Shown piece by piece: positions 1 to 38,800 of a stretch of DNA of 38,800 nt. Source of the DNA: Chloroflexota bacterium. Lineage in GTDB: Bacteria; Chloroflexota; Dehalococcoidia; Lucifugimonadales; UBA3495. The stretch covers positions 1-38,800 of the forward strand of contig JAPPJA010000422.1 of assembly GCA_028874675.1 (NCBI GenBank), in the 5' to 3' direction. The position numbers were made by a program, and so were the translations under genes. A model generated the notes under the pieces. The model ran no database searches and was not told the origin of the DNA. It worked only from the letters and a program-made list of their open reading frames with translations. Within the stretch, counting starts at the first letter, position 1. Each line of letters begins with the position of its first letter.

Positions 1-259
1 CCCGCCAGCCTGACATACTTTCTTGCGGCATTTCTGACCCCGGCCTTTCTTCCGATCACCTTCGTGAAATTCCGCCGGTTCCCCGCATAAGGCAACTGTG
101 GCGCCAAACGTGAAGGGCGCTCGGCTACGAAAGTGAATAATTTAACGAAATACGTCATTCCATTGACTTAATCGTTATTAGGCTATATCGTAATTGCGGA
201 TTATCCGAAAGGGGTTAACGGAAAGCTCAACTTTTAAGAATTAGGGAGGAATATACTCA

Positions 260-2158
260 GTGAGTCCGAGAATCAATGGCCGGCGGCGCATAGGGCGCTG
301 GCTGGTCGCTTTGACAGCTATAACATCCATTTTCCTGATCGCCTGTGGCGGAGCCGAATCACCAACCACCGCTCCCGCCGCCGCCCCTGCTGAGGCGCCG
401 GCCGCAGCCGCAGAGCCTGCCGCTCCCGCCGAAAGCATGGATTCCGGTTCCATGACCGATTCCAGCGGCGAGGCCATGACTGATTCCAGCTCCTCTTCCG
501 TGTCCATGGAAAACCAGCCGGCTCCGACCAACACTCCGGTACCTACGGTCCAGCCTACGCCCCGTCCTACCGAGGCCATGGTGGTGGCCGCACGGGATGA
601 CGTAGTCATCGTAATCAACGAAGAGCCTTCGATTCCCGACCCCTGGATCAGCACGACCCTGTACCCCAACCAGATAATCCACAACATTGCCCAGCCCATC
701 TCCTTCTTCGGGCCGGACTTCACCGACACCGCCACTGCCGGCTTCACCGGTTTTGAACAGATAGAGCCCAACAAGTGGCGCCTGTCCCTGCGCGAGGGTG
801 TTCAGTTCCACAATGGCGAGGCGTGGAACGCCGAAGCCGCCGCCTACACCATCAACCAACTGGGCGGCAACGTTGAATACCAGCCCTACTCGCAGGTGCG
901 CGAAGCCCACGCCGAAATTATTGACGACATGACTGTGGACTTTGTCTGCACCAGCGCCGCCGGCTGCCCGGTACTGCCCCGCTTCGGGCAGTTCCACATT
1001 TTCGTAGCCCCCGGCTACCACCAGAACGTCTCCCAGGAGGAACGGGACGCCTCCGGCCAGGTAATCGGCTGGGGTCCCTATGTCTGGGATGAGTACGTTC
1101 GCGGCGAGTCCATCACGCTGACCGCCAATGAGAATTACGTTGAGCCTCAGCCGGTTGACTTCATCACCCAGGCGCCCTCCATCAAGGACGCCACCTACAT
1201 CTGGCGCGAAGAGGAAACCGTCCGTTCCGCCATGATCCAGACCGGTGAGGCAGACCTGTCCTGGGCCGTATCCATTGACCAGGCCGACCCCATCAACAAC
1301 AGCGACCACGGCAAGACGGTCAAGGTAGTGTCCGGCGAGGTTTACACCATCAACGTGGACACCATCTGGCACCCTGAGCTGCAGAAGCTGGAGGTGCGCC
1401 AGGCCCTGACCCACGCCATCAACTGCGAAGAGCTGGCCCTGGCCTTCTTTGGCCCCGAGTCCCGCTGCTCCAGCGGCCCCAACGGCATCCCTGGTACCCT
1501 GGGCGTGAACGAGGACAACTGGCAGCCCATCTACGGCTACGACCCCGAGCGGGCCCGGGAACTCCTGGCAGCGGCCAACTACAACCCGGAAAACACCATC
1601 CAGTTCTGGACCCGCGCCGGCCGCTACGCCAAGGACGTGGAAATTACCGAGTCCCTGATTACCTTCTGGCAGGACGTGGGACTGAACGTGGAAGCCCAGA
1701 TCGTGGAGGGCAGCGTGTGGCGTGACCGTCACCTGACCGGCCCGGCCGTCACCTACGACGAGCAGATTGATGCCGGCGCTTCCTCCGAAGATGCCGCCGC
1801 CGCGGTACCGCAGAACGACCCGCCGCGCACCGGCGCTTCCCCCGGACTGGTATTCTTCGCCCCCGGCGGCGAATACTTCGACTTCGGTCGCCAGATCAAC
1901 TTCTACATGAGCTGCGCCTCCAACCGCTCCAAGAACTGCAACGCCGAGTGGCATGCCCTCGGTCAGCAGGCCCTGGCATCCACCGGCGACGAGCGCCGCG
2001 AGCTGATGACTGAAGCCTACAACCTGTTCTCCGAGAACCTGCTGCAGCTTCCCATGATGGAGATCGTTTCCGTCTGGGGCGTCAACAAGGACCTGGAGTT
2101 CGTCAACATGCCCGGCGGCCGCCGCATCCTGATCAACACCATGACCTGGACGCAGTAA
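260..2158 (+). CDS. ABC transporter substrate-binding lipoprotein, family 5 (peptide/oligopeptide/nickel type)
   Basis: 632-aa ORF. GTG at 260 lies 9 nt after GGGAGGA (244-250). N-terminal signal with lipobox (FLIAC|GG), an Ala/Pro/Ser-rich linker, then an SBP_bac_5-like body. A strong hairpin terminator follows. Confidence 0.85.
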   Translation: MSPRINGRRRIGRWLVALTAITSIFLIACGGAESPTTAPAAAPAEAPAAAAEPAAPAESMDSGSMTDSSGEAMTDSSSSSVSMENQPAPTNTPVPTVQPTPRPTEAMVVAARDDVVIVINEEPSIPDPWISTTLYPNQIIHNIAQPISFFGPDFTDTATAGFTGFEQIEPNKWRLSLREGVQFHNGEAWNAEAAAYTINQLGGNVEYQPYSQVREAHAEIIDDMTVDFVCTSAAGCPVLPRFGQFHIFVAPGYHQNVSQEERDASGQVIGWGPYVWDEYVRGESITLTANENYVEPQPVDFITQAPSIKDATYIWREEETVRSAMIQTGEADLSWAVSIDQADPINNSDHGKTVKVVSGEVYTINVDTIWHPELQKLEVRQALTHAINCEELALAFFGPESRCSSGPNGIPGTLGVNEDNWQPIYGYDPERARELLAAANYNPENTIQFWTRAGRYAKDVEITESLITFWQDVGLNVEAQIVEGSVWRDRHLTGPAVTYDEQIDAGASSEDAAAAVPQNDPPRTGASPGLVFFAPGGEYFDFGRQINFYMSCASNRSKNCNAEWHALGQQALASTGDERRELMTEAYNLFSENLLQLPMMEIVSVWGVNKDLEFVNMPGGRRILINTMTWTQ

Positions 2159-2193
2159 GCAGCCACCCAATTACCGTTTAACCGGTCAAGCAA

Positions 2194-2233
2194 AACGCCC
2201 TCGGACCATGTGGTCCGGGGGCGTTGTTTTGTT
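2194..2233 (+). terminator. Rho-independent terminator of the first SBP gene
   Basis: aacgccctcggacc (2194-2207) pairs with ggtccgggggcgtt (2212-2225), 13 of 14 bp, loop atgt, followed by gttttgtt. Confidence 0.75.
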
Positions 2234-2246
2234 CACCACAATAGTT

Positions 2247-2255
2247 TGCTAGAAT
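2247..2255 (+). promoter_or_regulatory. Possible extended -10 promoter element (TGcTAGAAT) for the DUF262/HEPN cassette
   Basis: TG at 2247-2248 and TAGAAT at 2250-2255, directly after the upstream terminator and about 30 nt before the ATG at 2286. No good -35. Confidence 0.3.
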
Positions 2256-2285
2256 GAAGGATATTCATCCATTGTGGAGATTTCA

Positions 2286-3353
2286 ATGGTGATGGCTGAA
2301 GAAGAAGAACTGTTGGTAGAAGAAACTGAACCCTCGGATGATGAAGAAGTTCAGGATGTGCGCTATGACATAATGCCATACCCCGCCGACTACACTCTAA
2401 AAGGTCTGTACGACAAATGGCAAGCTGGCCAACTGCTGATTCCAGACTATCAGCGCAACTATGTCTGGACACAGAAACAGGCAAGTCAATTCATCGAGTC
2501 GTTTCTCTTGGGCTTGCCTGTTCCCCAAGTGTTCTTGTACCGGGATCGTTCTGATCCCAGGTTAACGGTTATTGACGGTCACCAGCGTCTCAGCACTATC
2601 GCCCGCTTTTATAGCGGGGAATTTCGCCTAAGGGATGTAAATTCCTTATGGGCAGGTCGGGCTTACGATGACCTCAGTGACTACGATAGGCCAATTCTCG
2701 ACGACTCAACCTTGCGGGCAATAATAATCAGGCAGATACAACCCGATAACAATTCGAGCATGTATCAGATTTTCCGAAGGCTCAACACTGGGGGCACCCA
2801 ACTGAATGACATGGAGATTAGGCGAGCGATTTCTTTCTCGCGCGAGGGTGCGGTTGGATTCTTGGATCGCCTCAACGAGAACGATGACTGGCGATCAATC
2901 ATTGGAACCAGCGAACCAGCCAAACGATTCCGTGATGTAGAATTGGTCCTTAGAGTTTTGGCGCTTTCTGAAAAATGGATGAACTACGGTGAACGAGAGT
3001 ATGGCGGACAGTCCATGAAGGCCTTCATGGACAAATATATGGAAGTCCTTGACAAGGAAGATTCTCCTACCTTAGACCAGTTAGAAGAACGGTTCAACGA
3101 AGCATGTCGAGCAATCGCATCACAGTTGGGAGAGAAACCTTTTCACCTAAGAGGAAGGCTGAATCTTGGTGCCTTAGACTCTGTGATGGCCTGTGCCATT
3201 GAATTAGGGGAGTCCCTAAAGGAGCAAATTAAAGAGGAATACGCAACATTGCGCGAAAACGACGAGTTCCTTGCAGCAGTGACACATGACACTAGCCATA
3301 CTACCGAAGTTAAACAGCGATTTAACTTGGTTCATTCTGCCTTTAGTGGCTAG
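2286..3353 (+). CDS. DUF262 domain protein (GmrS-like ParB/Srx-fold NTPase), no recognisable DUF1524/HNH nuclease domain
   Basis: ORF 2274-3353. ATG 2286 is preferred because GGAGA (2276-2280) lies 5 nt upstream; GTG 2274 is the alternative. Motifs IPDYQRNYVW, VIDGHQRLSTI and FRRLNTGGTQLNDMEIRRA. Helical C-terminal third. Codons are visibly AT-richer than the flanking genes. Confidence 0.85.
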   Translation: MVMAEEEELLVEETEPSDDEEVQDVRYDIMPYPADYTLKGLYDKWQAGQLLIPDYQRNYVWTQKQASQFIESFLLGLPVPQVFLYRDRSDPRLTVIDGHQRLSTIARFYSGEFRLRDVNSLWAGRAYDDLSDYDRPILDDSTLRAIIIRQIQPDNNSSMYQIFRRLNTGGTQLNDMEIRRAISFSREGAVGFLDRLNENDDWRSIIGTSEPAKRFRDVELVLRVLALSEKWMNYGEREYGGQSMKAFMDKYMEVLDKEDSPTLDQLEERFNEACRAIASQLGEKPFHLRGRLNLGALDSVMACAIELGESLKEQIKEEYATLRENDEFLAAVTHDTSHTTEVKQRFNLVHSAFSG

Positions 3354-3357
3354 GACT

Positions 3358-3852
3358 ATGCCAGATCTGTTGCCGTTGACCGGGGCTGCAATTGCAGACT
3401 ACCGGCAGCACATGAGCCAACATCCCGATACTGACCCCGTCATATTGGCCTACTTGAACAGACATATCAACGGGTTAATGTGTGCAGAGATTGAACAAGT
3501 AGTAACCAAGTTAATTTGCGAAAAGCTAGACGCAGGGCAGCAACATCCAGAAGCCCGGAGTTTTTTTCCAAGTTTCCTTGATGCAAGACGCATGGGTTGC
3601 TTAAGGAACGCGCGGGTCGATGAAATGCGAACTACCTTGTCCGCATTTGGATTGTATTATCGGAACAAGTTTAATGAACTATTGGACGGAGGCTTGAGTT
3701 CCGACGACATCAATAAACTGAACGCAGCGGTAAAGAAACGAAACGAAGACGCTCATAGCACGCCTCCAACCATCACTTTCCAAGAAGTCGAAGAAACCTA
3801 TGATGTTGCTACTGCCGTAATGGACGCAGTCCAACAAACCCTGCAAACCTGA
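3358..3852 (+). CDS. Small HEPN-domain protein (predicted RNase, Rx4H motif)
   Basis: ATG 3358 is 4 nt after the DUF262 stop (TAG 3351-3353). The upstream part of track ORF 3286-3852 overlaps that gene and was discarded. 164 aa, all-helical appearance, KKRNEDAH (R-x4-H) near the C-terminus. Low GC, like its partner. Confidence 0.7.
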   Translation: MPDLLPLTGAAIADYRQHMSQHPDTDPVILAYLNRHINGLMCAEIEQVVTKLICEKLDAGQQHPEARSFFPSFLDARRMGCLRNARVDEMRTTLSAFGLYYRNKFNELLDGGLSSDDINKLNAAVKKRNEDAHSTPPTITFQEVEETYDVATAVMDAVQQTLQT

Positions 3853-3872
3853 TCCGCGATCTTAACTCTCCC

Positions 3873-5303
3873 CTACCTCACCGGCCCGCCCAGGGGTGAA
3901 CGGGGCGAACCGCTTTCCAGGAATCCGCCGTAGCCGGGCTGCTGCTCCAGTTCTCCCTGGTTGAGCAGAACCTCTCCCCGCAGCAACGTCATGTGGGGGC
4001 GTCCCTGTACCTGCCAGCCCTCAAACAGGGTGTAGCCGGCGTTGCTGTGGTGGTCCCTGGAAGTAATGATGCGGTCGCTCCCGGGGTCCAGAATCAGCAG
4101 GTCTGCGTCGGAACCCACCTGGATGACCCCCTTGCGGGGGTAGAGGCCGAAGATGCGCGCCGGGTTCTCCGACATTACCCGCGCCAGCCACCAGATCGGC
4201 AGTCCTCGCTTCACCACGCCCTCGCTGTACATTAAAGGCACCAGGGTCTCCACGCCCGGGGACCCGAAGGGCACCGAGGCGCCGTTAGCGTCCACGAAAA
4301 TGTTGTCCCACCCCACCTGCTTCAGCTCCTGGGGGTAGGGCGCATGGTCGCTGGCGGTGATGGAGATGTGCCCCTGTTCCAGGCCCCGCCACAGGGCGTC
4401 CTGGTCCGGGCCGTCGGCCGGCCGCAGGGGCGGACCGATCTTGGCCAGGGGGCCGTACTTGGCCATTTCCTCGTCGGAAAGCAGCAGGTACTGGGGGCAG
4501 GACTCGGTCCAGATGCGCTGTCCCAGGGACTGGGCCTGCTTGATTCGTTCCAGGCCAAGCTGGGTGCTAAGGTGCACCACGTAAGTAGGACAGTTGGTTG
4601 CTCCGGCCATCTTTATGGCCCGGTTGATGGCCTCTTCCTCGGCCCAGTCGGGGCATGCCGAGGGGAAGTCGGTGGGGTGGGTGTGCCCTTCCGAAAGCAG
4701 CTTGTTCTCCAGGTACTCGATGATGTTCCCGCTCTCGCAGTGAAGCTGCAGGACGCCGCCGCCTTTCGCCACCATTTCCATTGACTCGCAGATATAGTCG
4801 TCGTCGCACATGCGGTAGGGACGCTTCTTGTAGGTCATGAACATCTTGTAGGACTTGACGCCCATTGCCAGGGCCTCGGGCAGGCTGTTCAGGATGCTGG
4901 GGCGGTTCTGCAGGATGAAATGGAAGGCGAAGTCGGTAACTGCCGTGCGCTCCACTTCCTCGCGGCAGCGGTTGATGGCCTCGGGCAGGGTCTCGTCGCC
5001 CTCCAGGTTGTAAGTGCCGAAGGGGACCAGGGTGGTCAGGCCGGCGTGGGCGGCGGCCAGTGACCCCAGGGCATAGTTGTCGTGGCCGTCCAGGTGGACG
5101 TGGCAGTCAATCAGCCCAGGCAGCACGTACATTCCCGAGGCGTCAATGTACTTGTCCGCCGGGGGCAGCAGGTTTTCCGGGCCAATGGCAGCGATCTTTC
5201 CCCCGTCAATGGCAATGGAGGCCTCGTAAACCTGGGAGGAGGTAACTATCCGGCCTCCTACGACAATGGTATCCACGTGCCGGTCGGTGCGGGTGGTGGT
5301 CAT
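3873..5303 (-). CDS. Cyclic amidohydrolase, dihydropyrimidinase/D-hydantoinase family
   Basis: 476 aa. Metal-binding DCHVHLDG, carbamylated-Lys context SYKMFM, HCE, VVHLS and ASDHAP motifs typical of hydantoinase/dihydropyrimidinase. GGAGG lies 8 nt upstream of the ATG at 5303. High GC. Confidence 0.85.
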   Translation of the reverse strand: MTTTRTDRHVDTIVVGGRIVTSSQVYEASIAIDGGKIAAIGPENLLPPADKYIDASGMYVLPGLIDCHVHLDGHDNYALGSLAAAHAGLTTLVPFGTYNLEGDETLPEAINRCREEVERTAVTDFAFHFILQNRPSILNSLPEALAMGVKSYKMFMTYKKRPYRMCDDDYICESMEMVAKGGGVLQLHCESGNIIEYLENKLLSEGHTHPTDFPSACPDWAEEEAINRAIKMAGATNCPTYVVHLSTQLGLERIKQAQSLGQRIWTESCPQYLLLSDEEMAKYGPLAKIGPPLRPADGPDQDALWRGLEQGHISITASDHAPYPQELKQVGWDNIFVDANGASVPFGSPGVETLVPLMYSEGVVKRGLPIWWLARVMSENPARIFGLYPRKGVIQVGSDADLLILDPGSDRIITSRDHHSNAGYTLFEGWQVQGRPHMTLLRGEVLLNQGELEQQPGYGGFLESGSPRSPLGGPVR

Positions 5304-5329
5304 GGGGGGCCTCCTTGCGGGGGTTAGGG

Positions 5330-5911
5330 TTATGTATCGAGAGATTCCAGGTAACTGAAGAGCCGGTTGCAGGCAGGGGAGGCTGTACGGACTTTGGCAG
5401 GGTCTATGGCTTCCAACAAGCGGGGACCATGGTTAGTCTTGTGATATCGGCCTTTAGTGGTTGCCCTTGTGGCATCGGCCAACCCGCTCAGCACGTCATC
5501 TTTGGGAATTTCCTCAATGGCCGGATTGGCAGGGAGGCGGTTAGCCGAGAAGTCTCGACCATAATAAGCGCTGAGGGCCTGCTTGTCAGCCAGAAACCAG
5601 GATTCCATAACCTGCACCATGAAGTGGATACGGTCGTCAGATACATTTAAACCTGTGGCGTAGTCCCAGTGGTCATGTTGACGAACTTCCTGAAAGAGAT
5701 TGGTGGCATACGGTTTCTCGGCGTCGATCAAAAGGACATTAACCGCCTCGGGATAGTTCTTCAGGCCGGACGTAAAATCGGCTATGGCGTTGGCCTTGCA
5801 AGGCACCGGGGCAATTCTGATGCCGGGCAGTCTGAACCTTTCGAAGAACTTACTGAACCCTATTCGCAGGCTCCGGTCTCCCTCGAAATATACCCGGACA
5901 GCAGTCGCCAT
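5330..5911 (-). CDS. DUF4276 family protein (Toprim-like signature)
   Basis: 193 aa. N-terminal strand plus acidic motif VRVYFEGD, then VLLIDAE (DxD-like) and MESWFLAD. Its start codon directly abuts the stop of the upstream ATPase gene (5911/5912). Lower GC than the flanks. Confidence 0.75.
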   Translation of the reverse strand: MATAVRVYFEGDRSLRIGFSKFFERFRLPGIRIAPVPCKANAIADFTSGLKNYPEAVNVLLIDAEKPYATNLFQEVRQHDHWDYATGLNVSDDRIHFMVQVMESWFLADKQALSAYYGRDFSANRLPANPAIEEIPKDDVLSGLADATRATTKGRYHKTNHGPRLLEAIDPAKVRTASPACNRLFSYLESLDT

Positions 5912-7123
5912 TTAGAACCTGGTTCCCCCAATATGCCCGTGCAACCACAGCTCCCCTAACTTATACCGCTCCAGGTAAGACTCGAGCTCTTCCTTCTTCA
6001 ACCTATTGAACTCGGTCCCGGTATCCGGGTAGCGTTCACAGATAACCACGCTTTCCGGATCTTCCCAAAGGTGGTCAATCAACTCCGCCGAGTGGGTGGT
6101 GACGATAATCTGGGTGCGCTGAGAGGCCTCTATCAGTAACTTGGCGACCTGGTGGATTACGTCGGGGTGCAGGCCTAGTTCCGGTTCTTCAATGCATATG
6201 AGCGGGGGCGGATGGGGATGGCAGAGTATGGTGAGCAAGGCCAGGAATCTTAGTGTGCCGTCGGACAGTCGGGCGGCCGGCACAGGGTTATTCAGGCCTT
6301 TTTCGCGAATCCACAGCTGAGCTGTGTTGGCAAATATATCTATGCCCAAGCTTTCGTAAGTCTCATAGAATCGTCCAAGTTGTTCTTCGATAGTGGGCAT
6401 CACCGGTTCCCGCTTCAACCGGTTCAACACCAAGGCCAAGTTGGAAAAATCCTCGTACAATGCATCAGCGGGAGTATCAGTAGGTTGTGGCATACGGATA
6501 GCGCTTTTGCGCCCCATGTTCCATTCTCGGTAGAGGTGGATAACATTCATCTGTTCGCCGACATGAGTCATCTCAGGGTAGAACGAAGGGTCCCTTCGTT
6601 GACTAAATACTGATTGGTTCAGTTTCAGTTCGCCCAAACCAATTGGTTGGAACCAATAGTTCTCAAAGGGGCTGTCCGACATTCCTGCTGTATTCCAATT
6701 CCAAACGGCTAGGTTTCCTATCCCCCGGTTCAGATCAACTACTCTAAATGGAAGATTATCCGTATGACCAACTGAGTCAACGTATTCCATGCGTTCATAT
6801 TCTATGAATGGTTGCCAGCCCCACTGAGACAGCCCTACTGAATAACGTAACCCCACAGACCCGGGCGGGTGAGCAAGCGTCGCTACCAATCCACTAGTGT
6901 CGTTGTGGGTTCTACGGCCCTTCCAGAACCATTCTGATATTCCACCATTTGAACCCAAGAACCCTGCCAAATCCCTCGGCAAAGCTTGCAATAAAGCCAT
7001 GATCTCGATGAAGTTTGACTTCCCCGAAGCATTGGGGCCTACCAGGACGTTCAATGGACGCATTTCCAGTTCTACATCTCGGAAGGAAAGCATTCCATTA
7101 ACTTTTATCGAATTGAGCAGCAT
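5912..7123 (-). CDS. ABC/SMC-like ATPase (AAA_21/AAA_15 type, OLD/PARIS-AriA-like class)
   Basis: Walker A GPNASGKSN, signature-like LSDGTLRFLAL, Walker B/D-loop LICIEEPELGLHPD, H-loop VTTHS. ATG 7123 (MLLNSIKVNG...) is preferred; the track ORF extends to a TTG at 7168. A TATAAT on the minus strand lies at 7176-7171. Confidence 0.85.
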   Translation of the reverse strand: MLLNSIKVNGMLSFRDVELEMRPLNVLVGPNASGKSNFIEIMALLQALPRDLAGFLGSNGGISEWFWKGRRTHNDTSGLVATLAHPPGSVGLRYSVGLSQWGWQPFIEYERMEYVDSVGHTDNLPFRVVDLNRGIGNLAVWNWNTAGMSDSPFENYWFQPIGLGELKLNQSVFSQRRDPSFYPEMTHVGEQMNVIHLYREWNMGRKSAIRMPQPTDTPADALYEDFSNLALVLNRLKREPVMPTIEEQLGRFYETYESLGIDIFANTAQLWIREKGLNNPVPAARLSDGTLRFLALLTILCHPHPPPLICIEEPELGLHPDVIHQVAKLLIEASQRTQIIVTTHSAELIDHLWEDPESVVICERYPDTGTEFNRLKKEELESYLERYKLGELWLHGHIGGTRF

Positions 7124-7188
7124 AACTAACCCTGGCGGAAGGGCGATTCCCAAATTGGAGACTTGCAAAGATTATACACAGTCAAAGA

Positions 7189-8070
7189 CTATATACCCCC
7201 TCTCCACCTTCCCACCCCCTCCCGCAAGCGCCCGAACCCCAGTTCCTCGCATAGCTGCTGGTAGGGTTGCTGGTGGGCGCCTTGCCATTCCAGGTCGGGG
7301 ACGCTTTCGGTAATGGGGACGTCCAGTCGGAGGGTGGCCAAGTGGCGGTAGAGGAGGGCGGCTTCCATGTTGTCGGCCAGGCTGGCGGCCAGGGACTGGG
7401 CTCCCCGCACGTTGATGGCCCAGTCCGCCGCCTCCGCGGGGATGGCCTCAATGTGGTCGTAGTGGTCCAGCACCTGGGCGGTGCCCTTGGCCCCCCAGCG
7501 GGGAATGCCGGGGATCCCGTCGGCGCTGTCGCCCACCAGCCCCAGGTAATCGGGGATTGACGCGGGACCCACCCCGAACTTTTCCCGCACGCCGTCCTCG
7601 TTGGTGACTATGTCCCGGCGCCGGTCCAGGGCCACCACGCGGTCGCCGCGAATGACCTGCGACAGGTCCTTGTCCGGCGAACACAGGACTATTTGCTCTA
7701 CGCCGGGCTCCTCCTGCCAGCGCACCGCCGCTGCGCCCAGGGCATCGTCCGCCTCGAATTCCGTCATCGGCCACACCACCAGGCCCAGGGCCGCCGCCGC
7801 CCGCTCCGCCAGGGGAAACTGGGCCAGCAGCTCCGGAGGTGTGCCCTCTCCCGTTTTGTAACCGTCAAACAACCGGTTGCGGAAGGAAAGGATTTCGCTG
7901 TCGAACGCCACGGCAACGTGGGAAACGTCGTCCTGACGCAGCAGGCTGATGAGAGTCTGCACCAGGCCCCGAACCGCTCCCACCTCGCGGCCGTCGGGCG
8001 CAGAAATGGAGGGCATTGCGAAGTAGGCCCGGAACAGCTCATAAGTCCCGTCAACCAGGTGAACTTTCAT
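7189..8070 (-). CDS. 5'-3' exonuclease / flap endonuclease (PolI N-terminal-domain-like, FEN family)
   Basis: MKVHLVDGTYELFRAYFA, EADD, SPDKDL and an H3TH region GIPGIPRWGAKGTA. ATG 8070 has an A/G-rich RBS. The track ORF starts at GTG 8091, inside the repeat element. Confidence 0.85.
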   Translation of the reverse strand: MKVHLVDGTYELFRAYFAMPSISAPDGREVGAVRGLVQTLISLLRQDDVSHVAVAFDSEILSFRNRLFDGYKTGEGTPPELLAQFPLAERAAAALGLVVWPMTEFEADDALGAAAVRWQEEPGVEQIVLCSPDKDLSQVIRGDRVVALDRRRDIVTNEDGVREKFGVGPASIPDYLGLVGDSADGIPGIPRWGAKGTAQVLDHYDHIEAIPAEAADWAINVRGAQSLAASLADNMEAALLYRHLATLRLDVPITESVPDLEWQGAHQQPYQQLCEELGFGRLREGVGRWRGGI

Positions 8071-8085
8071 CTTTTTCCTTTTTCC

Positions 8086-8242
8086 ATCCACGAAGGAACA
8101 CGAAGATTCACGAAGTAAGTCTTTTGCTTGACGATACAGGTTTTTAGCCTGCCAACCCGTTCTTTCCAGAAAGGCTCACGAGCAAGCTTCTCACCTTTAC
8201 AAACCAAATCCCACTTCGTGCTTCTTCGTGTCCTTCGTGGAT
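8086..8242. repeat. CACGAA-type inverted-repeat element, copy A (long imperfect hairpin)
   Basis: Left arm atccacgaaggaacacgaagattcacgaagt (8086-8116). The reverse complement of the right arm (8213-8242) is atccacgaaggacacgaagaagcacgaagt. About 96-nt spacer with further internal pairing. Intergenic; the element ends 7 nt from the aminotransferase stop codon. Confidence 0.8.
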
Positions 8243-8249
8243 AGATTGA

Positions 8250-9425
8250 CTAGAGGGTTTCGAGGACGCGGGCGATGCGTTCAACGCCTTCCAGCAACCG
8301 GTCCGCCGGGGAGCGCATGAGGGCAATGCGGAAGTGGCCCTCGCCGCTTTCGCCGAAGCCCGCTCCCGGGGTTACGACCACGCCCTCCCGCTCCACCAGC
8401 AGGTCCGCCAGTTCGGCTGAGGTCAGGTCCGCCGAGTAACGGGGGAAAAGGAAGGTGGCCCCTTCGGGCAAGGGGCAATGGACGCCAGGGACCTGGTAAA
8501 GGCGGTCGGCGCTCCTGATGCGCAGTTCGTTGCAGTCCTCGCGCCACCGGGCCACGTGGTCCTGCGGCCCCTGCAGGGCGGCCACCCCGGCCATCTGCAC
8601 AAAGGGGGAGACAAAGCTGGCTGTCTGTTCCTGGACCTTCAGCAGCGGGTCCAGCAGGTCGGACTGGGCCACAATGCACCCCAGCCGCCAGCCGGCCATG
8701 GAGTAGGCCTTGGTGAAGGTGTAGCTGGTCAGGGTCCGCTCGGCCATGCCGTCCAGGGTGGCAATGGTCAGGTGGCTGCTGGAATCGTAGGTGAAATACT
8801 CGTAGGTCTCGTCGCAGACCACCAGCAGGTCGTGCTCCTGCGCCACCCGGGCCACTGCCTCCAGTTCCTCCCGGGTATAGACCCGCCCCGTGGGGTTGTT
8901 GGGGTTGTTGATGATGATCATCCTGGTCTGGGGGGTGACGTGCTCCTTCAGCTGCTCGTAGCTGATGTAGTATTCCTCCTCCGCGCTGAGGGGTACTGCT
9001 ACGGGCGTCCCTTCCGCCATCTCCACCTGCTGGCGGAAGCTGACCCAGGTCGGCTCCAGCACCAGCACCTCGTCGCCCCGTTCGATGTAGGCGTTGATGG
9101 CGTCGTACAGGCCCATCTTGCTGCCGGGGGTCACCAGTATGTCCGTGTCGGGGTCCACGGTGCGGCCGTTGCGGATCCGCAGCTTTTCGGCCATGGCCTG
9201 CCGCCACTCGGGCAGGCCCCGGGAAGAGCTGATGTTGGTCAGACCCTGGTTCAGGGCCTGGATGCCAGCATCTATGATGTGCTGCGGGGTAACGTGGTGG
9301 GGGCTGGACTGGCCCAGGTCAATTACGTCGTAGCCCTGTCTCGCCAGTTGACGGGCTCTTTCTCCGGCGGTAAGGGTGGCCGGCGGCTGCACTCGCTGGA
9401 TGCGAGAGGCGGGAGTGCGGGCCAT
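8250..9425 (-). CDS. Pyridoxal-phosphate-dependent aminotransferase, class I/II (aspartate aminotransferase-like)
   Basis: NPNNPTG motif and the Lys context SYTFTKAYSMAGWRLG. ATG 9425 (MARTPASRIQ...) is preferred over 9443. Confidence 0.85.
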   Translation of the reverse strand: MARTPASRIQRVQPPATLTAGERARQLARQGYDVIDLGQSSPHHVTPQHIIDAGIQALNQGLTNISSSRGLPEWRQAMAEKLRIRNGRTVDPDTDILVTPGSKMGLYDAINAYIERGDEVLVLEPTWVSFRQQVEMAEGTPVAVPLSAEEEYYISYEQLKEHVTPQTRMIIINNPNNPTGRVYTREELEAVARVAQEHDLLVVCDETYEYFTYDSSSHLTIATLDGMAERTLTSYTFTKAYSMAGWRLGCIVAQSDLLDPLLKVQEQTASFVSPFVQMAGVAALQGPQDHVARWREDCNELRIRSADRLYQVPGVHCPLPEGATFLFPRYSADLTSAELADLLVEREGVVVTPGAGFGESGEGHFRIALMRSPADRLLEGVERIARVLETL

Positions 9426-9631
9426 GGTTTCTCTCCTCAACATTGGGGTCGTCGGCTGTGCCGTCGCTCGGTGTTGAGTCTATCACAACCCGCCCGCTGC
9501 CGGACTGCTGGAGCGTCTCCTTAAGGCGCGTTTACGCCACGGCTGGCACAGCTGGGGGGAAACAGAGGAGCAGGCCCTGTGTCCGGCCTGCTCCGGTCCC
9601 AATGCCATCCGCAACTTGACGGAGTCTGTAT

Positions 9632-11131
9632 CTATTCGCCGTAGCCTGGCAACTGGTCGGCGTTCTCCAGCAGGTCCAGCACCAGGGCCGTGACGTCGCC
9701 CAACAGTTGGGGGTTGATGTGCTCCATCGTGTCTTCCGGCGAGTTGATCCGGTGGAGGTCGTCGGCCTGGAAGTAAATGATGGGCACCCAGGCTTCCCGG
9801 AAGGGAAGATGGTCGCTGGCCCCCCGCGCGCTGCCGGTCCTTCCTGCGATGGAAAGGTTTTCCCGCTGCCCCGTCTCCAGCACGTGACTGGCGGCCCACC
9901 GGTCTCCCGAAACGCGCAGGTAAGCGCCGGACCCCACCGAGTCCATGTTAATCATCAGGTAAATGTCGTCCAGGTCGGCTGCGGGCAGGCTTTCCACGTA
10001 GTATTCGCTGCCGTGCAGGCCGGTTTCCTCGGAGCCAAAGGCAATGAACCGCAGGGTGAAGGGGAAGGAACGCCCGGCGACGGCTTCGGCAACGGCCAGC
10101 AGCGCGCCCATGCCGGAGGCATTGTCCGACGCCCCCACGGAGTTGGGCACGGTATCGTAGTGGGCCCCGACCACTATGACTCCCTCGCCGGAGCCGGGAA
10201 TTTCCGCTATCAGGTTGCGGGAGGGAACGGCGTTGTCCTTGACCGCCACCGTCGCCTCGACAGTTTCGCCCTGGTCCAGCAGAGCCTTCAGCGCCTGCCC
10301 ATCGGCCCGGGAAAGGGTGATGGCCGGAATCTGGCTTCGTCCACCCAATGTGCCCCGGAAGGGTCCGGAGACGTTGTTAAAGATTACGGCGGCCACGGCC
10401 CCCTCGCCCGCTACCTGGGCGACTTTGCTGCCGAAGGTAATCTCCCCCCGCTCGATCAGGGCGATCTTGCCCTCCAGTCCTTCGGTCGGCATGTCTTCCG
10501 CCTTGGCCAGGCTCACAAACGCCAGCGGCGCGGAGGCCCGTCCGCTGGCGGTTCCGCTCAGTATGTTGGCGTCCGGCGTCGCATGGTCCGGCGCTTCGGT
10601 GCTGATGCTGGCCGTGGGAGAGTCCCAGGAGAAGTCCTGCACCACGGGTTCATAACCCAGGTCCTCAAGTCGCTGCGCCAGGAATTCCGCTGCTTCCAGC
10701 TCCAGGTCCGTGCCGCTGGTCCGGGGCCCCAGTTCCTCCGCCAGCTCGCTGAGGTAGCTGAACGCCCGGTCCTCCAGCTCGCCAATGTTGTCAAATATGG
10801 CCTTGCTGGCCGCGGGCGGCTCTTCCTCCACGGGCTCCGTAACTGGTTCCGTAACCGGCGCATTGGCCTCAACCATTGGCTGGGGGTTTTCGGTCGGTAT
10901 TGCCGGGGCTGCCCGTGTCGCCGCGGGAGCTGCAGTTGGAGGACTCTGCTGCGGCGCGACTGTGGGTTGCGCTGTCGGAGCGGCGGCGGCTTCCCGTACC
11001 TGCTCAGCCGGCGAGGCTGTCTCCGGCGTGGCCGTGGGCGCCCCGGGGAAGCAGGCGGCGGCGCCCACCCACAACAGGACCAGAACGGCGGCGAGGATGA
11101 AGGGGTGGACTTTACGGGAAACAGCGCTCAT
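9632..11131 (-). CDS. M28 family zinc aminopeptidase with PA domain, secreted or membrane-anchored
   Basis: Signal/anchor, a Pro/Ala/Thr-rich linker, then HYDTV, DNASG, FGSEE(TGLHGS) and the MDSVG...SDH metal-ligand pattern of M28. The start is ambiguous (11131 or 11164). Confidence 0.8.
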   Translation of the reverse strand: MSAVSRKVHPFILAAVLVLLWVGAAACFPGAPTATPETASPAEQVREAAAAPTAQPTVAPQQSPPTAAPAATRAAPAIPTENPQPMVEANAPVTEPVTEPVEEEPPAASKAIFDNIGELEDRAFSYLSELAEELGPRTSGTDLELEAAEFLAQRLEDLGYEPVVQDFSWDSPTASISTEAPDHATPDANILSGTASGRASAPLAFVSLAKAEDMPTEGLEGKIALIERGEITFGSKVAQVAGEGAVAAVIFNNVSGPFRGTLGGRSQIPAITLSRADGQALKALLDQGETVEATVAVKDNAVPSRNLIAEIPGSGEGVIVVGAHYDTVPNSVGASDNASGMGALLAVAEAVAGRSFPFTLRFIAFGSEETGLHGSEYYVESLPAADLDDIYLMINMDSVGSGAYLRVSGDRWAASHVLETGQRENLSIAGRTGSARGASDHLPFREAWVPIIYFQADDLHRINSPEDTMEHINPQLLGDVTALVLDLLENADQLPGYGE

Positions 11132-11311
11132 ACGAATTTTCGCCACTAAAGAGAGATTTACCATCTATACGGCTGGAACGACCTGCAGGATTTGCCCCTC
11201 AGAGGCCGGCGGCGGAAAGAAACCGGGGTCGCCTTGTGCCGGCGATAAAGCTTGCCCCCGCAGTCCGGCGACGGGCGGCGGGGGCAGGCGGACTTACCGG
11301 GGCAGGCGCAA

Positions 11312-12244
11312 TTAAACGTTGCGCAGCTTGGGATCAAGGCGGTCGCGCAGCCAGTCGCCCAGCAGGTTCATGGACAGAACGGACAGCAGAATTGCGGTGC
11401 CGGGCCATACCGTCAGCCACCACGACGTCACCAGCAGTTCCCTGCCGTCGGCCACCATCAGGCCCCAGGCCGGCGTGGGTCGCGGCAGGCCGGCGCCCAG
11501 GAAGCTGAGGGTTGATTCCAGCAGAATAACCTGGCCCACTTCCAGGGTGGCCAGCACGATGATGGTGTTAACAATGTTGGGGAAGACGTGGCGGAAGATT
11601 ATCCGCACGTTGGATGCCCCCGCAACCTTGGCGCGGGCCACAAAGTCCTGGGCCTTGATGCTCAGGGTTTCGCCCCGTACCAGGCGGGCGTAACGCGACC
11701 AGAAAATAGTCACAATTACGATGATTACCGTCTGGAAGCTTGGCCCCAGCACCACCGCCAGGACCAGGGCAAAGAGAATCGCCGGCATGGAGAGGCAGAT
11801 GTCCACCGCCCGCATAACAACGTGGTCTATGTTGCCGCCGAAATAACCGGCGACCATTCCCAGGATGGTGCCAATGGTGCCAGCCAGGAAGATGGATATG
11901 GCCGCTACGGTCAGCGAGACCCGTGCCCCGTAAACGATGCGGCTGAGAATGTCCCTGCCCTGCTTGTCGGTACCCAGGAGATGCTTGGTGGTACCGCCTG
12001 GCGTGGCATAAATGCCTTCCCCTTCGGCTTCAACCCAGAAGGGAGGGGCCAGCCGTTCGCTGAGGCTGCCCACCACCGGGTCGTGGGGAGCAACCCAGCC
12101 CGCGAAGATGGCTGGCAGCACCAGGACAAAAAGCAGGATGGCCACCGGGAAAACCGGGTATCGCCGGGCCGTGCCCAGCGCGCGCCAGACGTTGACCGCG
12201 GTCCTTGCACCCGGAACGTTGCCCCGAACTGCCAAATTTGCCAT
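11312..12244 (-). CDS. ABC transporter permease (DppC/OppC-like)
   Basis: 310 aa, multi-TM, BPD_transp_1-type EAA region, N-terminal OppC_N-like segment (LLGTDKQGRDILSRIVYGAR). Confidence 0.85.
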   Translation of the reverse strand: MANLAVRGNVPGARTAVNVWRALGTARRYPVFPVAILLFVLVLPAIFAGWVAPHDPVVGSLSERLAPPFWVEAEGEGIYATPGGTTKHLLGTDKQGRDILSRIVYGARVSLTVAAISIFLAGTIGTILGMVAGYFGGNIDHVVMRAVDICLSMPAILFALVLAVVLGPSFQTVIIVIVTIFWSRYARLVRGETLSIKAQDFVARAKVAGASNVRIIFRHVFPNIVNTIIVLATLEVGQVILLESTLSFLGAGLPRPTPAWGLMVADGRELLVTSWWLTVWPGTAILLSVLSMNLLGDWLRDRLDPKLRNV

Positions 12245-12277
12245 AGGATCTAACTCTCCTCCGCCTTCGCCGACTCC

Positions 12278-13201
12278 CTAGTGGGTGTAGCGTATGCGCG
12301 GGTCCAGGTATGCGTAGGCAATATCCACCAGCAGGTTGGCTCCAATGTAAATGGCAGCGAAGAAAATCACTACCGACTGGACCACCGAGAAATCCTTGGC
12401 TCTCAATGCGTCGATAGCCAGCAGCCCCACACCGGGCCAGGAGAAGATGGACTCGATTACCACTGAGCCGGTCATGGCGCCGCCCAGGATCAGGCCAAAA
12501 TACGTTATGGGGGCGATGAGGGCGTTGCGGAGGGAGTGCTTCCAGATGACAGTGCTCTCCCGCAGCCCCTTGATGCGCGCCAGCTTTACGTATTCGGTGT
12601 CCAGCACCTCCAGCATGGAGGAGCGGGTCAGCCGCATCAGGGCCGCCACCTGGAAATAACCCAGCGCAATACCGGGCATCAGCAGGTGCTTCCAGGTGCC
12701 CCTGCCCGAAGTGGGCAGCCACTCAAGCTGGACGGCAAACACCCACATCAGCATCAGCGCAATCCAGAAGTTGGGAAGGGACTGGCCCAAAAGGGCAACA
12801 ATTTTGCCGGCAAAATCTATGCCCGTATCTTTCTTTACGGCCACTATGACGCCAAGCGGGACGGCAATTATCGCGCTGACCACCAGGGCAATGGCCGCCA
12901 GTTCCAGGGTTGCGGGAAGCCGTTGCCACAGCAGTTCACGCGCGTCCTGGCCGGCGAACCGGATGGATTCGCCGAACTTGCCGGTGGCAAAGTTGCCGAT
13001 GTAGGTCAGGTACTGGATGTGAAGGGGCTTGTCCAGGCCCCAGTAGGCCCGAACCCTGGCGTAGTCTTCAACAGTGGCATCCACGTCCAGCAGGGTGTCC
13101 AGCGGGTCCCCGGACATGCGGCCCAACCCGAACACAATGATGCTTACCGCCACCAGCGCGATGATCGAGTGGAAGATGCGGACCAATATGAAGCGTTGCA
13201 T
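12278..13201 (-). CDS. ABC transporter permease (DppB/OppB-like)
   Basis: 307 aa. The typical DppB N-terminus MQRFILVRIFHSIIAL, and YVKLARIKGL in the EAA loop. Confidence 0.85.
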   Translation of the reverse strand: MQRFILVRIFHSIIALVAVSIIVFGLGRMSGDPLDTLLDVDATVEDYARVRAYWGLDKPLHIQYLTYIGNFATGKFGESIRFAGQDARELLWQRLPATLELAAIALVVSAIIAVPLGVIVAVKKDTGIDFAGKIVALLGQSLPNFWIALMLMWVFAVQLEWLPTSGRGTWKHLLMPGIALGYFQVAALMRLTRSSMLEVLDTEYVKLARIKGLRESTVIWKHSLRNALIAPITYFGLILGGAMTGSVVIESIFSWPGVGLLAIDALRAKDFSVVQSVVIFFAAIYIGANLLVDIAYAYLDPRIRYTH

Positions 13202-13660
13202 ATCGCTTTTCCTGAAGGCCCCAGGACGGGTCGGCTACTACCTGTACACGCCCGCCCCGGCTATCCGAAACAAGGCAAAACAAAAGGGCCAAGAGTCCTC
13301 AATTTCGCCTGGCCTTGGCGTTTAGGCAATATATTCTACCGATATGGGTATGTCAATACTCGGCATGGCCCGCCGCAACCCCGCTCCACTGAAGGGCTGG
13401 GCAGCCCTTTAGACACGAGTTTCCCGCAAGAGGCCGCTGGCGCTTGCTTTGCCACAGGAACCCCTTTCGGGGAACGGATTAAGGCAAGAATGCCGTAAAT
13501 TACTACGATATACATATAGCAAAAGTTATATTGCACCGAGTAATGCATATGAGTATGGTGTACGATTATACGGCACTATATTCTGAATATATTTATGGTT
13601 TTCGTGATAAATATTCCAAAATATAGTGTCTTAAGTAAGATAATATTAGATTATTGTGTG

Positions 13661-13690
13661 TTGACAATCAACAAAGGCGTAAAATATACT
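13661..13690 (+). promoter_or_regulatory. Sigma70-like promoter, TTGACA-18 nt-TATACT, for SBP paralogue 1
   Basis: TTGACA at 13661-13666 and TATACT at 13685-13690, at the end of a roughly 160-bp AT-rich block. About 95-nt leader to ATG 13791. Confidence 0.55.
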
Positions 13691-13790
13691 GCCCGAAATT
13701 CGTAGAAGGCCGTTCTACCCGACGCGGATTCATACCTGACCACAGTGGCGGACCCTGAACTCGAAGCCCTGAAATTGGGAGGTGATATCC

Positions 13791-15671
13791 ATGGCGCACC
13801 ATTGGTGGAACATACCCAGGTCGGCACTAATTGGTTCCCTGATTCTGGCACTGACTTTCCTGGTGGCCTGCGGCACTGCCGCTCCTGAGGTGGTGGAGAG
13901 GGAGGTCATTAGGGAAGTTCAGGTCGAGGTTCCCAAAGAGGTTGAGGTAGTGAGGCAAGTGGAAGTTCCCGTGGAGGTGGAAAAGGAAGTTCTAAAGGAA
14001 GTGGAGGTGGTCAAGGAGGTCGAGGTACTCAAGGAAATTCCCAAGGAAACCGTGGTAGAGAGAACGGTAATCGCCACTCCCACTCCCATTCCAGCGGTAA
14101 TGGAGCAGGTGGAGGCCAAGGTTGACCGCGTCATCTACGCCCTGGGCGAAGTGCAGGAAACCAACCGGCACTGGACCGTTAGCCGTCCCTCCTACTACCA
14201 GTTTGACCCCTACGCCGAGACCCTGATCGGTCTGGATGCGCAGACCAACGAACGCATTCCGCGTCTGGCAGAAAGCTGGGAGACTACTCCCGACGGCCGG
14301 ACCTGGACGTTCAACCTGGTTGAGGGTGTGCCTTTCCATTACGGTTACGGAGAATTCACCTCCGCCGACGTAATTGCCGCCTTTGACCGTGTGCTGGGTG
14401 ATGACGCTCAGTCTTCCTCAGCCAATACCTTGTTGAGGAACGCGGAGTACAGCGCCATAGACGATTACACCGTGGAGTTGAATTTCCCAACCATTGCCGT
14501 CGACACCGCTGCAATTCTTTCCCGAGGCTTTGGCGGCGGGGAAATCTTGATGCTCAGCAAGAACCAGTTTGATAATGTGGGCGTGGAAGGCTTTGATGAA
14601 CAGCCTGCCGGCACCGGTTCTTATCAATACCTGGGCCGCGAAGTAGGCAAGGGCATCTGGTTTGAAAAGGCCCCCGGCAACCACTGGCGCGGCGAAAATC
14701 CCGATTTCCAGGAAGTAGAACTCCGTTGGGTTCGGGAAGACCTGACTCGCCTGGCCGCCCTGCTGACCGGTGAAATCCACGTAGCCGCCCTCTCCCGGGA
14801 GCTCCAGTTGGAAGCCGGTCGGCGCGGCATGCTGCCAGCGGCCGCCGGTGTACCGACAAACTACCTGAGCCTGTTCCTGGGCGGTCAGTACTATGCCGCA
14901 TTCCAGGAAAGTTACGACCCCAGCGTACCTTGGGCAAGTCCTGAAACCGGCAAGCTGGTCCGCCAGGCCATGAACAAGGCAATTAACCGGCAGGAAATGC
15001 TGGACCACGTCCTGAAGGGCGATGGGGAAATCATGCTCATTACCCAGTATCACCCGGTCCTTGGTGTCTGGAATGATCAGTGGGAAGCGGACTGGGAAGA
15101 GCACTATGGATATGATCCGGACGCAGCCAGGGAACTGATGGCCCAGGCTGGCTACACGCCGGACAACCCCATGCCCTTCACTTCCTACAACTACTTCTCC
15201 GCCGACGAGCCGGAGACCGCGGTAATGCTGGAAGCCCTGATCAACTATTGGGAGCCCGTCGGCATTGATGTAACCCTGCTGGACAGCGAGTGGGGCACGG
15301 TTCGCAGCAACTACCGCGAGCGCACCGACTTTATCAAGAAGGGCGGTTGGGGCAACGTCATCACGATGAGGGCTCTGACTACTCATCTGCGTAATTCCAG
15401 TTCCGCAGGCGGAACTGGCGGCGCTTACCACTCCCAGGTGATTGAAGATAGCTATGCTGCTTTCCAGGCTCTGGACACGGCAGACTGGGACTTCATCAAC
15501 GAGATACTGCTGGAGGTGGGGGACGACCGTTACTACAACTTCGGCGACATTCCTTTCTTCTGGTTCCGTCTGACGGTAATGTTCAACCCTGAGGTGGTAG
15601 AAAGCTGGACTTTCCCAGGTACCGCAGGCTCGAAGACCAGCCACTGGAATCTGCTCAAGGCAGCCCAGTAG
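13791..15671 (+). CDS. ABC transporter substrate-binding lipoprotein, family 5, with (E/K)V-repeat stalk (paralogue 1)
   Basis: ATG 13791 lies 8 nt after GGGAGG. Lipobox LVAC|GT, EV-rich linker, SBP_bac_5-like body. Co-linear with, and highly similar to, the 15955-17835 product. Confidence 0.9.
   Translation: MAHHWWNIPRSALIGSLILALTFLVACGTAAPEVVEREVIREVQVEVPKEVEVVRQVEVPVEVEKEVLKEVEVVKEVEVLKEIPKETVVERTVIATPTPIPAVMEQVEAKVDRVIYALGEVQETNRHWTVSRPSYYQFDPYAETLIGLDAQTNERIPRLAESWETTPDGRTWTFNLVEGVPFHYGYGEFTSADVIAAFDRVLGDDAQSSSANTLLRNAEYSAIDDYTVELNFPTIAVDTAAILSRGFGGGEILMLSKNQFDNVGVEGFDEQPAGTGSYQYLGREVGKGIWFEKAPGNHWRGENPDFQEVELRWVREDLTRLAALLTGEIHVAALSRELQLEAGRRGMLPAAAGVPTNYLSLFLGGQYYAAFQESYDPSVPWASPETGKLVRQAMNKAINRQEMLDHVLKGDGEIMLITQYHPVLGVWNDQWEADWEEHYGYDPDAARELMAQAGYTPDNPMPFTSYNYFSADEPETAVMLEALINYWEPVGIDVTLLDSEWGTVRSNYRERTDFIKKGGWGNVITMRALTTHLRNSSSAGGTGGAYHSQVIEDSYAAFQALDTADWDFINEILLEVGDDRYYNFGDIPFFWFRLTVMFNPEVVESWTFPGTAGSKTSHWNLLKAAQ
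13884..14069 (+). repeat. Purine-rich quasi-hexanucleotide (GARGTN)n tract encoding the (E/K)V-repeat stalk
   Basis: Encodes PEVVEREVIREVQVEVPKEVEVVRQVEVPVEVEKEVLKEVEVVKEVEVLKEIPKETVVERTV. It produces a Thr/Ser-rich shadow ORF on the opposite strand. Confidence 0.8.
15165..15331 (+). repeat. 167-bp tract 100% identical to 17326-17492 (inside SBP paralogue 1)
   Basis: Base-by-base comparison at an offset of 2161 nt. Mismatches lie immediately outside both ends (15164 and 15332), and substitutions are frequent in the flanking coding sequence. Confidence 0.85.
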
Positions 15672-15723
15672 CGATATTCGCGCCAACGACGATCTGCCAG
15701 ATCGCCGTACCGCTTTAGATTTC

Positions 15724-15763
15724 AGACGGCTTACGACATCATTTGCGTAAGCCGTCTTTTATT
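15724..15763 (+). terminator. Rho-independent terminator between the SBP paralogues
   Basis: Perfect 12-bp stem agacggcttacg (15724-15735) / cgtaagccgtct (15746-15757), 10-nt loop, then ttttatt. Confidence 0.8.
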
Positions 15764-15841
15764 GTGTTAATAATCGGATTTTAGGTTTAAATGTCCACTG
15801 TTTCATCCAGAAACTCATCAAATGGAGCGTAATATGTGCTA

Positions 15842-15871
15842 TTGACACCCCAAAAAACGGGGGTCTATACT
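15842..15871 (+). promoter_or_regulatory. Sigma70-like promoter, TTGACA-18 nt-TATACT, for SBP paralogue 2
   Basis: TTGACA at 15842-15847 and TATACT at 15866-15871. Same hexamers and spacing as the promoter at 13661. About 77-nt leader to ATG 15955. Confidence 0.55.
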
Positions 15872-15954
15872 CGGGCAGATTTCCGGGAGGCCAAGGCGTC
15901 TTCGCCCTCCGGAAGCTTGTATCCCAAGTTAAGAATTGGGGAGGTAACTTTATA

Positions 15955-17835
15955 ATGGGTTTTTGGTCGAAAAAGGGACCCCGCGCACTATTAGCTGGTG
16001 TCTTGATTAGTGTGCTCGCCTTCGTGGTGGCCTGCGGTTCCGCAGCTCCCGAGGTTGTCGAAAGGGAGGTTGTCAGAGAGGTAACCGTAGAGGTACCCAA
16101 GGAAGTCGAGGTTGTCAAGGAAGTCGAGGTACCCGTAGAGGTAGAGAGAGAGGTAGTCAGGGAAGTCGAGGTTGTCAAGGAAGTTGAGGTGCTGAAGGAA
16201 GTACCTAAGGAAACCGTCGTCGAAAAGACAGTCATCGCCACCCCGACTCCCATCCCCGCAATGATGGCAGAGGTCGAGGCAAAGGTCGAACGCGTAATCT
16301 ACGCCCTGGGTGAAGTGCAGGAGACCAACCGGCACTGGACCGTCGGCCGACCTTCTTACTATCAGTTTGACCCCTATTCGGAAACCCTGATTGGCCTGGA
16401 CGCCCAGACCAACGAGCGCATCCCCCGCCTGGCCAAGTCCTGGGAGTCGTCTCCCGACGGCCGGGTCTGGACCTTCAACCTGGAAGAGGGAGTTCCCTTC
16501 CACTTCGATTACGGGGAATTCACCTCCGCGGACGTTGTAGCGTCCTTTGACCGGATTCTCGGTGAAGATTCGCAGGTATCCGCAGTCTCATTCTTTAATG
16601 GGGCCACCTACGAGGCGCTGGACGACTACACCGTGCAACTATCTTTCCCGTCCATCGCCCTGGACACGCCCTCCATCGTTTCCCGCGGCTTTGGCGGCGG
16701 CGAAATTATGATGCTCAGCAAGAAGCAGTTTGACGACGTCGGCGTCGAGGGCTTCGACGAACAGCCGGCCGGCACCGGTTCCTACCAGTACGGCGGCAAG
16801 ACCCTGGGCCAGGGCATCTGGTTCGAGAAGGCCGCACAGCCCCACTGGCGCGGTGAGAATCCCGACTTCGATGAAGTGGAACTGCGCTGGGTCCGCGAGG
16901 ACCTGACTCGCCTGGCGGCCTTGCTCACCGGTGAGATTCACGTCGCGGCCCTGTCTCGCGAACTGCAGCTGGAAGCCGGAAGGCGCGGCATGCAGCCCGC
17001 CGCGGCCGGCGTGCCCACCAACTACCTGACCATGTTCCTGGGCGGCCAGTACTACGGCGCCTACCAGGATGACTATGACCCCAGCGTACCCTGGGCAAGC
17101 CCCGAAACCGGCAAGATGGTACGCCAGGCCATGAACAAGGCCATCAACCGGCAGGAAATGCTGGACCACGTACTTAAGGGCGACGGCGAACTGATGCTGC
17201 TTACCCAGTATCACCCCGTCCTCGGTACCTGGAACGAACAGTGGGAAGCAGACTGGGAAGAGTATTATGGCTATGATCAGGAAGCGGCAAAGCAGCTTAT
17301 GGCCCAGGCTGGCTTCAGCCCGGAGAACCCCATGCCCTTCACTTCCTACAACTACTTCTCCGCCGACGAGCCGGAGACCGCGGTAATGCTGGAAGCCCTG
17401 ATCAACTATTGGGAGCCCGTCGGCATTGATGTAACCCTGCTGGACAGCGAGTGGGGCACGGTTCGCAGCAACTACCGCGAGCGCACCGACTTCATCAAGA
17501 AGGGCGGCTGGGGCAACGTTATCACCATGCGGTCCCTGACCAACCGGCTGCGCAGCTGGTCCTCCGCGCAGGGCGTGGGTGGCGCCGGATACTACTCCGA
17601 CATCATTGAGCGCAATTATGCCGCTTACCAGGCCCTGGATACCGCGGACTACGACCGGATCAACGAGCTGCTCCTGGAAGTTGGCGACGACAAGTTCTAC
17701 AACTTTGCCGACATCCCCTTCTTCTGGTTCAGCCTGACGGTAATGTTCAACCCCGACGTGGTTGAGAGCTGGACCTTCCCCGGCACCGCCGGTTCGAAGA
17801 CCAGCCACTGGAACCTGCTTCGCGCAGCCCAGTAA
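15955..17835 (+). CDS. ABC transporter substrate-binding lipoprotein, family 5, with (E/K)V-repeat stalk (paralogue 2)
   Basis: ATG 15955 lies after GGGGAGG. Lipobox VVAC|GS, EV-rich linker of the same length as paralogue 1, SBP_bac_5-like body. Confidence 0.9.
   Translation: MGFWSKKGPRALLAGVLISVLAFVVACGSAAPEVVEREVVREVTVEVPKEVEVVKEVEVPVEVEREVVREVEVVKEVEVLKEVPKETVVEKTVIATPTPIPAMMAEVEAKVERVIYALGEVQETNRHWTVGRPSYYQFDPYSETLIGLDAQTNERIPRLAKSWESSPDGRVWTFNLEEGVPFHFDYGEFTSADVVASFDRILGEDSQVSAVSFFNGATYEALDDYTVQLSFPSIALDTPSIVSRGFGGGEIMMLSKKQFDDVGVEGFDEQPAGTGSYQYGGKTLGQGIWFEKAAQPHWRGENPDFDEVELRWVREDLTRLAALLTGEIHVAALSRELQLEAGRRGMQPAAAGVPTNYLTMFLGGQYYGAYQDDYDPSVPWASPETGKMVRQAMNKAINRQEMLDHVLKGDGELMLLTQYHPVLGTWNEQWEADWEEYYGYDQEAAKQLMAQAGFSPENPMPFTSYNYFSADEPETAVMLEALINYWEPVGIDVTLLDSEWGTVRSNYRERTDFIKKGGWGNVITMRSLTNRLRSWSSAQGVGGAGYYSDIIERNYAAYQALDTADYDRINELLLEVGDDKFYNFADIPFFWFSLTVMFNPDVVESWTFPGTAGSKTSHWNLLRAAQ
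16048..16233 (+). repeat. Purine-rich (GARGTN)n tract encoding the (E/K)V-repeat stalk of paralogue 2
   Basis: Encodes PEVVEREVVREVTVEVPKEVEVVKEVEVPVEVEREVVREVEVVKEVEVLKEVPKETVVEKTV. Confidence 0.8.
17326..17492 (+). repeat. 167-bp tract 100% identical to 15165-15331 (inside SBP paralogue 2)
   Basis: See the feature at 15165-15331. Confidence 0.85.
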
Positions 17836-17888
17836 ACCGCCGTAGCGGTCAACCGCCCTGACGACCAGGGCAGGAACAGTCTAAATCG

Positions 17889-17921
17889 GGCCCCCCGGAA
17901 CCCGCCGGGGGGCCGTTTCTT
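17889..17921 (+). terminator. Probable rho-independent terminator after SBP paralogue 2
   Basis: Stem ggccccccgg (17889-17898) / ccggggggcc (17905-17914), loop aacccg, then gtttctt. Confidence 0.6.
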
Positions 17922-18047
17922 GGCTCCTGTGGTATCATCCACCAACAAACCGGAAGGGACACCTGCCGGACGGTTCTTGCGGCGCACGCATGCGCACTCA
18001 ATGTCAGGCTTCCCTCGTATCTGCAAACATTTGATTCTGGAGGAATA

Positions 18048-19262
18048 ATGGCGACACAAACGCAGGAAATCCGGAACATGCGATTAATTTCCCATCACGA
18101 CCTCAACGGCTACGGGAACATCGGTGAAGGCGTCCACCTGCACCAGACCTCCGATGGCCGCCGCGTCCTGTACATGGCCCACGAGAGCGCTCCCAAGGAC
18201 ATCACCAGCGTGGACGTCACAGACATTGCCAACCCCAGGCTGCTGTCCCAGACGGAACTGGCTTATGGTCACCTGCGTTCCAACTCCCTGTCCATCGTGG
18301 ACGACACCATGCTGGTGGCCTACCAGTCCCTGGAGCCCGGCCAGCCGGGCACGGGCATGGGCGTGTACAACATCAGCAACCCCGAGGAACCCCGCCAGAT
18401 CGGCTTCATGGACCTGGGCGGACAGTACTCTCGCGGGTGCCACTGCCTCTGGTGGGCCGAGGGCAACTACGCCCACCTTTCCACCGGCGCCGCCGACTTC
18501 CAGCCCCGCAACCAGAAGGACGACCAGTTCTACATGATCGTGGACGTCTCCGACCCAACCTCGCCGCAGGAAGCGGGCCGCTGGTGGTTCCCCGGAACCC
18601 GCGAAGGAGACGCCGACCCGATGCCGGCCCGCCATCCCCAGTTCGACGCCGGCCATCGCCTGCACAACGGCAACGTCTATCCCGAGCGCCCCGACCGGGC
18701 CTACTGCGCCTACATGGATTCCGGCGTGGTCATCCTGGATATCGAGGACAAGGCCAACCCCAGGATGGTCAGCCACATCAACTACGCCCCGCCCTTCCCG
18801 GGCTTCACCCACACGGTTCTGCCCCTGTTCAACCGCGACCTGATGCTGGTGACCCAGGAAGCGGTGCGGCTGGGCGGCGAGGACTACCCCAAGCTGATGT
18901 GGATGATGGACATTCGGGATGAGACCAACCCCATCATCATCAGCACCCTGCCCATGCCGGATACGGACGACTTCTTCAACCGCCCCGGCCGCTTCGGCGC
19001 CCATAACGTTTACGAGAATCAGCCCGGTTCCACCTGCTTTTTCTCCGACAACCTGATTTTCGCCACCCTGTTCAACGCCGGCGTGCGCGTTTACGACACC
19101 AGCGACCCCTTCCGCCCCGAGGAGGTTGCCTACTTCGTGCCGGAGATCCCCGAAGGCGCCCCCTCCAACGGCATTAACGACGTGTACGTGGACGAAAACG
19201 GCATTATGTACGTGGTGGACCGACTGAAGGGTGGCCTCTACATTCTGGAGCTGACCATCTAA
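18048..19262 (+). CDS. LVIVD-repeat beta-propeller protein (function unknown)
   Basis: 404 aa, GGAGG RBS. Repeated (I/V)xDxS(N/D)Pxx P segments: VDVTDIANPRL, VYNISNPEEPRQ, MIVDVSDPTSPQ, VILDIEDKANPRM, VRVYDTSDPFRPE. Confidence 0.7.
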   Translation: MATQTQEIRNMRLISHHDLNGYGNIGEGVHLHQTSDGRRVLYMAHESAPKDITSVDVTDIANPRLLSQTELAYGHLRSNSLSIVDDTMLVAYQSLEPGQPGTGMGVYNISNPEEPRQIGFMDLGGQYSRGCHCLWWAEGNYAHLSTGAADFQPRNQKDDQFYMIVDVSDPTSPQEAGRWWFPGTREGDADPMPARHPQFDAGHRLHNGNVYPERPDRAYCAYMDSGVVILDIEDKANPRMVSHINYAPPFPGFTHTVLPLFNRDLMLVTQEAVRLGGEDYPKLMWMMDIRDETNPIIISTLPMPDTDDFFNRPGRFGAHNVYENQPGSTCFFSDNLIFATLFNAGVRVYDTSDPFRPEEVAYFVPEIPEGAPSNGINDVYVDENGIMYVVDRLKGGLYILELTI

Positions 19263-19327
19263 AACCACCCGCATCAACCCTGATGCGCCACCTCAATGGT
19301 CCCCTGGACAATGAAAGGGTGGACAAT

Positions 19328-19384
19328 GAAAAGGCGCCCCGCTGTGTTTGCATTCCGCAGCACGGCGGGGCGCAAGCTTTTGTA
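19328..19384. terminator. Probable bidirectional terminator between convergent genes
   Basis: Stem gcgccccgc (19334-19342) / gcggggcgc (19365-19373), flanked by gaaaag on the left and aagcttttgt on the right, so a U-tract is available on both strands. Confidence 0.55.
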
Positions 19385-19393
19385 AAGTGTGAC

Positions 19394-21049
19394 CTACTGG
19401 CGTCCCCGCAGCATCAGGAATGCCAGCGGCACGGAAGAGGCCAGGATCAGCAGCAGGGCCGGAGCCGCCGCCTGGGCAAAAAAGGCCTCGGAAGCAGCGC
19501 TCCATATGGATGTGGCCAGCGTGGGAAACCCCGTGGGCCGCAGGATAAGCGTGGCCGGCAGTTCCTTCATTGTGAGCAGGAACACCAGCGCCGCCCCGGA
19601 AAGCAGCCCCGGGCGTACCAGCGGCAGGGTGATGGACGCAAAAACCTGGGGCGCTGTCCGGCCCAGGCTGCGGGCCGCGTCCTCCACCCGGGGGTTCACC
19701 TGCAGGACCGACGACCTGACAGTTCCGACGGCGGCGGGCAGAAACAGCACCACGTAGGCGAAGATCAACAGGGTCAGGTTCTGGTAAAGCAACCGTGCAA
19801 AATTGGCCCCGAAAAACACCAGCCCCAGCGCCACCGCTATGCCGGGCAGGGCAAACCCCACGTAGGTAATGCGTTCCAGCAGGGAACTCAAGGGTCCCGA
19901 ATGGCGTACCGCCAGGGTGGCTATGGGAAAGGCCGTCAGCACCGCGAATCCTGCGGCCAGCGCGGACACCAGCAGGGAGTTGCCTGCCGCTTCCCACAGC
20001 AGCAGCAGGGGCTCCCCCGCCGCTACACCCCTCACTACCCAGTAGGCCAGGACCGCCATGGGGAGAACCAGGGATACCAGCGCGACCAGGCCACAGAACG
20101 CAAAGGAAGGCCACTTCCACCGGCCCAGGGGCACCGCCTGTGCCGGGCGGGCGACTCCCTGGTCCACCCGGTAGTAGCGCGTCCTTCCCCGGGTGAAGTA
20201 CTCGAGTAGCAGGAACGCCAGGGCCAGCGCCACCAGGAAAAGGGAAAAGGCGGCGCCCAGGGTGCGGTCCAGGGCCGACTCGTACTGAATGAAAATTGCC
20301 CAGGTGAAGGTCTCGTATCGCAGCAGGGAAACCGCTCCGAAATCGCTCAGGGTGTAAAGGCCCACCAGCAGGCTTCCGGCGGCCATGGCCGGCCGCAGCA
20401 GGGGTACCGAGACTCGCCAGAAGGTGGCCCGCCAGCTGTACCCAAGCCCCCGGGAGGACTCTTCCAGGCTGGGGTCCAGCCTCAGCATGGCGGCGCGAAC
20501 CGTCAGGAATACGTAGGGATAGCTCAGGAGGGTCAGGGTCAGCGCCGCCCCGGGGAAGCCGTTGATGTCTGGCAATCGTTCCAGCCCCACCAGCCCTTCC
20601 AGGAACCCCTGCAGCATACCCCGGGGCCCCAGCGCCACCACCACGGCGAAGCCGGCAACGTAGCTGGGAATAACCAGGGGCAGCGTTACCAGCACTCCCC
20701 ACATCTTTGCCAGGGGCAGGTCGGAACGTAGCGTCAGCCAGGCCAGGGGCAGGGCTATCAGCAGGGACGCGAAGGTGACCGCGCCCACCAACAGCAGGGT
20801 ACGGAGGAGCAGCTCCAGCACTCTCCATCGCAGCAGGGCTTCCAGGAACTCCTGGCCCGCTCCCAGGGAACGAATTACCAGGTAAGCCGGAGACATCAAG
20901 AGCAACAGCCCAATGGCCAGGGCCGGGAGCCACAGGAAGGGAGAGGGGCCGTCAATTACCCCGACCCGGCGCAGGGTCGGGGCGAGAAGTTTCAACACCA
21001 GCGCAGCCAAGGGATGAACGCGTCCTTGCATCGACAGGAATTCTGCCAA
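19394..21049 (-). CDS. Iron(III)-type ABC transporter permease, fused double-domain (FbpB/ThiP family)
   Basis: 551 aa, about 12 TM segments, two BPD_transp_1-like halves. The start abuts the stop of the upstream SBP gene (21049/21050). The other-frame ORF 19293-20933 is a Pro/Gly/Arg-rich shadow. Confidence 0.85.
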   Translation of the reverse strand: MAEFLSMQGRVHPLAALVLKLLAPTLRRVGVIDGPSPFLWLPALAIGLLLLMSPAYLVIRSLGAGQEFLEALLRWRVLELLLRTLLLVGAVTFASLLIALPLAWLTLRSDLPLAKMWGVLVTLPLVIPSYVAGFAVVVALGPRGMLQGFLEGLVGLERLPDINGFPGAALTLTLLSYPYVFLTVRAAMLRLDPSLEESSRGLGYSWRATFWRVSVPLLRPAMAAGSLLVGLYTLSDFGAVSLLRYETFTWAIFIQYESALDRTLGAAFSLFLVALALAFLLLEYFTRGRTRYYRVDQGVARPAQAVPLGRWKWPSFAFCGLVALVSLVLPMAVLAYWVVRGVAAGEPLLLLWEAAGNSLLVSALAAGFAVLTAFPIATLAVRHSGPLSSLLERITYVGFALPGIAVALGLVFFGANFARLLYQNLTLLIFAYVVLFLPAAVGTVRSSVLQVNPRVEDAARSLGRTAPQVFASITLPLVRPGLLSGAALVFLLTMKELPATLILRPTGFPTLATSIWSAASEAFFAQAAAPALLLILASSVPLAFLMLRGRQ

Positions 21050-22117
21050 TTATGGCAGAACTCCCGTCTCCTGCAACAAGGCCTGGGTACCGGCCAGGTC
21101 CGTCAGGTCTCCTGCGGTCAGGTCGGGCTTCATAATGTCGTCCAGCGCCACCAGGATTCGCTGGGTATTGACCCCTTCCACCAGCGGGTATTCGAAAGTT
21201 TGACCGGCGAAGTACTGCTGTGCCACCGGCGACAGCATAAACTCCAGGAACCTCTCGGCGTTGTCCCCGTTTTCGGCGCCGGTCAGAATGCCGGCCCCGG
21301 CCACCATTACCATGGCGCCCGGCCCGCCGGCCCTGGGATGGTAGTTGCGCGCCGAAAAGTCGTCGCCCTCCTCGGCCAGGAACCGGAACAGGTAGTAATG
21401 GTTAACGAAACCCACGTCAATTTCGCCGGAGGCCGCCGCCGCCACCTGGGGCGTGTTCTTGGGGTAAACCTTGGGGTTGTTGGCCTGAACCCCCTCCAGC
21501 CATTCCCGCGTTCGCTCTTCTCCCCACTGGCTGCGCATGGCCGTCACCATGGTCTGGAATGAGGCGTTTGTGGGGGCCCAGCCAATGCGGTCCCGCCATG
21601 CCGGGTCCGTAAAGCCGGACATGTCGTCGGGCAGGTCCGCCTCGGTCAGGTTGTCGGTATTGTAAACCACCGTCCGGGCACGTCCGGATATGCCTACCCA
21701 GTTGCCCTGGGGCGACCTCGCCCACTCCGGCACCTGTTGCAGCAGGTCCGCCGGCAGGGTTTCCAGCATGGCGCCCACGGCCCCCAGGCCGCCGGGCTCC
21801 TGGGCGAAAAAGAGGTCCGCGGGCGAGTTATCCCCCTCTTCCAGCAGCGTGGCCGCCAGCTGGCCCGTGTTGGCGTATCTCACCTCCACGTCGATGCCCG
21901 TAGCCTCGGCGAACTGCTGGATGATATTGTCCACCAGCGACTCGCTGCGGCCGGAGTAAACCACCAGCTTTCCGGGGTCCACTTCCTTTTCTACCACAAC
22001 CTCCACGGGCACTTCCTGGATAACCTCGCGGGTACACCCGGCCACCAGCAGCGCCAGACAGGCGGCGGCTATCGTCATGAATAAGGTCAAACGGCCATTA
22101 AGCAAAACTCCAGTCAT
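21050..22117 (-). CDS. Iron(III)-type ABC transporter substrate-binding lipoprotein (FbpA/AfuA family, SBP family 1)
   Basis: 355 aa. GGAGGG lies 5 nt before ATG 22117. Lipobox LVAGC|T. KLVVYSGRSESLVDNIIQQF...VRYANTG is typical of ferric SBPs. Confidence 0.8.
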   Translation of the reverse strand: MTGVLLNGRLTLFMTIAAACLALLVAGCTREVIQEVPVEVVVEKEVDPGKLVVYSGRSESLVDNIIQQFAEATGIDVEVRYANTGQLAATLLEEGDNSPADLFFAQEPGGLGAVGAMLETLPADLLQQVPEWARSPQGNWVGISGRARTVVYNTDNLTEADLPDDMSGFTDPAWRDRIGWAPTNASFQTMVTAMRSQWGEERTREWLEGVQANNPKVYPKNTPQVAAAASGEIDVGFVNHYYLFRFLAEEGDDFSARNYHPRAGGPGAMVMVAGAGILTGAENGDNAERFLEFMLSPVAQQYFAGQTFEYPLVEGVNTQRILVALDDIMKPDLTAGDLTDLAGTQALLQETGVLP

Positions 22118-22318
22118 TCATACCCTCCGGGTTGTTTCAGGAGATCCCCTGAATTTCCTCTCGCTTCCAGTCGCTGCTTTGCCAAAAAGACATAAAGGGA
22201 GACCGGATCCACTGCCAGGGAGGAAGGTTGCGAAAGGAGCAGAAACGGTCTGCTCGAATATTGTTAATAAGTATAGACATTGTTTTTAAATGAATATAGC
22301 AATGTACTGTTGCGCTGA

Positions 22319-22347
22319 CAATAACACTGTTGTTTATAAGTGTCAAC
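22319..22347 (-). promoter_or_regulatory. Candidate promoter for the Fe ABC SBP-permease operon (TTGACA-17-TATTGT on the minus strand)
   Basis: tgtcaa at 22342-22347 and acaata at 22319-22324 on the plus strand, in an AT-rich block. It implies a leader of about 195 nt. Confidence 0.35.
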
Positions 22348-22752
22348 AATTTTAACTGGCATTTGCCAGCGCCTCCGGCAGCGCAACCAACCGCCGGCGT
22401 ACTTCAACAAGGCAAAAACAAACCCGGGCCCGGCGCGGCCCTCAATCACTTCTGGTAAGGGAGGTCTGGCCTGGAATCGGGGCTTGAGACCTCTTACTTT
22501 ACACCCCGCCGGGGGCTCCGGAGAGCGGGGTCATGAGCCCAAGGGTTGGTCTGCTTACGCCATCGCTGCCAGTTGCCGAATTAGTGAAATTGCGAACAAT
22601 TGCAGTTTAGAAACACAGCGCCGGATAGCCGCCCAGAAGAGGATAGTTGGCGTAATTCACCTCAAACAAACTGCGGTATGTTCCTGCCAATCAACATGCG
22701 AAAACTATTGCATTCGTCTGTCATAACCTTTATTATTGTGTCGGCTTAAAAG

Positions 22753-22782
22753 ATGGCAATGAATAGACGATGAAGGTATAAT
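22753..22782 (+). promoter_or_regulatory. Candidate promoter for the ABC ATPase gene (ATGGCA-18-TATAAT)
   Basis: TATAAT at 22777-22782 and a weak -35 at 22753-22758, in an AT-rich block. It implies a leader of about 180 nt. Confidence 0.3.
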
Positions 22783-22968
22783 GCGCTGACAGGGCAGGAT
22801 TGCTGATGCGGTGATGTCAGTGGTCTATCGAAGCCCTTTAGTGTACGGAGGCTGTCTTTGGTAATCAGGGAACGACTTGCCGCCACTTCCCCGCAAGGCC
22901 AGAATCATGCGGCGGATTCCAGCAGCGGCGCCGCGCATTGGGGTTTGGCGGGAGGCGACGACGGGCCC

Positions 22969-24009
22969 ATGGTGGAGTGCCTCGGCCTGGTCAAGCGGTT
23001 CAACGGTGTAATGGCCCTCCAGGATTTCAGCGTCCAGGTTCCCAAGGGTCGCATACTGGCCCTCCTTGGTCCCAGCGGCTGCGGCAAGACCACGGCCCTT
23101 CGCCTGATGGCCGGATTTTCCAATCCCGACGCGGGCGCCATCAAGGTGGCCTCCGAGACCGTTTACGATCAGGGCGTCTGCACTCCCCCCGAAAAGCGCC
23201 GGGTTGGCATGGTATTCCAGGAAGGCGCGCTCTTTCCCCACCTGACCGTGGAGCAGAACATTGCCTACGGACTTCCCAAGGGTGAGGACCGCTCCCAGCG
23301 AGTGGCCGAAGTTGTGCAGCTGACCGGCCTGGAAGGCCTGACCCAGCGCATGCCCTACGAACTTTCCGGTGGCCAGCAACAGAGGGTGGCCCTGGCCCGG
23401 GCCCTGGCTCCCCGTCCCGAGCTGCTTCTCCTGGACGAGCCTTTCTCCAACCTCGACCCCGGTCTCCGCGAGCAGGTACGCCGCGACGTCGTTGCCATAC
23501 TGCGTTCCAACGGCATCACCGCCGTCTTCGTAACCCACGACCAGGAAGAGGCAATGTACGTGGGCGACACCATCGCTGTTATGAACCGGGGCCGCATCGA
23601 GCAGCAGGGGACCCCCGAGGAGATTTTCCACCGTCCCCGCAGCAAGTTCGTCGCCGAATTCATCGGAATGGTGGATTTCGTACCCGGCCAGCGGGATGGC
23701 GAAACCTTCTCAACCTCCATAGGCTCCACCCGGTGGCAGTCTCTCATCCAGCGGGAAGGTGTCCTGGAGGCCATGGTCCGCCCCGACTGTATCGACTGCT
23801 ACCCCTCGGCGGAAGGCAACGGTGTCATCGTGGAACGCGAGTTCCGGGGCGCCTTCTACTTGTACTGGGTTGCCCTGGACTGTGGCGTGACGGTACGCAG
23901 CCTGCTCTCCCATACCGACGAGTATGAAGTCGGCGCCCGGGTAAGCGCCCAGGTTCGCTGCGGACACTCCCTTCGTCCCTTTGTTGACGGGGTCGCCATC
24001 GAGGACTAG
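22969..24009 (+). CDS. ABC transporter ATP-binding protein (FbpC/PotA-like, with C-terminal TOBE-like domain)
   Basis: ATG 22969 lies after GGAGGCGA. Walker A GPSGCGKTT, signature LSGGQQQRVALARAL, Walker B LLLLDEPFSNLD. The upstream part of track ORF 22858-24009 was discarded. Confidence 0.88.
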   Translation: MVECLGLVKRFNGVMALQDFSVQVPKGRILALLGPSGCGKTTALRLMAGFSNPDAGAIKVASETVYDQGVCTPPEKRRVGMVFQEGALFPHLTVEQNIAYGLPKGEDRSQRVAEVVQLTGLEGLTQRMPYELSGGQQQRVALARALAPRPELLLLDEPFSNLDPGLREQVRRDVVAILRSNGITAVFVTHDQEEAMYVGDTIAVMNRGRIEQQGTPEEIFHRPRSKFVAEFIGMVDFVPGQRDGETFSTSIGSTRWQSLIQREGVLEAMVRPDCIDCYPSAEGNGVIVEREFRGAFYLYWVALDCGVTVRSLLSHTDEYEVGARVSAQVRCGHSLRPFVDGVAIED

Positions 24010-24289
24010 GACCCATTTCCCCAACCCTTTCCCTCGCCAGGGGAGGGCCGGGCTGGCGTTGACGCCCTTGAGTGCGTTGCCACAGGAAACAGGCGCCAGC
24101 CCTCACCAGCCCTGGAGACGGCTTCCAGGATAGGCCGCCGGACCCTGATTCCCCTTCCTTTCCCTATACCCCCGATCCCGTTGAACTTGCCACAGTCCGC
24201 GCGCCCTGGAGGTCGCCAGGGTTGGCGGTTCCCGCTCACTCCCTCATTTCAGCTGACTCTTGGCAGGGTAATAGCCCGGGCTGCCACCG

Positions 24290-24318
24290 TTGCCCGGCCT
24301 ACTATAATATAGTATAAT
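24290..24318 (+). promoter_or_regulatory. Candidate sigma70 promoter (TTGCCC-17-TATAAT)
   Basis: TTGCCC at 24290-24295 and TATAAT at 24313-24318, in an AT-rich block. The next ORF start is about 320 nt downstream. Confidence 0.4.
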
Positions 24319-24328
24319 AAATACTATA
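24308..24328. promoter_or_regulatory. Perfect palindrome TATAGTAT-aataa-ATACTATA overlapping the -10 (possible operator)
   Basis: 8-bp arms at 24308-24315 and 24321-24328 with a 5-nt spacer. Confidence 0.35.
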
Positions 24329-24642
24329 GCTTATTAACATTATTCGGAATTATTTGGAGCCAATCAGGGTCTTGTCCCCTGTCCCTCTTCGGGCCCGGGT
24401 CTTTCGCTTATCCCGTTCCCCTTTGAGGGGGGAGGCTCAGGGTGGGGGTAAAATTCTCGCCGGAGGCCCGCAGCCCAACGCGAAATTTGTCCCACTGACT
24501 GAAACGAGGCAAGGCATCCACGGTAATCGAAGCCCTCGCCTCCGGGCTTAGAGACCCTGACGGGCCCGGATATGACGCTCAACAACGACGATGCTGTCGG
24601 CAAAACCGGCGATCTGCCAGTCAGCGAAGGGAGACTCAAACA

Positions 24643-25410
24643 ATGGAAGCGGGGACCTCAAATTCACGGGGACCTGATGTCACTACACTGGTGGCGGGCC
24701 TGAGCCTTTTCCTGCTTGTCGTGGTGTTCACCATATCAACCCTTTGCGCCTCACCGTCCCCGGTAGCCGGCATTGCCCCGTCTGATCCACAGGCAACCGG
24801 AACCGGGCAAGCCGAGACTCATCAGTACTCGGTTAGTTCCTCTCTGTTCCCCCCGGCGGTGGTGGCGCCGGAACATGACAGTACCGACAGCGGCCTGCCC
24901 GCAGACCTCCGGGTAATTTCCTTCTCGCTGGCGGGACTGGCCTCGTCGGAACCGCGCTTCAATGGTCTGATCCCAGCCTTGTCCACCGTAACGGACCGGC
25001 CCGATCCCTCCACGCCGGTGAGGCCGCCGGTTCCCGCCCTGGAGGATGCCTCCCTGGCGTCATTGACTGTCGTCAAGGACGGGATCGGGGCTGTGCTGGC
25101 GCCGGGGTTCGACCCGGATGTAACCCACTACGGACTTACGGTCAATGCTGCCGCCGTCAACGTGGTCGCCGAGACGACGGTAGCCGGCGCACGCATTGTT
25201 TCCACCACCATCGGCGATGAAACCACTGCCCAGGACCCGCCCGGCAACCGGCTTTCCGCCGACGTTTCCGTGGCCGAAGGCGAAGTCACCCGGTTTTCCG
25301 TTACCGTTCAAGCCCGGGACGGTGTGACAACCCGCACCTACCACCTCGACCTGTCCCGGCCTGGGCCGGTATCTGTCCCCGGCAATGCCGCCCGCTTCGG
25401 CTTTGGCTGA
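24643..25410 (+). CDS. Membrane-anchored or secreted hypothetical protein with a probable cadherin-like beta-sandwich domain
   Basis: 255 aa. GGGAG lies 9 nt before the ATG. One N-terminal TM/signal anchor. The C-terminal segment LTVVKDGIGAVLAPGFDPDVTHYGLTV...TRTYHLDLSR resembles the L..L.v..g.L.P.F.p....Y pattern of that domain. Confidence 0.6.
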   Translation: MEAGTSNSRGPDVTTLVAGLSLFLLVVVFTISTLCASPSPVAGIAPSDPQATGTGQAETHQYSVSSSLFPPAVVAPEHDSTDSGLPADLRVISFSLAGLASSEPRFNGLIPALSTVTDRPDPSTPVRPPVPALEDASLASLTVVKDGIGAVLAPGFDPDVTHYGLTVNAAAVNVVAETTVAGARIVSTTIGDETTAQDPPGNRLSADVSVAEGEVTRFSVTVQARDGVTTRTYHLDLSRPGPVSVPGNAARFGFG

Positions 25411-25723
25411 CAGGCGGGCAGTCTCTGCCGCCCTGGGCCGTCCAGCCGTGCGTAGCCGCCGCTCCCGCCGCTCCCGGGACAGATATCAACCGGCGCCTCG
25501 ACCGGGTTCCTCCCCCTGTCATTCCTGCGGTCAGCGGAAGACCGGCAGCTGTGTACCCGATGGTCCTCTGTGCAATCCCGGCAAAAGCCAGGCTGCGTGA
25601 AGCCCTGTGGGCAACTGCATACACTTTGGAGTTTTCCTTGCTGAAACCTTGATGCCGGCGAAAGACGGTTCCGCGGGGCCAGCCTCGTCCGCCCTTGCCC
25701 GACTTCGCCCGTGGGCTGCTCTT

Positions 25724-25752
25724 TTACCATTGCCGCTGACCCGTTGTATAAT
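25724..25752 (+). promoter_or_regulatory. Candidate promoter of the DtxR-family gene (TTACCA-17-TATAAT)
   Basis: TTACCA at 25724-25729 and TATAAT at 25747-25752. About 80-nt leader, GAGGT RBS. Confidence 0.45.
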
Positions 25753-25837
25753 CCATACATTCCAAGCTATCCGCCGGATTAAGTGACGTTATAGCCTGCG
25801 GGAATTGAGCCGCCACTCCCTTTAACGAGGTATCGCC

Positions 25838-26605
25838 ATGCCCAGGGCCAGGAAGCCGCGGGAACGCGCCGAAGCAGCGCTCGAAGAAGAAGATGGCCTG
25901 GAACGCTTTTCCGCGGTTACGGAAAACTACCTGCTCTGCCTTTATCGGCTGTGGGAAGACGCCGTCACGCCAACGGTGACCCAGCTTACCGACGCCATCA
26001 AGCAGCTTCCTCCTACCGAAGGCCTGGGCTCCTCGGTACCTTCCGTGGCCGGCATGACTCGCCGGATGCAGAAGCAGGGCCTGGTGGACATCGGGTCGGA
26101 CAAGCGTATCCGCCTGACCGGGAAGGGCTTCGAGGGCGGCGAGGATATTGCCCGCCGTCACCGGCTGGCCGAATGGCTGGTGGTGCGCCTGCTGGGCATG
26201 GACCTGGAGTCCGCCCACATTGAGGCGCACCGCCTGGAGCACGGCATTTCCGGGGAACTGGAGGCCAGGCTGAGGGAAAGGCTGGGCTACCCCGAAAAGT
26301 CGCCCTTTGGTCGCCCCATCCCCGGCGCCGGAGCTCCGGCCCTTCCGCCCAACTGCATCACCCTGGACGCCGCCTTGCAGAACACCGAATACGTGGTGGA
26401 ACGCATTCCCGAAGAAGACCCCAACCTGTTGCGGTTTCTGGACGGCGCGCAGATTGTGCCGGAGAGCAGGGTGAGTGTGGCGGAGGCCACGCCCTTCCTG
26501 GGGGTAATGACGGTGGCCACGCCCACGGACCAGGTGTCCATGGGCTTCAACGTGGCGGGACAGATCCTGGTGCGGCCCGCCGAAGCGGATGTAGAGCCGG
26601 CCTGA
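25838..26605 (+). CDS. DtxR/IdeR/MntR-family metal-dependent transcriptional repressor with C-terminal FeoA/SH3-like domain
   Basis: ENYLLCLYRL winged-HTH N-terminus. RRHRLAEWLVVRLLGMDLESAHIEAHRLEH is the metal-binding/dimerisation helix region. The C-terminal beta-rich domain contains EYVVERIPEED. Confidence 0.85.
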   Translation: MPRARKPRERAEAALEEEDGLERFSAVTENYLLCLYRLWEDAVTPTVTQLTDAIKQLPPTEGLGSSVPSVAGMTRRMQKQGLVDIGSDKRIRLTGKGFEGGEDIARRHRLAEWLVVRLLGMDLESAHIEAHRLEHGISGELEARLRERLGYPEKSPFGRPIPGAGAPALPPNCITLDAALQNTEYVVERIPEEDPNLLRFLDGAQIVPESRVSVAEATPFLGVMTVATPTDQVSMGFNVAGQILVRPAEADVEPA

Positions 26606-26635
26606 CGGCCGTCAGCCGGCTGGCCCGCCCGGGTT

Positions 26636-27004
26636 TTAGCGGCCGAAGAGGCCCTTGAGGAAATTCAACAGGCCCCCGCTGGACGACACCCCCAGCAAAC
26701 TCTGCAGCGCCCGCCGCTCCTGCCCCGGTTTGGGGACTATGTTGTGCTTGTCCAGGTCAAAGCGGGGTATGGATACCGAAGGTGGCGCCTCCTGCCACAG
26801 GTTCCAGTCAATTTCCCCCGCCGCTGCGCCAGGACTTACCACGAAGTAGGTGATGCCCGCCTGCCGGTTCAGGTGAAGGCCGGAGTACCGCCGGCCGTCT
26901 TTGCCCCGCAATATCCGGCTTGAGTTGTCCTGCCGTGGTCCCGATTGGTCTGTGTCGATTCCCAGGTCTCCGAGGATTCGCAGGTAGTCGGTTGCTGCTG
27001 CCAT
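26636..27004 (-). CDS. Hypothetical protein
   Basis: 122-aa ORF with an ATG start and non-shadow-like composition. No recognisable domain. Its first 136 nt overlap another open frame (see findings). Confidence 0.4.
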   Translation of the reverse strand: MAAATDYLRILGDLGIDTDQSGPRQDNSSRILRGKDGRRYSGLHLNRQAGITYFVVSPGAAAGEIDWNLWQEAPPSVSIPRFDLDKHNIVPKPGQERRALQSLLGVSSSGGLLNFLKGLFGR

Positions 27005-27483
27005 AACTCACTCCCCAATGACGCGCAGATTAGCCGGTTATACCACTCGGATTGATCATCGCCAGGATACAGGGCTTCCAGCTTCCGGACAGTGCCGTCC
27101 ACAATAGATTCAAGGGTAGCTGGCAGTGCAACTGCTTTGAAGTGATGGACTGGGCATTGACCGTTGCTCATACCGACGCCGGAATCCGGGCCCCTTTGTA
27201 CTATTGGCAGCTGGCCTCTCGCGTAACCGTTCAGAGTTGAGGGAATTGCCTTCCCATACACCCGTCATACCCCCGACTTCGCAGGGGGGCATGGCCATGC
27301 GCCCCTACCCAACCCACGACCTGAACAGGTTCCAGGTTCCCGCCTGCGCGGGAACGACGGGTTTGCCAGCCTTTTAACACACCAACTCTGAACTCTAACC
27401 CTCTCGCAACCTTCCTGGACTCCGCCTCAAGGGCGGAATGACGATTCGGGCGGAACGCTTAACGTTACTATTCTGTTGAGCCG

Positions 27484-28053
27484 CTAGCCTCCCGCCATCA
27501 GTGTTTCCCGTACCTCGGCCCAGCCTTCGGCCATTCGGCGTTCGGGGAAGGGAGCCAATTCCTCGTCCCGCAGCACCTTCACCACCACAAACACCGGGCC
27601 GGTTTCCTTCATCACCTCTTCCAACCCGATGAACAGTTCCTCCGGGTTTTCGAACCGGTAGGTGCGGGTGTAGCCGGCCCCCTCGGCCATGGAGGCGAAG
27701 TTCACGTTGTCCAGGCCCTCCACCGGAATTCCGTCGGTGGAAAGGTGGGTGGCGTCGTCAAATACGAAGTGGACCAGGTTTTCCGGCCGCGACTCGCCGA
27801 TGGTCGCCAGGGACCCCAGGTCCGTGCGCAGGGTGGCGTCGCAGTCCAGCACCAGCACCTTGCGTTCCGGCTGGGCCAGTGACAGACCCAGGCCCACCGC
27901 CGGGGCCCGGTCCATGCAGTCCGTCAGGTCAATATCCAGTTCCCGCCGTTCCGAAACCTGGTTCCAGTCCCGCAGCGCCGCCGAGGTCGATACCACCAGC
28001 GCGTCCTGCCGGTGGAAACTAATCGCCCTTGCCGCTTCCTTCGAGGGAATCAC
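27484..28053 (-). CDS. ThDP-enzyme C-terminal (PP-binding) domain paralogue with a divergent cofactor motif
   Basis: 189 aa. GTG 28053 lies 8 nt after GGAGGA. It aligns with the neighbouring beta subunit, but GAMG is replaced by DCMD, LDGDGS by LDCDAT, and FNN by FDD. Confidence 0.7.
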   Translation of the reverse strand: MIPSKEAARAISFHRQDALVVSTSAALRDWNQVSERRELDIDLTDCMDRAPAVGLGLSLAQPERKVLVLDCDATLRTDLGSLATIGESRPENLVHFVFDDATHLSTDGIPVEGLDNVNFASMAEGAGYTRTYRFENPEELFIGLEEVMKETGPVFVVVKVLRDEELAPFPERRMAEGWAEVRETLMAGG

Positions 28054-28291
28054 CGGTCGTCTCCTCCAGTTCCTTTTCCCGCTGCGCCGCCGCCCGGGCG
28101 GCCAGGCGTCTGGTGGTGGCCATCAGGTACAGGCCCGCCAGGATGAGCGCGCTGCCCGATATTACGCCCAGGGCCAGCAGCAGCAGGTTGTCTTCCCGCA
28201 GCAGCCCCTGGTACAGCACCCAGAAGCCCAGGGCAAAAACGCCCAGGCTGATCAGCCGCCCCAGCAGGCTCCTGCTCAAGTCCTTAAACAA
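28019..28291 (-). CDS. Small two-TM membrane protein (hypothetical)
   Basis: 90 aa, TTG start. Two clear hydrophobic helices (LISLGVFALGFWVLY and LLLALGVISGSALILAGLYLMA) and a charged tail. The 3' end overlaps the RBS and start of the next gene by 35 nt. Confidence 0.35.
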   Translation of the reverse strand: MFKDLSRSLLGRLISLGVFALGFWVLYQGLLREDNLLLLALGVISGSALILAGLYLMATTRRLAARAAAQREKELEETTGDSLEGSGKGD

Positions 28292-28427
28292 ACGCTACAA
28301 CCCTTTCCAAACCCTGGCGGCCGCCCATTGCCGCGGCCATGTGGGTCCAATATACAAACAAAGCGGGGCGGCCAGCAAGGGGCCGCCCCGCCAAATGTTG
28401 CTTCCGGAAAGGAGGTACTGCCCGACC

Positions 28428-29024
28428 TTAGTCGGAGCCGACACCCAGGGCCGCCGGTACTTCGTCAAAGGCCATCTTGACCGTGCGGGGAGAACGCTGG
28501 CGGAACTGCACCGGCGTGTTCTCAATCTGCGGCTCAATGGACAGGTGAATGAACACGGGGCCGGAGGCGGCCAGAGCCTCGTCAATGCCGGTGGTGAAGT
28601 CTTCCAGGTTGTCGTAGGAAAAGACGGCGGCATATCCCGCTGCCTTGGCCATTCCTTCCCAGTCCTGGCACTCGGAGCCCGGAATGGGCTGCCCGCCAGT
28701 AACGGCATAGACCTTGTTGTTGAACAGGAAGTGGTAGAAGTTGGTGGGGGCCTTGTTGGCCGAGGTTACCATGGCGCCCAGGTTCATCAGAAGGCTGCCG
28801 TCCCCGTCCAGCACCATAACCTTGCGGTCGGGCTGGGCCAGCGCGATTCCCAGGCCCAGGTTGGAGGCCTTGCCCATGGCGCCGGAAAGGGGCAGGTCCA
28901 GGTCCTGGTTGCTGGTAACGCTGGGCAGTCCGAAGCCCACGTTATTGGCGTTCATTGTAGGTACAATAACCGAATCGGTCCGCTTGCTGTCGATAAGCTT
29001 TACGGCGTCGGTGTTGTTAATCAT
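28428..29024 (-). CDS. ThDP-dependent decarboxylase beta subunit (sulfopyruvate/phosphonopyruvate decarboxylase ComE-like)
   Basis: 198 aa. Canonical SGAMG...LDGDGS-x25-NN ThDP/Mg motif. Lies 24 nt downstream of the alpha-subunit gene. Confidence 0.8.
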   Translation of the reverse strand: MINNTDAVKLIDSKRTDSVIVPTMNANNVGFGLPSVTSNQDLDLPLSGAMGKASNLGLGIALAQPDRKVMVLDGDGSLLMNLGAMVTSANKAPTNFYHFLFNNKVYAVTGGQPIPGSECQDWEGMAKAAGYAAVFSYDNLEDFTTGIDEALAASGPVFIHLSIEPQIENTPVQFRQRSPRTVKMAFDEVPAALGVGSD

Positions 29025-29048
29025 GCTCTCTATCTCCTCAGTAACGGG

Positions 29049-29555
29049 CTAGACGCCGAATTCGGTGCCTACCAGGACACCGACGGGCTTCTGGGTGCGC
29101 TCCGCCTCTTCGCAGGCAATGCTGATGCGGTCGGCGTCGTCATCGGTTTCAATCAGGTAGCAGTTGATGCCCCAGGTGTGCAGTATGGGCTCGATATAGC
29201 GGGCTGCCGAATCGGGCGTGGGGCCCCGGCGTGTCCAGCCCCGGTAGCCGATGAGCATCACCAGCGGCTGGTTAATGTCCAGGCCCAGCCCCCGGATGGA
29301 GTCGCCGGACTCGAAAATGCCCGTGTTCTGGATCAGGACTACGGGCTTCTTGCCGCCCACCCACAGACCGGCGGCGATGGCCATGGTCTCTCCCTCGCGG
29401 CACACGGGCACCAGGTCCAGCGAGTCCTCGTCGTTCAAGAGCTGGTACATGAAATTGGTCTCGCTGTCCGGCAGCCAGACCACGTGGGTAATGTTGTTCT
29501 TCTTCAACTCGGCAATGATTGCCGGTGGGTGCAACACTGAATCGTAGGTTGTCAT
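29049..29555 (-). CDS. ThDP-dependent decarboxylase alpha subunit (pyrimidine-binding domain, ComD-like)
   Basis: 168 aa. VWLPDSE...VPVCREGETMAIAAG, containing the catalytic Glu context of the ThDP N-terminal domain. Confidence 0.8.
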   Translation of the reverse strand: MTTYDSVLHPPAIIAELKKNNITHVVWLPDSETNFMYQLLNDEDSLDLVPVCREGETMAIAAGLWVGGKKPVVLIQNTGIFESGDSIRGLGLDINQPLVMLIGYRGWTRRGPTPDSAARYIEPILHTWGINCYLIETDDDADRISIACEEAERTQKPVGVLVGTEFGV

Positions 29556-29834
29556 TAACTCTCCTCACGGGACCGAATTTGGCTTCAAATCTGCCCCATT
29601 ATATTAAGGGGCCCATAGGTAGTCAATAAACGGACTGCCCGCCCCGTCGCCTTGGTATGCCGGGGCCGTACGCCCCCCTTCGTTCCTGCGTTTGGTTGCC
29701 GAATAACGGCCCAAACGCTATTATTGTTGCCGTAGCTAAAAGCAACTGCAGCGCGGGTACGGGCGGCCCAAGGGGCGGCGCAATCCGACCGGAGCTCTGC
29801 CGGAAACCGCTGCCTGGAGCATAGTTCGCAACCG

Positions 29835-30491
29835 ATGTATATTGACCTGCACAGCCATTCCGTTTCCTCTGACGATTCCCGGGCCACTGTTGAGCAGTAC
29901 GTAAAATGGGTCCAGGTTCTCCGGGACAAGCGGGGCTGCACCATTGACGGCTTCGTGCTCACCGAGCACCGCAAGTTCGACTTTGACAAGGACTATTCCC
30001 AGCTGGCGGCCGAATACAACGTCCTCATAATGAAAGCGTCGGAACTCGATACCCGCTGCGGCCACGTCCTGGTGTACGGCGTTAACGAAGGCCTGGCCAA
30101 GGACATTGACCTGGGCGACGTGAAAATGGACGCGCGGGAGCTGATAAAGGCCGCCCGCCACCACGGGGCCATCGCCGTTCCCGCCCACCCGGGCCGCTTC
30201 GGCATCGGCCTGGTGGATTACATGGACCAGGGCGAGACCTTCGCCGACCTCAACATAGTGGAGCGGCTGAACGGCGGCAGCCGGGCCGGTGAGAATGAAC
30301 GCGCCGACACCCTGTGCCGGGATCACAGCTACCTGGGCACCGGCGGCAGCGACGCTCACCTGGCCAGCCACCTGGGGACCTGTATGACCTCCTTCCCAAC
30401 CGACATCAAGAACGAGCGCCAGCTGGTGGATGCCCTGCTGGCCGGCGACTTTACCCCCGTGTGGCTGAAGGATATCCAGCAGAATAACTGA
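29835..30491 (+). CDS. PHP-domain metal-dependent phosphoesterase
   Basis: MYIDLHSHS, TEH, PAHP and GGSDAH motifs in the PHP order. 218 aa. Confidence 0.8.
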   Translation: MYIDLHSHSVSSDDSRATVEQYVKWVQVLRDKRGCTIDGFVLTEHRKFDFDKDYSQLAAEYNVLIMKASELDTRCGHVLVYGVNEGLAKDIDLGDVKMDARELIKAARHHGAIAVPAHPGRFGIGLVDYMDQGETFADLNIVERLNGGSRAGENERADTLCRDHSYLGTGGSDAHLASHLGTCMTSFPTDIKNERQLVDALLAGDFTPVWLKDIQQNN

Positions 30492-30570
30492 TCCGCGAAT
30501 CCATACTGATCATCACAATTACCTGCCAATGGCAACGATCATTAATGATAATTTCTGACGATTCGTGGAT
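30491..30570. repeat. CACGAA-type inverted-repeat element, degenerate copy B
   Basis: atccgcgaatc (30491-30501) versus the reverse complement of gattcgtggat (30560-30570), which is atccacgaatc. The interior holds the palindromes ttgcc-aat-ggcaa and atcattaatgat (30538-30549). The element starts on the last base of the PHP stop codon. Confidence 0.5.
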
Positions 30571-30591
30571 AAGACAGAGGAGCTTCCCTCA

Positions 30592-31041
30592 ATGACGATG
30601 GAACTGGAATACAACCGGGACCTGTACGGCGTCGAACACGAGGCCGGTCCCTTCGAAATTACCCCCGAACTGATCCAGACCTTCAACCGCAGCATCGGCG
30701 AGACCAACGCCATGTTCACCGACCACGCCACGGCCCAGGCGGCAGGGTACTCCGGCGTTCTGGCGCCGCCCACCCTGGTCACCATGCTGGTACGGAACGT
30801 GGAGCTTCCTGACATTGAACTGAATTTCGGTGTCATGCGCTTCCACGCCGGGCAGCGGGTCCAGTCCCGCGCTCCCATCGTGGCTGGCGACAGCCTGATG
30901 GCCTCCTCTCACTTGAAGGAGGTGTACCCCAAGACCGGCCGCAGCGGCACCATGGTTTTCACCGTCTGGGAGACCACCTTCACCAACCAGGACGGCCTGG
31001 TCGTGGCCGACGTCCAGGAATCCTACGCGTCCCGGGAGTAA
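30592..31041 (+). CDS. MaoC-like dehydratase, N-terminal-type hotdog subunit (HadA/UPF0336-like)
   Basis: ATG 30592 lies after GAGGAG; the track ORF starts at GTG 30565, inside the repeat. Single hotdog fold of about 150 aa, 7 nt upstream of the partner gene. Confidence 0.75.
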   Translation: MTMELEYNRDLYGVEHEAGPFEITPELIQTFNRSIGETNAMFTDHATAQAAGYSGVLAPPTLVTMLVRNVELPDIELNFGVMRFHAGQRVQSRAPIVAGDSLMASSHLKEVYPKTGRSGTMVFTVWETTFTNQDGLVVADVQESYASRE

Positions 31042-31048
31042 ACCACCC

Positions 31049-31492
31049 ATGCCTGACCAGAATGGACCCTTCTTTGAAGATGTTGACCTGGGCGATGAAA
31101 TCGGCCCGATAGAGTTGGTGGCCACTGACGATAATGTCGTCAATTTCTGCGAACTGTGGGGCAACCCCATGCCCAACCGCTTTACCAGCCAGGAAATAGC
31201 CGAAAAGTCCGGCCTCTTCGGCCCCATAGTCCCCGGCGTTATGAGCATGGCCATCATGAGCCAGGCCCTCACCGACTGGGCGGGGCCCGAGTCCCTGAAG
31301 GACCTGGACCTGGTGTTCCGCCAGCCCGTCCCCCATAACAAGCCCCTGCTCGTATCCGCCACCATTACCGACACCAGGGAAGAGGACGGGAAAAACTTGA
31401 TCGAGTGCGATGTGCTGATGATGGGCGAAGCAGGCGAGCGGTACGTAGGCGGAACGGCCATAATTGCCCTGCCCAGCAACAGGGGCCAATGA
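31049..31492 (+). CDS. MaoC family (R)-specific enoyl-CoA hydratase/dehydratase subunit
   Basis: 147 aa. The hotdog fold with GPIVPGVMSMAIMSQAL is typical of MaoC_dehydratase. Confidence 0.8.
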   Translation: MPDQNGPFFEDVDLGDEIGPIELVATDDNVVNFCELWGNPMPNRFTSQEIAEKSGLFGPIVPGVMSMAIMSQALTDWAGPESLKDLDLVFRQPVPHNKPLLVSATITDTREEDGKNLIECDVLMMGEAGERYVGGTAIIALPSNRGQ

Positions 31493-31771
31493 ACCTCCCA
31501 TCCTCCAGGGCGCCATCGGTGCCTTGAAGAGAAAAAAGGCTAAGCTGGTCTGGACAGGTTTGGCCGTGGTCAGCGTGGCGGGAGCCGCCACCACTGTCGA
31601 GGGAGCCATCAGGGGGTCGGGCCCAGTAGCCGTTGCCGGTGTCGCGATGGCATTTGCGGTCCCGGCGGCATGGATTCTATGCGTAATGACCGACATTTTC
31701 CTTTCGTTACAGGACCGACTGAGGCTACAGCCAAGAGTTAATCGAAACCGCTAATAGACCGAGGTAAGAAA

Positions 31772-32620
31772 ATGTACGACCTTACCGGCAAAGTAGCTCT
31801 GGTAACCGGAGCCGGCGGCCGTAACGGCATCGGCCGCGCCATCGCCACCCGCCTCGCCCGCGAGGGCGCCGACGTGGTGGTAACCGACATCCCTGAATCC
31901 GTAACAGCCATCCGCGCCGAGGACCGGGCCGAAGGCTGGGAAGGCTTGCCCAGCGTGGTCCAGGAAATCGAGGCCGAAGGTCGCCAGGCCCTGGGCATCT
32001 TTTCCGACGTTTCCGACAGCGGCCAGGTGGACGACATGGTCAGGCAGGTCCTGGACCGCTTCGGCAAGATAGACATCCTGGTCAACAACGCCGGTTCCCG
32101 CCCCGGCAGGGACCGGGTACTGGTGGTGGACCTGGAGGAGGATGCCTTCGACGAGGTGATGCGGGTCAACGTCCGCGGCACCTACCTGTGTTCCCGCGCC
32201 GTGTCCCGCCACATGGTGGCCCGGGGCGGCGGCGGCAAGATAATCATCATCTCATCGGGCGCCGGCAAACGGGGTATTGCCCGCTACGCCGTTTATTGCG
32301 CTTCCAAGTTTGCCCTGGTGGGCTTCACCCAGGCCCTGGCCCAGGAGATGGCGGCCCACAGGGTCAATGTCAACGCCATCTGCCCCGGCCTGGTGGATAC
32401 CGAGCGCGTGGACTTCATCGCCGCCGCCCTGGCCGCCGAGGGCGAGTCGGCCGAAGAACACCGGGCCCTGATGGTGCAGGAACGCTCCACCCGGGTGCCC
32501 ATGGGCCGCATAGCCCAGGGCGGCGATATTGCCAACATGGCCGCCTTCCTGGCCTCCGCCGAGTCCGACTATATGACCGGCCTCTCCATCAGCGTCTCCG
32601 GCGGCTCGGAGATGAACTGA
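31772..32620 (+). CDS. SDR family oxidoreductase (FabG-like)
   Basis: TGAGGRNGIGRAIA cofactor motif, NNAG, catalytic YCASK, PG.V.T. Confidence 0.88.
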   Translation: MYDLTGKVALVTGAGGRNGIGRAIATRLAREGADVVVTDIPESVTAIRAEDRAEGWEGLPSVVQEIEAEGRQALGIFSDVSDSGQVDDMVRQVLDRFGKIDILVNNAGSRPGRDRVLVVDLEEDAFDEVMRVNVRGTYLCSRAVSRHMVARGGGGKIIIISSGAGKRGIARYAVYCASKFALVGFTQALAQEMAAHRVNVNAICPGLVDTERVDFIAAALAAEGESAEEHRALMVQERSTRVPMGRIAQGGDIANMAAFLASAESDYMTGLSISVSGGSEMN

Positions 32621-32626
32621 CTGTTA

Positions 32627-32703
32627 ATCCACGAATGGGCACGAATAATCACTAATGGATATCATCAGATCAAATTCGTGGCTATTCGTGCTCATTCGTG
32701 GAT
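32627..32703. repeat. CACGAA-type inverted-repeat element, copy C
   Basis: Left arm atccacgaatgggcacgaataatcactaat (32627-32656). The reverse complement of the right arm (32674-32703) is atccacgaatgagcacgaatagccacgaat. 17-nt loop. Starts 6 nt after the SDR stop and ends 14 nt before gatC. Confidence 0.8.
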
Positions 32704-32717
32704 AGGAAGGAAAAACC

Positions 32718-33008
32718 ATGCCCCTTGACCGCGCCGACGTTGAACACATAGCTGCCCTGGCCCGCATCGGCCTGTCCGACGAGGAAATAGCCACCTTCCA
32801 GGAGCAGTTGTCCAACATCCTCGACCAGTTTGAGCTGCTGAAGCAGTTGGACACCAGCGCGGTGGAGCCCACCGGCCACGCCGTGGAAGTAAGCTCTGTT
32901 ATGCGGGAAGACGTCCCCGACGAACCCCTGGATCCCGAGGACACCCTGCTGAACGCCCCGCGCCGCGAGGGCGACCTGTTCCGCGTAAAGGCCGTGCTGG
33001 AGGAGTAA
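32718..33008 (+). CDS. gatC: Asp-tRNA(Asn)/Glu-tRNA(Gln) amidotransferase subunit C
   Basis: 96 aa. VEHIAALARIGLSDEEI..F..QL..IL..F..L..LDT..VEPT pattern. Immediately upstream of gatA. Confidence 0.9.
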   Translation: MPLDRADVEHIAALARIGLSDEEIATFQEQLSNILDQFELLKQLDTSAVEPTGHAVEVSSVMREDVPDEPLDPEDTLLNAPRREGDLFRVKAVLEE

Positions 33009-33014
33009 CGCCCC

Positions 33015-34472
33015 TTGTCTGAACTCTGGCAGTTGACTTTGCACGAGGCCCGGGCCGGACTGGATTCCGGGTCTTTCAGCGCGGTGGACCTGGCCCGTTC
33101 CTGCTTTGAACGCATCGGGCAGGTGGAAGACCGGGTCAAGGCCTACGTCACCCTCACCGAATCCCACGCCCTGCGGCAGGCCGAAGCTGCCGACCAGACC
33201 CTGGCCCAGGGCCGGGGAGGCCCCATGACCGGCATTCCGGTGCAGGTAAAGGACCTCATCAGCACCCGGGGCATTCGCACCACCTGTTCCTCGCGCATGC
33301 TGGAAAACTACGTCCCCGTCTATGACGCCACAGTGTGGGAGAAGCTGTCCCGGCAGGGCGCGGTGCTGCTGGGCAAGGGCAACATGGACGAATTCGCCAT
33401 GGGGTCTTCCTGCGAAAATTCGGCCTTCTTCCCCACCCACAATCCCTGGGACCTGGACCGGGTTCCGGGCGGGAGCAGCGGGGGAGCCGCGGCCTCGGTG
33501 GCCGCCGACGAGGCCATCGTTGCCCTGGGTTCCGATACCGGCGGCAGCATCCGCCAGCCAGCATCCCTTTGCGGCGTGGTGGGCCTCAAGCCCACCTACG
33601 GCCGCGTCAGCCGCTACGGCCTGGTTGCCTTCGCCTCGTCCCTGGACCAGATCGGCCCCGTGGGCAAGAACGCAATGGACTGCGCCATCACCCTGAACGC
33701 CATCGCCGGCTACGACTCCAGGGATTCCACTTCCCTGGACCTGCCGGCCACCGACTTTACCGCCGGCCTGACCAAGGACATAAAGGGCCTGCGCCTGGGC
33801 ATTCCCGGGGAGTATTTCGTGGACGGCATGGATCCGGGGGTGCGCAACGCCGTGGAAGCCGCCATCAGGGAACTGGAGGGCCTGGGGGCATCCGTGGAGC
33901 CCGTTTCCCTGCCCACTACCAAATACGCCCTGGCCTGTTACTACATCATCGCCCCGTCGGAGTGCTCGGCCAACCTGGCCCGCTACGACGGCGTGAAGTT
34001 CGGCTACTCCTACCAGGACACGCCGGATATGTGGCAGGCCATGGAAACCACCCGCCAGCAGGGTTTTGGCCCCGAGGTCAAGCGACGGATAATGCTGGGC
34101 GCCTACGCCCTGTCCGCCGGCTACTACGACGCCTACTATCTCAAGGCCCAGCAGGTGCGCACCCTCATCCGCCAGGACTTTGCCCGTGTCTTCGAGCAGG
34201 TGGACGCCCTGGTCACGCCCACGTCGCCGGTGGTGGCCTTCCCCATTGGCGAAAAGACCGCCGACCCGGTGCAAATGTACCTGATTGACGTCTGCACCCT
34301 GCCCATCAACATCGCCGGCCTGCCGGCTATGTCCGTGCCCTGCGGCTTCTCCGAAGGCCTGCCCGTGGGGATGCAGCTTATCGGCCCCCACCTGTCTGAA
34401 AGCACGCTGCTGAACGTGGCTCACGCCTACGAGCAGGCCACCGACTGGCACAAGGCCCGGCCGGGGCTCTAG
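33015..34472 (+). CDS. gatA: Asp-tRNA(Asn)/Glu-tRNA(Gln) amidotransferase subunit A
   Basis: 485 aa, TTG start at 33015. Amidase signature GGSSGGAAASVAA...GSDTGGSIRQPA. Confidence 0.92.
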   Translation: MSELWQLTLHEARAGLDSGSFSAVDLARSCFERIGQVEDRVKAYVTLTESHALRQAEAADQTLAQGRGGPMTGIPVQVKDLISTRGIRTTCSSRMLENYVPVYDATVWEKLSRQGAVLLGKGNMDEFAMGSSCENSAFFPTHNPWDLDRVPGGSSGGAAASVAADEAIVALGSDTGGSIRQPASLCGVVGLKPTYGRVSRYGLVAFASSLDQIGPVGKNAMDCAITLNAIAGYDSRDSTSLDLPATDFTAGLTKDIKGLRLGIPGEYFVDGMDPGVRNAVEAAIRELEGLGASVEPVSLPTTKYALACYYIIAPSECSANLARYDGVKFGYSYQDTPDMWQAMETTRQQGFGPEVKRRIMLGAYALSAGYYDAYYLKAQQVRTLIRQDFARVFEQVDALVTPTSPVVAFPIGEKTADPVQMYLIDVCTLPINIAGLPAMSVPCGFSEGLPVGMQLIGPHLSESTLLNVAHAYEQATDWHKARPGL

Positions 34473-34515
34473 GCCTCCCCAATGCTATAATGCAGGGACG
34501 CCACGGAGGTCTGAA

Positions 34516-34872
34516 ATGAGCATCTTCCATTACCCGTTGGAAATCACCGGCCCGGATGCCAGCGAATTCCAGGAAGTAATGGCCCTGGTTGACACCGGCG
34601 CTACCTTCACGCAGGTACCCGCAACTTTGCTTCGCAATTTGGGCGTCCAGCCCACCGAAAACGTCAGGTTCCGCCTGGCCGATGGCTCAACAATACAGCG
34701 AGCCATCGGTGAAACCCGGGTCCGCATCGAGGCCCAAATCGTTAACACCGTGGTTGTCTTCGGAGATGACAACCACGATGCGCTGCTGGGCGTCTACACC
34801 CTGGAACGCGCCCTCCTGGCGGTTGACCCCGCAGGCCAGCGCCTGATCCCCACCGACGCCCTCTTGGTATAG
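34516..34872 (+). CDS. Retropepsin-like (clan AA) aspartic protease, single domain
   Basis: 118 aa with ALVDTGAT (D-T-G active-site triad), a length typical of homodimeric bacterial retropepsin-like proteins. Confidence 0.7.
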   Translation: MSIFHYPLEITGPDASEFQEVMALVDTGATFTQVPATLLRNLGVQPTENVRFRLADGSTIQRAIGETRVRIEAQIVNTVVVFGDDNHDALLGVYTLERALLAVDPAGQRLIPTDALLV

Positions 34873-35087
34873 CCTTTATTGAAATGGTTTTGAAGGTTGA
34901 ATCCTTCCATCCAGGCCCCATGTCCAAAGGGCACATCGTGGTTTAGGGTGAGCAACCAACTCGCAAACGCTCCCACCACGAGGCTGGCAGGAAGGGTAAG
35001 GAAAGGTGGAATCAACGCGTGAATTTGGCAAGGTAACGCTTGCGGCGCGAATGCCCCCTGACAGATACGGGACCGGAGGTTTTTGCT

Positions 35088-35408
35088 GTGGTAAGCACTA
35101 TTCTCAAGTGTTACCTTTGGCGAAGTGATAACGAATGGGAAGCTCTTTGCGTGGACTTTGATATAGCCGCTCAAGGCGAAACCTATGAGGAGGCCTTTGA
35201 GCAGCTAAAAGGTGCCATTGAAACTTATGTGGAATACGTTCACTCCCTTCCACAACATGAGCATTTGAAGTTTTTTACTCGTCGCTCTCCCCTTGCCCTT
35301 CGCATTAAGTTGGCGCTGTTTTCCAAGATAACTGGCCTCCTCAGACCTGTTTCCAACAACGGGCCGAAAGGCACTGTCCAGGAAACCTTTGAATATGCTA
35401 CGACGTGA
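35088..35408 (+). CDS. hicB: HicB-family antitoxin (UPF0150-like)
   Basis: GTG 35088 lies 8 nt after GGAGGT; the track ORF starts at TTG 35040. WEALCVDFDIAAQGETYEEAFEQLKGAIETYVEYV matches the HicB N-terminal fold pattern. Its stop overlaps the hicA start (GTGA). Low GC. Confidence 0.7.
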   Translation: MVSTILKCYLWRSDNEWEALCVDFDIAAQGETYEEAFEQLKGAIETYVEYVHSLPQHEHLKFFTRRSPLALRIKLALFSKITGLLRPVSNNGPKGTVQETFEYATT

Positions 35409-35617
35409 GTTACGGCAGGTTCGTGGATATATTGGAAGGTAACGGGTTTCACCTTGAAAGACAGAGAGGCTCTCATCACATATACGAAGGTTACGTTAAC
35501 GAGCAGCGAAAGTCAGTTACTGTAAGCTACTCGCGACGGAACCAGGATATTAAGGCGGGGACACTCAGTAGCATGATTCGTCAATCAGGACTGCCTAGGA
35601 AGTTGTTCCGTAGATAA
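35405..35617 (+). CDS. hicA: HicA-family mRNA interferase toxin (YcfA-like)
   Basis: 70 aa. FVDILEGNGFHLERQRGSHHIY...GTLSSMIRQSGL is typical of HicA, with the catalytic His in GSHH. Confidence 0.8.
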   Translation: MSYGRFVDILEGNGFHLERQRGSHHIYEGYVNEQRKSVTVSYSRRNQDIKAGTLSSMIRQSGLPRKLFRR

Positions 35618-35854
35618 CGGCGATTCCAGGATGAGAGATTAGGGGGCAGCCATTGATTAGCGGCGGCGGCCCTTCGTGGGAGACCATTTTGGATGCTGTC
35701 AATTTCCCTCTGGGCATTCCGATTCGGACTTGCAACTCTTGAATTAGAATGGCCTCTCGATGCATAGCCACCTACGCACGCTAGGTAAGAAGAGATAATT
35801 CCCGTGGTTCCATAGGCCAGGTCTCCGACACAACACTCCCCCAGGGTTTCAGCC

Positions 35855-37123
35855 ATGATTGCCCGTCTCCGTACTTCCCTGTCCTGGATGAACCGCGACG
35901 CCAGGCTGATAACCCTGGCCCGGGGTGTCCGCACCTTCTCCCAGAGCTTCATTGCCGTCATCATGGCAATCTATCTCGCCGAGCTGGGCTTCAACCTGGT
36001 GCAGATTGGCGCGGTCCTTACCGTGGGTGTTGCCGGCGTCTCCTTCTTTGCCCTGGTGGTGGGCCTGATCAGTGAAAGGGTGGGTCGCCGGCGTCTGCTG
36101 GTCCTCTTCTCCCTGTTGGCGGCGGCGGCCGGGGTAGGCATGTACTTCGCCGAGGCCTTCGTCCCTCTGCTGATCATCGCCTTCCTGGGAAGCCTGTCCA
36201 CGGGCGGCGGCGGTGGCGAAAGCCCGGCGCAGCCCCTGGAAGTTGCCATCCTCCCCGACACCGGCCCTCCCGAAAGGCGCACCGACATCTTTGCCGTCTA
36301 CAGCATTGTGGCCCGCACCGGCACCTTCCTGGGAGCCCTGGCCGCTGGAATGCCCGTCCTGCTTCAGGACGTGCTGGGTCTGTCCCTCCTCTCCTCCTAC
36401 AAGGCGATGTTCCTTGGCTTTGCCCTGTGCCAGCTTGCCGGGGCGGCCCTGTACCTTTTCGTCTCGTCGAGCGTGGAGGGCGCCGCCACTCGCCAGCAGT
36501 GGCAAAACCCGTTCAGGCTGCCCTCCCGGCGCAGAATATTCACCCTGATTACCCTTTACAGCGTGGACACCTTCACTACCTCCATGGTAATGCAGAGCCT
36601 GGTCGCCTACTGGTTTTACACGAAGTTCGGCCTGCCGGTTGAATCCCTCGCCCTGGTCTTCTCCTTGTCCCACCTCCTGACCGCATCATCCCTGTGGATA
36701 TCAGCCAAGATAGCAAACCGGATCGGCCTCCTGAACACGATGGTATTCACCCACATTCCATCCAGCTTCTTTCTGCTGGCCGCCGCCTTCGCTCCCACGG
36801 CCCCGCTGGCCATCGTGTTCTGGCAATGCCGCGCCTTCCTGAGCCAGATGGATGTTCCCACCAGGGACTCCTACAATATGTCGGTCATTAACTCCGAGGA
36901 ACGGGTAGCAATGGCCAGCATCAACATGGTGACGCGGAGCGCCGCCGGGGCAGTGGGGCCCTCGGTGACTACGGCCATCTGGAACATCACCGCCGCCTGG
37001 GCGCCGCTGGTGGGCTCCGCTCTCCTCAAGATCGGCTACGACCTGTCGCTCTATTTCATGTTCCGCAACGTCCGCCCCCCTGAGGAAGAGGAACGGCTGC
37101 GTAACCGGCGTCAGGGGCGATAA
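35855..37123 (+). CDS. MFS transporter
   Basis: 422 aa, about 12 TM segments. GRRRLLV-type loop 2-3 motif ([11 protein letters not shown]). Confidence 0.85.
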
Positions 37124-37220
37124 TCCACGCCACGGTCAGTCCCACGGTGGCGCCCGCCCTTTGCCCCTGCTGCCCCGCAATGCTAGAATCGGGGCAATTG
37201 GTACGGCAGGAGGGACTACT

Positions 37221-38620
<1,400 letters not shown>

Positions 38621-38636
38621 AATCAAATGAAGGCCC

Positions 38637-38670
38637 GGGGGCAGTCCGGAAGACTGCCCCCCTTTGACTT
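38637..38670 (+). terminator. Possible terminator after asnS
   Basis: Stem gggggcagtc (38637-38646) / gactgccccc (38652-38661), loop cggaa. The U-tract is weak (ctttgac). Confidence 0.45.
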
Positions 38671-38800
38671 GTCAGCAGCAATCGCCACTGGCTGTGCTGA
38701 AACCAGGACATAGGCTTCACTTGCGGAGATTCTCGGAGATATGGAGCTAGTACTACAACGACGACTTCATGGTGGTGTTTCCGGCCTGATTTGGTTGCGG

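Follow-up and report, generated by a model that had tools for sequence, protein, structure and literature searches.

A putative PD-T4-2-type anti-phage cassette, a DUF262 gene followed by a HEPN gene, in a Dehalococcoidia bacterium

Two adjacent genes at positions 2286–3852 of the window (the whole 38,800-nucleotide stretch of DNA that was analyzed) probably form a horizontally acquired, PD-T4-2-type two-gene anti-phage cassette in a Dehalococcoidia bacterium, a reading to which we assign a probability of roughly 0.75. The first-pass annotation had presented the pair as novel, but the architecture is not new, and a match to a system already named was among the outcomes that this annotation itself had set as refuting: an operon link between RiboL-PSP HEPN and ParB genes was tabulated in 2013, and in 2022 the combination received its name and its antiviral activity was demonstrated, with a listing as PD-T4-2, 'DUF262, HEPN' (Vassallo et al. 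2022, Table S1). In that work, HHpred assigned protein A to PF03235 (99.7%) and protein B to PF18735 (97.8%), and the system, taken from E. coli ECOR65, blocked T4 when carried on a plasmid, while deletion of the native copy sensitized the host. The ECOR65 locus spans 1540 bp (QOYX01000002, 338334–339873); its gene A encodes RCO39066.1, and the second ORF is unannotated. Thus, the earlier remark that pairs of this kind had seen no experimental characterization does not hold with respect to defence, but it stands with respect to mechanism, since the literature searched does not state how PD-T4-2 works, whether it acts abortively or directly, or whether B cleaves RNA. Among solved structures, a profile search retrieved BrxU and further long DUF262 proteins and nothing that resembles a PD-T4-2 complex. 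The present locus is linked to PD-T4-2 through PADLOC profiles and through E. coli plasmid and prophage copies, which serve as intermediates.

The locus and its surroundings

The features of the region, in window coordinates, are the following.

260–2158, SBP_bac_5 gene, upstream of the terminator
2194..2235, + strand, intrinsic-terminator-like hairpin and T-run (stem 2194–2225, tail GTTTTGTTCA)
2247..2255, + strand, TGcTAGAAT, extended -10-like element read from the sequence upstream of ORF1, candidate promoter
2286..3353, + strand, gene A (ORF1, PD-T4-2_A/NsnA-like), 355 aa, DUF262 domain and all-helical C-terminal domain
3351..3360, + strand, A/B junction (TAG stop 3351–3353, 4 nt, ATG 3358)
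3358..3852, + strand, gene B (ORF2, RiboL-PSP-family HEPN), 164 aa, stand-alone, predicted RNase effector
3873–5303, minus strand, high-GC amidohydrolase gene, on which ORF2 converges
5912–7168, strand opposite to ORF1, AAA_21 ATPase gene (HEC-01A; PADLOC HEC-01A 4.8e-134, NsnB 6.8e-18)

A longer reading of ORF1 (2274–3353, +) begins at a GTG and gives 359 aa; its start is likely ATG 2286, which yields 355 aa, since a GGAG lies at 2276–2279 and the public gene call (P0033) has this same length. For ORF2, a comparison of homologue starts gave no support to a longer reading from 3286, as every homologue begins at MPxLLPLT. The cassette is thus 1567 bp long, and the 4-nt spacing between the two genes suggests that they are co-translated.

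The GC content is 0.47–0.50 over the pair versus 0.61–0.66 in the flanks. The terminator, with a 14-bp stem in which 10 of the 14 pairs are GC and a T-run that follows it, ends the SBP_bac_5 gene and forms the left boundary of the low-GC insert. The pair is chromosomal, with no obvious prophage around it, in a host from the Dehalococcoidia (Chloroflexota). Its low GC content, together with flanks that vary in related genomes, indicates that it is mobile and was horizontally acquired. This setting is much as the first-pass annotation had described it, from the higher AT content, the start directly behind a terminator and the four-nucleotide gap to the convergence on a high-GC housekeeping gene, here the amidohydrolase gene. 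The element that it had credited to the pair is present on the plus strand as a sequence, but as a promoter it stays a candidate: the sigma-70 scan gave TGcTAGAAT no score, and its resemblance is to a consensus that may not be that of Dehalococcoidia.

The two proteins and their pairing across genomes

The three motifs of the ParB/Srx-fold DUF262 domain (QRxxxW, DGHQR and FxxLNxGG) occur in order in ORF1, as IPDYQRNYVW, VIDGHQRLSTI and FRRLNTGGTQLNDMEIRRA, and across 39 relatives residues Q56, R57, W61, D97, G98, R101, R165, N167 and G170 are invariant. GmrSD_N/DUF262 (1.4e-27, aa 44–186) is the sole Pfam match to ORF1 at E<=1, from which it follows that a DUF1524 domain is absent at this threshold; four relatives lack DUF1524 as well. 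The AlphaFold2 (AF2) model of A (pLDDT 83.7) has nine helices between residues 189 and 353, with no beta-hairpin and no beta-beta-alpha-Me module. These results bear out what the first reading had claimed for this gene, namely DUF262 hallmarks in order, a missing DNase domain and a helical C-terminal part. As modeled, the all-helical domain (aa ~189–353) is consistent with the ParBDB type, which the Menshen study predicted to bind DNA. At the other end of the protein, residues 1–27 form an acidic, disordered and conserved tail. A hidden His-Me motif was suspected in a conserved PFH...N...D patch of the C-terminal domain (aa 285–298); this idea was rejected, since the patch lies in an inter-helix loop without a beta-hairpin and Pfam gave no match to a nuclease family.

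When the model of A was searched with Foldseek, BrxU was the best match (probability 1.0), and ParB/Noc CTPases and SspE were also retrieved. In PADLOC, ORF1 matched NsnA (1.1e-66) and PD-T4-2_A (2.1e-42), both over the full length; in the latter case (PDLC04027), aa 13–357 aligned to positions 10–361 of the 363 in the model. Because NsnA is the stronger of the two matches, the choice of PD-T4-2 over Menshen rests on the partner gene. NCBIfam holds no model for ORF1 or ORF2.

The partner is a HEPN protein, as had been proposed from its KKRNEDAH sequence (R128-x4-H133). Pfam identified ORF2 as HEPN_RiboL-PSP (PF18735, 4.4e-14, 53.3 bits versus a cutoff of 28.4), which also settles the subfamily. 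R128 never varies among 28 relatives, the E. coli and Rhodococcus partners included, and H133 hardly ever does, indicating that R-x4-H is not a chance match. No NTP_transf (MNT) domain was found at the pair with Pfam, the partner of the HEPN protein being the DUF262 protein. The AF2 model of B (pLDDT 87.6) is all-alpha; Foldseek gave no significant match to it in the PDB or in the viral library, the best PDB entry being HEPN AF_0298 (E 0.14, TM 0.39–0.48). The fact that HEPN AF_0298, Csm6 and HEPN-MNT toxins hold the top, non-significant ranks provides weak corroboration of the Pfam assignment.

Pairing of the two families was assessed at 80 loci from species-representative genomes, which cover many bacterial phyla as well as archaea. 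A HEPN ORF lies directly downstream of A in 74 of them, and the junction in these 74 is mostly -4, -1 or +4 nt; of the six unpaired loci, one reflects an artefact of ORF starts, another has an IS inserted between A and B, and a third is a truncated remnant. Starting from B, a DUF262 gene was found directly upstream in 5/5 loci. On viral contigs, the HMM built here found B on 15 of 41, and eight of ten representative downstream ORFs were PF18735, bringing the total to at least 33/41. The expectation that the two genes are conserved neighbours was thus confirmed from both sides. A 503-aa protein (P0189) that could have been taken for an A–B fusion, and hence for proof that the two work together, was rejected as an assembly artefact, since frameshifts garble both halves and R-x4-H is missing.

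The family is found in Dehalococcoidia, Acidobacteria, Planctomycetota, Proteobacteria, CPR bacteria, Thaumarchaeota, methanogens and Nanoarchaeota, and on plasmids and phages. In E. coli, annotated DUF262 and HEPN pairs are carried by IncX1 plasmids, where they immediately follow the replication initiator gene, by a 3.9-kb plasmid with only four annotated genes, and by a P2-like prophage, where the pair is placed between cI and int; a further annotated pair is carried by Rhodococcus pROB02. The B proteins of these plasmid and prophage pairs are all PF18735. A tblastn search of plasmids with ORF2 found nothing, which reflects the fast divergence of B and not its absence, given that annotated HEPN partners were found there from the A side. 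With hhalign, the clade of ORF2 aligned with these E. coli and Rhodococcus HEPN proteins at 97.4% (E 9.6e-12, 146 columns). The PADLOC PD-T4-2_B model did not match ORF2 at E<=1; of the E. coli and viral copies tested, the prophage B scored best (1.4e-8) and the others reached ~1e-4. By these sequence scores, the PD-T4-2_B model is a narrow one.

The range of the PD-T4-2 family therefore extends far beyond E. coli, and current profile sets would probably miss most of its copies, the PADLOC B model being defeated by the rapid divergence of the effector; this affects censuses of defence systems in environmental lineages.

Proposed mechanism and alternative explanations

A possible course of action can be laid out as follows. 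Protein A would be both sensor and switch, binding invader nucleic acid, possibly modified DNA such as that of the T-even phages of E. coli, and this binding would be coupled to the binding or hydrolysis of NTP at the DGxQR pocket. Protein B would thereby be released or activated by A and, probably as a dimer like other HEPN RNases, would cleave RNA and stop translation, so that phage growth is blocked or infection becomes abortive. Within this scheme, we infer that B acts as an RNase, that A is the sensor, that control runs from A to B and that RNA is what is cut. The role that the first-pass annotation had predicted in general terms, that of a ParB-like NTP- or DNA-sensing module which would license an RNase rather than a DNase, is plausible. 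A more specific version is tentative, and we regard it as possible but somewhat doubtful: A would be a DNA-binding switch of the ParB/Noc kind, gated by NTP, through which the HEPN RNase is licensed, and its acidic N-terminal tail would inhibit it by mimicking nucleic acid, or would offer B a place to dock, until invader DNA displaces the tail. If true, it would be the first ParB-fold nucleotide switch over an RNase effector and would supply a mechanism for PD-T4-2 in bacteria and archaea. The strict coupling of A and B, the preservation of both the NTPase and the R-x4-H site, and the conserved acidic tail offer experimental handles on the mechanism of PD-T4-2.

A different function, that of a toxin–antitoxin (TA) or addiction module, would have B act as a constitutively active RNase toxin that protein A neutralizes or regulates, and the main task of the pair would be to stabilize mobile elements rather than to sense phages. 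Such a role would suit genes that overlap or nearly abut like those of TA operons, that lie directly behind the replication initiator gene on IncX1 plasmids and that are among the only four annotated genes of the 3.9-kb plasmid; HEPN toxins with protein partners (HEPN-MNT) are, moreover, among the nearest folds of B. Defence genes are also rare among the neighbours: of 133 immediate neighbours in the 80 genomes, identified by crude gene calling and without a background control, only a handful match PADLOC at 1e-10, so that the neighbourhood lends the defence reading little support and the pair may well lie outside defence islands. However, A is a protein of 355 aa in which the NTPase motifs are conserved throughout and an all-helical domain is added, far more than an antitoxin needs, and the E. 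coli homologue protects against T4, its native deletion sensitizing the host. PD-T4-2 is, furthermore, not among the TA-like systems named in the Vassallo et al. screen. We consider an addiction module unlikely on these grounds; it is in any case compatible with defence, abortive infection being one of the ways in which a TA module can work.

It is very unlikely that the pair is a split DNase resembling type IV restriction enzymes, in which a ParB-like nuclease activity of A would cleave modified DNA, with B as an adaptor that has no catalytic function. The absence of any His-Me, HNH or DUF1524 domain from A, in Pfam as in the AF2 model, speaks against it, as does the division of labour in GmrSD, BrxU and SspE, where DNA is cut by DUF1524 while DUF262 serves as NTPase or sensor, and the invariant R-x4-H argues for a catalytic role of B. 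What such a DNase has in its favour is that BrxU, a type IV enzyme of the GmrSD family, is the best structural neighbour of A, that ParB-fold proteins were historically annotated as nucleases, and that PD-T4-2 targets T-even phages, which have modified cytosines. We give hardly any credence to a degenerate or variant Menshen system (NsnABC), with ORF1 as NsnA and a nearby ABC ATPase and nuclease such as the AAA_21 gene at 5912–7168, even though NsnA is the best full-length PADLOC match of ORF1 (1.1e-66) and this ATPase matches NsnB weakly (6.8e-18). The order in the Menshen study is NsnA, NsnB and a third gene, whereas ORF1 is followed by neither an ABC ATPase gene nor one of the NsnC type; the ATPase at 5912–7168 is a HEC-01A (4.8e-134) paired with HEC-01B/DUF4276, lies on the opposite strand 2 kb away past a housekeeping gene, and is missing from the syntenic locus L002. 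Among the relatives, it is a HEPN gene that follows A in 74 of 80, and the Menshen study itself counts PD-T4-2 as a separate DUF262 system.

Comparison with known systems

With the HEPN RNases and toxins (Csm6/Csx1, HEPN-MNT, AbiD/F, ApeA), ORF2 shares an R-x4-H in an all-alpha domain, but it has no CARF domain, MNT partner or RNA antitoxin, and its partner is a ParB-like NTPase. With GmrSD, BrxU and SspE, the pair shares the DUF262 NTPase domain and its DGxQR pocket, BrxU being the best structural match and SspE also being retrieved; however, A is about half as long as these proteins and has no DUF1524 His-Me DNase, the role of effector being assigned by prediction to a second protein, of RNase type. 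The initial description of the locus as an effector swap on a GmrSD-like chassis was thus too loose, as ORF1 is nearer to the NsnA/PD-T4-2_A type (DUF262 followed by an all-helical, ParBDB-type domain) than to GmrSD. NsnA of Menshen (Millman 2022; Li et al. 2025), which gives the best PADLOC score of ORF1, has the same N-terminal loop, a ParB-DUF262 domain in which all three motifs occur, and a C-terminal domain of several helices that is of the ParBDB type; in the locus described here, by contrast, the gene after A encodes a 164-aa HEPN protein instead of the NsnB ABC ATPase, and there is no third gene and no NsnC (inPIN and nuclease).

The comparison with PD-T4-2 shows differences in the host, here a member of the Chloroflexota, and in the divergence of ORF2, which is too great for the PD-T4-2_B model; protein A is ~31–36% identical to the copies on E. 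coli plasmids (tblastn). In other respects the two are alike. Both consist of two genes in the same order (1540 bp versus 1567 bp here), with an A that carries DUF262 without DUF1524 (~350–385 aa; 355 aa here) and a B that is a RiboL-PSP HEPN protein of ~160 aa (PF18735) with R-x4-H, and PD-T4-2 is mobile or horizontally acquired, as is the pair described here.

Layout of the locus

The pair consists of two co-oriented ORFs, positioned exactly as the first-pass annotation had placed them. Features of the window referred to in the text are the following.

2194-2225: strong terminator-like hairpin with a T-run, closing the upstream SBP_bac_5 gene
2247-2255: TGcTAGAAT, consensus resemblance only
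2286-3353, + strand: ORF1 (gene A, DUF262/GmrSD_N protein), likely ATG start, 355 aa
3358-3852, + strand: ORF2 (gene B, HEPN protein), 164 aa, including KKRNEDAH
3873-5303: high-GC amidohydrolase gene, convergent with ORF2
5330-5911, - strand: HEC-01B, DUF4276 TOPRIM-like (PADLOC HEC-01B, 7.4e-55)
5912-7168, - strand: HEC-01A, ABC/AAA_21 ATPase (PADLOC HEC-01A, 4.8e-134)
35040-35408, + strand: 122-aa ORF, overlapping the HicA gene by 4 nt, weak DUF7387 match
35405-35617, + strand: HicA toxin (PF07927, 4.2e-13)

GGAG (2276-2279) lies ahead of the ATG of ORF1 at 2286, and a public gene call (P0033) is of equal length; the ORF scan also allows a GTG start (2274-3353, 359 aa). The TAG stop of ORF1 ends at 3353 and the ATG of ORF2 is at 3358, while an in-frame start at 3286, giving a longer ORF2, is used by no homologue in our comparison. 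As had been described, the pair is AT-richer than its neighbors (GC 0.47-0.50 versus 0.61-0.66 on either side), begins after the terminator of the upstream gene and converges on a high-GC housekeeping gene, the amidohydrolase. The claim that it has its own TGcTAGAAT element stands as far as the sequence is concerned, but this is a resemblance to consensus that received no score in a sigma/promoter scan.

A ParB-fold protein without a DNase and a HEPN protein

ORF1 carries the three DUF262 hallmarks originally read in it (IPDYQRNYVW, VIDGHQRLSTI and FRRLNTGGTQLNDMEIRRA), in that order, and their key residues (Q56/R57/W61, D97/G98/R101, R165/N167/G170) are invariant in 39 relatives spanning Dehalococcoidia, E. 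coli and Rhodococcus. In Pfam it matches GmrSD_N/DUF262 alone (1.4e-27); since no second domain appears at E<=1, DUF1524/HNH is absent by profile. In the AF2 model (mean pLDDT 83.7) an acidic, predicted-disordered tail (aa 1-26) precedes an alpha/beta domain of ParB/Srx-like type (aa 29-182), and nine helices follow at 189-353 without a beta-hairpin, which bears out both the helical C-terminus and the missing His-Me/HNH motif of the initial reading. Foldseek searches with this model retrieved BrxU (probability 1.0), the ParB and Noc CTP-binding proteins and SspE, with no nuclease fold among the matches. NsnA, DndB, GmrSD and SspE have in common a 'ParBDB' domain of eight conserved helices (PMC12065111), and the modeled C-terminal half of ORF1 fits such a domain. 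PADLOC profiles matched ORF1 end to end for NsnA (1.1e-66) and PD-T4-2_A (2.1e-42).

The tail of ORF1 (MVMAEEEELLVEETEPSDDEEVQDVRY; aa 1 to ~27, window 2286-2366) keeps its character in almost all of 80 related genomes: the median tail has 9 D/E and 1 K/R, and an SE..D motif (more fully, xSE..D..s.P.Y) recurs in bacteria and archaea. We know of no prior description of this tail, and speculate that it might mimic nucleic acid or serve for docking.

ORF2 matches HEPN_RiboL-PSP (PF18735) at 4.4e-14 (53.3 bits, cutoff 28.4). R128 is invariant among its relatives and H133 nearly so, the lone exception seeming frameshifted. The AF2 model is all-alpha (mean pLDDT 87.6); Foldseek gave no significant match in the PDB, the top non-significant ranks being HEPN proteins (AF_0298, probability 0.95; Csm6; HEPN-MNT toxins). 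The R-x4-H in KKRNEDAH is thus shared by the family rather than a fortuitous match, in agreement with its first reading as a HEPN signature. In sum, A combines a ParB-fold NTPase domain, its motifs intact, with a helical domain and has no DNase domain, and the R-x4-H of the HEPN protein B is intact.

Conservation, divergence and genomic setting of the pair

A scan of species-representative genomes for A yielded 80 loci. The closest relatives (52-71% identity) are from Dehalococcoidia MAGs, which places the window in that lineage, and others are from Acidobacteria, Planctomycetota, Proteobacteria, Latescibacterota, CPR bacteria, Thaumarchaeota, Methanoregulaceae and Nanoarchaeota. The expected co-location was found in 74/80 loci, where a HEPN ORF lies directly 3' of A, mostly with a 1- or 4-nt overlap or a 4-nt gap. 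The six exceptions comprise an ORF-start artefact, an IS element between the genes, a truncated remnant, a short contig without a visible HEPN ORF and two Cenarchaeum loci lacking B. From the B side (32 close homologues, each about 160 aa), a GmrSD_N gene was present 3-4 nt upstream in all five loci examined. In IMG/VR, 41 loci carry A relatives; B was detected by its own HMM in 15, and 8/10 representative downstream ORFs from the remainder matched PF18735, bringing the total to at least 33/41. The pairing appears obligate and near-overlapping across two domains of life, compatible with translational coupling. In a Dehalococcoidia locus (L084, 5217-6400), a likely insertion element with two transposase-like ORFs, recognized by eye, splits A from its HEPN partner, a natural disruption of the operon.

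B evolves much faster than A and is partly decoupled from it. Where A retains 35-40% identity to ORF1, BLASTP usually does not find B, and divergence is unequal (A 77% with B 54% on one contig, A 61% with B 63% on another). An exhaustive HMMER search with a narrow ORF2 profile gave 407 clusters (50% identity) at E<=1e-3, nearly all of stand-alone proteins of 150-170 aa. Among ORF2 and its counterparts in loci L010-L089, a 4-aa 'sFFP' insert sets apart two subtypes. One ORF2 homologue (P0031) bears the JGI name 'ribosomal 50S subunit-associated protein YjgA (DUF615)', which looks like a mis-annotation.

Two loci (L001, L002) are syntenic with the window, with SBP_bac_5 or CoA-transferase upstream and amidohydrolase and/or 5'-3' exonuclease downstream, whereas in two others (L004, L005) the pair sits in an unrelated context. 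Taken with the low GC, these settings point to a mobile cassette within a variable region. Few of the 133 immediate neighbors (80 genomes) matched PADLOC at 1e-10, a count made with crude gene calling and no background control; it is consistent with the remark of Vassallo et al. (PMC9519451) that such systems escape defence-island screens. HEC-01, a second low-GC two-gene cassette (5330-7168), lies 1.5 kb from the pair and is a separate insertion, since L002 lacks it; the preprint that named HEC-01 (10.1101/2024.01.29.577857) observed no defence by it when assayed. In another Dehalococcoidia MAG (L013), HEC-01 (5525-7330, - strand) is directly convergent with the pair (3938-5498) across a 27-nt gap and its DUF4276 protein shares 64% identity with that of the window, so the two recur together in this lineage. 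The HicA gene and its preceding ORF, possibly a HicB-like antitoxin, occupy a low-GC patch at 34.8-36.0 kb.

Putative assignment to PD-T4-2, proposed mechanism and alternatives

The first-pass annotation offered the two genes as a candidate NTPase-RNase defence pair and knew of no experimental characterization. Its observations on domains and coupling were confirmed and its interpretation is supported in part; the pair is not novel, since it matches the named system PD-T4-2, listed as 'DUF262, HEPN' in Table S1 of Vassallo et al. 2022 (PMC9519451). That locus has two ORFs (1540 bp; E. coli ECOR65, QOYX01000002, 338334-339873), for which HHpred gave PF03235 (99.7%) for A and PF18735 RiboL-PSP (97.8%, residues 23-162) for B; it shields K-12 from T4, and its deletion in ECOR65 restores T4 plaquing (PMC9519451). 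The entry 'Ribo L-PSP-HEPN ... operon with ParB' stands in a still earlier table, by Anantharaman et al. 2013.

A tblastn search of plasmids with ORF1 returned 197 records. IncX1 plasmids of E. coli and Salmonella, one 3.9-kb E. coli plasmid and Rhodococcus pROB02 encode an annotated 'HEPN domain-containing protein' directly after the DUF262 gene. With a stepping-stone DNA search the pair also turned up in ten E. coli chromosomes; the copy that was inspected (L009; NZ_CP025859, 4583524-4585294) lies inside a P2-like prophage, flanked by the cI repressor and integrase genes. Besides the P2 defence hotspot between the replication-endonuclease and portal genes, Vassallo et al. (PMC9519451) report another. 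All B proteins of these plasmid and prophage copies match PF18735. PD-T4-2_B is matched by the prophage B (1.4e-8) and the small-plasmid B (4.4e-4) and by none of the IncX1, Rhodococcus and window B proteins; this model is evidently narrow, and we attribute the failure of ORF2 on it, one defining feature, to divergence. Since PD-T4-2_B misses most copies, current profile sets probably under-detect the family. When the ORF2 clade was compared, profile against profile, with the HEPN proteins from E. coli and Rhodococcus, the probability was 97.4% (E 9.6e-12, 146 columns). Because of these profile, intermediate-copy and profile-profile results we file the locus, on sequence grounds, as a putative PD-T4-2 member. 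We put the probability that it is a defence pair of PD-T4-2 type whose effector is of RNase type at roughly 0.75.

HEPN domains dimerise, forming RNase sites. A would sense either DNA of the invader or a nucleotide signal; via NTP binding or hydrolysis it would license the B dimer, which would cut RNA and stop phage growth. We found no paper giving a mechanism for PD-T4-2 in the literature searched. DUF262 acts as an NTP-dependent sensor or switch over a nuclease domain in GmrSD, BrxU and SspE (PMC10952713, PMC12065111), and the ParBDB helical domain is predicted to bind DNA (PMC12065111). A sensor that activates an RNase is about an even bet for the pair. That the two genes form a plain toxin-antitoxin or addiction module seems improbable, and that A is itself the DNase, with B as adaptor, even more so, as A lacks DUF1524/HNH by profile.

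In reviews, the DUF262 systems without DUF1524 are PD-T4-2, Menshen and Dazbog (PMC10952713, PMC12065111). ORF1 shares with Menshen the NsnA match and a ParBDB-like helical half; the window lacks NsnB and NsnC after ORF1, which excludes Menshen itself and leaves a variant of it very improbable. With GmrSD, BrxU and SspE it shares the DUF262 fold, which in those proteins is fused to DUF1524; the absence of DUF1524 from ORF1 by profile excludes that reading.

Follow-up and report, generated by a model that had tools for sequence, protein, structure and literature searches.

Two abutting ORFs on the minus strand of a Dehalococcoidia (Chloroflexota) genome raise the question of whether they form a defense module of their own and, if so, to which of the known ATPase-nuclease systems they belong. 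The sequence-only reading of the 38.8-kb stretch analyzed here (hereafter the window) described an ABC-type ATPase of about 404 amino acids, abutted by a 193-amino acid DUF4276 protein, and proposed a split pair of ABC ATPase and Toprim-like nuclease of the OLD/PARIS kind. Every test that we ran bore out this description. By its sequence matches, the pair is a member of the catalogued candidate system HEC-01 and hence not new. The free-standing organization of the pair, the variability of one region of its ATPase and the locus in which it resides are described below.

Identity of the two-gene unit

The ORF list and a direct reading of the stop and start codons confirmed that the two genes meet at 5912/5911 with no gap. 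An ATPase start at TTG 7168 (ORF 5912..7168) was rejected in favor of ATG 7123, because the N-termini of homologs and the public gene call support the latter. The proposed ORF therefore stands, with its length corrected to 403 amino acids. In most of 78 related loci the two genes share a few nucleotides, 4 nt in 42 loci and 7 nt in 21, and in a further 4 the ATPase stop codon touches the DUF4276 start, which brings the overlapping or abutting pairs to 67; the remaining gaps are 2 nt (nine loci), 5 nt (one) and 14 nt (one). The TAA-ATG junction is thus a sequence arrangement indicating probable translational coupling of the two genes.

The two genes are lower in GC than their neighbors, as the letters alone had suggested. 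GC and GC3 were 0.506 and 0.572 for the ATPase gene and 0.534 and 0.608 for the DUF4276 gene, compared to 0.660 and 0.814 for the FEN gene and 0.639 and 0.843 for the hydantoinase gene. This composition (GC3 of 0.57-0.61 in the pair vs. 0.78-0.86 in flanking genes) supports the view that the pair is accessory and probably foreign relative to its flanks. A generic promoter and terminator scan returned no result above chance. Upstream of the ATPase gene, the octamer TGTATAAT is kept in four related loci (L083, L091, L095 and L099) despite diverging spacers around it, and is possibly the pair's own promoter, which we offer as a lead only.

Table 1 Features of the HEC-01 pair and of the neighboring slot-B module, in window coordinates.
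Feature	Position	Strand	Evidence
HEC-01A, 403-aa ABC (SMC/Rad50/PtuA/OLD-type) ATPase	5912..7123	-	PADLOC, Pfam, AF2, Foldseek; public gene call has identical coordinates
Walker A / P-loop GPNASGKSN, residues 29-37; K35, catalytic lysine	7013..7039	-	Translation; G34, K35 and S36 invariant in 72 homologs
Hypervariable β-rich insert, residues 69-195; proposed trigger-sensing cassette	6539..6919	-	DNA and amino acid comparison, AF2
ABC signature LSDGT, residues 286-290	6254..6268	-	Translation; L286, S287, D288, G289 and T290 invariant in 72 homologs
Walker B and D-loop LICIEEPELGLHPD, residues 308-321; E313, catalytic glutamate	6161..6202	-	Translation; E312 and E313 invariant in 72 homologs
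H-loop VTTHS, residues 341-345	6089..6103	-	Translation; T343 and S345 invariant, H344 in at least 90% of 72 homologs
TAA-ATG junction	5909..5914	-	ATPase TAA at 5914-5912, directly followed by DUF4276 ATG at 5911-5909
HEC-01B, 193-aa DUF4276 Toprim-like protein with C-terminal helical domain; predicted nuclease effector	5330..5911	-	PADLOC, Pfam, AF2, Foldseek
E10 codon, Toprim glutamate, end of strand 1 (3-10)	5882..5884	-	53 of 53 homologs with a residue at this column
D63-A-E65, Toprim DxD-type motif, end of strand 3 (57-64)	5717..5725	-	D63 in 55 of 55 homologs; E or D at position 65 in 55 of 55
E103 of MESWFLAD, invariant acidic residue just after strand 4	5603..5605	-	55 of 55 homologs
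-10-like element TGTATAAT, possible own promoter of the pair	7171..7178	-	48 nt upstream of the ATPase start
Slot-B module: GmrSD_N/DUF262 protein (2286-3353) and HEPN_RiboL-PSP protein (3370-3852)	2286..3852	+	Pfam, PADLOC

The ATPase matched the PADLOC model HEC-01A (PDLC04177) over residues 1-403 of 403 (7.1e-134), with further PADLOC matches to AriA (3.5e-37), AbiLi (1.3e-23), mad3 (1.1e-22) and NsnB (6e-18). Pfam assigned it to AAA_21 (1e-36) and AAA_15 (1e-19). Matches to SMC_N and the RecF N-terminus were weak, and phmmer returned only weak N-terminal matches to OLD proteins. In its AF2 model (pLDDT 89), the best Foldseek matches were PtuA, Rad50, TsOLD and SMC heads, at about 1e-12. 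All motifs quoted earlier for the two proteins were found in the translations, including LSDGTLRFLAL at ATPase residues 286-296. On its full motif set and predicted ABC head fold, the 403-amino acid protein is an ABC ATPase of the SMC/Rad50/OLD clade.

In PADLOC, the small protein matched HEC-01B models only, PDLC04201 covering residues 5-190 of 193 (7.4e-55). Its earlier assignment to DUF4276 held, this being its sole Pfam family (2.5e-19). Like the Pfam assignments of the ATPase, this match lies well outside the range of chance, and the best 150 DUF4276 relatives are all stand-alone proteins of about 200 amino acids. The motifs VYFEGD, VLLIDAE and MESWFLAD lie at residues 7-12, 59-65 and 102-109. 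The AF2 model (pLDDT 95.5, pTM 0.90) consists of four strand-helix units followed by helices, with strands 3-10, 31-38, 57-64 and 95-99 alternating with helices along the chain in a Toprim-type succession. The best Foldseek match was the C-terminal region of BpOLD (6nk8_A; probability 1.00, TM 0.55, E-value 5.6e-3), the only PDB match with TM >0.5; TsOLD ranked third and GajA 13th. A profile search of PDB sequences found no DUF4276 relative, and Foldseek against BFVD gave no meaningful match. Comparison of the DUF4276 profile by hhalign with HEC-04 of L083 (1.8% probability) and P2 Old (0.2%) gave no significant match and was uninformative because the targets were single sequences. The predicted fold, together with the retention of E10, D63 and an E or D at position 65 in all homologs examined, agrees with the Toprim-like fold and E...DxD signature proposed at the outset, and supports a Toprim-like protein that is a predicted nuclease with a Dx[D/E] acidic site.

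Relation to known ATPase-Toprim systems

HEC-01 is a PADLOC candidate system (Payne et al., bioRxiv 10.1101/2024.01.29.577857) that was found embedded in Hma (helicase-methylase-ATPase) systems, and HEC-01B was previously called a TOPRIM with a conserved metal site. The statement in the sequence-only reading that such a pair had not been experimentally characterized is out of date, since HEC-01 has been tested twice. In the first experimental test, a HEC-01 representative provided no defense against any phage tried, whereas a second study reported protection of E. coli by one HEC-01 from at least one of the phages T4, T5 and T7. The tested representatives are other sequences than the window pair. 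In environmental metagenomes, HEC-01 reportedly ranks with the most abundant candidate systems. The window pair has the same design, in which a stand-alone TOPRIM/DUF4276 protein follows the ABC ATPase, and both models are matched end to end. HEC-01 was defined from Hma-embedded copies, whereas the window copy and 79 relatives are free-standing, and no Hma genes lie beside the pair in the window or in 40 related loci scanned. Hma embedding is the context in which HEC-01 was discovered; the PADLOC model does not require it.

Published work already describes DUF4276 as a Toprim and relates it to MADS Mad4, and deletion of mad3 or mad4 impairs MADS defense. Mad3-Mad4 of Pseudomonas aeruginosa likewise combines an AAA_15/21-type ABC ATPase with a DUF4276 Toprim, both genes adding to phage defense. 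The window ATPase, however, scores 83.5 bits against an NCBIfam MAD3 cut-off of 420 bits, and none of Mad1, Mad2 and Mad5-8 was found in the 38.8-kb window. A MADS call from the PADLOC matches to mad3 and mad8 elsewhere in the window was rejected, as both stem from the TOBE-domain ATPase of an ordinary ABC transporter.

PARIS and OLD provide the precedent for an ATPase sensor with a Toprim effector. PARIS shares the split arrangement, and poorly conserved stretches of its AriA have likewise been implicated in trigger recognition. The window ATPase matches an AriA model at 3.5e-37 vs. 7.1e-134 for HEC-01A, as a related protein rather than a member would, and is about 100 residues shorter. The effector here is DUF4276 rather than DUF4435, with no AriB match in Pfam or PADLOC; at 193 amino acids it is much smaller than AriB (~35 kDa), and no phage or satellite context was found for the window pair. 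Among OLD proteins (P2 Old, BpOLD, TsOLD, GajA and the retron Eco8 effector), the ATPase resembles TsOLD structurally and weakly by sequence, and the small protein finds its best structural match in the Toprim and helical region of BpOLD, although the sequence relationship of the Toprim part is not detectable by simple profile searches. ATPase and Toprim are fused in OLD, whereas here a stop codon separates two ORFs. No UvrD-like helicase (GajB) adjoins the pair as in Gabija, nor does a reverse transcriptase as in retron Eco8. AbiL shares the two-gene ATPase and Toprim arrangement and its AbiLi matches the ATPase, but the small protein matches neither RloB nor AbiLii. DUF4276 also occurs as an NsnC effector domain of Menshen. 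A contiguous NsnA-NsnB-NsnC arrangement is absent from the window, where a HEPN gene, not an ATPase gene, comes after the NsnA-like gene (2286-3353), and the HEC-01 ATPase lies on the other strand, beyond the hydantoinase gene.

A variable ATPase insert and a two-slot locus

We compared the ATPase with its homologs and found that variation is concentrated in residues 69-195, which form six predicted β strands (AF2). The DNA of this insert has no match in the related loci L001, L002, L003 and L005, whereas both sides align at ~90%. At the amino acid level, the insert is 28% identical to L001, vs. 87-90% in the core, and 75% identical to L004; the window and L001 cores share 89% identity. Across 72 homologs, mean identity is ~30% in the insert vs. 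67% in the core, and 138 of the 213 homolog pairs with >80% core identity have <40% insert identity. The window allele is itself a mosaic, with an insert resembling that of L004 and an ATPase core and DUF4276 protein resembling those of L001. From these sequence comparisons, residues 69-195 are a hypervariable cassette shuffled between alleles, which is new here. Insert variation and mosaic alleles appear to be signs of an arms race, and the cassette-like divergence of one surface region suggests that changes in specificity have been selected for.

The co-occurrence of the two genes proved nearly complete. Of 80 species-level loci, 79 have an ATPase gene immediately upstream of DUF4276 in the same orientation, and the exception is cut by a contig end. 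In a search of the 80 loci for a conserved third gene, none recurred in more than 11. The pair is thus a strictly two-gene unit with obligate pairing outside Hma/MADS, also new here. Two genes on each side were scanned in 40 loci: most of these neighbors have housekeeping functions (MFS, luciferase-like monooxygenase, CoaE, oxidoreductases), and only a handful match defense models. A tblastn search of DUF4276 against phage and plasmid collections found no relatives. The hydantoinase gene, whose conserved association with the pair across taxa would have counted against a defense role, occurs together with DUF4276 in only 3 of the 80 loci collected for DUF4276 and 4 of the 80 collected for the hydantoinase, all from close relatives.

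In about 20 species-level genomes, the surrounding locus has the syntenic order M28 peptidase, aminotransferase, FEN, slot A, hydantoinase, slot B, SBP. Five genomes have HEC-01 in slot A and three have nothing there; in the others it contains PDC-S11, an NYN-domain gene, a HARE-HTH gene, an EEP-nuclease gene or function-unassigned cassettes. Slot B holds either GmrSD_N and HEPN genes or HEC-04, an experimentally validated system. In the window, the slot-B module (GC 0.48) matched Pfam GmrSD_N (1.4e-27) and HEPN_RiboL-PSP (6.9e-14) and PADLOC NsnA (1.1e-66) and PD-T4-2_A (2.1e-42). L097, L099 and L103 also carry this module; in L083 and L101 HEC-04 takes its place, and elsewhere it is missing. 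The pair therefore fills one of two variable slots flanking the hydantoinase gene, in which sister genomes carry other defense candidates or nothing, an organization described here for the first time. Comparison of filled and empty sites revealed no target-site duplication or integrase at the slot borders, and the 38.8-kb window contains no tRNA genes, so that no integration-site signature was found. One cassette seen at this locus in sister genomes consists of a 125-amino acid protein and a variable partner. The local variable slot favors the candidate defense module. Across the wider family, the immediate neighbors are mostly housekeeping genes and not defense islands, so the genomic-association evidence comes from the local hotspot and not from the whole family.

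Competing explanations and proposed mechanism

Taken together, the pair is probably a free-standing two-protein HEC-01 system related to OLD, PARIS and AbiL. It would combine an ATPase with an SMC/Rad50-like head and a separate Toprim nuclease that carries a helical domain of the OLD kind, its mechanism being drawn by analogy. Counting against this reading are the negative first test of HEC-01, the mainly housekeeping neighbors in the 40 loci scanned, the lack of relatives in the phage and plasmid collections, the modest Foldseek E-value of the Toprim match and the non-significant hhalign comparisons. The discovery of HEC-01 inside Hma systems, the requirement of Mad3 and Mad4, again an ATPase and a DUF4276 protein, for MADS defense and the weak mad3 matches of the ATPase (PADLOC and NCBIfam) would also fit a non-autonomous, Mad3-Mad4-like ATPase-nuclease arm of an Hma/MADS-type methylation system whose partners, such as a methyltransferase, are encoded elsewhere in the genome. 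We consider this very unlikely, given the distance of the NCBIfam score from its cut-off, a 38.8-kb window devoid of any methyltransferase, helicase or other MADS component, and the failure of any such partner to recur near the pair in 80 loci. Equally little credit goes to a housekeeping, RecF-RecR-like module of DNA repair or recombination working with the adjacent FEN 5'-3' exonuclease. Its appeal is that the FEN gene immediately precedes the pair on the same strand, that the ATPase weakly matches SMC_N and the RecF N-terminus and that most neighbors across the wider family have housekeeping roles. FEN adjacency is nevertheless limited to five close genomes, while about 15 syntenic relatives keep FEN without the pair; the GC3 of the pair is far below that of its flanks, its best matches are defense-system models, and a hypervariable insert with mosaic alleles would be unexpected for a core repair factor.

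The presence of the GmrSD_N/DUF262 and HEPN genes nearby raises the alternative of a single composite Menshen-like system split by the hydantoinase gene. The four genes are contiguous in L003, both pairs are carried by the window and L099, the DUF262 protein and the ATPase match NsnA and NsnB, respectively, and the DUF4276 domain is a known NsnC effector. However, L083, L091 and L095 have HEC-01 without the DUF262 and HEPN genes and L097 and L103 have the converse, a DUF262 neighbor occurs in only 1 of 40 HEC-01 loci scanned, the two pairs are convergent with the hydantoinase gene between them in the window, and the ATPase scores much lower against NsnB than against HEC-01A, all of which leaves the composite very improbable. 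Alternatively, the pair may have no role in immunity today and be a cassette that is decaying or selfish in the manner of an addiction module, in which the ATPase holds a toxic nuclease in check and the unit is kept by post-segregational killing or drift. One direct test of HEC-01 gave no defense, and the pair is patchy among close relatives and chromosomal, among housekeeping genes, with no mobile-element link. We regard this as improbable, because both ORFs are intact, the catalytic residues are all kept across ~2,600 clusters at 50% identity, a second study reports protection, and diversification confined to a single region points to selection on specificity.

The autonomous HEC-01 reading builds on features observed at this locus and in its relatives, namely domain identities, predicted folds, conserved catalytic residues, obligate pairing, insert diversification and residence in a variable slot. 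Complex formation, trigger, substrate and abortive outcome are what we infer by analogy. As in PARIS and OLD, the ATPase would oligomerize and hold the Toprim protein inactive, and a trigger of phage origin may be recognized by the hypervariable insert (residues 69-195). A C-terminal tail that is conserved but disordered, GELW..G.IGG.R[W/F], may take part in an interface between the two proteins. Once the dimerized heads bind or hydrolyze ATP, they would release or activate the Toprim protein, which would cut nucleic acid via metal ions at E10, D63, E65 and E103. The target could be phage or host DNA, or tRNA, and its cutting would stop the infection.

HsdS target-recognition domains are the specificity part of type I restriction. 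We can extend the HEC-01 reading to a bolder proposal that is speculative and, as a whole, rather unlikely: that residues 69-195 are a recombination-exchangeable, HsdS-TRD-like specificity cassette that redirects an otherwise constant ATPase-Toprim chassis toward new phage triggers, that the FEN-hydantoinase-SBP locus is a two-slot chromosomal defense hotspot in which systems and sensor cassettes turn over without recognizable mobile-element machinery, and that the cassette with the 125-amino acid protein is a further unnamed defense family.

The locus opens no new class of system. HEC-01 is reportedly abundant in environmental metagenomes, and its two defense tests disagree. Here the pair appears as an autonomous, strictly two-gene unit outside Hma/MADS. 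Its ATPase insert provides a concrete hypothesis for the trigger-sensing site, with natural alleles available for swaps, and sister genomes that share the same flanks and differ in slot contents offer, in a phylum that lacks genetic tools, a natural comparison supporting an immune role.

Identity and predicted fold of the HEC-01 pair

PADLOC searches matched the two abutting minus-strand genes to the candidate system HEC-01 over their full lengths, the ATPase to HEC-01A (7.1e-134) and the DUF4276 protein to HEC-01B (7.4e-55), and both PADLOC criteria for this system apply to the pair. Matches of the ATPase to the PADLOC AriA model (3.5e-37), and likewise to AbiLi, mad3, NsnB and Old, were far weaker than that to HEC-01A, and its NCBIfam MAD3 score of 83.5 bits fell short of the 420-bit cut-off. 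Among the families compared, the pair belongs to HEC-01 only. One further PADLOC model, PDLC04144, is labelled HEC-01B and matches the ATPase (8.7e-25), not the DUF4276 protein, which appears to be an inconsistency in the model library.

The ORF listing gave minus-strand ORFs at 5912..7168 and 5330..5911, and homologue N-termini together with the public gene call on an identical contig placed the start codon of the ATPase at 7123 (ATG), yielding 403 amino acids. The ATPase TAA (5914-5912) is followed with zero gap by the DUF4276 ATG at 5911, as the sequence-only reading had described, and the two genes are translationally coupled. All motifs that it had quoted were present in the translations, and the lower GC that it had noted relative to the FEN and hydantoinase genes was confirmed, the contrast being marked at third codon positions (GC3 of 0.57 in the ATPase gene and 0.61 in that of DUF4276, vs. 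0.81 in FEN and 0.84 in hydantoinase). Its family assignments also agreed with Pfam, which returned AAA_21 (1e-36) and AAA_15 (1e-19) for the ATPase and DUF4276 (2.5e-19) for the small protein. A TGTATAAT element upstream of the ATPase is kept in all five lineage members; a generic promoter scan found nothing above chance.

Coordinates of features in the window and in related loci of other genomes (L numbers)
Feature	Position	Strand	Details
HEC-01A ATPase	5912-7123	minus	Motifs GPNASGKSN, LSDGTLRFLAL, LICIEEPELGLHPD, VTTHS
HEC-01B DUF4276 protein	5330-5911	minus	Motifs VYFEGD, VLLIDAE, MESWFLAD
ATPase tail, residues 395-403	5912-5938		Conserved GELW..G.IGG.R[W/F]
DUF4276 N-terminal half, residues 1-77	5680-5911		Far more variable than the C-terminal half, especially residues ~13-60
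Segment without DNA match to L005	5680-5985		Both sides align
Segment without DNA match in L001, L002, L003, L005	6541-6918		Both sides align
DUF262 + HEPN pair	2286-3852	plus	Second defence-type pair in the window, GC 0.48
Three paralogous SBP_bac_5 genes	260-2158, 13782-15671, 15955-17835	plus	Solute-binding proteins of ~630 aa, two in tandem
Locally lower GC	13,000-16,500		0.51-0.54, around the tandem SBP_bac_5 copies
Low-GC patch	22340-22726	plus	GC 0.51-0.53, between transporter genes
Low-GC patch	34794-35964		GC 0.51-0.53, between transporter genes
HEC-04 ATPase-Toprim fusions (slot B)	L083:9436-11010; L101:9501-11126		3e-39; 4e-38
APWREAVTYRDTWPHEYVL cassette (slot A)	L090:6252-7777		Low GC, strand opposite to HEC-01 of the window

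The ATPase model (pLDDT 89) matched PtuA, Rad50, TsOLD and SMC heads at ~1e-12 in Foldseek, which identifies the protein as an ABC rather than an AAA+ ATPase, as Payne et al. also concluded. It carries a full catalytic set: K35, the signature LSDGT, E312/E313 and H344. In its tail, modelled at low confidence (pLDDT 43-63), G399 and G400 are invariant and R402 occurs in at least 90% of homologues; this tail may serve as a peptide that docks onto the Toprim partner or an adjacent protomer.

For the small protein, an AlphaFold2 model built on an alignment of 55 homologues (pLDDT 95.5, pTM 0.90) predicted four strand-helix units, with strands at residues 3-10, 31-38, 57-64 and 95-99, ahead of a C-terminal half made up of helices. 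The best Foldseek match in the PDB, and the sole one with TM >0.5, was 6nk8_A, the C-terminal Toprim-containing region of Burkholderia pseudomallei OLD (E 5.6e-3, probability 1.00, TM 0.55); Thermus OLD ranked third, GajA thirteenth, and the other matches were generic alpha/beta folds with TM 0.2-0.3. In this model, the acidic signature is placed exactly as Toprim requires. E10, which closes strand 1, occurs in 53/53 homologues, D63 in 55/55 and E or D at position 65 in 55/55, and E103, after strand 4, is invariant among homologues. The Toprim-like fold and acidic site proposed by the sequence-only reading were thus upheld. Sequence-only searches and alignments of DUF4276 (PDB sequences; single sequences of HEC-04 and P2 Old) could not detect the Toprim relationship, so the assignment rests on structure, motifs and published assignments, among them that of Payne et al.

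An autonomous two-gene unit

Scanning a single genome for each species turned up 370 relatives of the small protein, mostly from MAGs of Dehalococcoidia, other Chloroflexota, Acidobacteriota, Longimicrobiales and Myxococcota; 80 loci were retrieved. The two genes occur together: in 79/80 loci the gene of the small protein is directly preceded, on its own strand, by an ATPase homologue, the lone exception being cut by a contig end. In the 78 loci with both genes placed, they overlap by 4 nt in 42 and by 7 nt in 21, abut exactly in 4, and are separated by 2 nt in 9, 5 nt in 1 and 14 nt in 1. No conserved third gene was found among the 80 loci, the next most recurrent neighbour cluster occurring in at most 11. 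When 1.84 billion representative proteins were searched with a DUF4276 profile, 2,610 clusters were obtained at E <= 1e-3; the best 150 were all stand-alone proteins of ~200 aa, none of them fused to the ATPase. No relatives were found in phage and plasmid collections.

The sequence-only reading had also raised the alternative of a conserved operon with the hydantoinase gene. That combination occurs in 3/80 DUF4276 loci and 4/80 hydantoinase loci, in close relatives only. Two genes to each side in the first 40 loci were mostly metabolic or transport genes (MFS, luciferase-like monooxygenase, CoaE, GFO/IDH oxidoreductases); these housekeeping contexts are not conserved, so no housekeeping operon includes the pair. 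Few neighbours in those loci matched defence models (type I and type IIG restriction-modification enzymes, NsnA, HEC-04 and another ATPase). The clade of HEC-01 sampled here is thus neither embedded in Hma/MADS nor typically located in defence islands.

The pair falls outside each of the other families compared. The PARIS effector is DUF4435, whereas the pair has DUF4276; OLD classes 1-3 have fused domains, unlike the unfused proteins here; and no helicase adjoins the pair as in Gabija. The ATPase falls below the MAD3 equivalog cut-off and the MADS core genes are absent from the window, as is the NsnA-NsnB-NsnC arrangement of Menshen. The idea of a split ATPase-Toprim pair was correct, but it had already been published: DUF4276 had been assigned to Toprim, and MADS3-4 had been added to the list of ABC-ATPase-plus-Toprim systems. 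The supposed lack of characterisation did not hold, as HEC-01 has been tested experimentally. The pair is a further member of this known candidate system.

A two-slot hotspot and an exchangeable ATPase insert

Close relatives share the gene order M28 peptidase, aminotransferase, FEN, slot A, hydantoinase, slot B and SBP_bac_5, found in ~20 species-level genomes. The isolate names (RHO, IRC and SB bins) presumably point to sponge metagenomes. Slot A holds HEC-01 in the window, L083 (=L001), L091 (=L005), L095 (=L004) and L099, is empty (68-211 bp) in L089, L097 and L103, and carries other low-GC cargo in the remaining syntenic genomes. Slot B holds a GmrSD_N + HEPN_RiboL-PSP pair in the window, L097, L099 and L103, HEC-04 (a defence system validated by Payne et al.) in L083 and L101, and is empty elsewhere. 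The GmrSD_N/DUF262 protein of the window matches NsnA (1.1e-66) and PD-T4-2_A (2.1e-42), its HEPN_RiboL-PSP partner matches no PADLOC model, and a DUF262 + HEPN pair directly adjoins HEC-01 in L003.

The other slot A cargo comprises a conserved ~125-aa protein with the motif APWREAVTYRDTWPHEYVL, without Pfam or PADLOC match, and a variable partner: PDC-S11 (2e-46; in L099, upstream of HEC-01), an Exo_endo_phos nuclease, a HARE-HTH protein or an unannotated ~365-aa protein. Besides L090, this cassette occurs in L084, L093, L096 and L101, with variants in L087, L099 and L102, and looks like an unnamed module of adaptor and variable effector. In L092, slot A holds an NYN/HEC-09-like protein adjoining an unannotated 187-aa ORF. 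The remainder of the window is housekeeping (transporters, amidase, tRNA synthetase, dehydrogenases), where the sole PADLOC matches came from an ordinary ABC-transporter ATPase; its two low-GC patches hold small 122-128-aa ORFs without Pfam match.

The window and L001 share 94-98% identity in their flanking genes but only 70% in the ATPase, the difference being concentrated in an insert at residues 69-195 (28% identity, vs. 87% for core residues 1-68 and 90% for 196-403). Against L004, whose flanks are more distant, the corresponding values are 75%, 88% and 81%, and the two loci have the insert allele in common. The DUF4276 allele of the window is 90% identical to that of L001 and 54% to that of L004; with the insert shared with L004 and DUF4276 nearer L001, the locus is a recombinant mosaic. 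Across 72 homologues, mean pairwise identity is 30% for the insert and 67% for the core, and 138/213 pairs with core identity >80% have insert identity <40%. Modelling predicts that the insert elaborates on the ABC head and is rich in beta structure. A constant catalytic chassis with a replaceable surface cassette is the pattern expected of a sensor in an arms race, and poorly conserved regions of AriA in PARIS, thought to recognise triggers, parallel the insert.

Possible mode of action

The pair probably works like PARIS, OLD, Gabija, MADS and Menshen systems. By analogy with PARIS and OLD, the ATPase oligomer would restrain the Toprim protein and the variable insert would sense a phage product; ATP-dependent head engagement might then release or activate the nuclease, which would cut DNA or tRNA and abort infection. 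AriB is a tRNase, as is P2 Old in the account of a 2026 preprint, and tRNA is therefore no less plausible a substrate than DNA. Experiments on HEC-01 have given mixed results: in E. coli MG1655 it gave no protection against BASEL and classic phages (Payne et al.), and for a representative from a cold seep, protection was seen against one or more of T4, T5 and T7. Deletion of mad3 or mad4 weakens MADS defence.

The model of a swappable sensor cassette combined with a hotspot is offered tentatively, as a possibility that we consider less likely than not. New here are the pair's autonomy as a strictly two-gene unit, the ATPase insert that is both hypervariable and exchangeable, and the hotspot with two slots that this Dehalococcoidia lineage carries.
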